A DNA stretch of 64,000 bases from Phyllosticta citribraziliensis (GCF_038025025.1 NW_027117350.1:248001-312000); one strand, 5' to 3'; counted from the first letter of the stretch, positions 1 through 64,000 are shown. The notes: generated from the letters alone by a model not told the origin. Translations and numbers: made by a program.

Positions 1-1788
1 CGGCGAAGAAACCAACAACCGCGCCTGTTCGAGAAGAGCCCGAACCCGAACCTGCACCACCGAAAGCCACCAACGCTGCAAAACCCGCCCCGGCCAAGCC
101 CGCCCCAAGCGAGCCCGCAAAGAAGTCGAAGACCACAAAAAAGTCACTGGCCGCGATTGCACCTGCTGTAGCGGACGAGATTGAGCCAGGTCCGAAGAGG
201 CGGAGGTCGGCAAGGCTGTCCGGTGATAACGTCGCTCCAAATCAACCCCACCCTGTCGCAACGCCAGCTGCCGAAAAGCCCAAGAGGACCCGCAAGAGCG
301 CCGTTGAGAAGGGGGCGCAAACACCCAAAAGCCGTACGGAGGACGAAGAGGGCTTAGCTCTTGTGGGCGAAAACGGCGCGCAACCCCAATCGGACCAGCC
401 CAGCCGTGAGGGTACGAAAATTGCGCTTCCGTTCGCCGACACACCCATTATAAAACGGAACAAGGAGCTGCGGAAAGGTGGAGGTTCGGGGCACCGGCGG
501 AGTAGCACCGGTCTACGCGGTAGGCGGGCCAGCTCTCTAATTGACAGCGGCACTTCAAACGGTAAGCATCCTTTGCTCCAGGAGAGCCGAAAGTTGGATT
601 TTGTAACTCAGGATGCTAACGATGATCCAGCTGTCCCGCACGCCGAGGTGGCCACGGAGGAGTTTTACAAGCTCATCGAAGACAGCCTGCCTGAACCTCG
701 ACGAATGAAGCAATTGCTGGTATGGTGCGGAACAAGAGCTTTACCAGAAAAGCCGAGCGGCGATGTACAGGATTCGAGCGCCATCATGGCAGGTAAGTGG
801 CTTGGCGGGCTCTGTGCGGCTCAGCGGAGCGGGCCGCGGAGGCTAACTCGGAGTCGCAGCACGTGCAATACAACAAGAGCTCCTCAATGATTTTGCCAGC
901 AAGTCGGAAATGTCGAATTGGTTTGATCGCGAGGACGTCGAGCCAACTGCCATTGTCAAGAAGCCAAACCCACGGAACGAAGACAATGCTAAGAGGCTGG
1001 AAGAACTCGAGGCAGAGGTCAAGCGGTAAGTTGAGAAGTGACAACGACTGGGCGGCATGGATGCTGATTGGGGTAACAGATTGCAAGAAGAAAAGAAGTC
1101 TTGGGAAAAGCTTCTCAAGAAACCAGAAGCACTATCATCGCGAGATACGGAGACGTTGCCAGACGCGCCGCCTTCAGATCTTGCGCCGGGCAACAGCCTC
1201 GAGATCAACCCATCTTTGCTCGATCCAGAGCAAGCAAGCATACTTCAGCAACTCAAAGATCTCAGCCTGAACCTGAATCTCTCCGCCGACGCCGCATTAT
1301 CCTCGAAACCCGCCGCCTCAGCACCAGAACCTTCCACCTCCAAACCAGAATCACCAGACGAGCCTCCCGAAACAGCACCACCCACTGCTGCCGACCCAGC
1401 CCAACCATCGACCTCCTCGCAAGACCCATCATCAGCCTCGACTGCGCCGCAACCTACCACCTCGACAACCCCTGCGCCCTCCACACAACAACAATCTGAC
1501 ATCCATACCCGCCTGCGCACCATCGCTGTCTCCCTTCCTGCACAAGCCGACCTCTTCGCCGACGGCGTCCACAAGCTCGCCCAGTACCGTGCCGCTGCCG
1601 ACCGCGTCGCCGACGCCGTCCTCGCGTCCGCTGCGCAACGTCTCGAACAGCGCGACCGCGAGGCCCGGGAGCGCGCTGGCACGGCGGCCGTTGGAGGACT
1701 TGACGTTCTCAGGGGTTTGGCTGGTGTGCTCAGTGGAGGCACGGGCAATGGTCATGGGGACGGTGAAGGGGCTAGCGAGAAGAGATGA
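1..1788 (+). CDS. Kinetochore Mis12-complex subunit Dsn1/Mis13 (5'-truncated by window; introns ~562-630, 793-859, 1026-1079)
   Basis: Motifs IALPFADTPIIKRNKELRK, RRSSTGLRGRRASSLID and EFYKLIEDSLPEPRRMKQLLVWCGTRAL are typical of fungal Mis13/Dsn1. GTAAG donors, GCTAAC/CTGAT branch sites and CAG acceptors join the ORF fragments. Confidence 0.85.
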
Positions 1789-2856
1789 GAAGAGGTGACA
1801 AGAATGAGACGTGTTTGTTTGACCCTGTCGAGCTCTTGCTCTCTGAGGCTCTGAGGCATCTGGGGTGTGCTCCGTTCAGCTGGCGCGGCTTTCGTGCACC
1901 CGACAAACCTCTAGGGAAAGACGACTTGTGATGAGACAGGAGCAACAAGAAGCCCTCCCCGCATCGCATCGCATCGCAGCATTCATTGATGCAGCCCTGA
2001 GCCATGTTGCTACGTTGGTAGAAGAGTCGGCCGCAGCTTCCCTCCCCCGACAGACATCTGCATACCTTATGCACGCATGTAAAAGAGTTTTTTCTTCTTG
2101 TACAGAACGGCATAGTCCTAGTCGGACAGAGAGAGCAGAGCAGAGCAGGACGACAGTGCCTCGAAATGGCATGGCACGGCATGAGGTGAGAAAGGAGGAC
2201 AGACGTACGGACGGACGGTCACAGACAGAAAGACAGAAGCCGGGCAGACCAGAATGCCAAATGGAATGAATCAAGGCTGGACAGCGAGCGGGTCCGACGA
2301 AGCCTTTTGCAAGCAAGCAGGCACGCATCAACATGCAAGTGACTTGAAATGTTCTTTATTTGGGTGAGTTTTGTCATTACATGATGGTCATCACCCTCTG
2401 GCCATCGCAACCACACCGGGCGCGCATATGCATGGCCTGAACGCCTTCCTGCCTCCCCTTTTCTACTCTGTTCAGCCGCCGATGGTAACCTCTGCAGATA
2501 TACGCAGGCGACTCCGATGGTGGAAAGCGGCCTTTGTCCTGCGAGGATGGATGGGGAGAGGCGCTATGGAGCGTCTATAGGTGGCCGAATGGGTGCCATG
2601 CGTGAGGTGTTGGCTTGCTCATTACGCTCCTTATTTCCCTTCGTGCTTCTTCCCAATGCTTTTTTCTCCCGCTTGTCTTTCATCCTGCTGATTCCAAACA
2701 CGATTTATACACAGCAAGCGCGCATGCATGCGTGCGTGCCCTCCCTGTTCTTCCTCTGCCTGTTTTATCCTCTGTGGGCCAATCTCGCCACTGTTCCCGA
2801 CTGTCTTTTGCGACCCTGATGCTCCTTCAAGATCAATCGTTATGACCGCACGCATC

Positions 2857-3678
2857 TCATTTCTTGCCCTTTTTCTTCCTCTTACCACCGCCACCGCCAC
2901 CTTGCGACGGCTTCGCCTCGACTTTGGCGTCCGGATTCGGTGTGCTCGTGCCAGTGCCCTGCTCAGCGGGGGCATCGAGCATGGGAACATCTGCCAGAGC
3001 AAAGAAACCACGCGTCAGCTTCCTATCTGATCAAACAACCGTGACGCGAAACCAAATCAAATACACCACCAACAACCACACACGTATACACAACGCAGGA
3101 GCAACTCACCATCCGGCTTGTCAGGCAACGCGGCCATCGTCCGCGCCAACTTCTCCAAACTGGCAACCAAGCGGCCCACCTCGGCCGCCTTGTTCGTCTT
3201 GTACTTGAGACACACGCCGCTGGCCGGGTCGTACGTCTTGATGACGAGGACGGCCTTGGGGCGGTCGGGCTGCGCGGGCTGCTGGCGGCGGTCCTGGACG
3301 GCGGCGGCTTCGGTCGCGGCGCTGTCCTTGTCGGCATCATTTGCCGATGTGGATCCCGCTGCTGCCTTTTCGGCTGCCTTGTCGCGCCGCTTGATTTGCT
3401 TGCCTTCGTGCCGTTGCAGGATCGAGTACTTGGTTACGATGCGTGCCTGCTGTACTTGGTTAGTCGGTGGGTGGACTCTTCTGGCGACAGTGGAGTGCTG
3501 CCGTCCACTGGCGAGCGGGCTTTGCGCGTCGATTCGCCGCTGCCCGGTGCCGTGCGGAAGTGGTGAGGTGATGGTGGTGGTGTTGGTGGAGGTGGTGTTT
3601 GCGCACGGTTGTTGGTCGCGCTTTCAGCAGCAGCGCGGATTGCTCGAGCCATTCGGCCGAGCTCTCGAAGAACGGCAT
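2857..3678 (-). CDS. Signal recognition particle SRP9/SRP21-family protein (3 exons)
   Basis: Spliced translation MPFFESSAEWLEQSALLLKARPTT / ARIVTKYS...AVLVIKTYDPASGVCLKYKTNKAAEVGRL / ...GGGKRKKKGKK* matches the SRP9/21 pattern with a basic C-terminal tail. Confidence 0.85.
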
Positions 3679-6600
3679 CGGTGGATGGGCGTGGATCGTA
3701 GACGGGGTGAGGCGGTCGTGGAAACGTTGTTTGGTGGTGGTGACAGCTTAAGTTCCCCGAGCGTGGTTGTGGGTTGGCGTTGGCGTGGAGGGGACCGACC
3801 GGCCGGCTGATGGTCCTTCCTTGCGGGGGACCGAGAGCGGCGATTGGTCGGAGATGAGATGTACACCTACTCCATTTTCTCGCTTCCGCCGCCTTCTTGA
3901 CCTGAACTTCACAACTGTCCTGCAGCGCTGTCTGCATCGGCAATCTTTGTTTCGTGTCTCGTATTTCTGTTCTGGCTACGTTGCATGAGCTGTATCGAAG
4001 GCTTTCTGTCGTCTCGTCGCCATCTACACACGAAAACCGAAGTCACAGTGCAGCCTCAAATCATGCCGCTGAGTTTCCTGCCGTCTTCAGCATCAGGATC
4101 CCCTGCTTTGCCGCATTGCTTGACCCACCAGTCAAGCATCAAGCCCAGAAGATGAAGAGCGAGGAAATTCTTGAAATCGGTGCCTGCATGCTTTGAGCGA
4201 ATGACTGAAGTGCAGCATGGTCCTCCGCCTTTTCCATTTTTATTCCCACCTCGTTGCAAACGACCGCGAAAAGCACCATCTGATTCGCTTACTTCTACAA
4301 AGCTCTCTGCTTCAACAACCCATCCAAACAGCTCAAGTGCGTTTGAATGGCCTGTCTACACCAAACTTGGCACCGACTGGAGGCGAAAGGGACACGGTCT
4401 TCGACCTGTGCTTAGCATCCACCACACTGACACTTCTCCGTTACCTCGCAACAAGTGGATGGTAAATGGCTGCGCCAATGGCTGCGCCAGATCTAGCCAG
4501 GACCATGCCGCACTATACCACTACAGGCTGAAGCTTCTCAACAACAAAACAACAGTCCGGCAGTCTGTCAGTCTGCCGCACTCCTGCTGCGCCACTACCG
4601 CAGACGCCCTGGCCTCCCAGCCAGTGGCAGAGCGACACTGTCGTTCCTAGCCAAGCGCGTGCTCAGTGGCTGGAAGAGCGCAAAGCGGCTGGCCGGCTGG
4701 CTCGCGGACGGGACGGGCAGGCGGGCTGGCACACCCATGAAGACATGCATAAATATAAACGTCGAGTTTAGACTTGCATACACGAAGCATTCGACCGCCG
4801 TTTCCCTGCCGTCTTGTCCACCTCGCCTCGGTAGCCTGTTGCAAGCCGACCTCTGCAAGTGAGTACTTTTTGTACACAATCCAAGCCACAGCCGTTTGCG
4901 CCCCTCGAGCAGTCTCCTTAGCGGCGACGGGCACGCATTCGCGAAGCGTTCGAGATTGAAAGAAACCAACGCCAGCGCCGGCACCGGCCGACGCGAACGA
5001 TCTCGCAAACGCGTCGCAGCAGCAAACCTAAGCCGGCGCGTGGTACACCGCGGACTGCCAACTACCTGTCCTACCCTACAAGCTACAGCACTAGCCTCCT
5101 TTCAACTCCTGGCCCTCGTCCATTTAGCCCACGCGCCGTCGCAGCAACGTAGGGGATCCATGCCCAAATAACCCGCGACAATTGGATGAGCGCGAGATAA
5201 AAGTAAGGAGATCCCCAGTCGGGCCGCGGGGGCGGGGCGCAGAGTTTAAAGCAATCAGGCAAAAGGACGCGCCCGCTGCAGAAAGCGGAGGAAAGGAGAG
5301 AAAAGGCAAAAAAATAGAGATGTTGGGGTAAAGTTAGAGTTGAGTTTGTTCGGACGTCATTGCTACGACGTGGCGTGCGCTATCACCTGCGGTTTGCCTA
5401 TGCTGCAGATGGTATTATTCTCAGTTGGGATGAGGGAGTGAAGGAGATCTCAGCATGGTATTAACCAAATCAACAGCCGAAGTCACCGCTCACAACCCCT
5501 GCTGGAGACCCGTAGCGACAAAGATCAAAACACCCCCTCCCTCAGCAGGACTAGTACCACTTTCAACCACATTATCCATCCGCCCGCCCGCCTGCCAACC
5601 TACCTACCCACCTAAACAGGCCGACCACCGTAGCAGGCAAAGCAGCCCTCCGTTAGCAACTCACACACCATCTTTCACCATGTACGCATGCAGAGCGGAG
5701 CGCCTATGCCGTGCCCACGCATTTCATGTAGGCATGCAGCCATGCAGCCATGCACGCTCTAGAAACCTCGAAGAAGCTGCAACGCTCTCCTTTTCTCTTT
5801 GTGCTCGACTAAGTGCCCTGTCTGCCCTATCCCTCCCCCCTCACTTCATGAGAAATTAAATTATCTTTGTCGAACTTATCCACTTGCTTGCCCTATGGAT
5901 AAAAGCGCTGCAAAATACAATAGCGAAACACTTCTTCCGCTTTATTAGGTACCAGGCAAGCAGATCTTATTACCAAACACACAGATTACCAAGCGAACAA
6001 GATCCCCCATGAAGCCAGCCATAACAAAAGCATCAGTCGGCAAACCTGCCCTCCTCTCCCTTCCTCCCCGTCCCCCTCGCCTCCCCCATCGTCTAAAAAC
6101 ACACTACTAACCATCTAGCCCACCAGCACTAAGCTAGAGCGTTGACGACGGCGGCGGCGGCGCTGCTGCATTAGCAGCGGGAACCACTCTAGGTGCGTTC
6201 ATGCGACACCGAACACACCGGCTGCACTAGCACTTTTTTTTTTTTTTTTTCTCCGTCTCTGTTTTTTCTCATTTTGTGCCTTTCTTTTCTTTGCGCGCGC
6301 GTGTTGTCCTACCACACCACCACACCACACCACCTCATCCGCCTTTCTCGCTCGCTCGCTCGCTCGCTCGTATCCGTGTTGCGCGCGCTAGTTACCTGCC
6401 ACAGCAGATGAGCAGGAACACGAAGAGACACATGGCACGCGGCAAAGCGAGCGTACATGCGTGCGTGAACAACTGCTGCGAAACGGTTGCATGTGACAAT
6501 GGCAAACATCGACCAACAGCGAGTGCAACTTGATAATCACGCAGTTTGCTCAATCCAAGTCTGTTTGATTTGTTGATTCTTTGATTGATTGGTATTAGAA

Positions 6601-6798
6601 GTATTTACGGGAGGGGGAGGGCGAGCAAGGTCGTGGTACTCGTACAGTGAAGGGAATAGTAACATGATGCATCGTAGAAGAAGAAAAGGGAAACTGTTGG
6701 TTTGGATATCTTGGCTTCTCCCATGCTGTGTGATCAACTACTTTCAAGAAGCACCACAACGAAAAAGGAAACAAAGGCTACCTGCTGCTCTGCGTCTC

Positions 6799-8572
6799 TC
6801 ATACCTTCTCCGCCGCCTCCTCAACCCTGACCGGGCTGTGCTCGTCGCTTATCTTCTCGGCGGCACCAATCTCGCCCGTCTCCAGGGCCGTGGCGCGGGC
6901 AATGCTCGCCTGCGTCTTCCAGGCCGGGATGCCAATGTACTTGATGCCGTTGACCTCGTCGGTGAAGATGGCCTCAATCTCTTCCAGAGGCTTGCCTGCC
7001 GTCTCGGGGAACATGAAGAAGACGTGGAAGAACATGGCTGCGCAGAAGACGGCGAAGATGAGGTACGTCTTCCACTGGATGTTGACAAACGCCGGGGGAA
7101 CAAAGTAGGCGAGGGCAAAGTTGAAGATCCAGTTGGCCGAGGTGGCGAGGGCCACGGCCTTGCCACGAACGCGGAGAGGAAACAACTCAGGCGGGTAAAT
7201 CCTAAAGACTTATTAGCGCGTGTAATCGGCAAGGTGCGTGAAGTGTCGACTAACCAAGAGACGGGACCCCAGGTAGGAGCGTAGGATGCGACAAAGAGAT
7301 ACGAGCAAGCAATGATGGCCTTGGATGCAGCGCCTTCGACTTCCCAAGAAGCCTCCTTGATGCCATTGACACCACCGGGGGGAGCAGCGTGGCCGTAGTT
7401 GGCGAGAATGCCGGCGTTGGCGAACAGCCAGGTCATCATGAGCGCGGCGCCGATGAGCAGCGTTGGGCGACGGCCCCAGCGGTCGACGTAGAGCAGCGCC
7501 GGAATGGTCATGACCACGTTGATGACGTACTGGATGGACGAGGAGACGAGCAGCGTATCATCGAGACCAGCCATGGTGAAGACGTAGGAAACTGCAAAGA
7601 CTGTTAGCGTTGCACTCGGACAAGAGGGTGGGGCTTTTCGTACTGTAGTACATCATGACGTTCATGCCAGTCAGCTGCGACCAGACCTGGGTCATGATGC
7701 CAATGTGGGTGCGGTTGATCATCTGGGGCTTGAGCAACTCCCAGTAGGTGACGTCGGCGTTGTTGCGCTCCCACTCGACAGTGTTTTTGATTTCCTCAAA
7801 CTCGGTCATGACGAAGCGGCTGTTGGGGTCGCCCTTGCCGTGGACCAAGACGAGGACGTTGCGGCACTCCTCCCAGCGGTCCTTGCGGGCAAGCCAACGA
7901 GGGGACTCGGGAAGGAAGATCATGCCGACGAAGAGCAGAATGGCCGGAATAGACTGAAGTGCCCACGGGATGCGGAAGGCGGCAGTGCCACTGATGAACG
8001 AGGTTCCGTAGGAAATGTAGAACATGATGAGGATACCCCAGGTGATGGCCCACTGCTGGGAACCAACGACACGACCACGCTTGCTGGGCGGGGCCAGCTC
8101 GGAAATGTAGACGGGGACTTGGGCAGAGCAGATGCCGACGCAGAGGCCGTTGATGAAGCGGCTGAGGACCAGCATGCCAATGTTTTGGGAGGCGGCCATG
8201 AGAATGCAGCCAACGCACCAGATGATTGTGCCAATCATGATGGCCTTTTTGCGGCCGAGATTGTCAGAGAGGAAACCTGGGCAAGTGATGTCAGCGCGAG
8301 AGGTCCGTGACAGAAGGTTTGGAGGTGAAATTACCAGAGATGATGGCGCCGAGGTAGGAGCCGCCAGGCATAGCGGCAGTGATGCCGCCCTGGACGTCTG
8401 AATTGGGACCGGCACATTTGCCCTGGTCATTGATTCCGCCCTGGTTGAAGTAGCAGAGGTACTGCTGGGTCGAGATGATGGCCGACATGGACGAAATGTC
8501 GAAGCCAAACAGACCACCGCCGACGACGGCGATGGCCGTGATGAAGTAGATGTTGCTGATGTAGTACGGCAT
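6799..8572 (-). CDS. MFS sugar porter, high-affinity glucose transporter (HGT1-like); introns ~8277-8334, 7592-7643, 7202-7254
   Basis: Sugar-porter motifs GGLFGFDISSMS, SDNLGRK, VPVYISELAPPSKRG, PESPRWL, QLTGMNVMMYY, DRWGRR and PETAGKPLEEI. Confidence 0.93.
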
Positions 8573-8826
8573 GATGGGCAGCCGAGAGTGGGAATTGATT
8601 GCTCAATCAATTGCAGCCCCGAGGAAGTTGGCAGTGTTGTGGTGTTGGCGGGGGACGGCGGCGGTCAAGGAAAGGCGATGGGGAGTCGGGGGCATTTAAA
8701 AAGAAGGCGCTTGGCCATGGATGGCAGGCGTCAAAGGATTGGCCCCGGCCGTCTGTAACGTCGTCAGGTCCGTCCTGGTCGCGTAGCCGTACTGTAGGTC
8801 CTCACATGACGAGTCAGCCAGTTGGC

Positions 8827-8897
8827 CCCCGGTCCCCGGTCCCCCCCCAGATTTGGCCAGTTGCTTTCGGCTGGGGGCTAGGGCGGAGAAGCTGGGG
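8827..8897. promoter_or_regulatory. Cluster of six SYGGRG (CreA/Mig1-type) motifs upstream of the glucose transporter
   Basis: ccccgg 8827 and 8834, ccccag 8845 (minus-strand SYGGRG); ctgggg 8871, gcggag 8883, ctgggg 8892; about 250-325 bp upstream of the ATG. Confidence 0.5.
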
Positions 8898-11800
8898 TAC
8901 CTATGGGTCGACGCACAACCACCACCACCACACACTACCACGCGAGGCCCGCCCGCCGACTTTAGCCAAAGCACCCGACCGCAGAATTTTCCTACCAGTC
9001 CTCCTCATTCCCGCTTTCGCATCAAGCCCCGTCCACTGCTCCAATCACCGTCACAGCCGCCGCCGCACAGGGCGCCGCGGCCGCCGCGTCTACGACATCC
9101 TTCGTGCCACTCGAACAAAGGAAACACGACATGCCGTGCTCCCGGGGATGCTTGTCCGTCAGCTGCCCGTCCGCGTTCGTGCCATGCTGCTGGGCGACGG
9201 TGCGAGCAGTGACAGAGGCTCGGAACACCCTTCCCCGCGGGGGACGCAGCCCAACGCAGCCCTGCTGTCGCGCGACCTACCTTGGTTCTTGGAAGACACC
9301 AGGTTTTTTCGCCGCCAGCGCCAGCAAGCCGTCGTCTGCCCCGGCCGGCGGGAGCCCATGGCCTGCACTGTACGGTCCAAACGACGGCGAAGCTCACGAC
9401 TCGGCGCGCCCGTTCGACGCCGCACCGCACCGCGGCAGCATGAACGCCACGCCCGACGCAAGTCCGATGAGGAGCTTTCTTTTTCCACACATGGCAATCC
9501 CGACGCATGGCCATTGTGGAATGCTTCGAGTCAGCTCAGCTGGGCCCAGACGTCCAATCGCAGCCGCCACCTCAGCAGAGGACAAGGCACGTCAGCTGTC
9601 AGGTGCCGCTCAGAGTTTCGCCAACTGCGGCCTTGGTCCCCGAATACAACGCTTCCCCATCGTCTGTTGCTGCGGCTGAGCCTCGTCTTCTGGGTGACTT
9701 TGGCACTGCGCATTCCGCAAGCAACCATGATGCAACGTCGGTCTTGGATGCACCGAACTTCGAGACGAGCAACCGTCGGGACCTCGACACGGCACCTCTG
9801 CGGCCATGGAACTGTGGAGAACTGACAGTGGGTCCAGCGGCATTTGCCTCGACCGCATATTCGCATTCCATCGGATCCCAATGCGACCGGCACGCCAATT
9901 GCCGGCCTTGCAAATGATGGGAGGTGTGGCCATGGGCATGCGGGTCAGCAACTCGACAGGCAGGCGCCCCGTTTGCGGCGAGGACGCCGTTTTCGCCGAA
10001 GGAAGGCCTACACCAGTCCAGTCGAGCCGCCCTACCCCGGATTTTGCCCCTCGCTTAGCGCCTCCACGGGGCCCCGCCGCCCATCACTGCTCACTACCAC
10101 ACCACCTCGCAACACTCTCTCCACGACACCCAGCCATTGCGCCCGCCATCAATAATTCCTCCAAACACCCTCCTCATCTCTCCTGACCGACACACTGACT
10201 GACCGCAGCCCCTTTCTCCGCACGGCCCCTCCCAGCGAAACAAAACGCCTGCCGATGCGCTCCGACATCCCTGACGTGCGACTGCTCCTGTGACGTTCAG
10301 TCGTTCCGTTTCATCCAAATTTCTGCGGCGATCCCCTTGACAAGCGGTCCGGCTACCGCTCCCGAATGCTGGGCGAGCTGCCGTGGTTGTGACCACCAGC
10401 CACGATGCCCCTTGCTGCTGCCCTCGTCCAGCCGCACGCCGACTAATTGGCTTCGGGAACGGCAGTGCCTCCGAGGTGTCAACACGCTGCGCGTTGGCAT
10501 TGCTTGCGTCCAGTCCACTGTGCAAACCGTTGGCCGCCCCTCATCATTGGCATTGCTTGTCTAGCTCGCCTGCATGCCATTGCTGATCCTCTCAACCCGC
10601 GTGACTGGCCAGGCCAAGGCCCAATCCACGTGTTGCCTGGATGACCAGCTTCATCTTCGTCACTTGCGGCCTGAGGAGCTAGAATGCGCTAGTGACACAT
10701 CCTGCCGTTGCCTCGTTGCAGTGTCCGTGAACATTCTCCGATCTCGATATGTGACTTGTGCACCACTTCTCAGCTCTCCATCCAAATCGCCTTCGAGTCG
10801 AATCAAGAGTCTGCCAAGTCGCATGACGCTGTCGTATCCCAGCGTCAGATCAAGATCCAGGCCCACTCGGACCGCTGTAGGCGTCAGTTACCTTTCGGGC
10901 GGGAGCAGCCAAGCAACGACAGGGACCAACGGCCGGCCGGCGTCTCCGCCCGGCACAATGCGGCTGCCTCTCCCACATGAATGGACCGGATCGCTGCAGG
11001 CGTTGCAATATCCCGGGTCGGCCCCGTCGAGATCTGCAGTCGATTCGCCGTCTTGCTTCGAGCATCCCTGACAACTGTTGTTCTAGAAGAGAGCAACAGG
11101 TCGAGCCAATGCGAACCCCCCCGCAAGCTGGAATGTCACGCCTGATGCATGGATTTTGCCGCGAAACAGAGACTGGACGAGGGTTGCACTGTCAAGTCAT
11201 CGAGTAAGTTGAGACAATCTAGACTGTGTGGCGCGTAGATAGGTCTAGCGCCAAAGACCACGTTGTGATGCCCCTGTCTCTACAGCATGTAAGCCAGGTA
11301 GAGAGGGCAGCGAAACCACCGTGAGCCAGTCCAGAAGCTGATCCAGTCGAGAAGGATTTACTTACTGCGGCAAGGAATACAAATCTTTCCGGAGGAATGG
11401 CTACTATGCCTCAAGTTGACTCTATCAAAGGTTATCAGACCAGCCGGAAACACGCAGGGCAGCAAGAATCAGGACCTCTCCAGCCCTACAACACCCTGCT
11501 ATCATCATGTACAATCCGTTCAAGTACTCGTGATTCCACGGGCCCCCCACTACTACCCACGACACCCCACATTCCCACATCCCCGCGATCCAAGCCCACG
11601 GCACCGACTGGATGGCTCTCGGGACCGGCCCGTCGTCCAGTGACTCCGGATGATCCGCTGTCGTCATTGAGGCTGCGGACTGGTGGTTGGCTTCTGCTAC
11701 AAAGAGGCTGCTCTTTGTTCCCACATGCCGCGGTACATTTGCCCCGTCGCAAATGACGAGGGGGCGCAAAGCCGCCATTGTTTGTGGAAGGCGTTTGCTT

Positions 11801-12283
11801 GGGACCGGGGCTTTCAAGCGTAGCCCCCTGTCGTGTGCTTGCAGAGGCGCTTATTTCGACACTTTCTCGATTGGATCAATCGGCCAGCTTCAAATCTGCA
11901 GTGGGCCAGAAATAAGGTAAGTCGAAATTGAAGAACGGGAATGCTGATGTTGAGCCGTAGGTTTTGCAGGAATTTTTTGGGCAGACTTGGATGGGCACCC
12001 TCAATGCAGAGGTCCCCAAGAGCTAATTGAGTCAAATGAAGAGGCCTGGCAAAGACGTGATGGATTCAAGAACATTCATTGCAGTTGATGATTGGCGAAG
12101 CCGACAGGGCCTCTCGCAACGTGAGTCATACAGTGGGTCCTGAATTCCAATCCACTACAGCCTAAAACCCGCACCTCAACAACATCTCGATTAAACCGTT
12201 TGCAACTCTTTCGGCCAATCAAGAAAGGTCGTTTCCTGGCACCATCATCGCCTAGTTGACGAGTTCGATCGACGTCAAAAGCG

Positions 12284-13261
12284 ATGGCGTCGACTCTCAC
12301 GGCCGAGCAGCTCGCCGTCTACTTTGACCGCATCGATTTCCCAGAGCATTACCGCCAGAACATCAAGCACGACTACGATTTTCTTGCGGTTCTTCAGGCC
12401 TATCACATCTGCGCAATCCCGTATGATAACCTTGGTCTGCATTACGCCCGAGACGCACATATCCCGCTCGATCTGCCTTCTCTCTTCGAAAAGTGCACCA
12501 AAAATGGCCGTGGTGGTTACTGCATGGAAAACAGCATCTTTTTCAACGCCGTCCTACGCAGCCTAGGCTTCTCTGCGTACCTCGCCGGTGCACGCGCGCG
12601 GCCGCGCGTCAATGGCGTGCCACAGGGGGACTTTACTGGATGGTGAGCTTGTATTGGTACCAGTCAAGAAGGCAAAAGAGAAAACAGCTGATCTGAAGTA
12701 AGGATGCACGTCGTCAACATAATCACACTCCCCAACGCTCCTGCCAAGTACATGATGGATGTCGGTTTCGGCGGTGACATGCCCACCAAGCCGCTCCCTC
12801 TGGAGTCTGGCCCATCCACTCTCAACATCGGCACGCAGGAGATCCGTCTGAACTACGCTCCGCTCCCCGTCTCTCTCAGCAACAACCCGGTCTGGATCTA
12901 CGAATACCGCAACGCGCCCTCGGACCCCTGGAACGCCGCCTTCTGCTTCACCGAAACCGAGTTCCTGATCCAGGACCTGGAAGTGTTGAACTTCCACACG
13001 AGCCGCGACCCGCGCTGCTTCCAGACGCGCATGGCGCTCGTCGTCAAGTTTCTGAGAGACGGTAATCATGTGTACGGCAAGAGCATGCTCGTGGATGGGG
13101 TGGTCAAGAGGAATGAGGGCGGCAAGACGAAAACGCTGTTTACGTGCGAGACGGAGAGCGAGCGCTTGGCTTGGCTGAAGAGTGAGTTTGGCATCGAGCT
13201 GACAGCCGACGAAGTCACTGGAATCAGGGGGCGTTTGACGGAGTTGAAGACGGGAAACTGA
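12284..13261 (+). CDS. Arylamine N-acetyltransferase (NAT family); intron 12643-12702
   Basis: IPYDNL, RGGYCMEN (catalytic Cys), W-MHVVNI (His) and MDVGFGG (Asp) form the NAT triad. Confidence 0.93.
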
Positions 13262-13368
13262 GACTGGAGCGTGAGAGGCCCTTGTATTTTTCATGGAGTG
13301 CTAACTCAGCAGGCTTCTCCTTGTACTCTTCCTTCCATATACCAATCCAAGCATTGTGCAAACCGCCT

Positions 13369-13803
13369 TCATTCACCTTTTTCGCACGTAATGTCGCTAG
13401 CACGACACTTCGGCCCCTCTTTGCCCAGCACAAACCCAATCGAATCGACGCCGCAATAGCACCCGTCATCCTCGATCCACGCCACCGTCTGGAACCCCGG
13501 GTGGCGCGAGCCGTCGGTCGTGTAGCGCTTGCACAGCAGGATGCAGTTTTTGAACGTCTCGTCCGCTGCTTTGCCTTTGTAGGGCTGTTCGCCGAGGTCG
13601 GAGATCTTGGTGCTGCCCTGGACAGCGAGACGCGTTGTGTTAGCAATGGATGTTGATGACGATTGGTATCGGTAGGAGAAGGGGAGACGCACGCTTGGGA
13701 ATTGACATTTCCCGTATTTGTTGCATGGGGGTTTAGGCGGCCCCGACGTCGCCGACACGAATGCGAAGAGGAGTGCGCAGAAGAGATGGATGAGCGCACG
13801 CAT
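13369..13803 (-). CDS. Small secreted cysteine-rich protein (candidate effector, WSC-like Cys spacing); intron 13618-13692
   Basis: Signal peptide MRALIHLFCALLFAFVSA; 75-nt GTGCGT..GCTAAC..CAG intron; 8 Cys in the mature part, including CILLC and GCYC. Confidence 0.7.
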   Translation of the reverse strand: MRALIHLFCALLFAFVSATSGPPKPPCNKYGKCQFPSVRLPFSYRYQSSSTSIANTTRLAVQGSTKISDLGEQPYKGKAADETFKNCILLCKRYTTDGSRHPGFQTVAWIEDDGCYCGVDSIGFVLGKEGPKCRASDITCEKGE

Positions 13804-14595
13804 ATCGGATTGATTCTGTCGTCTCTCGGGGAGATGGAGTTGCTTCAATGATTCAACAAGCCTTGACTTGACCATTTGGCCAATTGAGTGCAACAGCGCC
13901 CGCATTTCAACACCTCGACGGCTACTGCGCTACAACCTTCTTTCCCCCAAGGGCCCCCAAGAGCTGCTGCTGCAAACTCAATGCCAATGCGAACCCGAGA
14001 ATCCGATGCCACCCGCCGCGTCCAACTTACACTACCGTATAGCCTACCTATGGCGTCGACGAGCAGCTATTTCCATATGTGCAGATGGCGCCGCGGGGTG
14101 GTGGGCGCGCAGCATCAGCCAAAAGGAGCCGTTGAGTATCTCATAACCAGCGTTTTAGCTCTAACCTTTTTTATGTAACCAGACGACGCGGACACACAGA
14201 AGCAAATTAGGGTTAATTTGGCTCCTCACTTCCTCCGTCCGGACGACGCATCCCTGTCGAGCACTTCTCCCAAACAGTCAGGAAAGGCGCGACCTACCGT
14301 GCCTAGCACGGTTTCTCTGCCGCCGTGTAGCAACAGGAATTTTTCTTCCTTCGCCAGTGACCAACCTATTATAACTAGAGCAGCTGGAGACGGATGAACT
14401 GTAGCTGTATTTGACATGCAACTGGTAGTCGCCCCCATCAGTACCTCCATGTACTCCTTGTCTGGCCACGCCCTCAATCCGCTCGCTTCTTCCCCTGTTG
14501 GATGGATGGGCGCAACGGGAATTACGGACCGCTCCGTTCTGCTCTCCTCCGCCCACCACTCGTCTCCTATTTCCCACCTCCCCCCTCTACCCCCA

Positions 14596-14651
14596 CCTCC
14601 GCCCGCCTCCGCCCGCCTCCGCCTCCGCCTCCGCCTCCGCCTCCGCCTCCG
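14596..14651 (+). repeat. (CTCCGC)n hexanucleotide microsatellite
   Basis: Direct tandem repeats cctccgcctccgcc..., with two longer units at the start. Confidence 0.85.
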
Positions 14652-17600
14652 AAGTTTACTGCAGCACATAGCCAGCCACGCGCGGCGCACAACACGAGGA
14701 AACCCGTACGCAAAACACGTCGGCCATGGAAGCTTCCCCGCCGCATCTGACACCACCCGCCGCCATACCGTGCATACTTCAATTCAAAAAACAACAGCGA
14801 ACCTAGGTGTAGAGGGAAAAAGGCAACGCGGTAGAAGTAAAGTAAGGTTATATATTAGTCGACTAATCAAGCAATCTGATTTGAAGCTAATGGGCGTTTA
14901 GCCGCTTCGAGGCCGGCGTCTGGGCTTTTACTCGCTTCACTTGCCTGGGTATTCAGTGTAGCAGCGGACTGCGTTGGCTTGCCATGGGGGAGGAGACATG
15001 CGTGCGCGCTGTCTCTGCAGCAAACGAGAAGCTCCAGTCGCTCATGGCTAATGCTGGGAGAAATGAAACGAGACGAGCGCGGCGGCGAAAGGTAAGGTGC
15101 CTAGGTTGGTAGGTGGTCGCCGCGGCGTTGCTTGTGCCGCCGCAGTAAGGTACATGTAGCTTTACTGCTTGTCCGTACATCGCCCGCAGTAACGGCCCTG
15201 AGGTGAAGGGGCAAGGAATCAGCGAAGGGTGGTTGATAGAAGTTGTATACCGACGTTGCGATTGGTGTTGGCCGCTGAGGTACCCCATCTTGTGCAATTT
15301 CAGGAGAGGAGGGAGTTTGGAAAGGATAGGGGTTGTTCAGGTGGTTGCTTTCGCGCTCTCGCTTCCTGTTTTAGGATTGAGTTTTTCTCGGCCTCCTTTC
15401 TGTTCACTGCTTATTCGATCCTTCTGCTTTTATTGTCTCTTGGATTCTCTCGACGTCTAGTCTACTACCATTTCTTGATCTTGTCGAAATTTTGATCGTT
15501 CTTGTGAGCATCCTCGTTCGCCGACGGTGTTTCATTCTTGAGGAAGGACGGTGCTTCCTGATCCTCACCTAAGCTTTGGTTCGAAGGCCCGCCCCATCTT
15601 TCTTGCACGGCTCGGCGCAGCAAAGCGCAGTCTGGCTGGTAGGCTGGAACACGCCTCGCAGATGGTGCTTAAGCCGAGCACTCTGCTTTTCCCTTTCGTC
15701 GTTGATTCACCCACTCACCTTGCGCTCCTTCCTTGCAATCCCCGTTTTGCCAGCGCGCTCTCGTCATTGTCGGCGCACAAGCGATGGCGCGCATTCCGTG
15801 ATTGTAGGACCCTTCAACTCACTAACTGATCTTGCCTTTGCATTGGCGCTTCTCCACACTCCACGTCGGCAACAGCGTCATTCGCTTCGCCATCCTCACG
15901 GGATGTAGCTCCTCCTTTCCCAGCACAGCCATCAAAGACTCAATCCCCAGTTCCACAACCAACAGCCGACGACAAGCAAGCCGATGTCCTCGCCCGCGCC
16001 TCCTCTCCTCCCACCGGCTAAAAAGCGGAGTCACGCCGCTCTGCTCCGCATCCCGCCGGCACCGGCTACTTGGCCAACCAAGTCTCCGCAACGGACCGAA
16101 GAGGGCGGAGAGGAGCCGAAGAGCCGGGCAAACCAACCGACTCGGGTGTGCCTGTGTGGAGAAAGAAACGGGCCGTGGAACAGCCGTGACGCCATCCCAG
16201 TGAGGCGACAAGAGGCGAGGAGATGCGAGCGGGGAAGATTGCGGTGCGCTTTTTTTCGTCGTGGTGGTGGTGATGGTGATGTTTTTGATGGATCTGGTGT
16301 ACGGGAAGGCTGGTAGGTTGGTGGAAGGAATGGAAGAGGAATGACGCGCAGAGGACGGTGTGAAGATGAACAGGACGGTGACAGAGCAGAAGATGTTGTT
16401 GAAAATGAAGCGATGAGATGAGAAAGCGAGAAAGTCGTCAGGCCCATCAGGGTAAAAAAGGGTCCAACATGCGTCGGCTTCAGCCTCAGGGTTTACACAA
16501 ACCACCAAAAGTCCCATCTTTCGCTGCTCCTCCGGCCCGTCTCTTCTTCTGACTCGCTGTCTCTCTCACTCGCCGACCCGTTCGCTTGTCCGCTCGCAGT
16601 CACGACCTCAGCCAGTGCCGACGCCAACCGCTAACCATCAGCGCGTCCGTGCGCGTGCCGGTGATGCTGATGAGCGCCGCTGCTGCCGCCGCCTACGGGC
16701 GGGCGAATAATGACGCGCTTTTGATACGAGGAGGGATAACATGGCGGAGAGGAAAGAAAGGAACCGGCGGGGTTGGTGTTTGGAAATTGTGATGATGGGA
16801 CTGGATCGTGATGATGATGGCGGTGAGGGTAATGGCGCTTGCTGTCGGATTCGGTGGCTGTTATGGTGGTGAGTTGGAGCTGAGCGGACGACGTTCCTGC
16901 ATTCTCAGTCTGTTTTTCTGTCCGCCTCCATTCCTTGGTGCGCTTCAGCATTGCTGCTATCTTTCTGCCGCGACGCCTTCCAAAGTGCCTCCTCCACCTG
17001 AAAGACACTACGCAGGTTGCAGGTACGTACCATACTCAGTTACCCTCGATGCTACGCCCAGCAACACGATGCCAAGCGCGCGCTCTCCACATCAAATCAC
17101 CGCAGCGCAGCGCATCAGCAGCAGCACAGCCGGCATGCGGCCGACCCAAAGGGTCTGAAACACGACATGGACACGACGGGCTCAGGGACCACGATGGGAT
17201 GAGCGAGAGGGATGTCGTTCGTGCGTTCGTGGGGGGCGTGCGAAGTGCAGTCGTTGGCTGGCCTGTGAACAACCACGTCCTGCTACGGGCAAGAGTACAA
17301 TGTCCATGGACGCAGCAGCAAAGAGGGAGTCTCTGTATCAACCAGCATCGTCGCCGCCACTCTCGTCGGAGATGACCAATCGTAAGTGTCGACAATTATA
17401 GCAAGCGCACGCCATATACGATGAGGCTTTTGTCCAGCCCATCAAGGTACGCTGCCCGCGGTGGTAGGAGCACAGAGCGCACATCAGCAATCGAGCCCGG
17501 CCCCGACCCCTCATCGTGACAATTTCAATCTTGCTCTGCCGACCCCCTGTTGTTGGTCTATGGTCGCATAGCGGGTCGGTGCGCGTGCCGTGCTTTTGGT

Positions 17601-20600
17601 GGAGACTGAAGCAAGGTCGATCGTACGTCATTGGTGGCACGGATCTGTCGCCGGTCTCTGTCTTTCTGTGTCTGTTCGCTTGTCTGCTGCCGTTTTGTCT
17701 ATTGGTCTGCATGCGTCGGCCCGGTGTTTAGGGTTTTGTTGGGGAGGTGGAGAGACGACGTCGTGGTGGAGACTGGAGATGTCTGTGGGGATGCTGGACG
17801 CGAGCATGCAGTGGGTCGTGGGGACGGGATGTCGGGTATGCTGTTGCACTCTGGATTCTGGTGGATAAAAAAGTGCATCTGAGTTGTCTGCAGGCGTGGT
17901 GTGGAGCCCGCAGGAACATTCCGTTTGGATTCGAACGAACGCGAGAACATCGCTGGAGGCGATTCTATCACGGCTTGTGTAATCGGACTGTTGAATAGAA
18001 GGGAAATCCCCCGATGTCTCTCTGGGAGAGCAATGTGGTTGCCTATTCATACGCTGGATTTGCACAGCCCTGGCACTTGACAGAGAGCAAGACAAAGTAT
18101 GCAATGTCAGGTCTTCGCCCCAAGACAGGTTGAGTTGGGATTTGCGGAAAAACAGCGCACCAATTTTGCGGCGCAGGAACGCCCCCAAAAGTACAAGGCA
18201 CAGCTCGACTCGTCTAGAACTCACCTGGCCAAAAGTTGCGAGCGATAGTCAATCCACGGCGTTGGCGTCAGCATCGGGAATCATGCTCTTCTCGGTCGCA
18301 CATCTTGCCATTGTGCGCACCGCTGCTTATCTTCTCTGTTGCATAAGCGAATGCTGGTGCCCATGTAGAGAAGGTAAGCGTGCAACAGACGCATCAATAT
18401 TTTCGGACGCATGGGATGATCGGGCTTGGAGGCGCATCACAGTACGTCTCTCCACCGGAATTGGTATTTCCGCAAGGCATTGGGGCAGAGCAGGAACAGT
18501 AGCGCTCACGTGTAGATCTCTGTGGCTTTCTCAGTCGAGCTTCCGCGCCTCAGTAACGGCATCGGCTGTCCAAGGGGCCGCCTACTGTTTGCGAGCAGCG
18601 CCGCATATCGGCATGTCAAGACAGCGCCACGGATTTACAAGGTTTTGTCCTGGTATATGGGTCTTGATGCAAGGCATTCATGTTCTGGAAATTCAAATCT
18701 TTGCGCCGAGTGATGGGACAAGAGGCCCGGAAGGAGCTGGATCGAGAACGGCGTGAATGCGCGGGTATTTCGAAATAGCGCATGAGAAATGCCGGCGCTG
18801 ACAAAGGTCAAAACTGCTGTCAGATGCCAGGCACTGGAATTCTTCGCGACGTTGGAGACGGACAAAGCTCGGTGGCGAGGTCGTGTGAGAAATCAGCATG
18901 AAGACGAGGAAGTTCGTCGAGGCGAGTCCAAGAATTATATCCCGGTAAGAACCGGTCTTGGATCCAGGCGCATCCCAAATGTTTGCCGGGATTGCGATGA
19001 TAGCGGCCGGTTTTGAGCAAGCATGGCGAATGAGGACGGGGCTCTTTTGGAATTTTGCGACAGCTCTATTAATTTCAGGCTCGCGGGTTTTGTGCCAGTG
19101 GTCTCGGCAGACAGTCGAGCAGGCTAATGCGCCATAATTTGAAAGTCGATTTGGCCCAAGGTTGCGGCCCGCTGGTCCCTGGAAGCTTAGCTCGCATACA
19201 ACCAGCCACACTGGAGCGTTTGATGCGACGGCGACTTTGTCGACTGAATGGAAACGCGACTCACAGCCGCCACGCGATGGACAAAGGTCGGTCCAAGTTG
19301 GCAGCTGATACAAACGTTTGGGAATCAATGGAGTGTCGTGGCAACGGGCGTGACGGAGCTGCGTCGAGAACGAAGAAGACGTTGGATCATGGCCGAAGGC
19401 TGGTGGAATGCAGGAATGTGAAAGAAGAACTGAGACTTGACAGGAGACGGAATTGGTTTAAGAGAATCGGCAGAAAAAGAGCCTCAGGCGGGTGGTTGAA
19501 TTTCCAGGGCGCATTTGCATTTTGGGACCCAAGGTTGACGGGGAGCCAGGCTCGAGCTGGGTGCGTGGGTAGTGGATCGAGTTTCACGGTAGGCTTGGGA
19601 TTGGTGCGGCGATGAAGGAAGAATTGAAGCTGACGCTGGAGAGCATGACGATGATGATGGATGGAGATCTCCCGCGACGCTTTGGCGGTGTTGATTGGGG
19701 GGTGGGGCAGCCTTACGTAACACACGCAGGCCGAGTGAAGCAAGTGAAGCGAGAGAGGCACAACACAAGCGAGAGATTCCATGGTCGAACAGGAATGCCA
19801 AGTCGCAGCCGACGACTGGAATCATCACAAGGAAGAGATAAGGAATCGAAGGGTCCTGCCAACATGTATGCCGCTGACTCAGGCGGCCCCCGGGGATCAT
19901 CAGGGGCTTCCGCATCCGGAGGCACGGCGCCCGAATCGGGGCCTCAGCGCACCTCAACCATCAACAACGGCCGGACTTGGTCTCTCCCTCTGCTGTTGAC
20001 GGTCCAACCGTCGTCCACTCACGGGCATGCCTCGCCCGCCAGACGACCGACTCTTGACTCGCAGTTTCAATCCCGAGACGCCAACGAGACTGCAGCCACG
20101 GCACCATCTGTGCCTCGAGCACCGAATGCTCCAGTACGCACAAGACGCATGCCAGGCCAAGCTCCATGCCCACATGGCTCGTCCCCTGCCCCATTCAAGC
20201 CTCCTCCGAACGCCTTTGCACCTCTCTAATAATGCTCTGCCCTGCACCCCAATCCGCTATCCCCTTCTGTTGCTACATCCCATCCCCCGCTGACGTTGTG
20301 CTTTCTTCTTGTCTTGCATCTCTGTTTCGCTCTCTGAACTACTTCTCCTCCCCCGACGTGTCTTGATACCTCTCTCCGACTCTATATCCGATTCGCCTGC
20401 ACCCACAAAATCACCGCCTCGGTCTCCCCCCGTCTCGCCAGCCTTTCCAGGCTTCCGTATTTTGCTCCACTTGAAAACCAGCAACCGAGCCGCCCGGTTC
20501 TGCTCTCTCGCGCGAGTTGCGTCTATGCCGGCAAGGCGTGATTTTGCTCCCTTCCAACCAGCATTACACATATCCAATTCGCCATACCAGGAACCGCACA

Positions 20601-20649
20601 TCAGAGGCCCTACCACTAGCGACGGCGCCAGCCGCCGACAGCGCCAGCC

Positions 20650-23414
20650 ATGGCCGACACCATGAGGCCGGTCAGCTTCCTGCCCGGCATCAAGTGTTCG
20701 GATTGTGGCGTCGAGGTGGAAATCTCAATGTTGGCCGACCATGTTTGCGACGGTAACCCAGCTGCGCCATCAGCCGCCTCCGACCCACCACCACCCGCTC
20801 AGGAGGCCAGTCTCAAGTCGATGAGGAGCTTTTTTGACCGCGCAGCTGAGCTATCCACCAATATGCTCAAAGGAGGCCGATCAGCGCCACCGGCCAACAT
20901 TGATTCAAAAGCAGCCAGTGAGTACCTGTCCCGAGGCCCAGGTCAGACCCACTTGAATCCTAACCATTCGCCCCAGACTCTCCATTTCTCGACACCAAAG
21001 GATCTTATCTCGAATCTCCGACCAAGTCCCTCAATCCTCAGGGCGAATTGCTGCCAAGAACACCAAGATCCGGAGCAAGCCGCACTCCTCTTAGCCCTAG
21101 GCCTCCCAAAAGTGGCAATATATTGGAAAGAATGAACGCCATTGCCCCCGGTCCATTTGATAGCCGTGAGAGGAGACCATCGCCGTCCCCCAGACCGTCA
21201 CCAACAAAAACGTCTCGTGATCAATTTCCCGTGGGATCGCTTGGCGCGAGTCCGTTTGATGAGTACGAGAGGAGACCATCACCGCCTCCGAAGGAACCCT
21301 CGCCGCCTCTTCCCAAGAAGGATGAGCCATCTCGAGAGTCTCGCAGCCGGTTCCACAAGAGGTCCGAAACATTGAGTTCTTTGAGGAATCGTTCGAGATC
21401 TCGTCCGTCCACGCGCGGCTCATTTGGAGATTTCCACCGTCGCCATGCGTCTACAGTAAGCTCTGAAAAGCCCCCTCCAGTTGGATTGCCACAAGGGCCC
21501 AAGGCAAGACCAGCTCCCGCCCGGCCAGCGCGGCCCCAAGATGTCGATGCATTTCTTGAGCAACTGCAGGAGGAAAAGACGCCCACGCCCGTTGTTCCAA
21601 GGCCATTGACAATCCGCAAAGAGTCCGTGTCCAAGACTCCAATCTCATTACCACGCAGGCCCTCTGACAAGGTCCCTCAATCACCTCCTCAATTTTCATC
21701 CCCCCCACCATCAAACGACTCGGTTCCGGAGTGGTGGCAAAGCCCGTCCAAAGTTCAGGCCAAAGAAATCTATGTTCCCAGCGAGCGTCTCGAGAGTGAA
21801 AACGCCAGGAGATTTCCTCGCCGAACTTCGAGCAAAGGCGTCAACAACATGCGCCCTGGTTACGAAGACGCTCCGCCCTTGCCCACCGGTCTTCGTCGGC
21901 CTCCCGCGTTGTCGCACGCCCCTTCTGATTCCGCCTCGTCTGAAAGCTCCGGATTCGATGGACGCAGCCGTGACAGCACCAACTCTACCCCTCCCACCTC
22001 GGCTGGCTCCACGCCAACCACAGACTTTTCGACTCGGGCAACCGACAAGAATCCGTTCGTCAACCGCAAGCCGTCCAGCGGAAAGTTGTACGAGCCATAC
22101 CGCGCTGATAACTCCATCGAACGGCCACGGACAGCCAACGGTCGACGGGGTACCGGATCTGAGCGCTCAGTGGCCTCCACTGAACGTCCAGGCACTTCCG
22201 GTAGCCGTCCAGGGACATCGAGTGGAAGACCCGGTACTTCGGACAGCCGTCCAGGAACTTCAAGCAGCCGGGGCAGCCGACCTAGCACATCTCATAGCCG
22301 CACCGCAACTGTGAGCAGCCGTCCAGGTCAAGCACCTCCGGTTCTGTCACCATACGGAAGCGACCGTTCCGAGTATTCGTCCTACGAACGTCCGCGTACC
22401 TCGAATGGTCGGCCAGGAAATGAGCGCCCAAGGATGCCGTACGAGTTTGACGCTCCGGGCTCTCCGCTGCAGCGGTTCGACGCACCCATCGAGCGCCCAA
22501 ACACCTCCAACGGCCCCCGCCTGGCCAACTCGACTTCTCGTCCAAACCTTCGTGCTGAGGAATTGCCTCCAGTGCCTCGCAAGAGCCCGAGCCGACAGAA
22601 TCTGCAGCAAGCAGCACGACCTCCTCCTCCTCCTCCCATCAACACTTCAGTCAATCCTCCTCCCTCTGCCGACGATCCTCCGGAATCCCCAATGGACCCC
22701 GCGATCCAGAAGGGTCTTTTCACTCCAATCACCCTGAGACCGTCGGACTCGTCAGCGTTTCCTGAGATTTCGACCGTGTTTCAGACCGCTGAGAAGCCAC
22801 CAATTCCTCCCATGCCCGTTTCAGCACCAAAATCGCCAGCCAGGCCGCGGGCTGATTCGGCTGGTAGGCGCCCCAGCAGGCCGACCAAGGGCAACTGCCG
22901 TGGATGCGGACAGGCAATTGTCGGTAAAAGCGTCAAGGCGGCTGATGGTAGCCTTTCCGGGCGCTGGCACAAGCAATGTAAGTTTATGCGCCCTGCTCCT
23001 GTTTCACACCTCATACCCGCGCAATGCTGACCCACATCAGGCTTCGTTTGCATGACGTGCCGCGCGCCGTTTGTAACGACCGACTTTTATGTGCTCAAGG
23101 ACCAGCCGTACTGTGCGCGCCACTACCACGAGCTCAACGGATCGCTGTGCTGCAGCTGCGACACGGGGATCGAAGGCCAGTATGTTGAGTCGGAGCGCCG
23201 CGCCAAGTTCCACCCGCAGTGTTTCCAGTGCGGCATCTGCCGCGTGACGCTGCGCGATGACTATTTCGAGTTCATGGGAGTTGCCTACTGCGAGAGGCAC
23301 GCGTTCCACGTTGCGCGCCAGGCCAACAGCGGGCCGGGCAGAGGCGGCATGCTGATGCCCGGTGGCGCCAGGAGAAATCCAGAGAGGAGGCGCACGCGGT
23401 TGATGATGATGTGA
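20650..23414 (+). CDS. LIM-domain protein (paxillin-like): N-terminal Zn-binding motif, long Pro/Ser-rich linker, two C-terminal LIM domains; introns 20918-20976, 22978-23040
   Basis: N-terminal FLPGIKCSDCGVEVEISMLADHVC; LIM1 CRGC...WHKQC/FVCMTC...YCARHYH; LIM2 CCSC...FHPQCFQCGIC...YCERH; ends RRRTRLMMM. Confidence 0.9.
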
Positions 23415-25120
23415 GGGACTTGACGACGCGGTGGGCGACTGCTACTGCCGCCGCTGGAGCAAACGAAAAACTGCCGACGGACGGATCCCAATGTTTTGAT
23501 ACGCCTTTTTTCCGGAGCGATCTTTTTCCTACTACAACTGCTCTTCCTCTTTTGTAAATGCCTTATACCCTATTTCTTACCGATGGACCACCATTGCGGC
23601 GCGCGACGCCCTGCATGGCAATAGCAGCAGCAGTAGCTGCAGACTGCGGTTGGAATGTTCGTTTTTCTTCTGTGTTGCTATACCCACACCATAGCTCTTT
23701 GCCCTACCATTTCCTTATGTCATGTACTGCACCATCATGTGACTGAAAAATTTCATTCTGTTTAATGTGTCATTGGCATGTTGGGTTGATTTGATGGATG
23801 TCGTTGTGGTGGTGTGCATAGGGTCGGCCAGAGAGGCGGTTCGGAATCTGGTTCCCTTGGAGGGCAGGATCGAGTTTAGCGAGCGACGCCGGAATCTGGA
23901 ATCCGACGGCAACAGCTAATGTATATATCGTCCGCAACCTCACCTCTTCCTGCCATCAGACGTATGAGGATGTCGATGCTTCTTGCCATGCTTTCTTGTC
24001 GCCCAACACGTGAAATGGATCACTTGGTACTCCCGTCGACTTCGCCGTCTTGTTCGCTCGTCCTCCACGACCGGTCTTTCGCTGATGGATGAGAAAGACG
24101 ATGATGTTGCTGACATGCTTCTAGACGGTCAATTTTCTTTTCTCTGTTTCCTTTGTCGTCTGCTTGATACCTTGGTGTCTTGGAGAGCTGAAGGTGGTCC
24201 GCTAGAAGCTATCGTCGCGGCTAGCGGACCCCTCTCTACCACGTTTCTTTCAAGTCATTCTCCTTTCCAAGTCGAGAAAAACAAGATCAAAAGCTCCTTT
24301 CCAAAGCCTCTTCCGACCCAGTCGGCTTCTAGAGTCCTTCCCAACGACCACCTGTTCCACCGACATGTTGGTGTTCGCAGCCCCTCACGCTGGGCGGTGG
24401 CTCCCCCTCGGAAAACGCGCGACCGACGGCGGCGGCGGCTGGCGCAGGGCGTCCGGTTATCGACGCAATCGCCGGCGACGGCAAAAGCGTTGGCTAATTG
24501 GCATTACCCACACCGGGTCGCTGATATGAGCGGCAGGCCTGATGAGGATACGTGGCATGCGAAGAGCGTGGAGTTGCGCATGGTCGACAGGCTGCGTCTT
24601 GTTCCGGTGCTCCGGCGCGAAAGGGGACGGTGCCAAGCTGCCGCTGACGTCGCGTGACGGGGCCGAGGAGTACCGCACAGGCGGGAACGAGGGGATGAGG
24701 GGTCTTGTTTACCACTCTGCACCAGCACGCCCGACTCTCTGCACGCCAACAGCTTCTTCTTGGCCAACGGCCTCCTATCGTCCAAAGGCAAACGGCCACC
24801 ATGATGGGAAGCCAATATGGCCTCCCGCGGCTTCCAGGCTCACACGGCTCCGTGCCGTGCCCATTCACCGCGCTTCCGGGAGCGACTCGGTCTCTGGCCC
24901 ATCGAGATCCGCTTGCCATTACATGAGCTAAACTGCACTACCCGTCGGTTTCGGTCTAGCCGGGGCCTCTTATCGGGACCTGGTGGGTGGCTGCATCCTG
25001 CCCGTCCGCGCACATGCACTGCCTGTCCTCCGTTGTGAGCAAATTGTGGGAGCCCCGCTGTGCTTGCGTCGGCACGCTGATGAGCTGATGGGGGGCGGTC
25101 GACGGGAGCCATCGGCAGCG

Positions 25121-25128
25121 TATAAAGA
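25121..25128 (+). promoter_or_regulatory. TATA box of INO1
   Basis: TATAAAGA followed by a pyrimidine-rich initiator region, about 365 bp upstream of the INO1 ATG. Confidence 0.6.
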
Positions 25129-25172
25129 GCTGCCTCTGCGCCGTTCCCATCCGTCTCCTTTTCCTGTACCAA

Positions 25173-25442
25173 ACGCCCAGTCTTTGCTGCCATTGCACCT
25201 CCTGCGCCTTTCCATCTCGTTCGCCGCAAAGACTCAGGGGCCATTGCCCAGAACCAAACATTTTCTCCAACCTTCTCAACTCGTGAGTCGTCTTTTGTCG
25301 CCCGCCATGGACTCGATGTGGTTCAAGGGCTGCAATGCTGTGTGTATCATGTTTTGACGGCGTACGCAGTGTTCACCATCCTTTCGCCGGCCGACGCACT
25401 TCCCCTGCTGGAGGAGCATCGGATTCCCCCTACATCAGATAA
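25173..25442 (+). CDS. Putative non-AUG (ACG) upstream ORF in the INO1 leader, 60 aa, split by intron 25283-25369
   Basis: ACG at 25173, just after the TATA box, opens (M)PSLCCHCTSCAFPSRSPQRLRGHCPEPNIFSNLLN. Removing GTGAGT..TTGAC..CAG gives in-frame S-VHHPFAGRRTSPAGGASDSPYIR-TAA, ending 45 nt before the INO1 ATG. Confidence 0.6.
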
Positions 25443-25487
25443 ACTAGTGCACTGAACCACCCAACCCCGAATCTCTACACATCCAAC

Positions 25488-27138
25488 ATGGCTCCCCACG
25501 CAGACTGCGACGTTGCCAACGGCAATGGCCGCTCGGCTTCTGCCCAGGCCGGCGAAATCTTTGCGGTGAACTCGCCCAACGTGTCCTACACCGACAACGA
25601 AATCAACACCAAGTACACCTACCGCACCACGGCAATCGAGACGGCCGAGGATGGCAAGCTTCTCGCCACGCCCAAGGAGAGTGTGTACGACTTCAAGGTC
25701 GACCGCAAGGTCCCCAAGGTCGGCATGATGCTCGTTGGATGGGGCGGCAACAACGGCACCACCGTCACGGCGGGCATCATCGCCAACAAGCGCGGTCTTG
25801 TCTGGGACACTCGCGAGGGCAAGCAAGCTGCGAACTACTACGGCTCTCTGATCATGGCCTCGACCGTCAAGATTGGCACCGACGCAAAGACCGGCAAGGA
25901 CGTCAACATTCCCTTCAACAAGCTCGTGCCCATGGTCCACCCCAACGACCTCGTGGTTGGCGGATGGGACATTAGCGGCATGAACCTCGCCGAAGCCATG
26001 GACCGGGCTTGCGTGCTCGAGCCGGCCCTCAAGCAGCTCGTCCGCAAGGAGATGACTGGCATGAAGCCGCTTCCAAGCGTCTATTACCCAGACTTTATTG
26101 CTGCCAACCAAGAGGACCGCGCCGACAATGTGCTCCCTGGCTCTGTCGCCTGCTGGGAGCACGTTGAGAAGATTCGCCAGGACATTCGCGACTTCAAGGC
26201 CGCTAATGGCCTTGACAAGGTGATTGTGCAGTGGACTGCCAACACGGAGCGCTATGCCGACATTGTGCCTGGCGTCAACGACACGGCGGACAACCTACTC
26301 GCGTCCATCAAGGCTGGCCATGCCGAGGTGTCGCCTTCGACCGTCTTCGCTGTGGCGTCGATTCTCGAAGGCACGCCGTTCATCAATGGTTCGCCTCAGA
26401 ACACTTTTGTGCCCGGTGCTCTTGAGCTCGCCGACAAGCATTCCGCTTTTATCGGCGGCGATGACTTCAAGTCGGGACAGACCAAGATGAAGTCGGCGTT
26501 GGTCGAGTTCATGATCAACGCGGGCATCAAGCTGACGTCGATTGCATCCTACAACCACCTGGGCAACAACGACGGCAAGAACCTGTCTTCGCAGAAGCAG
26601 TTCCGCAGCAAGGAAATCAGCAAGAGCAACGTCGTCGATGACATGGTGGCCGCCAACCATCTGCTGTACGAGCCCGACGAGCACCCGGACCACACGGTCG
26701 TCATCAAGTACATGCCCGCCGTCGGTGACAACAAGCGCGCCCTCGACGAGTACTACGCCCAAATTTTCATGGGCGGCCATCAGACCATTAGCATCTTCAA
26801 TGTCTGCGAGGATAGCTTGCTGGCTAGTCCCTTGATCATTGATCTGGTGCTCGTGGCGGAGATGATGACGCGCATACAGTGGAGGCGCGAGGACGAGGAT
26901 TTCAAGGGTTTCCACTCGGTGCTGAGCGTTCTGAGCTTCATGCTCAAGGTCAGTCGATTTCATCCATCATCAAAAGCTGTTTGCTAACATTCCTGCCCAG
27001 GCTCCGCTTACGCCGCCCGGCACGCCCGTCGTCAACGCGCTGGGCAAGCAGCGCAACGCCGTCTTGAACATTTTCCGCGCTTGTGTCGGCCTCGAGCCCG
27101 AAAACGACATGACGCTGGAGCACAAGCTGTTTGCTTGA
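25488..27138 (+). CDS. INO1: Myo-inositol-1-phosphate (inositol-3-phosphate) synthase; intron 26949-27000
   Basis: Conserved MIPS blocks [37 protein letters not shown] and [10 protein letters not shown]; the last exon gives [14 protein letters not shown]...LEHKLFA*. Confidence 0.98.
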
Positions 27139-27590
27139 GCTGCATCGCTATGTAAGGTAGGTAATGGCAAGGGCTGCGCGCTGAGTTCAACATGAGTGCT
27201 TGTGGTCGAGGAGGAAGCTTGCTTCAACGCAACGCGATGGATTGAATTCTGACTCCAGTCGCTCATTCAATACAAAACTTCCCGAGTCAATTTCTGGCCT
27301 GTGTTGCTGTGCGCCATGGTAAATGAGGTGCAAAACTCACTCGTCGAGGCTCGGCCCACGCTCCAACCTCACCCTCACATCGAGCATGCAGGTCTCGAGA
27401 AACTTCCCACTTTCCTCCATCCACACCCCGCTCATCCTCTTTTTTCACCCCACCACCACCCAATGCCTTCCCAATCCGCATCCATCCATCCTACTTCAGC
27501 CCCCAAAAGTCCTCTTCGCCCAGCGCGCCGCCACCACCACCCACAAGCAGCAATTCATCGAGCGCAACCCTCCCAACACCGTCCTCCTCC

Positions 27591-29502
27591 ATGCCTTCAA
27601 CGTACATCCCCGGCGATGGCTTCACCGCCAGCGAGCGCATAATCACGAAGCCCAGACCGCCAAGATACGCAACAGAGTACACGCAGCCCTTCGCCGCAGC
27701 GCCCGGCACGCGCCCCTACACCGCCGTCGCCATTGCCTCGCTCGCGCCCAGCAGCGCCGCCGTCACCTTTTCCGGACGTGTCGTCAACGTCTTCCACTAC
27801 CCCAACAACGCCAGCAGCAACGGAGGCGGCAGCAGCGGTAGTTCACCGCGCGCGGCGACGGGCTGCCTGCGCCTAATCCTGCGCGGCCTCGATGGCACCG
27901 GTCTCGTTACTGTGCGCCTCTGGTATGCTGACACTGCCTACCCGATGCGCTTGGGTACGAGAGTCGCCGTGTGGACGACGCATGTCGGCATCAGCGAGGA
28001 CGGCAAGTTGGCGCCGCCGGTGGCGCGGCTTTGCGCGAGCGTGTTCCCTGAGCGCGATCGTGGGTGCCATGTGCAGGTGATTCAAGAGGACAGCGGCGGG
28101 GAAGAGAGGCCAAGGGGTTCTGGTGAGACGTGGAGGAGGGAGGCTGTGAAGGCGGAGCTGATGACGCTGGAGAGATTTGCCCAGGGGGGCTTTGATGATG
28201 AGCGGATGGGTGAGGTGGTCAGGGTTGTGGTGTGCGTTAAGAGTGTGGGCGTGAGGAAGAAAGGTTTGCCGTTCTCCCTCCTGTCATCACCCGCTCTGGT
28301 GCCCCGAAAGAGCAAGGAACCCCAAGTCCAAGGCGAAGGAGAAGAAGAAGAGGCACAAGACAAAGACACTCCTCACCTACTCACACTCCCCACCCGCAGT
28401 AACCCGCAAGGATAACACACCCACGACCAACCTCACGGTCCACCTCTTCGACAACACAGCCACCGAAGCAACGCTGACCCTCTGGGACTACTCGACGCAC
28501 TCGGCCGCCGCCTGGTCGCCCGGCCGCACCATCCTCCTCCTCACGAACCCCGGCAACCGCTCCAACGCCGCGGCGTCCAAGCTCTGGCTCAACCTCACGT
28601 CGTCGTCGACCGTCGACGTCGACCCGCCCGTCCGCGATGCCCTGTGGCTGCGCGCCTACGCGGCGCGTATGCGCAAGAGGGGCCACATCAATCCGGCGTT
28701 CCCAATGAGCCGCTTTGCGTCGCTATTCAGCAGCGTCCCTGCAACCAACGCGGTCAACAATGCCAACAACGCCGACACCAAAGCCAATGGCAGGCGCGAA
28801 GAGCAGAAGACCATCCTCACGCCCGCAAACTGCATCCTCCACACGCTCGCATCCCTCGACGCCTTCGCGCGGCGCCACCCTTCCGTCACACTGACAGGCT
28901 ACCTCTCCGTGCTGCTGGCGCCACTCAACCTCGTCTCGCTGCACCAGCGCGGCCAGCTGCTGAGCGGGCAGTGCGCGCGGTGCGACTATCCCCTCTTCGC
29001 CAATGTGCCTAGCGTTGCGTGCCCTTCTTGCTCCTCTACCTCCTCTCCAGATGGCACCTCCGACTTGAGCGTCAACAACAACAACGGCAACAGTTATACT
29101 GGAGAACAGGGCAATGGTGATCATGATTACGGTGACAAAGTGATGGTGCCTCTTCGCCTCAACCCCCGCGCCATCGGCACCATACACGACGAAACAGGCA
29201 GCATGACATCGGGCAAGCTCATCTGGTATGAGGAAGCATGGGCGCAGCTCTTCGGCCTCTGCGCGAGGGAGTTGGCGACGCTGGATAGAGAGACGCTGCG
29301 GGCGCTGGAGGCAAGGTGTGCGTGGGTGCGGGTGAGTCTGTTTGTGGGGCTGTGTGGAGAAGAGGGGTGGGACGAAGGTGATGGTGGTGTGGACGAGGGG
29401 GAGAGGGAGCGGGGAGCGGGAAAGGGGATGGGGATGGTGGGGAAGGAGAAGGAGAAGGGAGAGGAGGTTGTCAGGTTGTATGTTTTGGGCGTCTCGTTGT
29501 AG
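27591..29502 (+). CDS. Multi-OB-fold nucleic-acid-binding protein, MEIOB/RPA70-like; intron 28264-28399
   Basis: OB-fold-like segments VTFSGRVVNV...VTVRLW and VVVCVKSVG/VHLFDNTATEATLTLW...TILLLTNP; C-terminal CARC...CPSC zinc ribbon and IHDETG motif, as in RPA70-C/MEIOB. Confidence 0.7.
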
Positions 29503-30537
29503 GAGGGAGAGGGCGGAGGGAGATGAGGCGGAGAGGGCCAGAGCTGAGGAGCGAGGATGCACACAAACCCACCGCCGAAAGAACCATCGAACCGACGACA
29601 CACGACACCCCAGCATTTGCTACATTTGCAACATTCGCCGATATACTGGAACAACTACACCCAACTTTTCAACCACGCATCAATCACTTTCCCGACTCCC
29701 AGCTCCATCGTCTCCAAATCGCTTTGCCAACGAACACCGAAGCTTCTCTACTTGCTGCCGCAATCGCATTGCACAATTGATGTTTACTAGATACTCTCTT
29801 CGTCTATAGCTAGTTAGCTTTTGTAATTGCTCTACCCATCCAACTGGCCTGTCAAGTACGTGAAGCGTGCATACAGTCTACGTGGAAAGTGAGACGAAGG
29901 TAGAAGGACAAGCATCAAGATGGAGAGGAGGAAGAACAAGAGTGGAGCATCACTTGAATAGACAAGATTACTGTAGCTTGTGTGTGCGGGTGTCAGGGGT
30001 CCTATGGGCGGGTTCAAAGGCGGGTTTTATCAACTTTCCCGAGGAATACACATCCTTCAAACACACTGATTCATCTGCATTCATTGATGTGTCCACAAAG
30101 ACAACAACGTATCTGACGGCTCGAGTACTCTCCTTCACCCAATTCCTCTCTCCAAGCGCATCGAAAGAAAGGTGACAGAAAAACAACTAGAAACGGAGAG
30201 GGGGCAAGGACTTCAACTCAACATCTGCTCCCGCCGTCACTCCCAATCGGGGAGAGTCAAGGAAGCGTGGAAAACAAAAAGTGCGCCGATCCAGTCAGAG
30301 GTATAATCCCGCAAAAGAGCCCACCGCCGTCTGTCTGTATCTCTCCGCGCAAAACGCCAAAACGGTCAAAGGTGAGGAGAGAAAGGGGTGTGGCAAAACG
30401 GTACTGTTGGTACAGGAGGGGAGAATCTGAGAGTAGTAGTGGAGAACAGAGGGACGGAGAGAATATGAGGGGGAGAGGGGACTTTTGTCAATTCAAGAAC
30501 GGCCGCAAAGCAGGAAATGAAGAGGGAGGAGAAAGGG

Positions 30538-32540
30538 TTAGTAGTGTCTTCGTATGGGGCGGGGGAAAGGCGGCGTAGTGCTTCCGGCGCCCGCGCCGCC
30601 AGGCTCGGTCAGGCCCAGTTGTAGCAAGCTCTGCTGCGAGTCTGCCATTTCGCGGATGCGCTTGATGAGATTGCTGGCGCAAAAAATACAAGTCAGCTCA
30701 CCAAGTTTCGTGGCATTTTTCAGACAAAAGGGGGGGGGGGGGAGACTCACGTCACCGGCAAGTGGCTCCTAGACTCTTCCGATTTGACCAGCTCAATCGC
30801 CTCTTTCCTCCTCGTGTCGTGCTGATCCAAGTGTTCGGCAATCAGCACCTGCGAAGGCTCGGTGCTGGCGCCGTACACTTTGTGCACGCAGCCGTCGATG
30901 GTGCAGCGCCAGATGTCACCCGGCGAGTTCGCCTCGATGGACGGCGGCGCCTCTGACTTGATGGACGGTAAGAAGCTTGCAAGTGGTGTGTTGACCCGCG
31001 AGCTGCGGTTGGTGACGGGCGTTTTCCACCGCAGCGGCAGTGATTCTTTGCTATCTTCCTGATCCGAGTCCGGAGGGGAGAGGCCTTGGGTCGTCTGTAC
31101 CCGATCCCGAGTTGTCGAGCGCTTGCGTTGGCTCACTTCCCAGTCAGCCTGAGGTTTGCGCTTGTGTGGCGAAAGGGGATCCTGATCTTCCGACTCGTCA
31201 TTGTCCTCTTCTCCGCTGCTTCTGTGGTGTGATTTGCCGCCGCTGCTGGCGCCTTTTCCGGAGTAGTTTGCACTATTCTTGGGCCGCAGGATTGAGGACC
31301 TGCCTTTTCTTGCGCGTCGGCGCACTTCTTGAATGTCTTCTTCCGAGCTTGACTCTATTCCTTGGCTGGTTGGTAGGACTGGTTGCGGGTCTGGCAACGG
31401 CTCTCTTCTCCGACAGACCTTGAGCTCTGAAGCCCTTTTCAGGGCCACCGGGGAAAGGCGAGCTGTCAACAATTCGGCATAGACCGTAGTCTCGGTCCAC
31501 GGCACGGTTGGCCTTTTTTTGTGCGCCATCATCCACACCAAGTTGGACGCATGAGCCCGTATGTAATCTGCCGCCAAACTCTCATCGTCCACTTCGTATC
31601 TCCTGGTCATGATCTTGGCGCAATTTTCGACAGTGAGGTCGTCTTGCGACAGAATTCCCTGGGCGTGGGCCTTTTGAACCATTTCCCACAGCACCTTTGT
31701 TTCCCACCAATTATTATCCTTCTTTGGCGGTCCATTGCTTTTGTTCAATGGTGCGGCGTTTATGGGAGTTGGCCGCGCAGAAGAAGTCTGCGCGGTTGAA
31801 GCATCGGTCATCTCAACATCTGGGGCAGCCTCAGCAACCTTGGGCTTGCTTGCCGGCTGTGTCTTTTGCTTTCTTTCGATGCGCTTCTTTCCCGCCTTCT
31901 TGCGCACCATGTCCGCATGGCTGTCCGGAAACTTGGCCTTGAGGTGCAAATAGATGTCCGTGTACATCCACGGCGGGCCATTATCCGCGTTGAGCATAGA
32001 TAGGAGCAAAAAGTCTCGATGCTCGTATATCGTCTCCTGGACCGCTTTCGCGCTCTGGTATTCCTTGGGCATGTCTTTCGCGACGCGCTGGAATATCGCC
32101 TTGGCGCTGCCGTCCTGTACGCCCTTTTGGTAGAGGTCCCCAATGTGGTAAAGCAAGTTGATTGCTGCAACCATGCCTTCGAAGATGCTCTCATAACTGC
32201 GCGACGGGTGCAACTTAAACCAGCCAGCATCGCCCAGTGCCCATACTGCGACCTCGCCGTCTGCGTACTGGCCATATGCAAAGCGTGTAACGTTGCGAAC
32301 TTCAATCACGGTATTGCGGGGTTGGGAGTTGCGCAGAAGGTGGGCCTGTTCCGGCGCCACGGTCTTGAGGCGGCCGACGACAGTAACTGGCGAGAGGTTG
32401 TCTGTGTGTAATAGCGTCGTTAGGCTCTTTGTCTCATCATCGCATACTTTGGCGTTTTCGAGGATAAACTCCTCCCAGTCGTTCTCGTTGGTGATGGAGG
32501 GGTGTCGCGGCCTCAGGACTTCGGACTCGTGAACGGGCAT
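30538..32540 (-). CDS. DNMT1-RFD (RFTS) domain protein with C-terminal C2H2-like finger, Raf2/DIM-7-like heterochromatin factor; intron 30674-30750
   Basis: N-terminal ESEVLRP...NENDWEEFILENAKV...VTVVGRL...FAYGQ...VWALGDAGWFKLHPS..Y..IFEGM is RFTS-like; WRCTIDGC...EHLDQH finger; LPVT/NLIKRIRE across the intron. Confidence 0.72.
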
Positions 32541-32849
32541 CTTGGTGTAAGATTGTCGTGTATCAACGCGACATTCGACATTGACATGCTGGTGTAGCGC
32601 GCGTCGCAAAGAGGAAAGGCGATGATGGAGAGCGGAGGTGAAGCGGAGATGGACCGCCTGGTGGAACTTGAACCGCGGGCGCGTCTTCCGCGGCGAGGAT
32701 CTGTGCGCGCGCCATCATTGGGTTCAGCGGCCGGTGATTGGCCGGCGCCTTTTCTCGTCCCAAAAGTCCAGCTTCTTTTCCTTGCCCTGCTGGACTTCCT
32801 CTCCATGACATCACACTACCTTGAGAGAGTGATTGCTTCGCGATTGATT

Positions 32850-34387
32850 ATGGCACGCGTCAACGCCCCCCATGTGCTCCAAGGAGTCTTTGGTATGTAA
32901 AGGCCAAAACCAGAAGATGCGCCAGAGCTAATGAACAGACTGCAGCGATCAACAAGCCGACGATTGAAAAGCCCAAAGACCCCATGGACCACATGAGCTC
33001 GCAAAAGGTGCTGGATGAGGTTAGCGCGCAATTCAACAGCTCATCCACCTTCCAACCCCTCCTCAAAGAACAGCAAAAGAGCGTTAAAGAGTGGAGGCGG
33101 GAGAACAACCGCCGACCCAAAGGCCCCAACCGCACCAAAAACGTCAAGATCGGACACGGCGGCACACTGGACCCATTAGCGACTGGCATTCTCGTCGTCG
33201 GAATAGGCAATGGCACAAAATCGTTATCGCAGTTCCTCGGTGGCTGCTCCAAGACGTACGAGGCGACAGTCCTGTTCGGCGCAACGTCCGACTCGTTCGA
33301 CGTGTGCGGCAAGATCTTGAAGCGCGGACCCTACGGCCACATCACCAAGGAGCTGATTGAAAAGACGCTGGACGTGTACCGCGGCAAGTTCACGCAAAAG
33401 CCGCCCATCTTCTCGGCCATCAAGGTCAACGGCAAGAAGATGTACGAGTACGCGCGCGAGGGCAAGGAGATTCCCGACCTGGACGAACGCCCCGTCGAGG
33501 TGTCGGAGCTGGAGCTGCTCGAATTCATGCCCGGCGGCACCCACGGCCAGAAGTACGTTTTGGAGAACGCGTCGGCGGAGCCCGAGGCCCCGGAGGAGAT
33601 GAAGGCAAACGCGGACAAGTTGGTCGAAGCGTCGCTGTCCAAAATCACGAGGGAATACCGCGCTGCGCGGAAACAGCAGAACGCGCAGGAGGAGCCGGCC
33701 GACAAGTCGACCGACGATGCTGCCGCGTCTCAGGACCTCAAGAGGAAACGCGACGGCGAGCAAGACCAAGACAGCGAGCTTCCGACCAAGAAGACACACG
33801 CCGACGACTCCGCTTCCGCAACCGCCGCCCCCGACACAACATCCGCCTCCTCCTCGCCCCTCACCGACGGCACGCAAGCCCCCGCCGCTCGCATCCGCAT
33901 CACTGCGTCCTCGGGCTTCTACGTGCGCAGCTTCATCCACGAGCTCGCCGTCGCCATGGACAGCATCGCCGTCATGACGGCGCTCAAGCGCACCAAGCAG
34001 GCGCACTTCGAGCTCGGCAAGAACGTCCTCGAGTGGGACGAACTGAAGGCCGGCGAGCAGGTCTGGGGCCCCAAGGTGCGCCAGTATCTTTGGGAGTGGA
34101 TGGATGCTGAGGAGAGCAATGGGGATGTTACGGTGAGGGAGCAGGGCGCGTCACGACCGTGGAATGGAGAGCAGAGCGAGAGGAAGCGGGCCGCGCAGGA
34201 GGAGAGGAAACCGGAGAGGGAGAGGGGAAATAGGGGTTGGGAGAAGGCGGCGTCTCCGCCGAGGAACCAGAGTCGTGAGAGAAGGTCGAAGACACCGGAA
34301 AAGAGGGGCGAGGCACCGGCAACAACGACGCAGCAGAGGAGCTCCAAGACGGAGTTGGACGATGACGACGATTGGGGTGACATGTAA
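32850..34387 (+). CDS. PUS4: tRNA pseudouridine-55 synthase (TruB family); intron ~32893-32945
   Basis: GVFA/INKP, KIGHGGTLDPLATGILVVGIG, KTYEATVLFG, QKPPIFSAIKVNGKKMYEYAREG, SSGFYVRS. Confidence 0.95.
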
Positions 34388-34930
34388 GCATGGGTGGCTG
34401 CACTTTGTTTTCTGGGGGCTTCTGGCTTCACTTCTTCATCTTCTCTCATCCCAGCCAGCGGGCTCGGACATGACAATAAAAACTCATTTCCCAGCATGCA
34501 ACCCGGGACATCATGAATGACTTGGCACGTAACACCGCTCAGTCAACCAAGCAAAGATCCAACATATCAAGCATTCATTTCGGCCGCGCGCGCACAAACG
34601 CGCAGCTGCTATGGCGCCAAGGTATTCAGCTATGCAAAGAAAGTCCAATCCAACGCTATGTATAGAGATTCCAAAGCGCGATCAAATGAGATGACCCAGA
34701 TAAGAACAGGGAGGACGCTTGATGTGCAGCGCTCCGCAAAACGCCAAATTGAATGGATGTCCGTCTAGGAGAGAACGCCAAGAGATAAAAGGCTGCCCGG
34801 AAAGATTCACAAGTGAAATGAAATGGAATAGAAGACGGGAGAGAGGTTTAAGCCGACGGGTATCAATGTGCGTGATTTGCAACCGAACCGCCAGTCTCCT
34901 TATCTTGCCTTGCAGCACCCTGCGACGCAC

Positions 34931-36399
34931 TTAGTGCGCAGAGTCGCCCGCAAGCGTCGCTGCGTCGCCGGGCAGCTCCTCTTCCTTCGATTCCTCGTGG
35001 TTGATGAAGACGAAACTACCCAGGACGACAATGGCGCCGAGCCAGTAAATCCAGTTGCTCGTCTGGCCATTGATAAAGATCTGGCCGATGAGCGAGCAAG
35101 GAATCGTCATGCTCAAGCCGACGGTCACAATCAGGGGGCTGGTCAGCAGCATGGAGTAGGCCCAGCAGAAGTCCGAGACGAGCGACGACACGCTGTTGAC
35201 GAGGACAATGGCGAGGACGCGCGCGGTCGGCGGCATGGTGAAGGGCTCGATGCCCGTCAGGTGCAGGATGACGAGGCCCGGCCACAGCAGCACGACGTTG
35301 AACAGGCCGACCAGCCCGAAGAATAGCGGCATGCTGACGCGGCTTTCGTCGCCGATGCGCTTCTTCATGAGCACGGCGTAGAAGCCGTACATGACGGCCG
35401 ACAGGAAGGCGAGGAAGTCGCCGAGCGCGATCTCAGCGCCGGATTTAGCGGGAAAGGTCCCGCGGTTGGCGTCCGAGTTGTTGGTCCCGGATATGTCGAC
35501 GGTGGAGATTAGGACTATGCCCATGAGGGAGGCTAGGACGCCGATGAGCTTGCGCACTGTGAATTGCTCGACGCCGATGAAGGCGCCGCAGAGCAGCGTC
35601 CAGATGCTGGAAGTCGAGGTGAGGATTGTGGACGAGGCGACTGTCGTATGTTCGAGGCACGCTGCGGTGAAGTAGTTTGCCTGTAAATTCGCACACGGCG
35701 TACGATTAGCGGTGCCCTTCTCTTTTCCGTCCCGAAGAGGAGCCCATGGCGATGCCAGTAGCTGCGGACCTCTTCTTCAATCACATACCGCGAACCACAG
35801 CCAGCAAAACTCGAAGCTCAAGCGCGCCGTCTCCATTAACGTCAACTTGGCATCCACCTCCTCGTTGTCCCCAGTGAGCAGCGTCCCAGAGTTGGCCATG
35901 CCCTCCTCCTCCAGCGATGACACACCGGGGGTCAGAAACCGCTCGCGCTCCTCCGCCTGCTCCTCCTCAGCGGGCGAAGTGCGCCGCAGCTTGAAGCCGC
36001 TCTTTACCACGTTCGCCAGGGCCTGAATCTTGGCCGGGTCCCGCTTCCATTGCCGCGCGAGTACCGGCACTAGCGGGATTATGAAAAATGCCGTGTTGAC
36101 GTAGGTTACAAAGTACGGCTTCGAATACGTATTGTCCGCGAAGATGGTCTGCGTGTGGTTGTTAGCAAATTTCCCAACAAGTGCAACGAGCGGTGCGGCG
36201 CATTTACGCTGGCCAAAAAGTTGGACGCTGTCCATAGCACCACAGTCACTAGCAGTAGGGCGATCCCAAGCGTGTGACGCCATGCGTGTGGCAGCATGCT
36301 GCCTCTACGGCTCCACGTTCTCTTTCCAAAGGATGTTGTTGAGAGGGCGGACGAGGAGCGCGCGGGGCCGGCGGGGCGGAATGGAATTGCGGCGTCCAT
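34931..36399 (-). CDS. EamA/DMT-family membrane transporter (THI74/YML018C-like, SLC35F); 2 introns
   Basis: RHTLGIALLLVTVVLWTASNFLAS / YSKPYFVTYVNTAFF, ETARLSFEFCWLWFA, TSPLIVTVGLSMTIP; about ten hydrophobic segments. Confidence 0.88.
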
Positions 36400-37058
36400 G
36401 GCGGATTACCAACGCTTTGTGCTCCGCAGAGGGCGACTGGTGGGAATGGGGATAAGGAACGACCGGGGTAACAGGACGGAAAATGCACGATGATAAGGAG
36501 CGATGTGGTTTGCCGACATGGGCCTTGTGTCCGCGGGGCCAGGGTTTAAGAAGAGGGCGTCTCCGAATGAACATTACCAGATGCGGATCCAGCGCATGGG
36601 GGGGGAGAAGAAGGAGTTGCGATGTTCAGCTGCGGTGGTGCAGTGGGCGAGGAGAGTCGGGTTGATCTGCCTGGTCCCGGTCCGCAGCGCAGGAGCACGA
36701 GCGGCGGCACTTTCGGCTGGGGGCTCTTCCTCGCGCCAACTCGACGCCAACGGAACCGAACCAAACCCCGTGCCACAGATCGCCGAATGCCGCCCCCGCG
36801 CGGCCATCTCGTCATGTGTAGCTGTCACGCTTGGGGGTTCACTGCTGTTGACGACGTGTTGCAGATACTATGTACAGTGCTCGACTACCTAACCGTCCAC
36901 CAGCCAAGAATGCGGCCCTCCTGCACTGCTGGGAAACCGTGAAACAAATGAAGCCTGAAAACGCCTTGGCCATGAATCTCAATCAGTCATGTAACATGTC
37001 CTTTGCTGTATTCGCGTTCTATACAAGAACCTATGCAGCTGCTTGCCAATTACCGATG

Positions 37059-38016
37059 CTAACAGGCACAGCCGTCCCGGTCGTTGTCGAGGTTGATGGG
37101 TATCGTGTCGGGGAAGTCTTGGTTGAAGTCGCTGGCCTCTTCCTGTGCAAGAGCCTGTCTTGCAATGACTGCGCCGCCGTTAGTCATGTCTTACTGGCGA
37201 CCGCTGCAGTGTGTTCACCTTCAAAAGCTTGCTCGACGTTGATGGCCTCCTTGGCGCTAGTCTCAAAATAGGGGATGCCACCCTTGGAGTTGCAGAAGGC
37301 CATGGCGCGCTTGGTTGAAATCTAGAGCCCAGTTAGTCACGCTCCAAATTTGAGCGACGATGGACCATACCATGCGCTTGCTCTCCTCGACGTCAATCTT
37401 GTTGCCAATGACGACCTGCTCCAAATCAGTACACGACCATGGCAACCAAAAACGGAGACGGCGTACAAATGGGAAGCTCTCAGGGTCCATAGGACTGGCC
37501 TGGATAAGAAACTCGTCGCGCCAGCTGTCGAGCGTATCGAAACTCTTTGCGTTGTTCACGTCGTAGACCAGCACACAGCAGTCGGCTCCGCGATAAAAGG
37601 CCACGCCGAGAGACTGGAAGCGTTCCTGGCCCGCAGTATCCCACAACTGTATCCAAAATCAGCCTTTAGTGCTCTGCGCTCGTCTTGTATATCCACACAC
37701 CTGCATGGTAACCAGGCGATCGTCAACCAGGACTTCTTTCGTCAAGAAATCGGCACCAATCGTCGCCTTGTAGCTTGCGCTGAATTTCTTGTTGACCTAT
37801 AGCGAGCGGGTCGTCAACTTCCGTTGCGGAGAGGCGGGCGCGTAGGAAACGCGGTCGGAAGCGTCAAAGGGATGCATACGTATTGGTTCATTAAGCTCGT
37901 CTTGCCGACGCCGCTGTCACCAAGGATAATAACCTGTCAAGCCTGTCAGTATGCAGGCTAGCAGGTCTGAGACTGCGGAGGCAAACCTTGAGCAGGACCT
38001 TCCTCCTTGAAGCCAT
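37059..38016 (-). CDS. YPT7: Rab7 small GTPase (multi-exon)
   Basis: [10 protein letters not shown] / [69 protein letters not shown]-terminal GCAC* prenylation motif. Confidence 0.97.
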
Positions 38017-38570
38017 GGTCGGCGAGTCGACCTGTCGGTGGTGGCTAGGTGCGTGGTATAGGGTGTCTGAGATGGGGCGACAAGATTGGAATGGCAGGCG
38101 AGAGGCGATGCGAGCGATGCGCCGGGCGATCTGCAGGCAAACGGAGGTCGAGTGTTTTGCAGGACAGAATGTGGGCGTTGTTGGTCAAGGGTTGATTGAC
38201 TGAGGTGGGCTAGCTGCAGGCGGCGGGCACGAGGGAGAGTGGACTGCGGTGGACGTCAGGTCGGTGAAGCTAAAGCTTGGCTGACGGCGCTCCGCTTTCG
38301 TTGGCCCGGCGAACGGCCACCCCAGTCGAGCCCTTTCAGGCCGTCGCTCACTCGCTGGTACCTCTCTGCGGTAGACACCATCTTCTTTGATAAGCCCTCT
38401 CGCTACTTGCTCCTTCATTTCCTTCAAAGTCGTCGCATGAACGCTCGAACTGCGCTGGAAGGACAGCCTTGGCACCCGCAGCACACAACAAAGTGACGTC
38501 AAGCACTCCCCCATCCGGATAGCTGGCAGAGGGGAAAGCCACCTCCCACGACTCGCCCTCCGCCGTTCTC

Positions 38571-39559
38571 TCACTTTCTCTTCTGCAGTACGACGCCGAA
38601 CCACACTTCCGAGCCTATCCACTTGCGACCCCTCTCGCTGATCCGGCCGTCCCTCAACATTTCCTCGTCGACCGCCCGCTCTAGCACGTTGCCAACAACC
38701 GCCAACCCTTCCCTTTGTGCCGCGTACACCGTCTCCTCGATCCCGTGTACCCAACTCTTCCCCCTCACCTTGATCTTTCTCCCTTCCTCGTCGGTTGAGA
38801 CGAATCCTGCTTGCGCTTTTGCACCCATGGCCGGATGCATGTTGGTCACCAGTGCGTACCCGTCCGGCCGCAACAGTCGCGACAGAGATTGGAAAAAATC
38901 CGGCAGCGGAACATGCTCAACGACGAGCGTGGAAATGACGCCATGAGCCGGACCGGGCAAAGCATGCGGCGACGAACTGGGATCATTCGGGTGCAAGATA
39001 TCATGCTGTACAAGTCTGAGTTCGACTCGCGTTGCTGATTTGGTTGCGGTGCTGGCAGGCGTGCGTGTCAGACATCTTTCCTCCTCCAGGCCGAGTACAC
39101 CCTGAATTTAAGCCCTGCGAAGACATACCCAAGCTTTTTGCGCGCCTCGTCCAGCATCTTGGCCGATGCGTCCACCCCCCTCACGTCCACTTGAGTTGCT
39201 TCGGGTAGATGCTGGTCCCAGGGGAAATCCAGAAGCTTCATCGTGTTGCGCCCTGTGCCGCAACCCAGGTCCGTTACTCTGAGCGGCTCGTTTACTGCTT
39301 GCTCGCCCAACGCGCTTGGGCATATCAGGTCGAGAAACTGTGGGAGTAGCTTCTCCATCTCCATGTCGTCTATGGCCTGTAGAACGTTGCCGTCCGTGTC
39401 GTAAACTGATGCCCATGCGTCATAGGCTGAGGTGGTGTCCATGTAGCGGACTGGCATGTGCGGTTCCTTCCAGACTGACTTCTGCGCAGCTGGTACTGAT
39501 GATGATGAAGTCTTGGGAGCGGTTGATGGGTCACTGGGGCGGTCGTGCATCGCACTCAT
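38571..39559 (-). CDS. Class I SAM-dependent methyltransferase; intron 39052-39128 (start uncertain, could be 39670)
   Basis: AYDAWASVYDTDGNVLQAIDD, motif I DLGCGTGRN, GVDASAKML, ISTLVVEHV, LLRPDG. Confidence 0.87.
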
Positions 39560-40039
39560 GTCGTAAATCTCAGTTTCCGTCGTGGAGAATGATTCCGAGT
39601 CTTGCGTCTGATGTGCGGAAAGGTCGACCAAGGATGCGTCGAATGTGGCATTGAGAGATAGACAGGTCATCTTGCAAGTGGTGGATGCAGTCTATTAATA
39701 GAGTATTGATTGGTTGTTATTTGTCTGTTGGAGAGAAGAGTAACAGTTTCGACTCCAGAGGAGTTTTAGAGGAGGGGCAACAGGGTAAATACTACGATCT
39801 CCTTTCCGCTCGTGACCGCGCGCCACAGCGTGAAGCACTACGCCAGGCGTCGTCCTGCAGTGTCTCATGACTCACTACCGACTCTCTTTGCGTTTCCTCC
39901 TGCAGCGTCTGGCGTCAACGACGAATGAGAGGCGCCGAAGGAGGCAACAGGATCCGTGGGATGCAATTGGTTTTGCCGCGAGGTGTCCGCAGCCCGCGCT
40001 CACATCACAGCGTCTAGTGTATCTTTCCTCTTTGCAATC

Positions 40040-41107
40040 TCATTTGAAGAATGCTCCAAAAATGCGCTCCTGGTGCCTCACCAACTTCTGCCTCGCACGC
40101 ACCGCATTTCCCAGCCTGCTCTCCTTCCATCCCGCGCCCAGATCCTGCAGCAGCAGCAGATGCGTGTAGGCGAAGACGGCGGCGTCAAGTAGGCCGGGCC
40201 GTGGAGCACCAAAGAACCACTGATCCGCGCCTAGCACGGTTTCGAGCGCGCGGAAAGCGTCTTCGGCTTCTGTGTAGATGGCTTCCGCGTCGATAACGGC
40301 GCCGTGTTTGAGGAGCTCGCGCTCGGCGGCCAGGCGCAGGTCGTGCGCTATCGAGGCCCGGACAAAGGCGTTGGTCGAGGTTGATTCAATGTACAGCGGA
40401 TGCGCTATGGAGTCGAAGTTGGGTGTCAAGTAGAGCGTGTAGAGCTGTAGCAGACAAATTGTTAGCTGCTGCATGGCGACTGTCTCAGGGCCAATCGTGC
40501 TTACCCATGCGCGCCGTATGCTGCGGTCAATGAGAGACGTGTAAGCTTCTAAGCGCACGTCCTCTGGCTCTTCGACAGCGTTGGCGCTGTTCTCCTCCAC
40601 CCATTTCTGCAGCTTTCCAGAAGGGACTGGCTTGGGCTGGTCGTGGACGGTGTTGTACGCCCCGGCAGGAAGGAGGAATGGAAGCGCACCGCTAGGGGAG
40701 GCATGGTTGCTTGAGGCGACAGTGTGGAAGTCAATGCTATTGAACTTCAGATACGCCTGGGATGCAAAGTCAGCGAAGTTTCAGGGCATTGCGAAATCGC
40801 AGCGCGACGGAGGATGGCTTACCTGCCACTTTAGACAGGCTGGATTGAACGAGGCTCCGCCGTCCAGAGCTCCATCTTCAGTCAAGAACACGTAGAGGGC
40901 ATGCTGGTCCCGGTTTCGCGGGGCGCGACTAGGGAGGTCGCATGCGGGATAGGTGACGAGGGGGAACTTGTCGAAGAGGGCCTTGATCGGGCGCGGAACA
41001 GTCGCAAGACGGCTGAAGATATTGCCGCTCTTTGGTGGATCTTGTTGGGAGGGTCGTCGCGACGGTGTCTCGCGACTTTTTGAATCAGGGTCACCTGGTG
41101 CTGGCAT
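40040..41107 (-). CDS. SAM35: Mitochondrial SAM-complex subunit Sam35/metaxin-like (GST-fold); 2 introns
   Basis: VPRPIKALFDKFPLVTYP, SFNPACLKWQ/AYLKF...SNHASPSGALPFLLP, C-terminal WFFGAPRPGLLDAAVFAYTHLLL. Confidence 0.85.
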
Positions 41108-41408
41108 TGTTGCCGTCCATGACGGATGAGTCGTGGCTGTTGTTCTTCAGAGCTCAGTTCGCAGACCCCTGCGGCTAAACTCCGCAAAATTGACCATTAC
41201 TCCGATCAACGTCATAGCTTTTCCATTCCCAAACACCTCCCTTAGGTTCATTGACTTCGACTGGTGCTTATTTTCGATCCTATCCTCCTCGAAATTACAT
41301 GGTTACATGGTAACATTTCCCGTCTTTCTAAAAGACTTGCTCTCCGATTTCGACCTTCACCAAGTCTCAAGTTTCACAGCATCCGGCCTCATCGGTACAC
41401 TTTGCGCA

Positions 41409-44400
41409 CTACACCGAGGCCATCGTCAGGTTCAAGCTCTGGTCTGCCGTTGACCCTCCATGCTCCAATAAAGCAAACACATACTCGCCCTTCTCCAACT
41501 CAAAGACATACTGCCGATTGAGTATCGGTAAAAACCGGTCAACATCCAGGTTCATGGCGACAGTCCGACTCTCTCCGGCCTCCAAATACACCCGCTGGAA
41601 AGCCACGAGCTGCTTCACTGGCTGAGTGATCTGTGAGACTCGCTGCAAAAGATAGACCTGAGCGACGTAGCTGCCAACCAAAGACCCGGTATTTTCCACC
41701 TCGACAGAGAATGTGATGGCATCGCCATTCGTAAAGGTTGACGAGCCGGCGCCACCACCCGACACAGCAGCCGATGTCGACACAGCTTTGAAGCCGGTGA
41801 CCTTGAAGCCCGTATAAGAAAGGCCGTATCCAAAGGGGTATGTGGGCCTCCAATCAATGTCGACGAATGTTACGTTGTGCGCAGTCTTCTTGTAATTGTA
41901 GTAGACCGGCAGCTGCCCCGTTTCCGCAGGTACACTCAAAGGTACCCGGCCTCCCGGATTCACTTCACCAAAGAGGACGTCAGCTATTGCCTGTCCTCCC
42001 ATTTGTCCTGGGAAAAAGGCAGTGAGCACCGCGCTGGATTTGTTGTAATACTCTGGAATGGCAAAGGGCCTGCCGCCCTGCAAGACGAGGACGACTGGCT
42101 TGCCGAGTGCAAAGATGGCATCCGCAAGCACAGTCTGGTTTGGTGACAGGCCCAGCGTTCCGCGGTCCCCGCCTTCGCCGTCGGAATTCCACGCTGCACC
42201 AACGGAGAGAACAATCACATCTGCTGACGCTGCCGTGGCGACCGCTTTGTCCACGGGAGATGAGCTGTCGACCAAATTCCAGAAGAGAATCACTTCTGCA
42301 TTGATCGAGTTTTGGTTGGCGATCTTCCGAAAGGTGTTGTAAGCCTGGTACTCGATCCGGATGCTGTGTTCAGCCCCCGGCCTGAACAACAATGGCGACG
42401 AGCCTGGAGGCGCAGCTGTGTTATCCAGTCCTTTTGCGATATTCGACAAGATGTTACCATCTTTGGACTGGGTCGAGTTGGCGAAGAGCTGGCCGTCAAC
42501 AAACAGCTTTGCCGTTGTGTTTGGACTGACTGCCACGCCCAGCCACCCCTCAATTTCGCCGTCTACCGGTACTTGGAGCTGGCCCTCCCAGATGACGCTG
42601 AAGTTGTTGGACGGCAGACCCGACGGCGGATAGAGTCCCCAGTCGAGAACCGGGATTTCTTTTCTAGAGACGGCAGGCTCCTGGAACTCTGTGTCCGCGA
42701 AATATGTCGCTTGTAGCCCTCCGGAAGAGCCATTTGTCGACAAAAGGTATCCTGGTATTGGGTACTGCGCGTTGTAGACCCAGCTATTCGCTCCCCAACT
42801 GGACACAACCTGGACATCCGACTCCTTCGCCAGATTCGCCAAAATACCCTGCCGCAGTGTGACGGCATTGGAGATTGGATACGCGCCGAATGTTCCAGAG
42901 TAATCGCCATAGTTCAAAGTGTCGCCAAAAGGCCCTATTATTGCCAGCTTTTGCTTCTCTATGAGCTGCAGAGGCAACGTCTGGTTGCGATTCTCCAACA
43001 ACACGATGCTCTTCTGCGCTGCTTCGAGAGTCAGCGGCACGTGCTCCGCTGTTAAAGAGTAAGGATCAATCTCATCTGGTATGTTCGGATCAGAGAAAAG
43101 CCCCAAGTCATACTTTACTCCCAGGATCTTCCGCACATCTGCCACGAGTTTTTCGACGGGTACTGTGTGGTTCTTGACAGAATCAACAATGATCTCTCCA
43201 AAATCTTCCAGCGAATAGTCGTAGTACTGAATCATTCCGCCAGCATTCAACCACTGCTGGAGAGAGTCGTTTCTATTCTTTGACACAAAGTGTCTTTCAT
43301 GTAGCATCTCCAGTGCTGTCTCAAATCGGGAGGATCAGTTCTCAGCAACAGCAGGTTCGGCGTTTGAAGACTAACCGGCATCGTCGGATATGACGAATCC
43401 GTCGAACCCCCATGACGAAAGAGCTTCATATAGCATCGGACTCACGTGTGCAGGCACATCATCAACCTCATTATACGACATCATTACTCCCCTAGCACCA
43501 CCAAGTTCGATGGCAGCTTTGAAGGGTGTCAGGAGCTCTCCAAGGATCTCTCGATTCCCATGTCCCATCCATGGCGCAGCATTGATACCCGACTGCGGCG
43601 CGCCATAAGCTGCAAAGTGCTACATCTCAATCAGCGATTATGATAGGCTTATGAGTTGCAGCGGGGTAGAACTGACCTTGACCAATGGCACAACAGCATC
43701 CGGATCTGCCCATGAGCCGTTCTTGGAGAGTCCAGAAGCAAAGGCTACGCCCATGTGTGAAGTCAAGACCTTGTCTTCGCCCCAAGCTTCCTGAACTCTT
43801 CCAAAACGAGGATCCTTTCCGAGGTCAAGTACAGGAGCAAGACAGGCGTGGATACCAATGGACCGGGCCTCAGTGCCAATCGCTCGGCCGACGCGGTAGA
43901 CCAGATCAGCGTCGAAACTTGCAGCCATCGCAATGGCTTGCGGGAACATAGACTGATTGTACGACGCAACCCCGTGCAGACACTCTGCAAAGTGCATGAA
44001 CGGGATTTTCAGCCTGGCTTTTTCAGAGTCGAGTCTCTGTAGGCCATTGTATCGCGACTTGTTCATTGGATACCTTAAGCGGTCAGTTTGAGGTAACCAG
44101 AGTCAGGTCTAACGGACCAATCGTGAATGTTTCCAACCGGAGAGCTTGGAGAAAAGCTCATTGCTTCGTCTTGGTGGAAAGTGAGCTGGTGTTTCCACAC
44201 ATGTCTGGCTTTACTCTCACCGTAGCGGGCATTGTCCGAGTCCTTCCCAACAATCCCGTCTCCGAACATCAAATGGAGTTGGAGAACTATTCAAGCATCA
44301 GCATACACGTCATCTCAAAGCTCGACTGTGACCGCGAGGCCGGGATTTTGAGAATCAGAAACAGTCAAGCTCGGCTGCAACGGCAGCCAATGTCTAGCTC

Positions 44401-44737
44401 CCGCCGCAAATGGACCAATCATGCTGGCAGTGTGCCTGGATTACCTTATACCACTCGGATCAAGCCTCGGCATGTTTTAGAAAAGCAAGGAAGCAGTAAT
44501 GCAGAGGGAGACAGCTGTGCAGCGTAATGGCTCGCCCTGCTTACCTAAATCCTCAACCGTCATATTCGAAAGCAGAGAGTCGAGGAAAATGGATTTGTCG
44601 GATGCTGGTGTGGCTTCATTTTGGAAATTGGGGCCACCGAGAGAGGTCCCGCTGAATATCGAGGCTGCTGCTGTGTTCTGAGGAAAAAAGAAAGAACTCA
44701 ACAACACAACCAGGAAGAGTCCTGGAAATTCCATCAT
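41409..44737 (-). CDS. Secreted glycoside hydrolase family 3 (beta-glucosidase/xylosidase-like) with PA14 insert and Fn3-like C-terminus; several 5' introns
   Basis: Signal peptide; AECLHG, FPQAIAMAASFD, DPRFGRVQEAWGED, VMMSYN, GFVISDDAG (nucleophile Asp), SIVLLEN, GEGGDR, GEVNPGGRVP, YPFGYGLSY, VAQVYL. Confidence 0.93.
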
Positions 44738-45612
44738 GACAAAAAATGGTCACTGGCGACGAAAACCAAAACAGAGAGCGCGTTGTTCGAACTAATGAAT
44801 AACAGGGTTTCGCTAACCACGGACCAGATAAGCTTCTTGGGAAGCTTTAGAGGCTCTACTACCCCTCTCGCATCCCCATATTTTCCAACTCTGTTACCAA
44901 ATGGAGTAGAGTGTTAGCGAGACAACGGAGTAAACCGTGCGCCATCATGGTTCGTGGTGATGATGGGCGGGGGTCAAGGTACGTGAGAACGAGCTCATCA
45001 TTGGACAAAGCACCATAGCCGAACCAATAGCCAACAGGCTGCTTGCGTTTAACGTTGGAACCAACAAGAGTGGCATTGTCTGATCAGAGGGTGGTAAAGC
45101 AGAGTGACAGCAGACGACGGAACGAGCACCTTGAAAGTCGGAGGCGGAGCGGGGTACCTGCCCAAGCCGTTCAACCGTCCGAGTCCGAAAGTGCGAACCA
45201 AAGCGGGATCTTCTCTCAACCATCCATATCCATCGCCATATCCTGCTACTTGTCAGGTCTTCCCCGCTTCATGCAGTTGTCCTGTTGTCGAACACCGCCT
45301 GGTCGCGACTGCCAAAATGACGTCCTCCAGAATCCGGCAATGCGGTAACGCGGCATCCCGCCCAGGCCTGCCAATGCATCTTGCAGTCTGCCGTCCGCTG
45401 CAGCGCCTTCCTGGGCCGCAGTGTTCTACTTGGCACTTGGGATGTACCCGTCAACTAAACCGGGTAGGCTAAGAAGCTTTTCGCCTTCGCGCGCTCATAG
45501 ACGCCTTGGAGAGGGGTAGACACTTTAAAATACGCCCACAAGTTCGTCGTCCATTTTTGTTCATTGTGTTGCGACCTATCCATCCTCTCTTCACATGCGA
45601 GGCAGAACCACG

Positions 45613-48347
45613 ATGGCTGCAAGGGGTTTCTCGGTCGTTGTAGCGGCCATATACCTGGTTGGTGCTGCGACACGGGTCCAAGGGCAAGGAGTATCTGATA
45701 CTGGCTTCGACGTATTTGATTTTATCGATCCATTCATTGGCACGGACAATGGAGGTGAATATCCCTGCGTTCAAACTGAAAGGGACGTAAGAAGCTGATT
45801 TTGATAAGGCCATGTCCACCCCGGTGCCACACTTCCCTTCGGCATGGTGAAGGCATCGGCCGATGTGTACGGCGAAAATCAAGGAGGGTTTTCCAGCGAC
45901 AACAGCACCATTATCGGGTTCAGCCACATGCATGATTCCGGCACCGGTGGAGTACGACCTTTCCAAGTTTCTATGATGCAAGCAGTTTTTTGACCGATAT
46001 CAGAGCCCCTCCCTCGGACTGTTCCCCATTTTTCCTCAATCGGGCTGTCCAGACGACGATCTGAACAGATGCGAGTGGGCATATCTGGATCGTCGCGTGC
46101 AAAGAATCAACGGCACAGCCAAGGCAACTCCGGGCTATTTTGCAGTCACTCTGAATACTTCGATTCAGGGTGAAGTGACGGTCACCAACCACACGGCGCT
46201 TTATCGATTCACGTTTCCTGATGACCCAGTCCCTCAGAATGGATTTGGGTCAATTGGCAGCTCAACCATTCCACTGAGCCCTGTGCTGCTGATTGACCTG
46301 ATTGATTTGCCAAGGTCAAGGAGCAACGGTACTATCGCAGTCGATCCTACTTCCGGCCGGATCAGCGGATTTGGGACTTTCAATCCCAGTTTCGGAATAG
46401 GCTCATACAATGCGTATGTCTGTGCCGACTTCAGAGGCGCCGAGCTGCGAGATACTGGACTTTTCAAAAACAATCGAGCTGGAAACGATCCAAAATCGCA
46501 GTCAGTTGTAAAAGATGGCGTCAACGGCGACGGCAGTGACGGCGGCGACACTCAGCTGCCAGTCGGCGCCTTTGTTCAGTTCAACAAGCCTGACAGCAAC
46601 AACCAGATTTTTGTCCGTGTTGGAATGAGCTTCATCAGCACCGAGAAGGCTTGCCAGAACGCTGAGAAAGAGATTCCATCATTCGACTTTGAGGCCGTCC
46701 AGACTTCCGCGGAGGATGCTTGGAGGAAAAAGTTGAGCCCGATTTCGATTGACGCTACTGGTGTCAACGAATCGCTCCAAACCACATTTTGGAGTGGATT
46801 GTACAGAACTTTTCTCTCTCCGCAGGATTACACTGGAGAAAATCCGCTCTGGGATAGCGACGAACCGTACTACGACTCGTACTATTGCATCTGGGACTCT
46901 TACCGCAGCATCCACCCGCTCTTGACTATCACGGACCCGCAGTCCCAGACTCTGATGATACGCAGCTTGATTGATATTTATGTTCACGAGGGATATCTTC
47001 CAGACTGTCGCATGAGGTAAGCCACTCCATCATGAATTTCACACAGAAACTGATTGTCCGCAGTCTCTGCAAAGGCTTCACGCAAGGCGGCTCCAATGCA
47101 GATGTGGTCCTGACAGACTCTTATTTGAAGAACATTACAGATGGAGTCGATTGGCAAAAGGGGTATGAAGCTGTTGTCAAGGACGCCGAAGTTGAGCCCC
47201 TGAATTGGGCTGTTGAAGGCCGCGGCGGTCTCAAAAGCTGGAAAGAATTGAAGTACATTCCCACAGACGACTACGATCCTTACGGAGTAGGCCCTTTCAC
47301 CAGATCCATCTCTCGCACGGTAGAATATGCATACAATGACTTCACCATTGCACTTCTCGCCCGAGCGCTTGGAAACATAGCCGACTTTGAAAAATACCTC
47401 GAGCGCTCGACGTATTGGAAGAACATGTTCAAAGCAGACCAGGTACGTGCCCAAACCCGTACCCATACGATACCATCTGACAAAAGCAGGTCTCTTTCAT
47501 CAATGAAACCAACACCGGCTTCGTCGGCTTCCTACAACCACGATTTCTCAACGGGACTTTTGGATTTCAGGATCCAATTTTTTGCTCGTCGCTTCTCAAT
47601 TTCACATCGTGTTATCTCAATTCCAAAGGCCATGAGACGTACGAAGGATCGGCTTGGCTCTACACTTTCTACGTCCCGCAAGACATGGCAACGCTCATCA
47701 CAACGCTCGGTGGACCCGAAGCCTTCACGCGGCGCCTACAGTACCTACACTACACATACAACTTGCTCTACATTGGTGATGAGCAGGCCTTCCTAACCGT
47801 TTACCTGGGCCACTACTCCGGGCGCCCAGGCGTATCGTCCGACCTCGCGCACTTCTACATCCCCGCGCAATTCAACGACTCCATCATCGGCATCCCCGGC
47901 AACGACGATAGCGGCGCCATGGGCTCTTTCTCCACCTTCTCCATGCTCGGCTTCTTCCCCGTCGCCGGCCAGGACGTGTACCTTATCATCCCGCCCTTCT
48001 TCCCCGAAATCAACGTCACGTCGCCCGTCACGGGCAAGGTCGCGACTGTCCGCAACATCGGCTTCGACCCGTCCTATCGCGCGCGATATGTCCAGAGTGC
48101 CCGCTTGGACGGCCAGAATTACACGCGTAATTGGATTGGCCATCGCTTTTTTCTCGAGGGCGGCCTGCTCGAGTTGGAGCTGGGCGAGAGCGAGAGCGAT
48201 TGGGGGACCCGGCCGGAGGACCTGCCGCCGAGCGCTAGCACGAGTTTTGGCAGCGGTGGTGGTGGCAGCGGAGGCGCGCTGAAGAGGAGTGCAGACGAGC
48301 TCAAAGTTAGAGGCGGGATGCAGGAGTTTGGCTCGTTTGGGTTGTAA
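45613..48347 (+). CDS. Secreted glycoside hydrolase family 92 (alpha-1,2-mannosidase); about 4 introns
   Basis: FIDPFIGTDNGG/HVHPGATLPFGMVK, GFSHMHDSGTGG, CIWDSYRS, TQGGSNADVV, SRTVEYAYNDF, PGNDDSGAMGS. Confidence 0.95.
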
Positions 48348-49198
48348 GTGTGCAGCGCATGAGGCAGAGAAGCTTAATTATGTTGGCTGTGGTTGTTGTA
48401 ATTGACATGCTTTGTGGGATGCAAAATGATCAAGCGCCGCCTTCCTTGACGAGCACTAATTTCACCCGCCTGTTAACTACGCGCAAACTGACTGGCTCAC
48501 TGCGTCACATGCCTGTGCCAAAGTGTCCAGCTAATCAATCAATCCTCTTCGTCGAGAAAGATACAGAGCTGCAACGAGCATAGCGAGAAAAAACTGTGAT
48601 TCCGCGACTGCAAATTGTGTCAACGCATCTCCGTTGTTTGTACGCGCGTGTATAAAATCGCAAACACTTTTGACCGGTTAACGAATTCTTGCTGCGTTCG
48701 AAGTTAGCCAACCTGCCGCCTCTGGTCTAGCGAGCTGCTGCTAATTGGCCCGTCTCGCAGATGTCGGTCCGCAACGGGCAGTTTTTCTCCCGTCTGTGCA
48801 CATTTCGTTTAAGCGCGACTTTTGCTGTGGCGGAATGCGGGGGGGCTGGTTAATTTTCTGCGCGCATCCGGCATGCATAAATGCGTTGCGGGTGGTATCT
48901 GCCCGCAGCAGCCGAAGAATTTGGCAGGTAGAGTGCATCGTGAGTGGAATTTGAGTAATGGAGGCTGGCGGGATTGTTTTTGGATGGGAATTGATCAAGT
49001 CAGTTCGCAGCAATGGGGTCATGGAATTAGTGAGATGGTTCGGCAGAAGGAATTGGATTGCTATTAGATAGACTATGTGCGCAGCCGTCTAGGCGCCTTG
49101 TCTGGGTTGTCATCAAAGATAGTTGGACAAGTTGTGTGTATAGGTCGTTTCGTCGTCGTGAAAGTGTTTCCTCCTCAAGGATTGAATGAGGGTCATGA

Positions 49199-49217
49199 AA
49201 AAAAAAAAAAAAAAAAA
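49199..49217 (+). repeat. Poly(A) homopolymer tract
   Basis: Run of about 19 A downstream of the repeat-protein gene. Confidence 0.8.
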
Positions 49218-49388
49218 GTAAAATACGCTGCAGCAAATCGTGATTTTCAGAAGAAGCAAAAGTCAACAAGTAAGAAAGAAGTCAAAAGTCGTAGCTCTCA
49301 GAGCAAAGGATCGTGTCGTGCCCTTGGCAACAGATCGTAACATAAGATCGAACGTGTTTTCGTGAATAAAGAGGCCATGGAAAAGATC

Positions 49389-50399
49389 TTAGTATGTGCT
49401 GAAGTGCGCTTCGGCGTCGATCGAAGCGGCGAGGCCGGCAATGTTGTCCAGGTCAATTTGCGTGATGGCGCGCGCGCGGACAGCGGCGTTGATGGTGGCA
49501 AGGTTGTTCAAGTCCTTCAGAACCACGGTCACAGTGTTGGCAACAGTGTTTGCGGCAGTCTTGGTGGTTGCAGCGACGGCGTAGCGGACATTGGAGCGCA
49601 GGCCATTAGCGATCTGAGCAAGGCAGTCCAGCTGGGCTTGTGTGACAGATTCGGACGCAACAGCTCCAACGATCTTGATAAGGTTGTTTGTGTCGACGGT
49701 GGTGACGTTCACGGCAGCGCCGGTAGCGGAGCTGACACTTGTTGCAATGGTGGAGATATCGCGGGCGTGGAGCACAACTCCGGCGTGAGTGCGAATCGCA
49801 ACACAGAGTCTGGCAATGTTGTCGAGGTCCACTTGGACGACGGTGTCCGCGGCGATCCAAGCCTGAATCTTCTGGATGTTGGCAATGTCTGAGCCAGTTG
49901 CAGCGATGGCCGCGCCCAAGCCAGCAAACAGACCACCAGCCAGTCCAAGAGTAGGGTCCCGAGGCTGGTTGGAGGCACCGACAGCGACTACGGTGCCAGT
50001 TCCGAGGTTTGCGGCAATCCTGCCCAAAGTGTCGAGCTCAACCCTCGTACAGACGTTGAGGGCGACAGCGCTGGCAAGGTAGACGAGGTTTGCGACGTCC
50101 GAGTAGGTGACTGCAGCAAGGCCAGCAGCTGCTCCTGCGCCAGCAACGATAGAGCGTGCGTTGACTCCGGCAGACGCATCCAAGTTGGCGTTGGCGCCAG
50201 CTTGCACTGCAGTTCCGCCGACAGCAAGGCCAGCAGCAGCCTGAGCCTGGGCGACTGCGTCGACTTGAAGTCCTGTTCCGCGCTCCTCAATGGCTTGGAT
50301 GTCTTCATTGGAGATGGTCGAATCGCGTCTCTTCACCGGCGCACCGTAGGTCGCAGCGCCAAAGGCAAGAATGGTAGTGAAAGTCTGGAAGGTGTGCAT
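49389..50399 (-). CDS. Secreted Ala/Val-rich protein (336 aa) with four internal 36-aa repeats
   Basis: Single exon, ATG in AAAATG context, signal peptide MHTFQTFTTILAFGAATYGA, then dibasic KRR; four repeats of pattern D..N(L/I)..(I/L)...(V/I)........LD.(L/I). Confidence 0.8.
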   Translation of the reverse strand: MHTFQTFTTILAFGAATYGAPVKRRDSTISNEDIQAIEERGTGLQVDAVAQAQAAAGLAVGGTAVQAGANANLDASAGVNARSIVAGAGAAAGLAAVTYSDVANLVYLASAVALNVCTRVELDTLGRIAANLGTGTVVAVGASNQPRDPTLGLAGGLFAGLGAAIAATGSDIANIQKIQAWIAADTVVQVDLDNIARLCVAIRTHAGVVLHARDISTIATSVSSATGAAVNVTTVDTNNLIKIVGAVASESVTQAQLDCLAQIANGLRSNVRYAVAATTKTAANTVANTVTVVLKDLNNLATINAAVRARAITQIDLDNIAGLAASIDAEAHFSTY

Positions 50400-52878
50400 T
50401 TTGAAATTTTGGAGGAGGAAAAGGAGAAGAGGGAAATGGAAACCGAAGCGAAGTTGATTGAGTTTGAAGTGAGAAGCTGTGTACTGAGAGTGGATGCTGA
50501 TGGAAAACAATGTTCGCAGCTGGAATGTGCGACTTTTATGTGTTCTTCGAGATAGAGGAAAAATTGAGGACCCTGGTTCCGACAATCTGGATTACACCCG
50601 CAGCCAAGGAGTTTCCGGAGCTTGAACAGACGTCCCTCGACGGGTTTGCCAGACAACCGGTAACAAAGGGCGAAAAATCATGTGCCGCGCTGGCTTCTAT
50701 TGGAAAGGCAGAATCCCGGTTCTCAAAGGTGCCAAAAATGGAAAATTTCGACGTACCATACCATCTTTGAGATGGTTTCAACGGAATGTGGAGGCAGACC
50801 AGACCCTCGGAGGCTTGAAAACGTTGCTTTACATTCCAAATGGGGAAAAGTGGTACCATGGAATGGCGATGGCAGCATACATCTCGCCAAGGTCCGCCAG
50901 CCTCAGATGGCTTGGAAGTTATCGAATTTGTAAGGCCAAGCTCTGGGAAAATTCAATCATCGTCGTTCTGGACAGGCTGAACAATGGCGATGATTGGACA
51001 TGGCGACGATAACATCTGTTTTCTTATCATCTGTTTTGAAACAAAGAACTCGAAAAGGCCCAAGCCCGCACATTTGCCGGGATCTTTCAGGTGGCACGGT
51101 GGATAGGTTGGTCGAGTAGAGAAGTCGGACAGCTGTTGACTCAAAAACCTGGTCCGACGCAAGACTGCCGACCCTGAAGCTCCAACTACAGTAGGGGCTC
51201 CGACACTTGGCAAAGAGACTCCTAGGGCTGCTGGTTGAGCAACGAGTCCAAGCATCAGCGGCTTGTCGGACTGTAATGGGATTGGAAGGCTTGGGAGACT
51301 CAATGAAAAGAAAGGTCACCTGCTGTCAGGAAGAAAGGCGAAAAATCCCTCTGTTCCTCAGATTAGCTGCTCATGTCCGCAAACGGAAAATTCGAAGCTG
51401 CGGAATGGCCCCCATGTGCCTGATCCGACGACTTGGATACAGCATGATTGACGGCAAGTATTCTTGTCTTTGCAGATCCCGGTGTGCCAAGCTTAGAGTC
51501 AGGACGGGGATTCCGGGTTGTGTTGGTGATAGGGTCTGGTCGAGTCTGGACAGCAGAGTCTAGTCATCGCAGCTGGCCGTTTACCATTGTTGAACCGTGA
51601 CAATTCTTTGTTCATCACCTTTCCATCGTGGATTTCTCCGTCGAAGGGGCGAGATTTCATCATGATGTTTCCTTCTCGGCCAAACCAAGAGGCCAAGGAG
51701 GCCCGTTGGTTGCATATGGTATAACCTGGCGGGCTCAGTGGAAGGGGAGCCTACACGATGACGGCGATGGCTGTCGCTGCAAGAGGGCCGTAATGAATAG
51801 AGTCAAGTGGGCCAAGTCATGATGAAGCATCTGCTAAATCAGAGCGTAGAGGGAGAGCGAGGATGACGTTATTCCAGCTTGGTGTTGCGAGCAGAGAGCG
51901 GCTCGGCTCGGTTGTTTCAGCACAGACCATCAGCGCAGCCTAACCCATTTTGAGAACGCGATGTCTCTTGCCAAACGTCGTCCCGCCACGACATCTGTCC
52001 ATGTCCACTTGCATCGCCCAATCTTGGCCGCCCGGACGCATCCTACCTCTCGGCGTCCGAAACCAACGAGACTTTCGTCAGGTTTTTCGACTTTCAATCA
52101 TTCTTGCAATGCGCAAAGGAAACGATGCCTTGACAACCCCACGACTTCAGCTGTCCTGTTGCGACATGGAACCCCAGCTCAAAGCAGAAGATCATGACGG
52201 GCGCCTGTTTCGAGCGATTGGGGAGGGCACAAGCGGTCCAACGGCGTAGATCCTCGAGGAACATCACACGGTTCTGAGACCAGCGGACCGATGAGCTTGG
52301 GATAGCTGCTGGTCGATCAAACGACCGCAGCGCTGGCGAAGCACTCTGCTCCTTCGCCTTGGGTTATCCTTGCTGAAGCGGAGACTCATGTACCTCGGCT
52401 GGAAGAAGATACGAATTTTTCGGATTGTTACGTCCGACTATGCGTGTCCAGAAGGTCGCGATTCTGAAGATTGAAGGTGTGGTCTCAGGGAACCGCTGCG
52501 AAAAGTTCTTTGTGCAACAAGTCTGCTCTCTCATATTGAGAAATACCTCCATACCACTTTTAATGCTAATGCTCCAGTCTAGCGGCGCCATGTCCCAAAA
52601 CAGACAAGCATGTTCAACCAGTGATTATTAACACCACTTTGAGTTTCAGATGCCGTCTGGGGCTGCAGGTGGGGGTTCACGTGGTAGAAAGTCGCAACGC
52701 CAGGATTTCGCAACTGCCTTCAACCTGAACGCTTTCATCACTCTGGCATTCCATGAGACCTCCCTTGAGAGCGACCATTTGAAGCTGAACATTTGCTCCC
52801 GTTGCGTGACCAGCCACAGCTGCTACCAGAGCATTACACGAGTACTATATACCCTTTGTTTGGACAAGAAACATCAAT

Positions 52879-54119
52879 ATGACGGAGAAGTTGCGCAATC
52901 TCTTCAATCAGTCGATGCTGATTCCCAAGCCAACATTCACGGAGACCGCTCTGCCTGATCAGAATGGACGTGTAAGTCCAATCAATGACGTTATTGTCTT
53001 CCCATCTCATGCGCACAGGTCTTCATCGTGACGGGCGGCTACACTGGCGTGGGATTGTATCTCTGCAAGATCCTGTACGAAAAGCATGGCACGGTCTACA
53101 TCGCCGGACGCGACAAACAGAAGTACAGCAAAGCAATCGAATTCATCAAGGATGGAACCAAGGAGTCAAAGGGACGCCTGGAATTCCTTCATCTGGATCT
53201 CGCGAGCTTGAAATCGGTCAAAGCTGCTGCCACGGAGTTCATGGGAAAGGAGAGGAGGTTGGATGTATTGACGAACAATGCCGGTGTCATGTTCCCGCCC
53301 AAAGGCTCCAAGACTGAAGACGTGAGTTATCTGCCTACTTGACCGCCAGAAAACACGTGCACAATCGCATCCCGTGCCAAGTTAAACAGTTAATCTGATC
53401 TGACAAAACTAGGGCTACGAGCTCACCATGGGGACCAATTGCATCGGACCCTACCTCTTCACGCAACTGCTGCGTCCGCTGCTCAACAAGACAGCCGCAT
53501 CTTCGCCGCCCGGTACAGTCCGCGTGACTTGGGCAGCTTCGCTCGCAATCGACACTCTAGCGCCGAACCACGGCGTCGACTTTGATGAGAAAGGTGCCCC
53601 CAAGATCCACGACGTGCAGACCGACTATGGCCAGAGCAAAGCCGCCAACGTCTTTCTTGGAACCGAGTATGCGCGTCGGTATAGCAAGGATGGTGTGCTC
53701 AGCGTGGTACGTTTCTGTCAAACCCGTTCATTCAGATTGCATTTAGCTTATTGTTCGAAAGTCGTGGAATCCAGGAAATCTCAAGACCGAATTGTACCGG
53801 CATCTTGGAGCCATTCAAGGATCGATTGCGGTGCGTTCATCGTCCCTCAAACAGCACCAGGAAAGTCGTGACTAATTGCTCCCATCCGCAGCCGCTCTTC
53901 CTCTTCCCGGCAGATATCGGCGCGTACGTCGAGCTCTATGCTGGCTGGTCTCCCGAAATTACCGCCGAGAACAACGGCGCCTTCGTGATCCCCTGGGGTC
54001 GGCTTCATACGCCGCGCTCGCAGCTCCTCCAAGCGATCAAGAGCGAAAAGGACGGCGGATTAGGCGTGGCGGAGCGGTTCTGGGATTGGTGTGATCAGCA
54101 AGTCAGAGCTCATGTGTGA
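52879..54119 (+). CDS. Short-chain dehydrogenase/reductase (retinol-DH/WWOX-like); 4 introns (first 52972-53018)
   Basis: LPDQNGR/VFIVTGGYTGVG (TGxxxGxG), LDVLTNNAGVM, MGTNCIGPYLFT, YGQSKAAN (YxxxK), ERFWDWC. Confidence 0.93.
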
Positions 54120-54444
54120 GCGAACCATTTTTCCACGAGGTGCTATATTCGTGCGGTAGGGCTCTTTACGAACGTTTTCCAGATTGTAATCGTGGGTTCA
54201 CAGGCGGAGTTGGTGGGTCCCATTGGGCTTTTGACAGGCAACTAATTCCTTCATTTCATGTTCAAGTCACTCACATACCAGGCTGACAGATTCCATATCA
54301 ATGTACATTGATTTAATAACTCGCGGCGTTCTACTTACCATCTCTACTTCTTACCATGCGGCCTACTGCGCGCATCCGGTGCTCGCTTGACGTCTCGCTC
54401 GATCAACGAGCAAGAGCAAATCTCCTCGCTCATGCAGCTGCTGC

Positions 54445-55062
54445 TTACCCGCACTTGAAACAGCCAGGGTACAAAGGATTATAGCAGCCAAAAAGGCATC
54501 CACCGTCATCCGAATCCGAGCCCGTCGAACCAGCGCCAGAGCTACGACCAGCATTAGACTTACCTTGAGCAGGGGCAGCAATAGGAGTGACAACCAACCC
54601 ATCCGGTCCAATCACCGGTGTCGAACCCGCCAATATCCACTGCGAGTCGGTCTGGCGAGGACGAGAAGCCGAGCAAGACGCCGCAAACCAAGCAGCATCA
54701 CGAGGGAAGATTGACGGCAGGGGAGACCGAATAAACCGACACCATCTCATCTGGCACTCTTGCTCCCACGCGCTCCTCGCGCGCGCCAACTTGAGCGCTT
54801 GCGTGTACCGCGCGTCCCGAAGGGCAATGCCCGGTGCCAGCTCGTCGTCCCACGAGGCGTACGAGTAATCGAAGCTTGGTGGCGAGGGGGTGGCGGCGTT
54901 GATGTTCAGCGGCTGGTGGTTGGGAGAGGGGGAGCGAGGACGCGCTTGGCTGAGTACCATGGCGTTGGTTGGGATGAGGATGTAAAGGGTGGGTTTGGGG
55001 TGGCTGCAAGGCCCACGGAGCTTGCAGTCGGAGAAAGGCTTGAAGGTGTTGGTACTGTACAT
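54445..55062 (-). CDS. Hypothetical protein (205 aa), Cys-rich C-terminus
   Basis: Open frame from an ATG in CAACCATG context; ends GCLFGCYNPLYPGCFKCG*; no recognisable domain. Confidence 0.4.
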   Translation of the reverse strand: MYSTNTFKPFSDCKLRGPCSHPKPTLYILIPTNAMVLSQARPRSPSPNHQPLNINAATPSPPSFDYSYASWDDELAPGIALRDARYTQALKLARARSAWEQECQMRWCRFIRSPLPSIFPRDAAWFAASCSASRPRQTDSQWILAGSTPVIGPDGLVVTPIAAPAQGKSNAGRSSGAGSTGSDSDDGGCLFGCYNPLYPGCFKCG

Positions 55063-55698
55063 GGTTGATGTAATTGCTGTTGCTGTGATGGTTGGATGAG
55101 TTGGTGTGATGACGAACTGGTCGAGGATTGTGAGGATGCGTTCTCGTCTTAATATTTGGAGATTCTGTTTGGCGCATGAAATTGTTTGTGTACTATGCGA
55201 CGAGGTGCTGGATTCTAGGTGGATGTTCTTCAAGGCGGTTGGCTAGGAGTGGGTATTGTTTGTGTTGTCTGAGAACAATGAAAACCTGTAAACAATGCCG
55301 GAGTAGACAATGGACGCAGCTTTCCAATCAGAGAACTGGATACAATATCACTGCGTTGGAGGATGCGAAGAAACCGAATTCAGTTCAGGAGTAAGACATG
55401 CAGGGTCTCTTTGGAGCTGCTTCAAAGGACGTCTGTCGTCTGCTTGCTAAAAGTCTTGCAGATCTCCAACTTCCTTGCTTGCTCGAGCACTTTCCACCTC
55501 TTTCAACATGATTCCGAAAAGAGGAACAAGGGGGAGGTAGCAGAAAATTACAAGGGGAGTGAGAACAAAGAGAAAAACATAACCGCCCGCCTGCCATTCG
55601 AAACTTGTCCCAACCTGCTGGTTTCTTCCGCTGAATGTGTCTGTATCTGGTGATTATATTTGTCGAAGTCTTCCTGAGGAACATTGGGTCGACGTGTC

Positions 55699-56900
55699 TC
55701 AACCAGGGTATAACCTTGCTATATGTGGAGGTGCGCAGTTTATGATGGGCTCATACTTGTGTCCGGCTTGCTCCGACTCGAAGGAGTGCAGTGAATCCGG
55801 AAGCCGCCGGACAATGCTTGATCCCAAGCGCTGGAAGCCCTCTACTTCATCTTCAGAACAAAACACACAATTTTCAGGTTTAGCTGCCGCCTCTGGAACC
55901 ATGAATAGGACACCACACAATTCGCACTTGTACTCCCTGAAAGTCCTGAGCATGACGGCGTCGCGACGGCTGTAGTCCGAGTTGTGCGGATCGTGAACCT
56001 TGTCGTATAGGTCCTCCTTGACTCCCAGGCAAAGATCACGCCAAAACTCCATCACGCTGATCTTCTTGAAGCCTTTGTTTCTTGCGCAGTAGGCATAATT
56101 CTTGGCGCAGAAGGCGACTATGGCATCGCGCAATCCCCTATCTGACTCTGGTGTTGAGGAGTAGATCAGTTCAACAGCCTTAGGCAAGGTCACGTCGTCG
56201 GATATACGTCTGAGTTGATCGCGTACGTCGTGCAAGACGAACCGCATCATCTCATTGTGGAGCACGCGTATTTGGTAGAATTCGGCCGCAGCGTAGAGAC
56301 GAATATCGAAGATCAAGGGCTTTTGGCCTGAGGGAGCGACTGCGTTGTTCGTGTACATCCACTGGATCATGTACATGACTATCTCGGTGTCATCGTACGA
56401 AACATTGATGACGCCTGTCTTCGACTCCTTCCAGGGCAATATCAGTCCTTTGTTCCCAATAATTAGGATGATAAGGATGACACGACCTACCGCGAATTTC
56501 CCCTTGCACGCTTTGCGCCAGACGTCGCTGTAAGAGCAGATAATTGCCTTGTGGGCCCGCAGCTCCTGGTCATCGGAGAATTTGATTGTCACGTCGGAGT
56601 ACTGGCCAGTCGGGAAATACCCAGGGGACGCTTCATGTTGGACGCTGCTCACACTGCTAGATGGATTGCTGAGGTAGGCCTTTACTCGTTCATTTGGATT
56701 CGAAAGCGATTGGAAACACACTCGTGCTCTCGATGATGTTTGAGCTTTTCAATTTTGCGCGGTATGTCAAGTTGTATTTTCTTCGCCAGCTTGCGGGCAG
56801 CAGCAGCGGCGGCGGCGGCGGGATCTGGAGGAGGCTTTGTAGCCACGGGTGGGTCGTCCTCCGTCAACTTCGCACGCTTCTTGGCCGGCTCGTCAACAAT
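55699..56900 (-). CDS. BTB/POZ domain protein with C-terminal CxxC..CxxC ribbon; introns 56669-56721, 56428-56490; start codon unclear
   Basis: YSDVTIKF...LRAHKAIICSYSDVWRKACKGKFA/ESKTGVINV..DD..IV..MIQWMYT, RLYAAAEFYQI, IYSSTPESDRGLRD; CELC...CVFC. Confidence 0.8.
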
Positions 56901-57487
56901 GATTGATGTGATCGATTCAATGTGTTCGTCGTAGGGAGGAGTTGTGTTGACGCGTCAGGGGTAACGCGCTCGGAAGTTTCGCGGTCTCGCAGGTAGTCTG
57001 GTGATTTTGATGCAAGGGCGTGTGGGGACTTGTTGAATATGCCATCTTAGGTGCGCGAAGCGAGCTGTTGAGATTTGGTGGTACAAAGACGACTGTGGTC
57101 TTGTCGGCCAGTGGTTCTCTGATTGAATCCCGACTGTCGTCACAGCTTTCATATACTCAAAGTTTGCTGCGGCACCCGCTCTGAAACGCGTTTGGAGTTG
57201 GAGATGACCAATAAAGTTGTGCTGTCGGGCTGACAGTCATCAAATGGTTCGATCGAAAACCGTCTACGTTTTTCCAGAATGGTCCTGCGGCTTGTTTTTC
57301 TGATTCCCGAGTTCGAGCGTCGAAAGTTGTAATGTTTCCAGAGGATCTGGTTTGCTTGCTTGCCCGCGATGGCAGGCAGATGCTGTATAAATGGCTGCTT
57401 GAGCCCCGACTTTGCTGCTTCAGGATCTGTTCAGTTCTCCTCTCTGTCGCGTCCATCTTCTAATTTGCCCACACGTGCTTTTCCATC

Positions 57488-58105
57488 ATGTCATACAGCC
57501 CTTGTTCGTCTGAACGATTTGGAGACTTAGACAACCCGTCTGACAAGCGCGTGTCCGAACTTTACCAGCAAGTGAGGACACAGATCAGCGAGAAGATAGA
57601 CGAAATGAGTCAAGCTTTCTGTGATCACCTCGCTGATGAGACCGTCTTGCCCGATCGATTCGAACTCAACATGACATTGTTGAAGGAGGGCATCGCAATC
57701 AGCGAGGATGAGCTGCTCCGTATTGACAACAATCTGGGGCCTCGTCGCTCCGAGGTGGAGCGGCTTCAGTCCGTTCATCGGCAAGAAATGGAAAAGTTGG
57801 TGAGCGACACGGCCAGGGAGAAAGTGAACTTCGCGTTCATAGCATCGTCTGTTGGGTCGATGCTGTGCGATCAAATCAACCAACTCAAACGACGATGCGC
57901 TGAAGTTGAGGAGGGAGACATGGGACGCGATGGGACAGTTGACGAACGCGGCCAGCGAATCCGAGAGCTCGAAAGCGAGATCACGAAGCTGCGAGAAGAT
58001 CTGGAGAAGGAAAAGGACATGGTCAAAAAGGTTCTCAATAAATACACCGAGTATTTCGAAAGAATGAGCTCAGCACTGGGAATTTCGAAAGAGATCAGCA
58101 AGTAG
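57488..58105 (+). CDS. Orphan coiled-coil protein (205 aa)
   Basis: TATA at ~57386, ATG in CCATCATG context, heptad-rich RIRELESEITKLREDLEKEK; a homologous copy lies directly downstream. Confidence 0.65.
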   Translation: MSYSPCSSERFGDLDNPSDKRVSELYQQVRTQISEKIDEMSQAFCDHLADETVLPDRFELNMTLLKEGIAISEDELLRIDNNLGPRRSEVERLQSVHRQEMEKLVSDTAREKVNFAFIASSVGSMLCDQINQLKRRCAEVEEGDMGRDGTVDERGQRIRELESEITKLREDLEKEKDMVKKVLNKYTEYFERMSSALGISKEISK

Positions 58106-58864
58106 CGGTACATATGACCTGAAAGAAAGGGAAGAAAGACCGCTGACAGTGTCCTGAAGGGTGTTGAACGAATCCAAAGTCTCTTCAGTGAGAGAGCAAG
58201 GAGCACTGGGAAGGAGGTTTTGAGGAGGTCGAAAAGGAGCCGGGCACTGCATGGGATCGAAGCAGTTAGGAAGTAGAGGTTATTTTACCCATAGTTGAAA
58301 GAGAAGAGACTGCTGACAGTGATAGGCTGAGAAACTCTGCTCTTGAACGGAAAAGAGCCGCACCGAAGAGGGGTATTGGGTCCACGGTCTTGAGCGACAT
58401 GCGCGGAAAGGAAAGAAGTTCACAAGTCTGAGCCAGTCTGAGGTCGGGCGGTGTTGTTGCATTGCTGTGGATTCCCGGAGATTGTGGAGATGTAGCCTTC
58501 CTGTGATCGCAAAAGAATAGCATCAGACTTCAAACTTTTCAAAATCTTGGAGGTCTATGTTCTGCGCTGTGTACTATGAGCTGAGCTGTCGAAGCGATCC
58601 TGTTGGGCCGGTGTACTACTGACCAGAGCATTTTCTCGGGGTTCCCATAAATCAGTCTGCTGCCTGGTTTTCAGGTTGATATGTTTGATTTTCCGGCAAT
58701 TCCTGGATGTTCCAAGTGGGTATCTTTTGTTTGCGTGACAGCAACAGGAAATGGGCGGACGCTGTATAAATGGCTGCTTGGATCGCGTCTTTCTTGCCTT
58801 ACAGCAAGTATTTTTTGTTGCCGTTCGCTGGTTTTCGCTGAATCTCGCCTTCACGTTCTTCAGT

Positions 58865-59459
58865 ATGACTTCCAAAATCGATGGCGAAGCCGACAAAAGC
58901 AAAAGGAGAACGTTGATATTTGTCCCCGAATGCCCAACGACATCCCAAAGTGCACGCAAGCTGCTAGACCAACGTGTATCCGACTTGCGAGTCCAGGCTC
59001 GAGCACAAATCAGCCAGGAAGTCGACAGGCTTACGACAATCCGAGTAGCCCTGAGCTGCTCAAGCGACACAGTTCAGCAGTCAAAGAAGGAACCATCGTC
59101 ACGAAGGCTGAGCTAGAGTCCCTGGATTCCGCATTGTATACTAGCCGCGCGGAGGCGGAGAAATATGCGTTGGCCTATCAGAACAAGATGGGGGCGTTGG
59201 TGAGCGAATTGGCGAAGAAAAAAGCCAACCTGGCTTCGTATTATCGTTTGGCGCGCCGGAACTCTTTGAGAGTTCGTAGAGATTGAAGTTGCAGCACGAC
59301 AAGACCGTCAGGGAGGTCAAAGAACGCGACGAGGGGATCAGTAAGCTTGGCGGCGAAATAGAACACCTGCGCCGGCAGCTCATCGAGTTACGAAACGGAC
59401 GATCTTACAATCGGAAGGTACCAACAAGGCGCGACGACCCTCAGGCCCAACTCGGATGA
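58865..59459 (+). pseudogene. Frameshifted tandem paralog of the 57488-58105 coiled-coil gene
   Basis: Similarity is spread over three frames (shifts near 59026 and 59280): DQRVSDLRVQARAQISQEVD vs DKRVSELYQQVRTQISEKID; VKEGTIVTKAELESLD vs LKEGIAISEDELLRID; LVSELAKKKANLA vs LVSDTAREKVNFA. Confidence 0.65.
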
Positions 59460-60017
59460 TCAGGTGTGGGTGGAATCGCTTGGTCCGAACTCTGAATTGA
59501 AGCAGGCTGTACTGAGAGAGTTTGGGTATTTGGCATTTCAGTGGTTCCTGACAGTCCGGCGGTCTTGTTTCTTCCTGGTGTAGCAACGTCAGCATCAGCC
59601 TTCCAAAGACATTCAAAATCCCGAAAGCCAACGCTGTGCACTTTCCATGCTTAGAACCATGATTGATTTGATCTTCAGTTGGCGTCTTGCGCCGAACGGC
59701 CGCAGTTCCATCGATGCAGCCGCTCGTTCGACTCGGCGTCCAAAATTTCGAATCCTTCATCTTCAGCACTTCCCCAAAGAAACTCCTTGATGATATGATA
59801 GCCGTTTTTGAAAATCCTTCGCGCCAGCCCGTAGTCGTACAAAGTTTCCCCGCCTCCTCAGGCCCTGGCTCTGAATCCTGCGCCTCAGGCACGCGAGCGA
59901 CCTTCTCGCCAAGGTTTGTCGCAGGTGCAATGCTGAAAGAGGTCGTCGGCGAACCCCATCATTATCCAGTAAATCAGTAGTATGATGTCTATTGTCTAGG
60001 TGAGATGCTCAGGATGC

Positions 60018-61543
60018 TCAGACATTCGTACTGGCACGATGAACGACCGGGACCGAGCTTGCCGGCAAGTTGCCATTCTCTGTGACGACAATGTTGACGT
60101 ACTCGGCGGGCGTGACATCGTACATAATGTTGAGAATCTGAAGGTTTGGCGTGTCGATCCACTTTTGCAGCGCGCCATCGCGTCCTTTTTTCAGGCCGTC
60201 TTCGCCTTTCAACAGGCTCTCGCCAATCCACTCGTCCTGTCCCAGAATCTCCTCGGCAGGCGCAATCTCGTTGTGAACGATCGAGTCGAGCGCCACGCGA
60301 TCGGTGAACTTGATGGTTTCGCAGCATACGATGACGGTGATGTCGCGAACGTGCGCCTGCATGGCTACAATTGCTGTACCCACCCGCGAGTAGATACGAC
60401 CGTTGCTCAACATGGCCGACGCACCGAGGAAGACCTTGGTAGCATCCTTAATTGCGTGGGAAATGGCACCGATGAGGCAGTACGTGACGTCAATTCCAGC
60501 AGCGGCAAGACTGTTGGCCATGTATTTTCCTTCGAACAAAGGTTTCGAGTCGGCAACAATGACGCGGAACTTACGGCCGTCAGCGTGAGCGCGGAGGAGC
60601 GTCTTCAAGACGACATTGCTTTTGGCATAGACAACAATGACGTCGTCGTCGACAATCATGGAGCAGGCAGTATCAGCAAGAACCTCGGCGGCAGCAGTCA
60701 CGCGCTCGCGAATGAAAGTATCGATGGAGGAAATCAGATGCTCCTTTGCTGTGCTCTCCGGAACCGACGGGTCAATTTTGATGATGAGGTCCTTCAGCCA
60801 ACGAATGGCGTTTCCTTGAGAGACAGAGAGCGGACGGCAGCTCGAAAGATACGAGATTTGAGGAGACAGGTGATGTGAGGTTAGGTGGCGCGCAAGCGAT
60901 GTGCCCGAGGGAGTTGTGTAAGATTCGATAACCTATGTCAAATTAGCTGCAGCTTGACGCTCCTGATGTTTCGACGGACCTGCTGGAAGACCGAAAGCAT
61001 GGCAACACAGCGTGCAGTGCTACCACAGACCACGTAATTGCTCATTTGAAGCCCCAGAGCCAGAACTGCGGGGTGAACATCCTTTGGCGCATTCTCAATC
61101 GTCTGTCGTCTCGGTTGGCCATAGAGATGTCCAAACAGGCCCACTTTCTTTCCCGATGTCTTTTGTTTCTCGCTCTTCGTCTCCTTCGCAGGCTGTGCCG
61201 GGGTGGTTTGTGAGCCGCGTCTTCGTACAGGAAGAGGCCGCTCCTGCTGTTGGCTTTTGCCGGCTTGCTGCTGGCCCTGCTTCGTCTCCTTCTGCTTGTT
61301 GTCCTGCTTTTTGCCGGATGCTTGCTGAGCGCCACCGCCGCCTACTTCTCTGGATGCTTTTTCCGCTGCGCGCTTTGCTGCCTTCTCTGCCTTGGCGCGT
61401 TTCTTCAATTCTGCGCCTGACAACTTCGATTCTGCAGATTCCGGAGCGGCTTGTTGTGTACTCGGAGATGGTCCATTCTGCTTCTTTTGAGCGTCAGCGG
61501 CTGGTTGGGCTGTTTCATGCTTGGGCGCGGTCGAGTCGGCCAT
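60018..61543 (-). CDS. GCD2: Translation initiation factor eIF2B delta subunit; intron 60933-60979
   Basis: KDVHPAVLALGLQM...CGSTARCVAML, CRPLSVSQGNAIRWLK, FRVIVADSKPLFEG, SNGRIYSRVGTA, IMYDVTPAEY. Confidence 0.95.
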
Positions 61544-62101
61544 TGTTGTCGGAGCTTGAGAGCCTGAGTAGAATTTCTTGGTGGTCACGTCGAGGACCTT
61601 GCGCAGCCAAACAGGTTGCGATAGAGAGACGACGGCTGCGTTCCGAAGGAGAGCGAGAAGGTGAAAGAGCCAGGAGCTGGCGTATGCTCGAGTTCGAGGC
61701 AGCGGGGGTGTGGGAGAGTCGTCGGTTGAATGGCCGTTGAGGTTGTTGGAGTCACAAACGTGCCTTCGATGTGTTGCGCAAAAATGGTGGCCGGCCGGGG
61801 AGGAGCTCTTGCCCTGCGTCATCCCCGCCTTGCTACTCCCGCTCACACCGATGAAACTGCTGGGCATGTTCACGGCTTTTCAACCTGGACAAGAAAATTC
61901 ATGGCTTCAAATGGGGCTAGAAACGACTTGCTCTCGCGATCCAAGACTTTGGAGGACTGCCAGCACACTATCCTCGAGACGCACATGCACCGTGAATCAC
62001 TCTGCATGATTTGACTCATGGACGAAGGTATCCCAATTAAGTTCCATGCCCAAACCTCACCAACGCCATTTGCGTGTACATCCTGTACGTCTATATGGTA
62101 T

Positions 62102-63224
62102 CTATGCCTCGGTCGGCTGCTCTTCTCCACCCCTCAGCACAAACTCGCTCTCTCCCATCTGCTTGCCTCTTGCTTCCCATCGCGCCTTGTACTCTGCCCT
62201 ACGCTTGTTGCAATTCTCGTTGAGGGCAGGCCAGTAAGCTGAGTGGTCGTACTCAAACTCGACTTCTCCGCCGTAAGCCTTCATCAACTGCGGAGGCGGG
62301 ATGAAGTTGCCAAACGGCTCGTTGAACTTCATTTTGGTCTTGGTGACAGGGTCGATGAATGGCGAAATGAGCTTGAAGACGGTAGTCACGTACCATGGAA
62401 CTAGGGCTGTTAGTGGTAGAGCGAACAGAGTGCTTGGAGAACTCACGCTCTGAAATCAGAGACTTTCCGTTCCTCTCCGGGTAATGACCTTGGAGAATGC
62501 TAAGAACCTGCTTGCTCTGGCTCACGGGCGGGTTTTTGGCGGCGGTGCTGTTCTTGAAGTTGATCAAGAGCGCAACGCTCTCAACTCCCGGGGGCATCAG
62601 GTCAATTGCCCTTTCCAACATGAAGACCAAATGATGCACCTGTCTGTCGCCCTTGTCCGTGTTTTGCTTCGATGGGTCCATGTACAGACACGGTCTGCCG
62701 TCATTATCGTAGCCGAGAATGACGAGCTTCCCAGTCTCGTTTTCTTTGGAAATGTAGTCGGCAGTAAAGGCATTGGTGCCGTATTCGCGGCGCCAGACGA
62801 GTGAGTCGAGGACACGCTTCTCGGCTGCAACGGCAGACGCCCATTTCACGGCGCGAAGATAGCGTAGCAAACACTCCTTTGTGAGCCACATGCGCTCGTC
62901 GTCGGACAGGGGCTCCTCCTCAGCATTCTTGGCCGACGTCTTGGGCACTTTGTCCCATTTCTGCACGGCTGCCAGTAGCTCTTGGTACATTGCATCTTGG
63001 TCGGACTTCAATGCCGGAGCAGAGGCCGGTTTGCTCTGCGGAAGGGGGTGCAGGAAAGGGGTCTTGACCGGGCCGTTGGATTCGCCATTGGTGGCCATGT
63101 CGGTGGATGTGAGCGGGGCGGATGTGGAGGGATCCTGTGCTTGTCCAGACGGATCCTGTAACGTTTCTTTTTGTTCGGGAGAGGGAGAGGGAGGTGGAAG
63201 TTGGCCGGTCTCGGCGGGGGTCAT
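62102..63224 (-). CDS. PDR16: CRAL-TRIO (Sec14-like) phosphatidylinositol transfer protein, PDR16/SFH3-like; intron 62401-62446
   Basis: WLTKECLLRYLRAVKW, WRREYG, ENETGK, GYDNDGRPCLY, LQGHYPER, PFIDPVTKTK, EFEYDHSAYWP. Confidence 0.88.
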
Positions 63225-63510
63225 GGTGCACTGATTAGCAGGAGGATTGTCGTGTCGCAAGCGAAATGGGGAATGTCTCGATTTGCATCGACTACGGAGG
63301 TATGTACGACTTGATTCATGAGCGGTCTGGACAGGTAGCAGCGAGTGAGGCGGACAATGAGGGCCATGGATTGGAGCAGCAGCAAAAAAGTAAGCTCCAG
63401 TCAGGGAGAGTCCCTTGTAGGTCAACGATTGGCATGCAGCGGGCTGGTCCGGGATCCGCACTTGGGAGATCCCGCCGCTTGGTGCTCGCTAAGCTAATAA
63501 CCCGCCCGCG

Positions 63511-63542
63511 CGCGTCAAGTCGCGTCGACCGTCGCGTCGACC
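63511..63542. promoter_or_regulatory. MCB-like (ACGCG core) elements upstream of POL12
   Basis: Three CGCGTC copies (63511, 63521, 63533), including a perfect 12-bp tandem GTCGCGTCGACC x2, about 50-85 bp before the ATG of a replication gene. Confidence 0.6.
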
Positions 63543-63594
63543 AAACCATCACCCATCACCCAACTCGACAACACCACCGCCTTATCCGCCCACA

Positions 63595-64000
63595 ATGGCA
63601 GACCTCACGGCCGAGCTCAACGAGCTCTTCGGATCGCCCGCTGCCGAGCTGTCGCCCGATGTGCTCGGTGAGCTGCAGTCCTTGCTGCGCTTGCACTCCA
63701 TCTCGCCGCAAGAGCTGTTCTACAAATGGGAATCCTACAGCATCAAAATGGGTCCGGATACAACCTTGAACCTCAAGACTGCTCGCGACCTCAAGAAAGA
63801 CATTCAAGACACTTTAGAGAGGGACAATCGGGCAAAAGCTGCCCACGCCAAGGGGGACAAGAAGACTGCTGGTCCAGGCCCTCGCGCTGGCGCACACACT
63901 GCAGATGTTTTTGGCATGTATGCAAAACACCGCGCCCTCAACTTGGATCGACGCTGATTAGTACAGGCTGGATGGTCTTGTTCCCAACACCCCCGGAGGC
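63595..64000 (+). CDS. POL12: DNA polymerase alpha-primase B subunit (3'-truncated by window); intron 63918-63966
   Basis: ELNELF...DVLGELQSLLRLHSISPQELFYKWESYSIKMG...DLKKDIQDTLER...DVFGM/LDGLVPNTP matches the fungal Pol12 N-terminus. Confidence 0.88.

Follow-up and report, generated by a model that had tools for sequence, protein, structure and literature searches.

Leader peptides that sense a metabolite are rare, and each of those described, for arginine, polyamines, ascorbate and sucrose, has been instructive. The arginine attenuator peptide of arg-2/CPA1, conserved in the Ascomycota, stalls its ribosome in response to the pathway end product and keeps scanning ribosomes from the main AUG. 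In yeast, INO1 is subject to transcriptional end-product feedback through Opi1 and Ino2/Ino4 at UAS-INO; to our knowledge no uORF has been reported for yeast INO1, and we know of no well-defined circuit of the Opi1-Ino2/4 type in filamentous ascomycetes. The uORF of plant GGP reportedly begins at an ACG codon, a finding said to be that of Laing and colleagues in 2015.

For the GGP uORF, repression occurs only at high concentrations of the end product and depends on the sequence of the peptide, and the effector, ascorbate, was demonstrated by experiment (PMC11066804). The upstream conserved coding regions (uCCs) of ODC and antizyme-inhibitor (AZIN1) mRNAs employ AUU, UUG or ACG start codons in a good Kozak context; repression requires the peptide and is stimulated by the pathway product, and almost all ODC uCCs carry adjacent prolines near the C-terminus. 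They are found also in the ODC leaders of Pezizomycotina, where they comprise about 100 codons (PMC2811004).

Here we describe a short, intron-split, AUG-less uORF in the leader of INO1, the gene for myo-inositol-1-phosphate synthase, found in a 64,000-nucleotide stretch of DNA (the window) and in related loci; it is apparently undescribed and would constitute a translational switch on inositol synthesis. With the ODC and AZIN1 uCCs, which have been proposed to pair inefficient initiation with a stall that depends on the peptide, the INO1 uORF shares a conserved leader peptide devoid of AUG, a near-cognate start in good context and a position ahead of a committed enzyme. It differs from the ODC uCC in that it shows no sequence likeness, spans only 31-32 codons, is split by an intron and belongs to another pathway with another presumed effector. 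Like the plant GGP uORF, it places a conserved peptide before a controlling enzyme of sugar-derived metabolism; one belongs to plants and the other to fungi, and the peptides are unrelated. The arginine attenuator peptide, in contrast, starts with AUG, has about 24 residues and precedes a different gene, whereas the INO1 peptide has a non-AUG start. Yeast offers the same enzyme with feedback on its expression, exerted there at transcription.

Results and discussion

The INO1 gene and its spliced leader

The main ORF of the locus (Table 1) contains both the NAD_binding_5 and the Inos-1-P_synth domains (PF07994, 440 bits; PF01658, 124 bits; Pfam). Over the first 486 residues it shows 97% identity to a protein cluster that bears the name of the inositol-3-phosphate synthase of Phyllosticta paracitricarpa, with the next-best matches at 82% (Botryosphaeria, Saccharata), and at 532 aa it is just as long as this Phyllosticta protein. 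Going by the INO1 match, the DNA is that of a Phyllosticta-like Dothideomycete.

Table 1. Coordinates of features at the INO1 locus, counted from the first letter of the window.
Feature	Position	Strand	Remarks
5' end of the high-depth spliced X1 INO1 contig	25098	+	adapter letters directly before
ACG and Cys-rich first 29 codons	25173..25259	+	in frame with the uORF, not conserved
Putative initiation context ccaaac, A at -3	25254..25259	+	counterpart of conserved G[TC]CAA[GA] in other loci
Near-cognate start-position codon ATT	25260..25262	+	ACG in 6 related loci, CTG in 1
uORF exon-1 part: start-position codon, six more codons (FSNLLN), 2 bases of a split Ser codon	25260..25282	+	
5'UTR intron, 87 nt	25283..25369	+	GT..AG, phase 2, 4 ATGs inside
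uORF exon-2 part: last Ser base and 23 codons (HHPF, GGASDSP)	25370..25439	+	
uORF stop TAA	25440..25442	+	TAA/TAG at the equivalent alignment position in 8/8
Non-conserved spacer, uORF stop to INO1 AUG	25443..25487	+	45 nt; 17% mean identity
INO1 (myo-inositol-1-phosphate synthase) CDS exon 1	25488..26948	+	Pfam PF07994, PF01658
INO1 CDS intron, 52 nt	26949..27000	+	gap in RNA contigs, GT..AG
INO1 CDS exon 2, to TGA	27001..27138	+	whole protein 532 aa

The earlier note on this DNA had proposed a hidden uORF that opens at ACG 25173, about 50 nt after the TATA box, and that is spliced across an intron at 25283-25369 to give 60 aa ending 45 nt before the INO1 AUG. All of these elements are in the sequence: the ACG (25173-25175) comes 52 nt after TATAAAG at 25121, the frame over 25173-25282 is open for 36 codons plus 2 nt, an 87-nt intron runs from GTGAGT at 25283 to the CAG that ends at 25369, and the join of 25282 to 25370 yields 60 codons closed by TAA 25440-25442, 45 nt before the INO1 ATG. 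The junction is seen in RNA as well. RNA contigs covering the INO1 transcript were examined from four of the 24 runs listed, namely X1 and X2 (identical to the window), X3 (about 95% alike) and X6 (genuine RNA-seq, from a relative with about 93% identity). The interval 25283-25369 is skipped exactly, with GT..AG ends and no ambiguity, in the contigs of X1, X2 and X3, and the X6 contig has a gap at 25283-25371 with two other letters in between, which corresponds to the same intron. Along with the 5'UTR intron the contigs also skip the CDS intron, whose gap was placed at 26947-26998; a placement two positions to the right fits equally well and gives GT..AG. Because the same contigs skip the CDS intron, they represent spliced RNA.

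A single X1 contig spans 25098 to beyond 27250, through the spliced uORF and into the CDS, and the contigs place both 25173 and 25260 inside the INO1 leader. The X1 contig start provides no more than a weak hint of a transcript 5' end, since the contigs of X2 and X3 extend more than 1 kb farther upstream; the promoter region upstream of INO1 is therefore transcribed at some level.

A conserved island coincides with a short ORF

A scan of metagenome contigs with INO1 residues 1-250 returned 18 loci. L011-L014, L017 and L018 extend only 0-268 nt upstream of INO1 and were not counted when presence and absence were compared; the INO1 sequences of L012-L014 and L017 are 56-64% identical to named Pezizomycotina INO1, and L018 is a weak partial match. 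Near-identical loci were merged (L004/L005/L010; L015/L016), and the DNA comparison set consisted of the window and seven distinct metagenomic INO1 loci, eight sequences in all.

When the loci were searched with the spliced 60-codon product, counterparts were recovered only for the exon-2 part and for the final codons of exon 1. A core profile built on these found both parts, in order, in the window, L001-L006 and L008-L010. Of the 12 metagenome loci that reach 600 nt or more upstream of INO1, 10 carry the element, or seven of nine distinct sequences. It was not found by the core profile in L007 or in L015/L016, where 1500 or 645 nt upstream were searched, and the best named INO1 matches of these loci are to Xylona (L007, 76%) and Zalaria obscura (L015/L016, 84%). 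This pattern suggests that the element has been lost in some lineages, in which it would therefore be dispensable. Among the carriers, L002 (1155-1378) has an INO1 99% identical over 257 aa to that of Trichophyton violaceum, and the INO1 sequences of the L004 group and L006 are closest to those of lichen-forming Lecanoromycetes, at only 78-82%, a tentative indication that these loci are Lecanoromycete-like.

Mean pairwise nucleotide identity among the eight sequences rises from 0.37 over the 60 nt before the start-position codon to 0.74 over the 23 nt of the uORF exon-1 part, falls to 0.24 in the 5'UTR intron, returns to 0.60 in the exon-2 part and drops to 0.17 in the spacer to the ATG; the corresponding figure for INO1 CDS nt 200-400 is 0.69. 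The conserved island coincides exactly with the short ORF, its conservation beginning 6 nt upstream of the near-cognate codon in the window and the seven distinct loci, and the similarity of the stretch 25260-25442 is far beyond chance. By this comparison the conserved element is 25260-25282 joined to 25370-25442, and its predicted start is not at 25173.

Substitutions within the element follow the reading frame. Variable sites at codon positions 1, 2 and 3 number 20, 17 and 29 of 32 columns, and the NG86 estimates summed over 28 pairs in the uORF frame are pS 0.678 and pN 0.255 (pN/pS 0.38), whereas shifting the alignment by 1 or 2 nt gives pN/pS values of 1.19 and 1.43 and stops in both frames. 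Four independent pairs, sharing no branch on the INO1 tree, display 52.8 synonymous differences over 96.6 sites against 62.2 non-synonymous differences over 263.4 sites (odds ratio 3.9, Fisher p=5.2e-8), on a sample that is small for all of these coding tests at eight DNA sequences and 31 codons. Multi-base synonymous switches were observed for Ser (TCC/AGT), Leu (CTN/TTG) and Arg (CGN/AGA). Peptide-level conservation, which the earlier note had proposed to check, holds for the last 31 of its 60 codons and does not extend to the first 29.

Anatomy of the uORF and its intron

In the window the uORF comprises 31 codons, its TAA lying 45 nt before the INO1 ATG at 25488, and across all eight DNA sequences its sense codons number 31 or 32, and the intron divides a Ser codon after the second base (TC|N). 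The eight introns measure 87, 168, 107, 144, 105, 146, 90 and 77 nt. These lengths are not all multiples of three, and the frame-preserving length that had been read as a sign of selection does not carry that meaning: it is irrelevant because only the splice phase is conserved (TC|N, 8/8). The uORF stop lies 38-122 nt before the INO1 ATG in every sequence, with spacers of 45, 82, 122, 38, 60, 58, 59 and 52 nt that fall in all three phases. Readthrough into INO1, or an N-terminal extension of the enzyme, is ruled out because the spacer phase varies.

The spliced leader of the window contains no ATG in 312 nt, against about 2.8 expected from base composition, and the spliced interval from the upstream in-frame stop to the INO1 ATG is devoid of ATG in seven of the eight sequences. 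In unspliced RNA of the window the uORF frame stops at once (TCG TGA), as it does in seven of eight sequences (TCG TAA/TGA), and all eight 5'UTR introns contain ATGs, one to four each. Retention of the intron would therefore put a 9-codon uORF and AUG uORFs in place of the conserved uORF, and would probably silence translation of INO1.

The distance from the start-position codon to the exon junction is 21-23 nt in all eight DNA sequences, and each of the 35 spliced database forms implies the same spacing. Exon-junction complexes in animals sit at about this distance; that such splicing marks influence initiation at the uORF start is pure speculation.

Gene models apparently derived from the uORF in public databases

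A profile search of a word-indexed protein collection yielded 14 small NCBI 'hypothetical proteins' of 31-87 aa, with sources in Claviceps, Thermothelomyces (2), Fusarium (4), Purpureocillium, Mycothermus, Monilinia, Botrytis, Talaromyces marneffei, Humicola, Verticillium and Podospora. HMMER, run over 1.84 billion representatives, returned 45 proteins at E<=1e-3, 26 of them at E<=1e-10. In a second word-based search, dominated by the words of non-conserved N-termini, nine matches among 8000 candidates were obtained, adding Alternaria dauci, Plenodomus biglobosus, Thermomyces lanuginosus and two Trichoderma species. Altogether at least 19 NCBI 'hypothetical proteins' (31-179 aa) were found in Sordario-, Leotio-, Eurotio- and Dothideomycetes, class membership having been checked for one species in each.

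In all viewed carriers of the exon-1 motif (a set that excludes P0048, one of the five just added), the motif runs on into the exon-2 part precisely as the predicted splice would have it, and the N-termini are unrelated. These 19 or more public gene models thus appear to be mis-annotated versions of the uORF furnished with spurious upstream ATGs. Counted from the start position to the end, 24 of 39 proteins have 32 aa and 11 have 31 aa; the remaining four continue into the intron or are mis-modelled in some other way. P0040, P0049 and P0050 are models that read through the intron. The last residue is Q in 11, R in 11, E in 4 and another residue in 13 of the 39. Linkage to INO1 is shown for the eight DNA sequences and assumed for the database proteins. 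Judged from the substitution pattern and these matches, purifying selection acts on the uORF peptide in four or more classes of Pezizomycotina.

A near-cognate start position that is never AUG

Six of the eight DNA sequences have ACG as the start-position codon, L001 has CTG and the window has ATT; A stands at -3 in every one. All six Thr codons at this position are ACG, which makes up only 0.17 of Thr codons in the INO1 CDS of those loci, a coincidence of p ~2.6e-5 if the sequences were independent and overstated by their shared ancestry. The tightest bound on the start site comes from L002, in which an in-frame stop only six codons upstream of the ACG leaves little room for any other start. 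Of 39 database proteins with the exon-1 motif, 32 have T at the start position, six I, one L and none M; the preceding residue is K in 32, T in 5, I in 1 and L in 1, and the K, T or I found in 38 of the 39 means that these have A at -3. At +4 all eight DNA sequences have T, and the ATT of the window lies two changes from ACG; initiation at the uORF start may therefore be very weak.

The element shows three of the features by which the uCC class is recognized. A near-cognate codon is conserved in good context, at the 5' edge of conservation, without an in-frame AUG; the coding region shares its mature mRNA with the main ORF but does not overlap or join it (X1 contig; stops in 8/8); and the amino-acid sequence is conserved among orthologous leaders (pN/pS, Fisher test, 45 profile matches).

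Proposed mechanism and alternative explanations

We consider it highly probable, on the comparative evidence, that this is a real, translated and conserved uORF. The best explanation overall, to which we assign a probability of roughly 0.6, is that a non-AUG uORF of the uCC type represses translation of INO1 in cis and in a peptide-dependent manner, by analogy with the described uCCs and, secondly, with the plant GGP uORF. Under such a mechanism most scanning ribosomes would bypass the weak near-cognate start and translate INO1, and the few that initiate there would make the nascent peptide (FSNLLNS, HHPF, GxRxS), which would stall its ribosome within the uORF or at the uORF stop. The stalled ribosome would block or queue its followers and may also boost initiation at the weak start, with the outcome that fewer ribosomes get to the INO1 AUG. 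A stall at termination is not obvious, because the last residues and the stop context vary and Pro-Pro does not occur.

That the stall is tuned by inositol or a derivative is a tentative guess from the role of the gene. Somewhat more doubtful is a fuller version, in which the INO1 leader peptide is a ribosome-borne sensor that, together with inositol, an inositol phosphate or a lipid precursor, would arrest the ribosome. The 31-32 codons would then set a queue of about three ribosomes and hold a scanning subunit on the ACG or AUU, in a self-reinforcing manner, and with the start 21-23 nt before the junction, splicing history could gate the first rounds of initiation. Ivanov and colleagues are said to have put forward a ribosome-queuing model in 2018; the span from start to stop is constant at about 96 nt, approximately three ribosome footprints, and would therefore suit such a model.

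A translated and conserved uORF could also act by something other than a metabolite-tuned stall, as a constitutive damper, as a sensor of stringency or translation state (eIF1/eIF5, eIF5A, eIF2 phosphorylation) or through splicing-linked nonsense-mediated decay. This family of explanations shares the evidence for the best one, and both the start 21-23 nt before an exon junction in 8/8 and the CDS intron downstream of the uORF stop are congenial to it; we nonetheless regard it as unlikely, given that a plain damper has no need of a conserved peptide and that INO1 is the committed enzyme of a pathway that, in yeast, is classically under end-product control.

That the uORF supplies a free 31-residue micropeptide with a role in trans, for instance on the INO1 enzyme or in lipid or inositol metabolism, its leader position serving co-expression only, is distinctly improbable. 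Peptide-level selection is what it would predict, and conservation along most of the length, beyond the C-terminus, agrees with it. Against it, the non-AUG start is never replaced by AUG (0/39 proteins, 0/8 DNA sequences), which implies very low peptide output, and the uORF keeps its place 38-122 nt before the INO1 AUG in all eight loci. The peptide also lacks a hydrophobic segment, the Atlas model made for one example shows no fold (pLDDT 0.40), an ESM Atlas search with one example gave no usable feature match and only short sub-threshold structural look-alikes, and a Pfam search of seven peptides at E up to 10 gave no family for five and, for two, chance-level matches (E 0.045 and 0.16) that fall well short of the cut-offs.

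The reading of the earlier note, in which translation starts at ACG 25173 and the CCxCxxC cluster of a 60-residue peptide is the functional part, sensing metal or inositol, is very improbable and is largely refuted by the comparison. The frame is indeed open between an in-frame stop at 25086 and the TAA, 25173 included, ACG can serve as a near-cognate start and RNA contigs cover 25173, but the conserved element begins only at ATT 25260, where six of the seven other DNA sequences have ACG, and the Cys-rich half supposed to be under selection has no counterpart in the seven distinct element-carrying loci or in the database proteins. In X3 all three differences within 25173-25259 change an amino acid (25224 P>S, 25231 R>I, 25245 C>R), whereas the conserved part has, among the differences listed, a single one (25406), which is synonymous; in X6 separate gaps of 2 nt and 1 nt before 25220 shift the frame across the CCxC cluster, in an alignment made by eye. 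The context of ACG 25173 has C at -3 and C at +4, and ATT 25260 has A at -3. What survives of that proposal is a hidden, non-AUG, intron-split uORF under peptide-level selection; its start does not.

That the conserved island is non-coding, an RNA structure, splicing enhancer or DNA control site with an incidental frame, is scarcely credible, for although its exon-1 part adjoins a 5' splice site that is itself conserved, substitutions track the codon phase of a single frame, the other two frames contain stops and the position of the uORF stop is conserved. Rfam gave no match at E up to 1, RNAalifold found no conserved fold in the eight sequences (consensus -2.1 kcal/mol, 4 pairs), and single-sequence fold z-scores lay between -0.4 and +0.7 for six of the eight, no stabler than shuffles.

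Relation to described systems and significance

The cis-repressing uORF proposed here for INO1 is distinct from the families that it most resembles. Membership of the ODC/AZIN1 uCC family proper was rejected on the lack of Pro-Pro in the eight sequences and the 35 spliced forms and on the identity of the main ORF as INO1. Identity with the arginine attenuator peptide was likewise rejected: Pfam, leader-peptide families included, gave no match, the uORF does not start with AUG and it precedes INO1.

The earlier note had also mentioned a report of a non-AUG upstream coding region for INO1/inl of filamentous ascomycetes. No such report was found in the full texts searched; the note may have had in mind the GGP uORF of plants and the uCCs of ODC/AZIN1. 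More broadly, a full-text search, with subscription papers and supplements outside its reach, found no paper linking fungal INO1 or inositol-phosphate synthase to a uORF. In the text search Ivanov et al. 2017 (PMC5487733) gave no occurrence of 'INO1' or 'inositol', and a 2024 review of microbial uORFs (PMC11550727) contains none of 'inositol'.

The uORF stands before the committed enzyme of inositol synthesis in classes that include plant and human pathogens and industrial fungi, and it provides a route to the control of inositol supply in filamentous fungi, which is poorly known outside yeast. As a compact natural non-AUG uORF it also offers a system in which to study how start codons are chosen and how ribosomes stall. 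Gene-calling programs that insist on AUG will go on missing or mangling it. Should the sensor reading be true, it would add a new pair of metabolite and arrest peptide and could represent the main feedback on inositol synthesis in filamentous ascomycetes.

Other features upstream of INO1

The X1 contig start at 25098 lies upstream of TATAAAG at 25121-25127, the motif that the earlier note had taken for the TATA box. A CACATG E-box occurs at 25011-25016, about 85 nt before the 5' end of the X1 contig, and the loose-end letters of the X6 relative appear to hold CACATG too; this motif is the core of the yeast inositol/choline-responsive element. Farther upstream, long + strand ORFs at 21048-23414 have Cys/His-rich repeats at their ends, which presumably resemble LIM domains.
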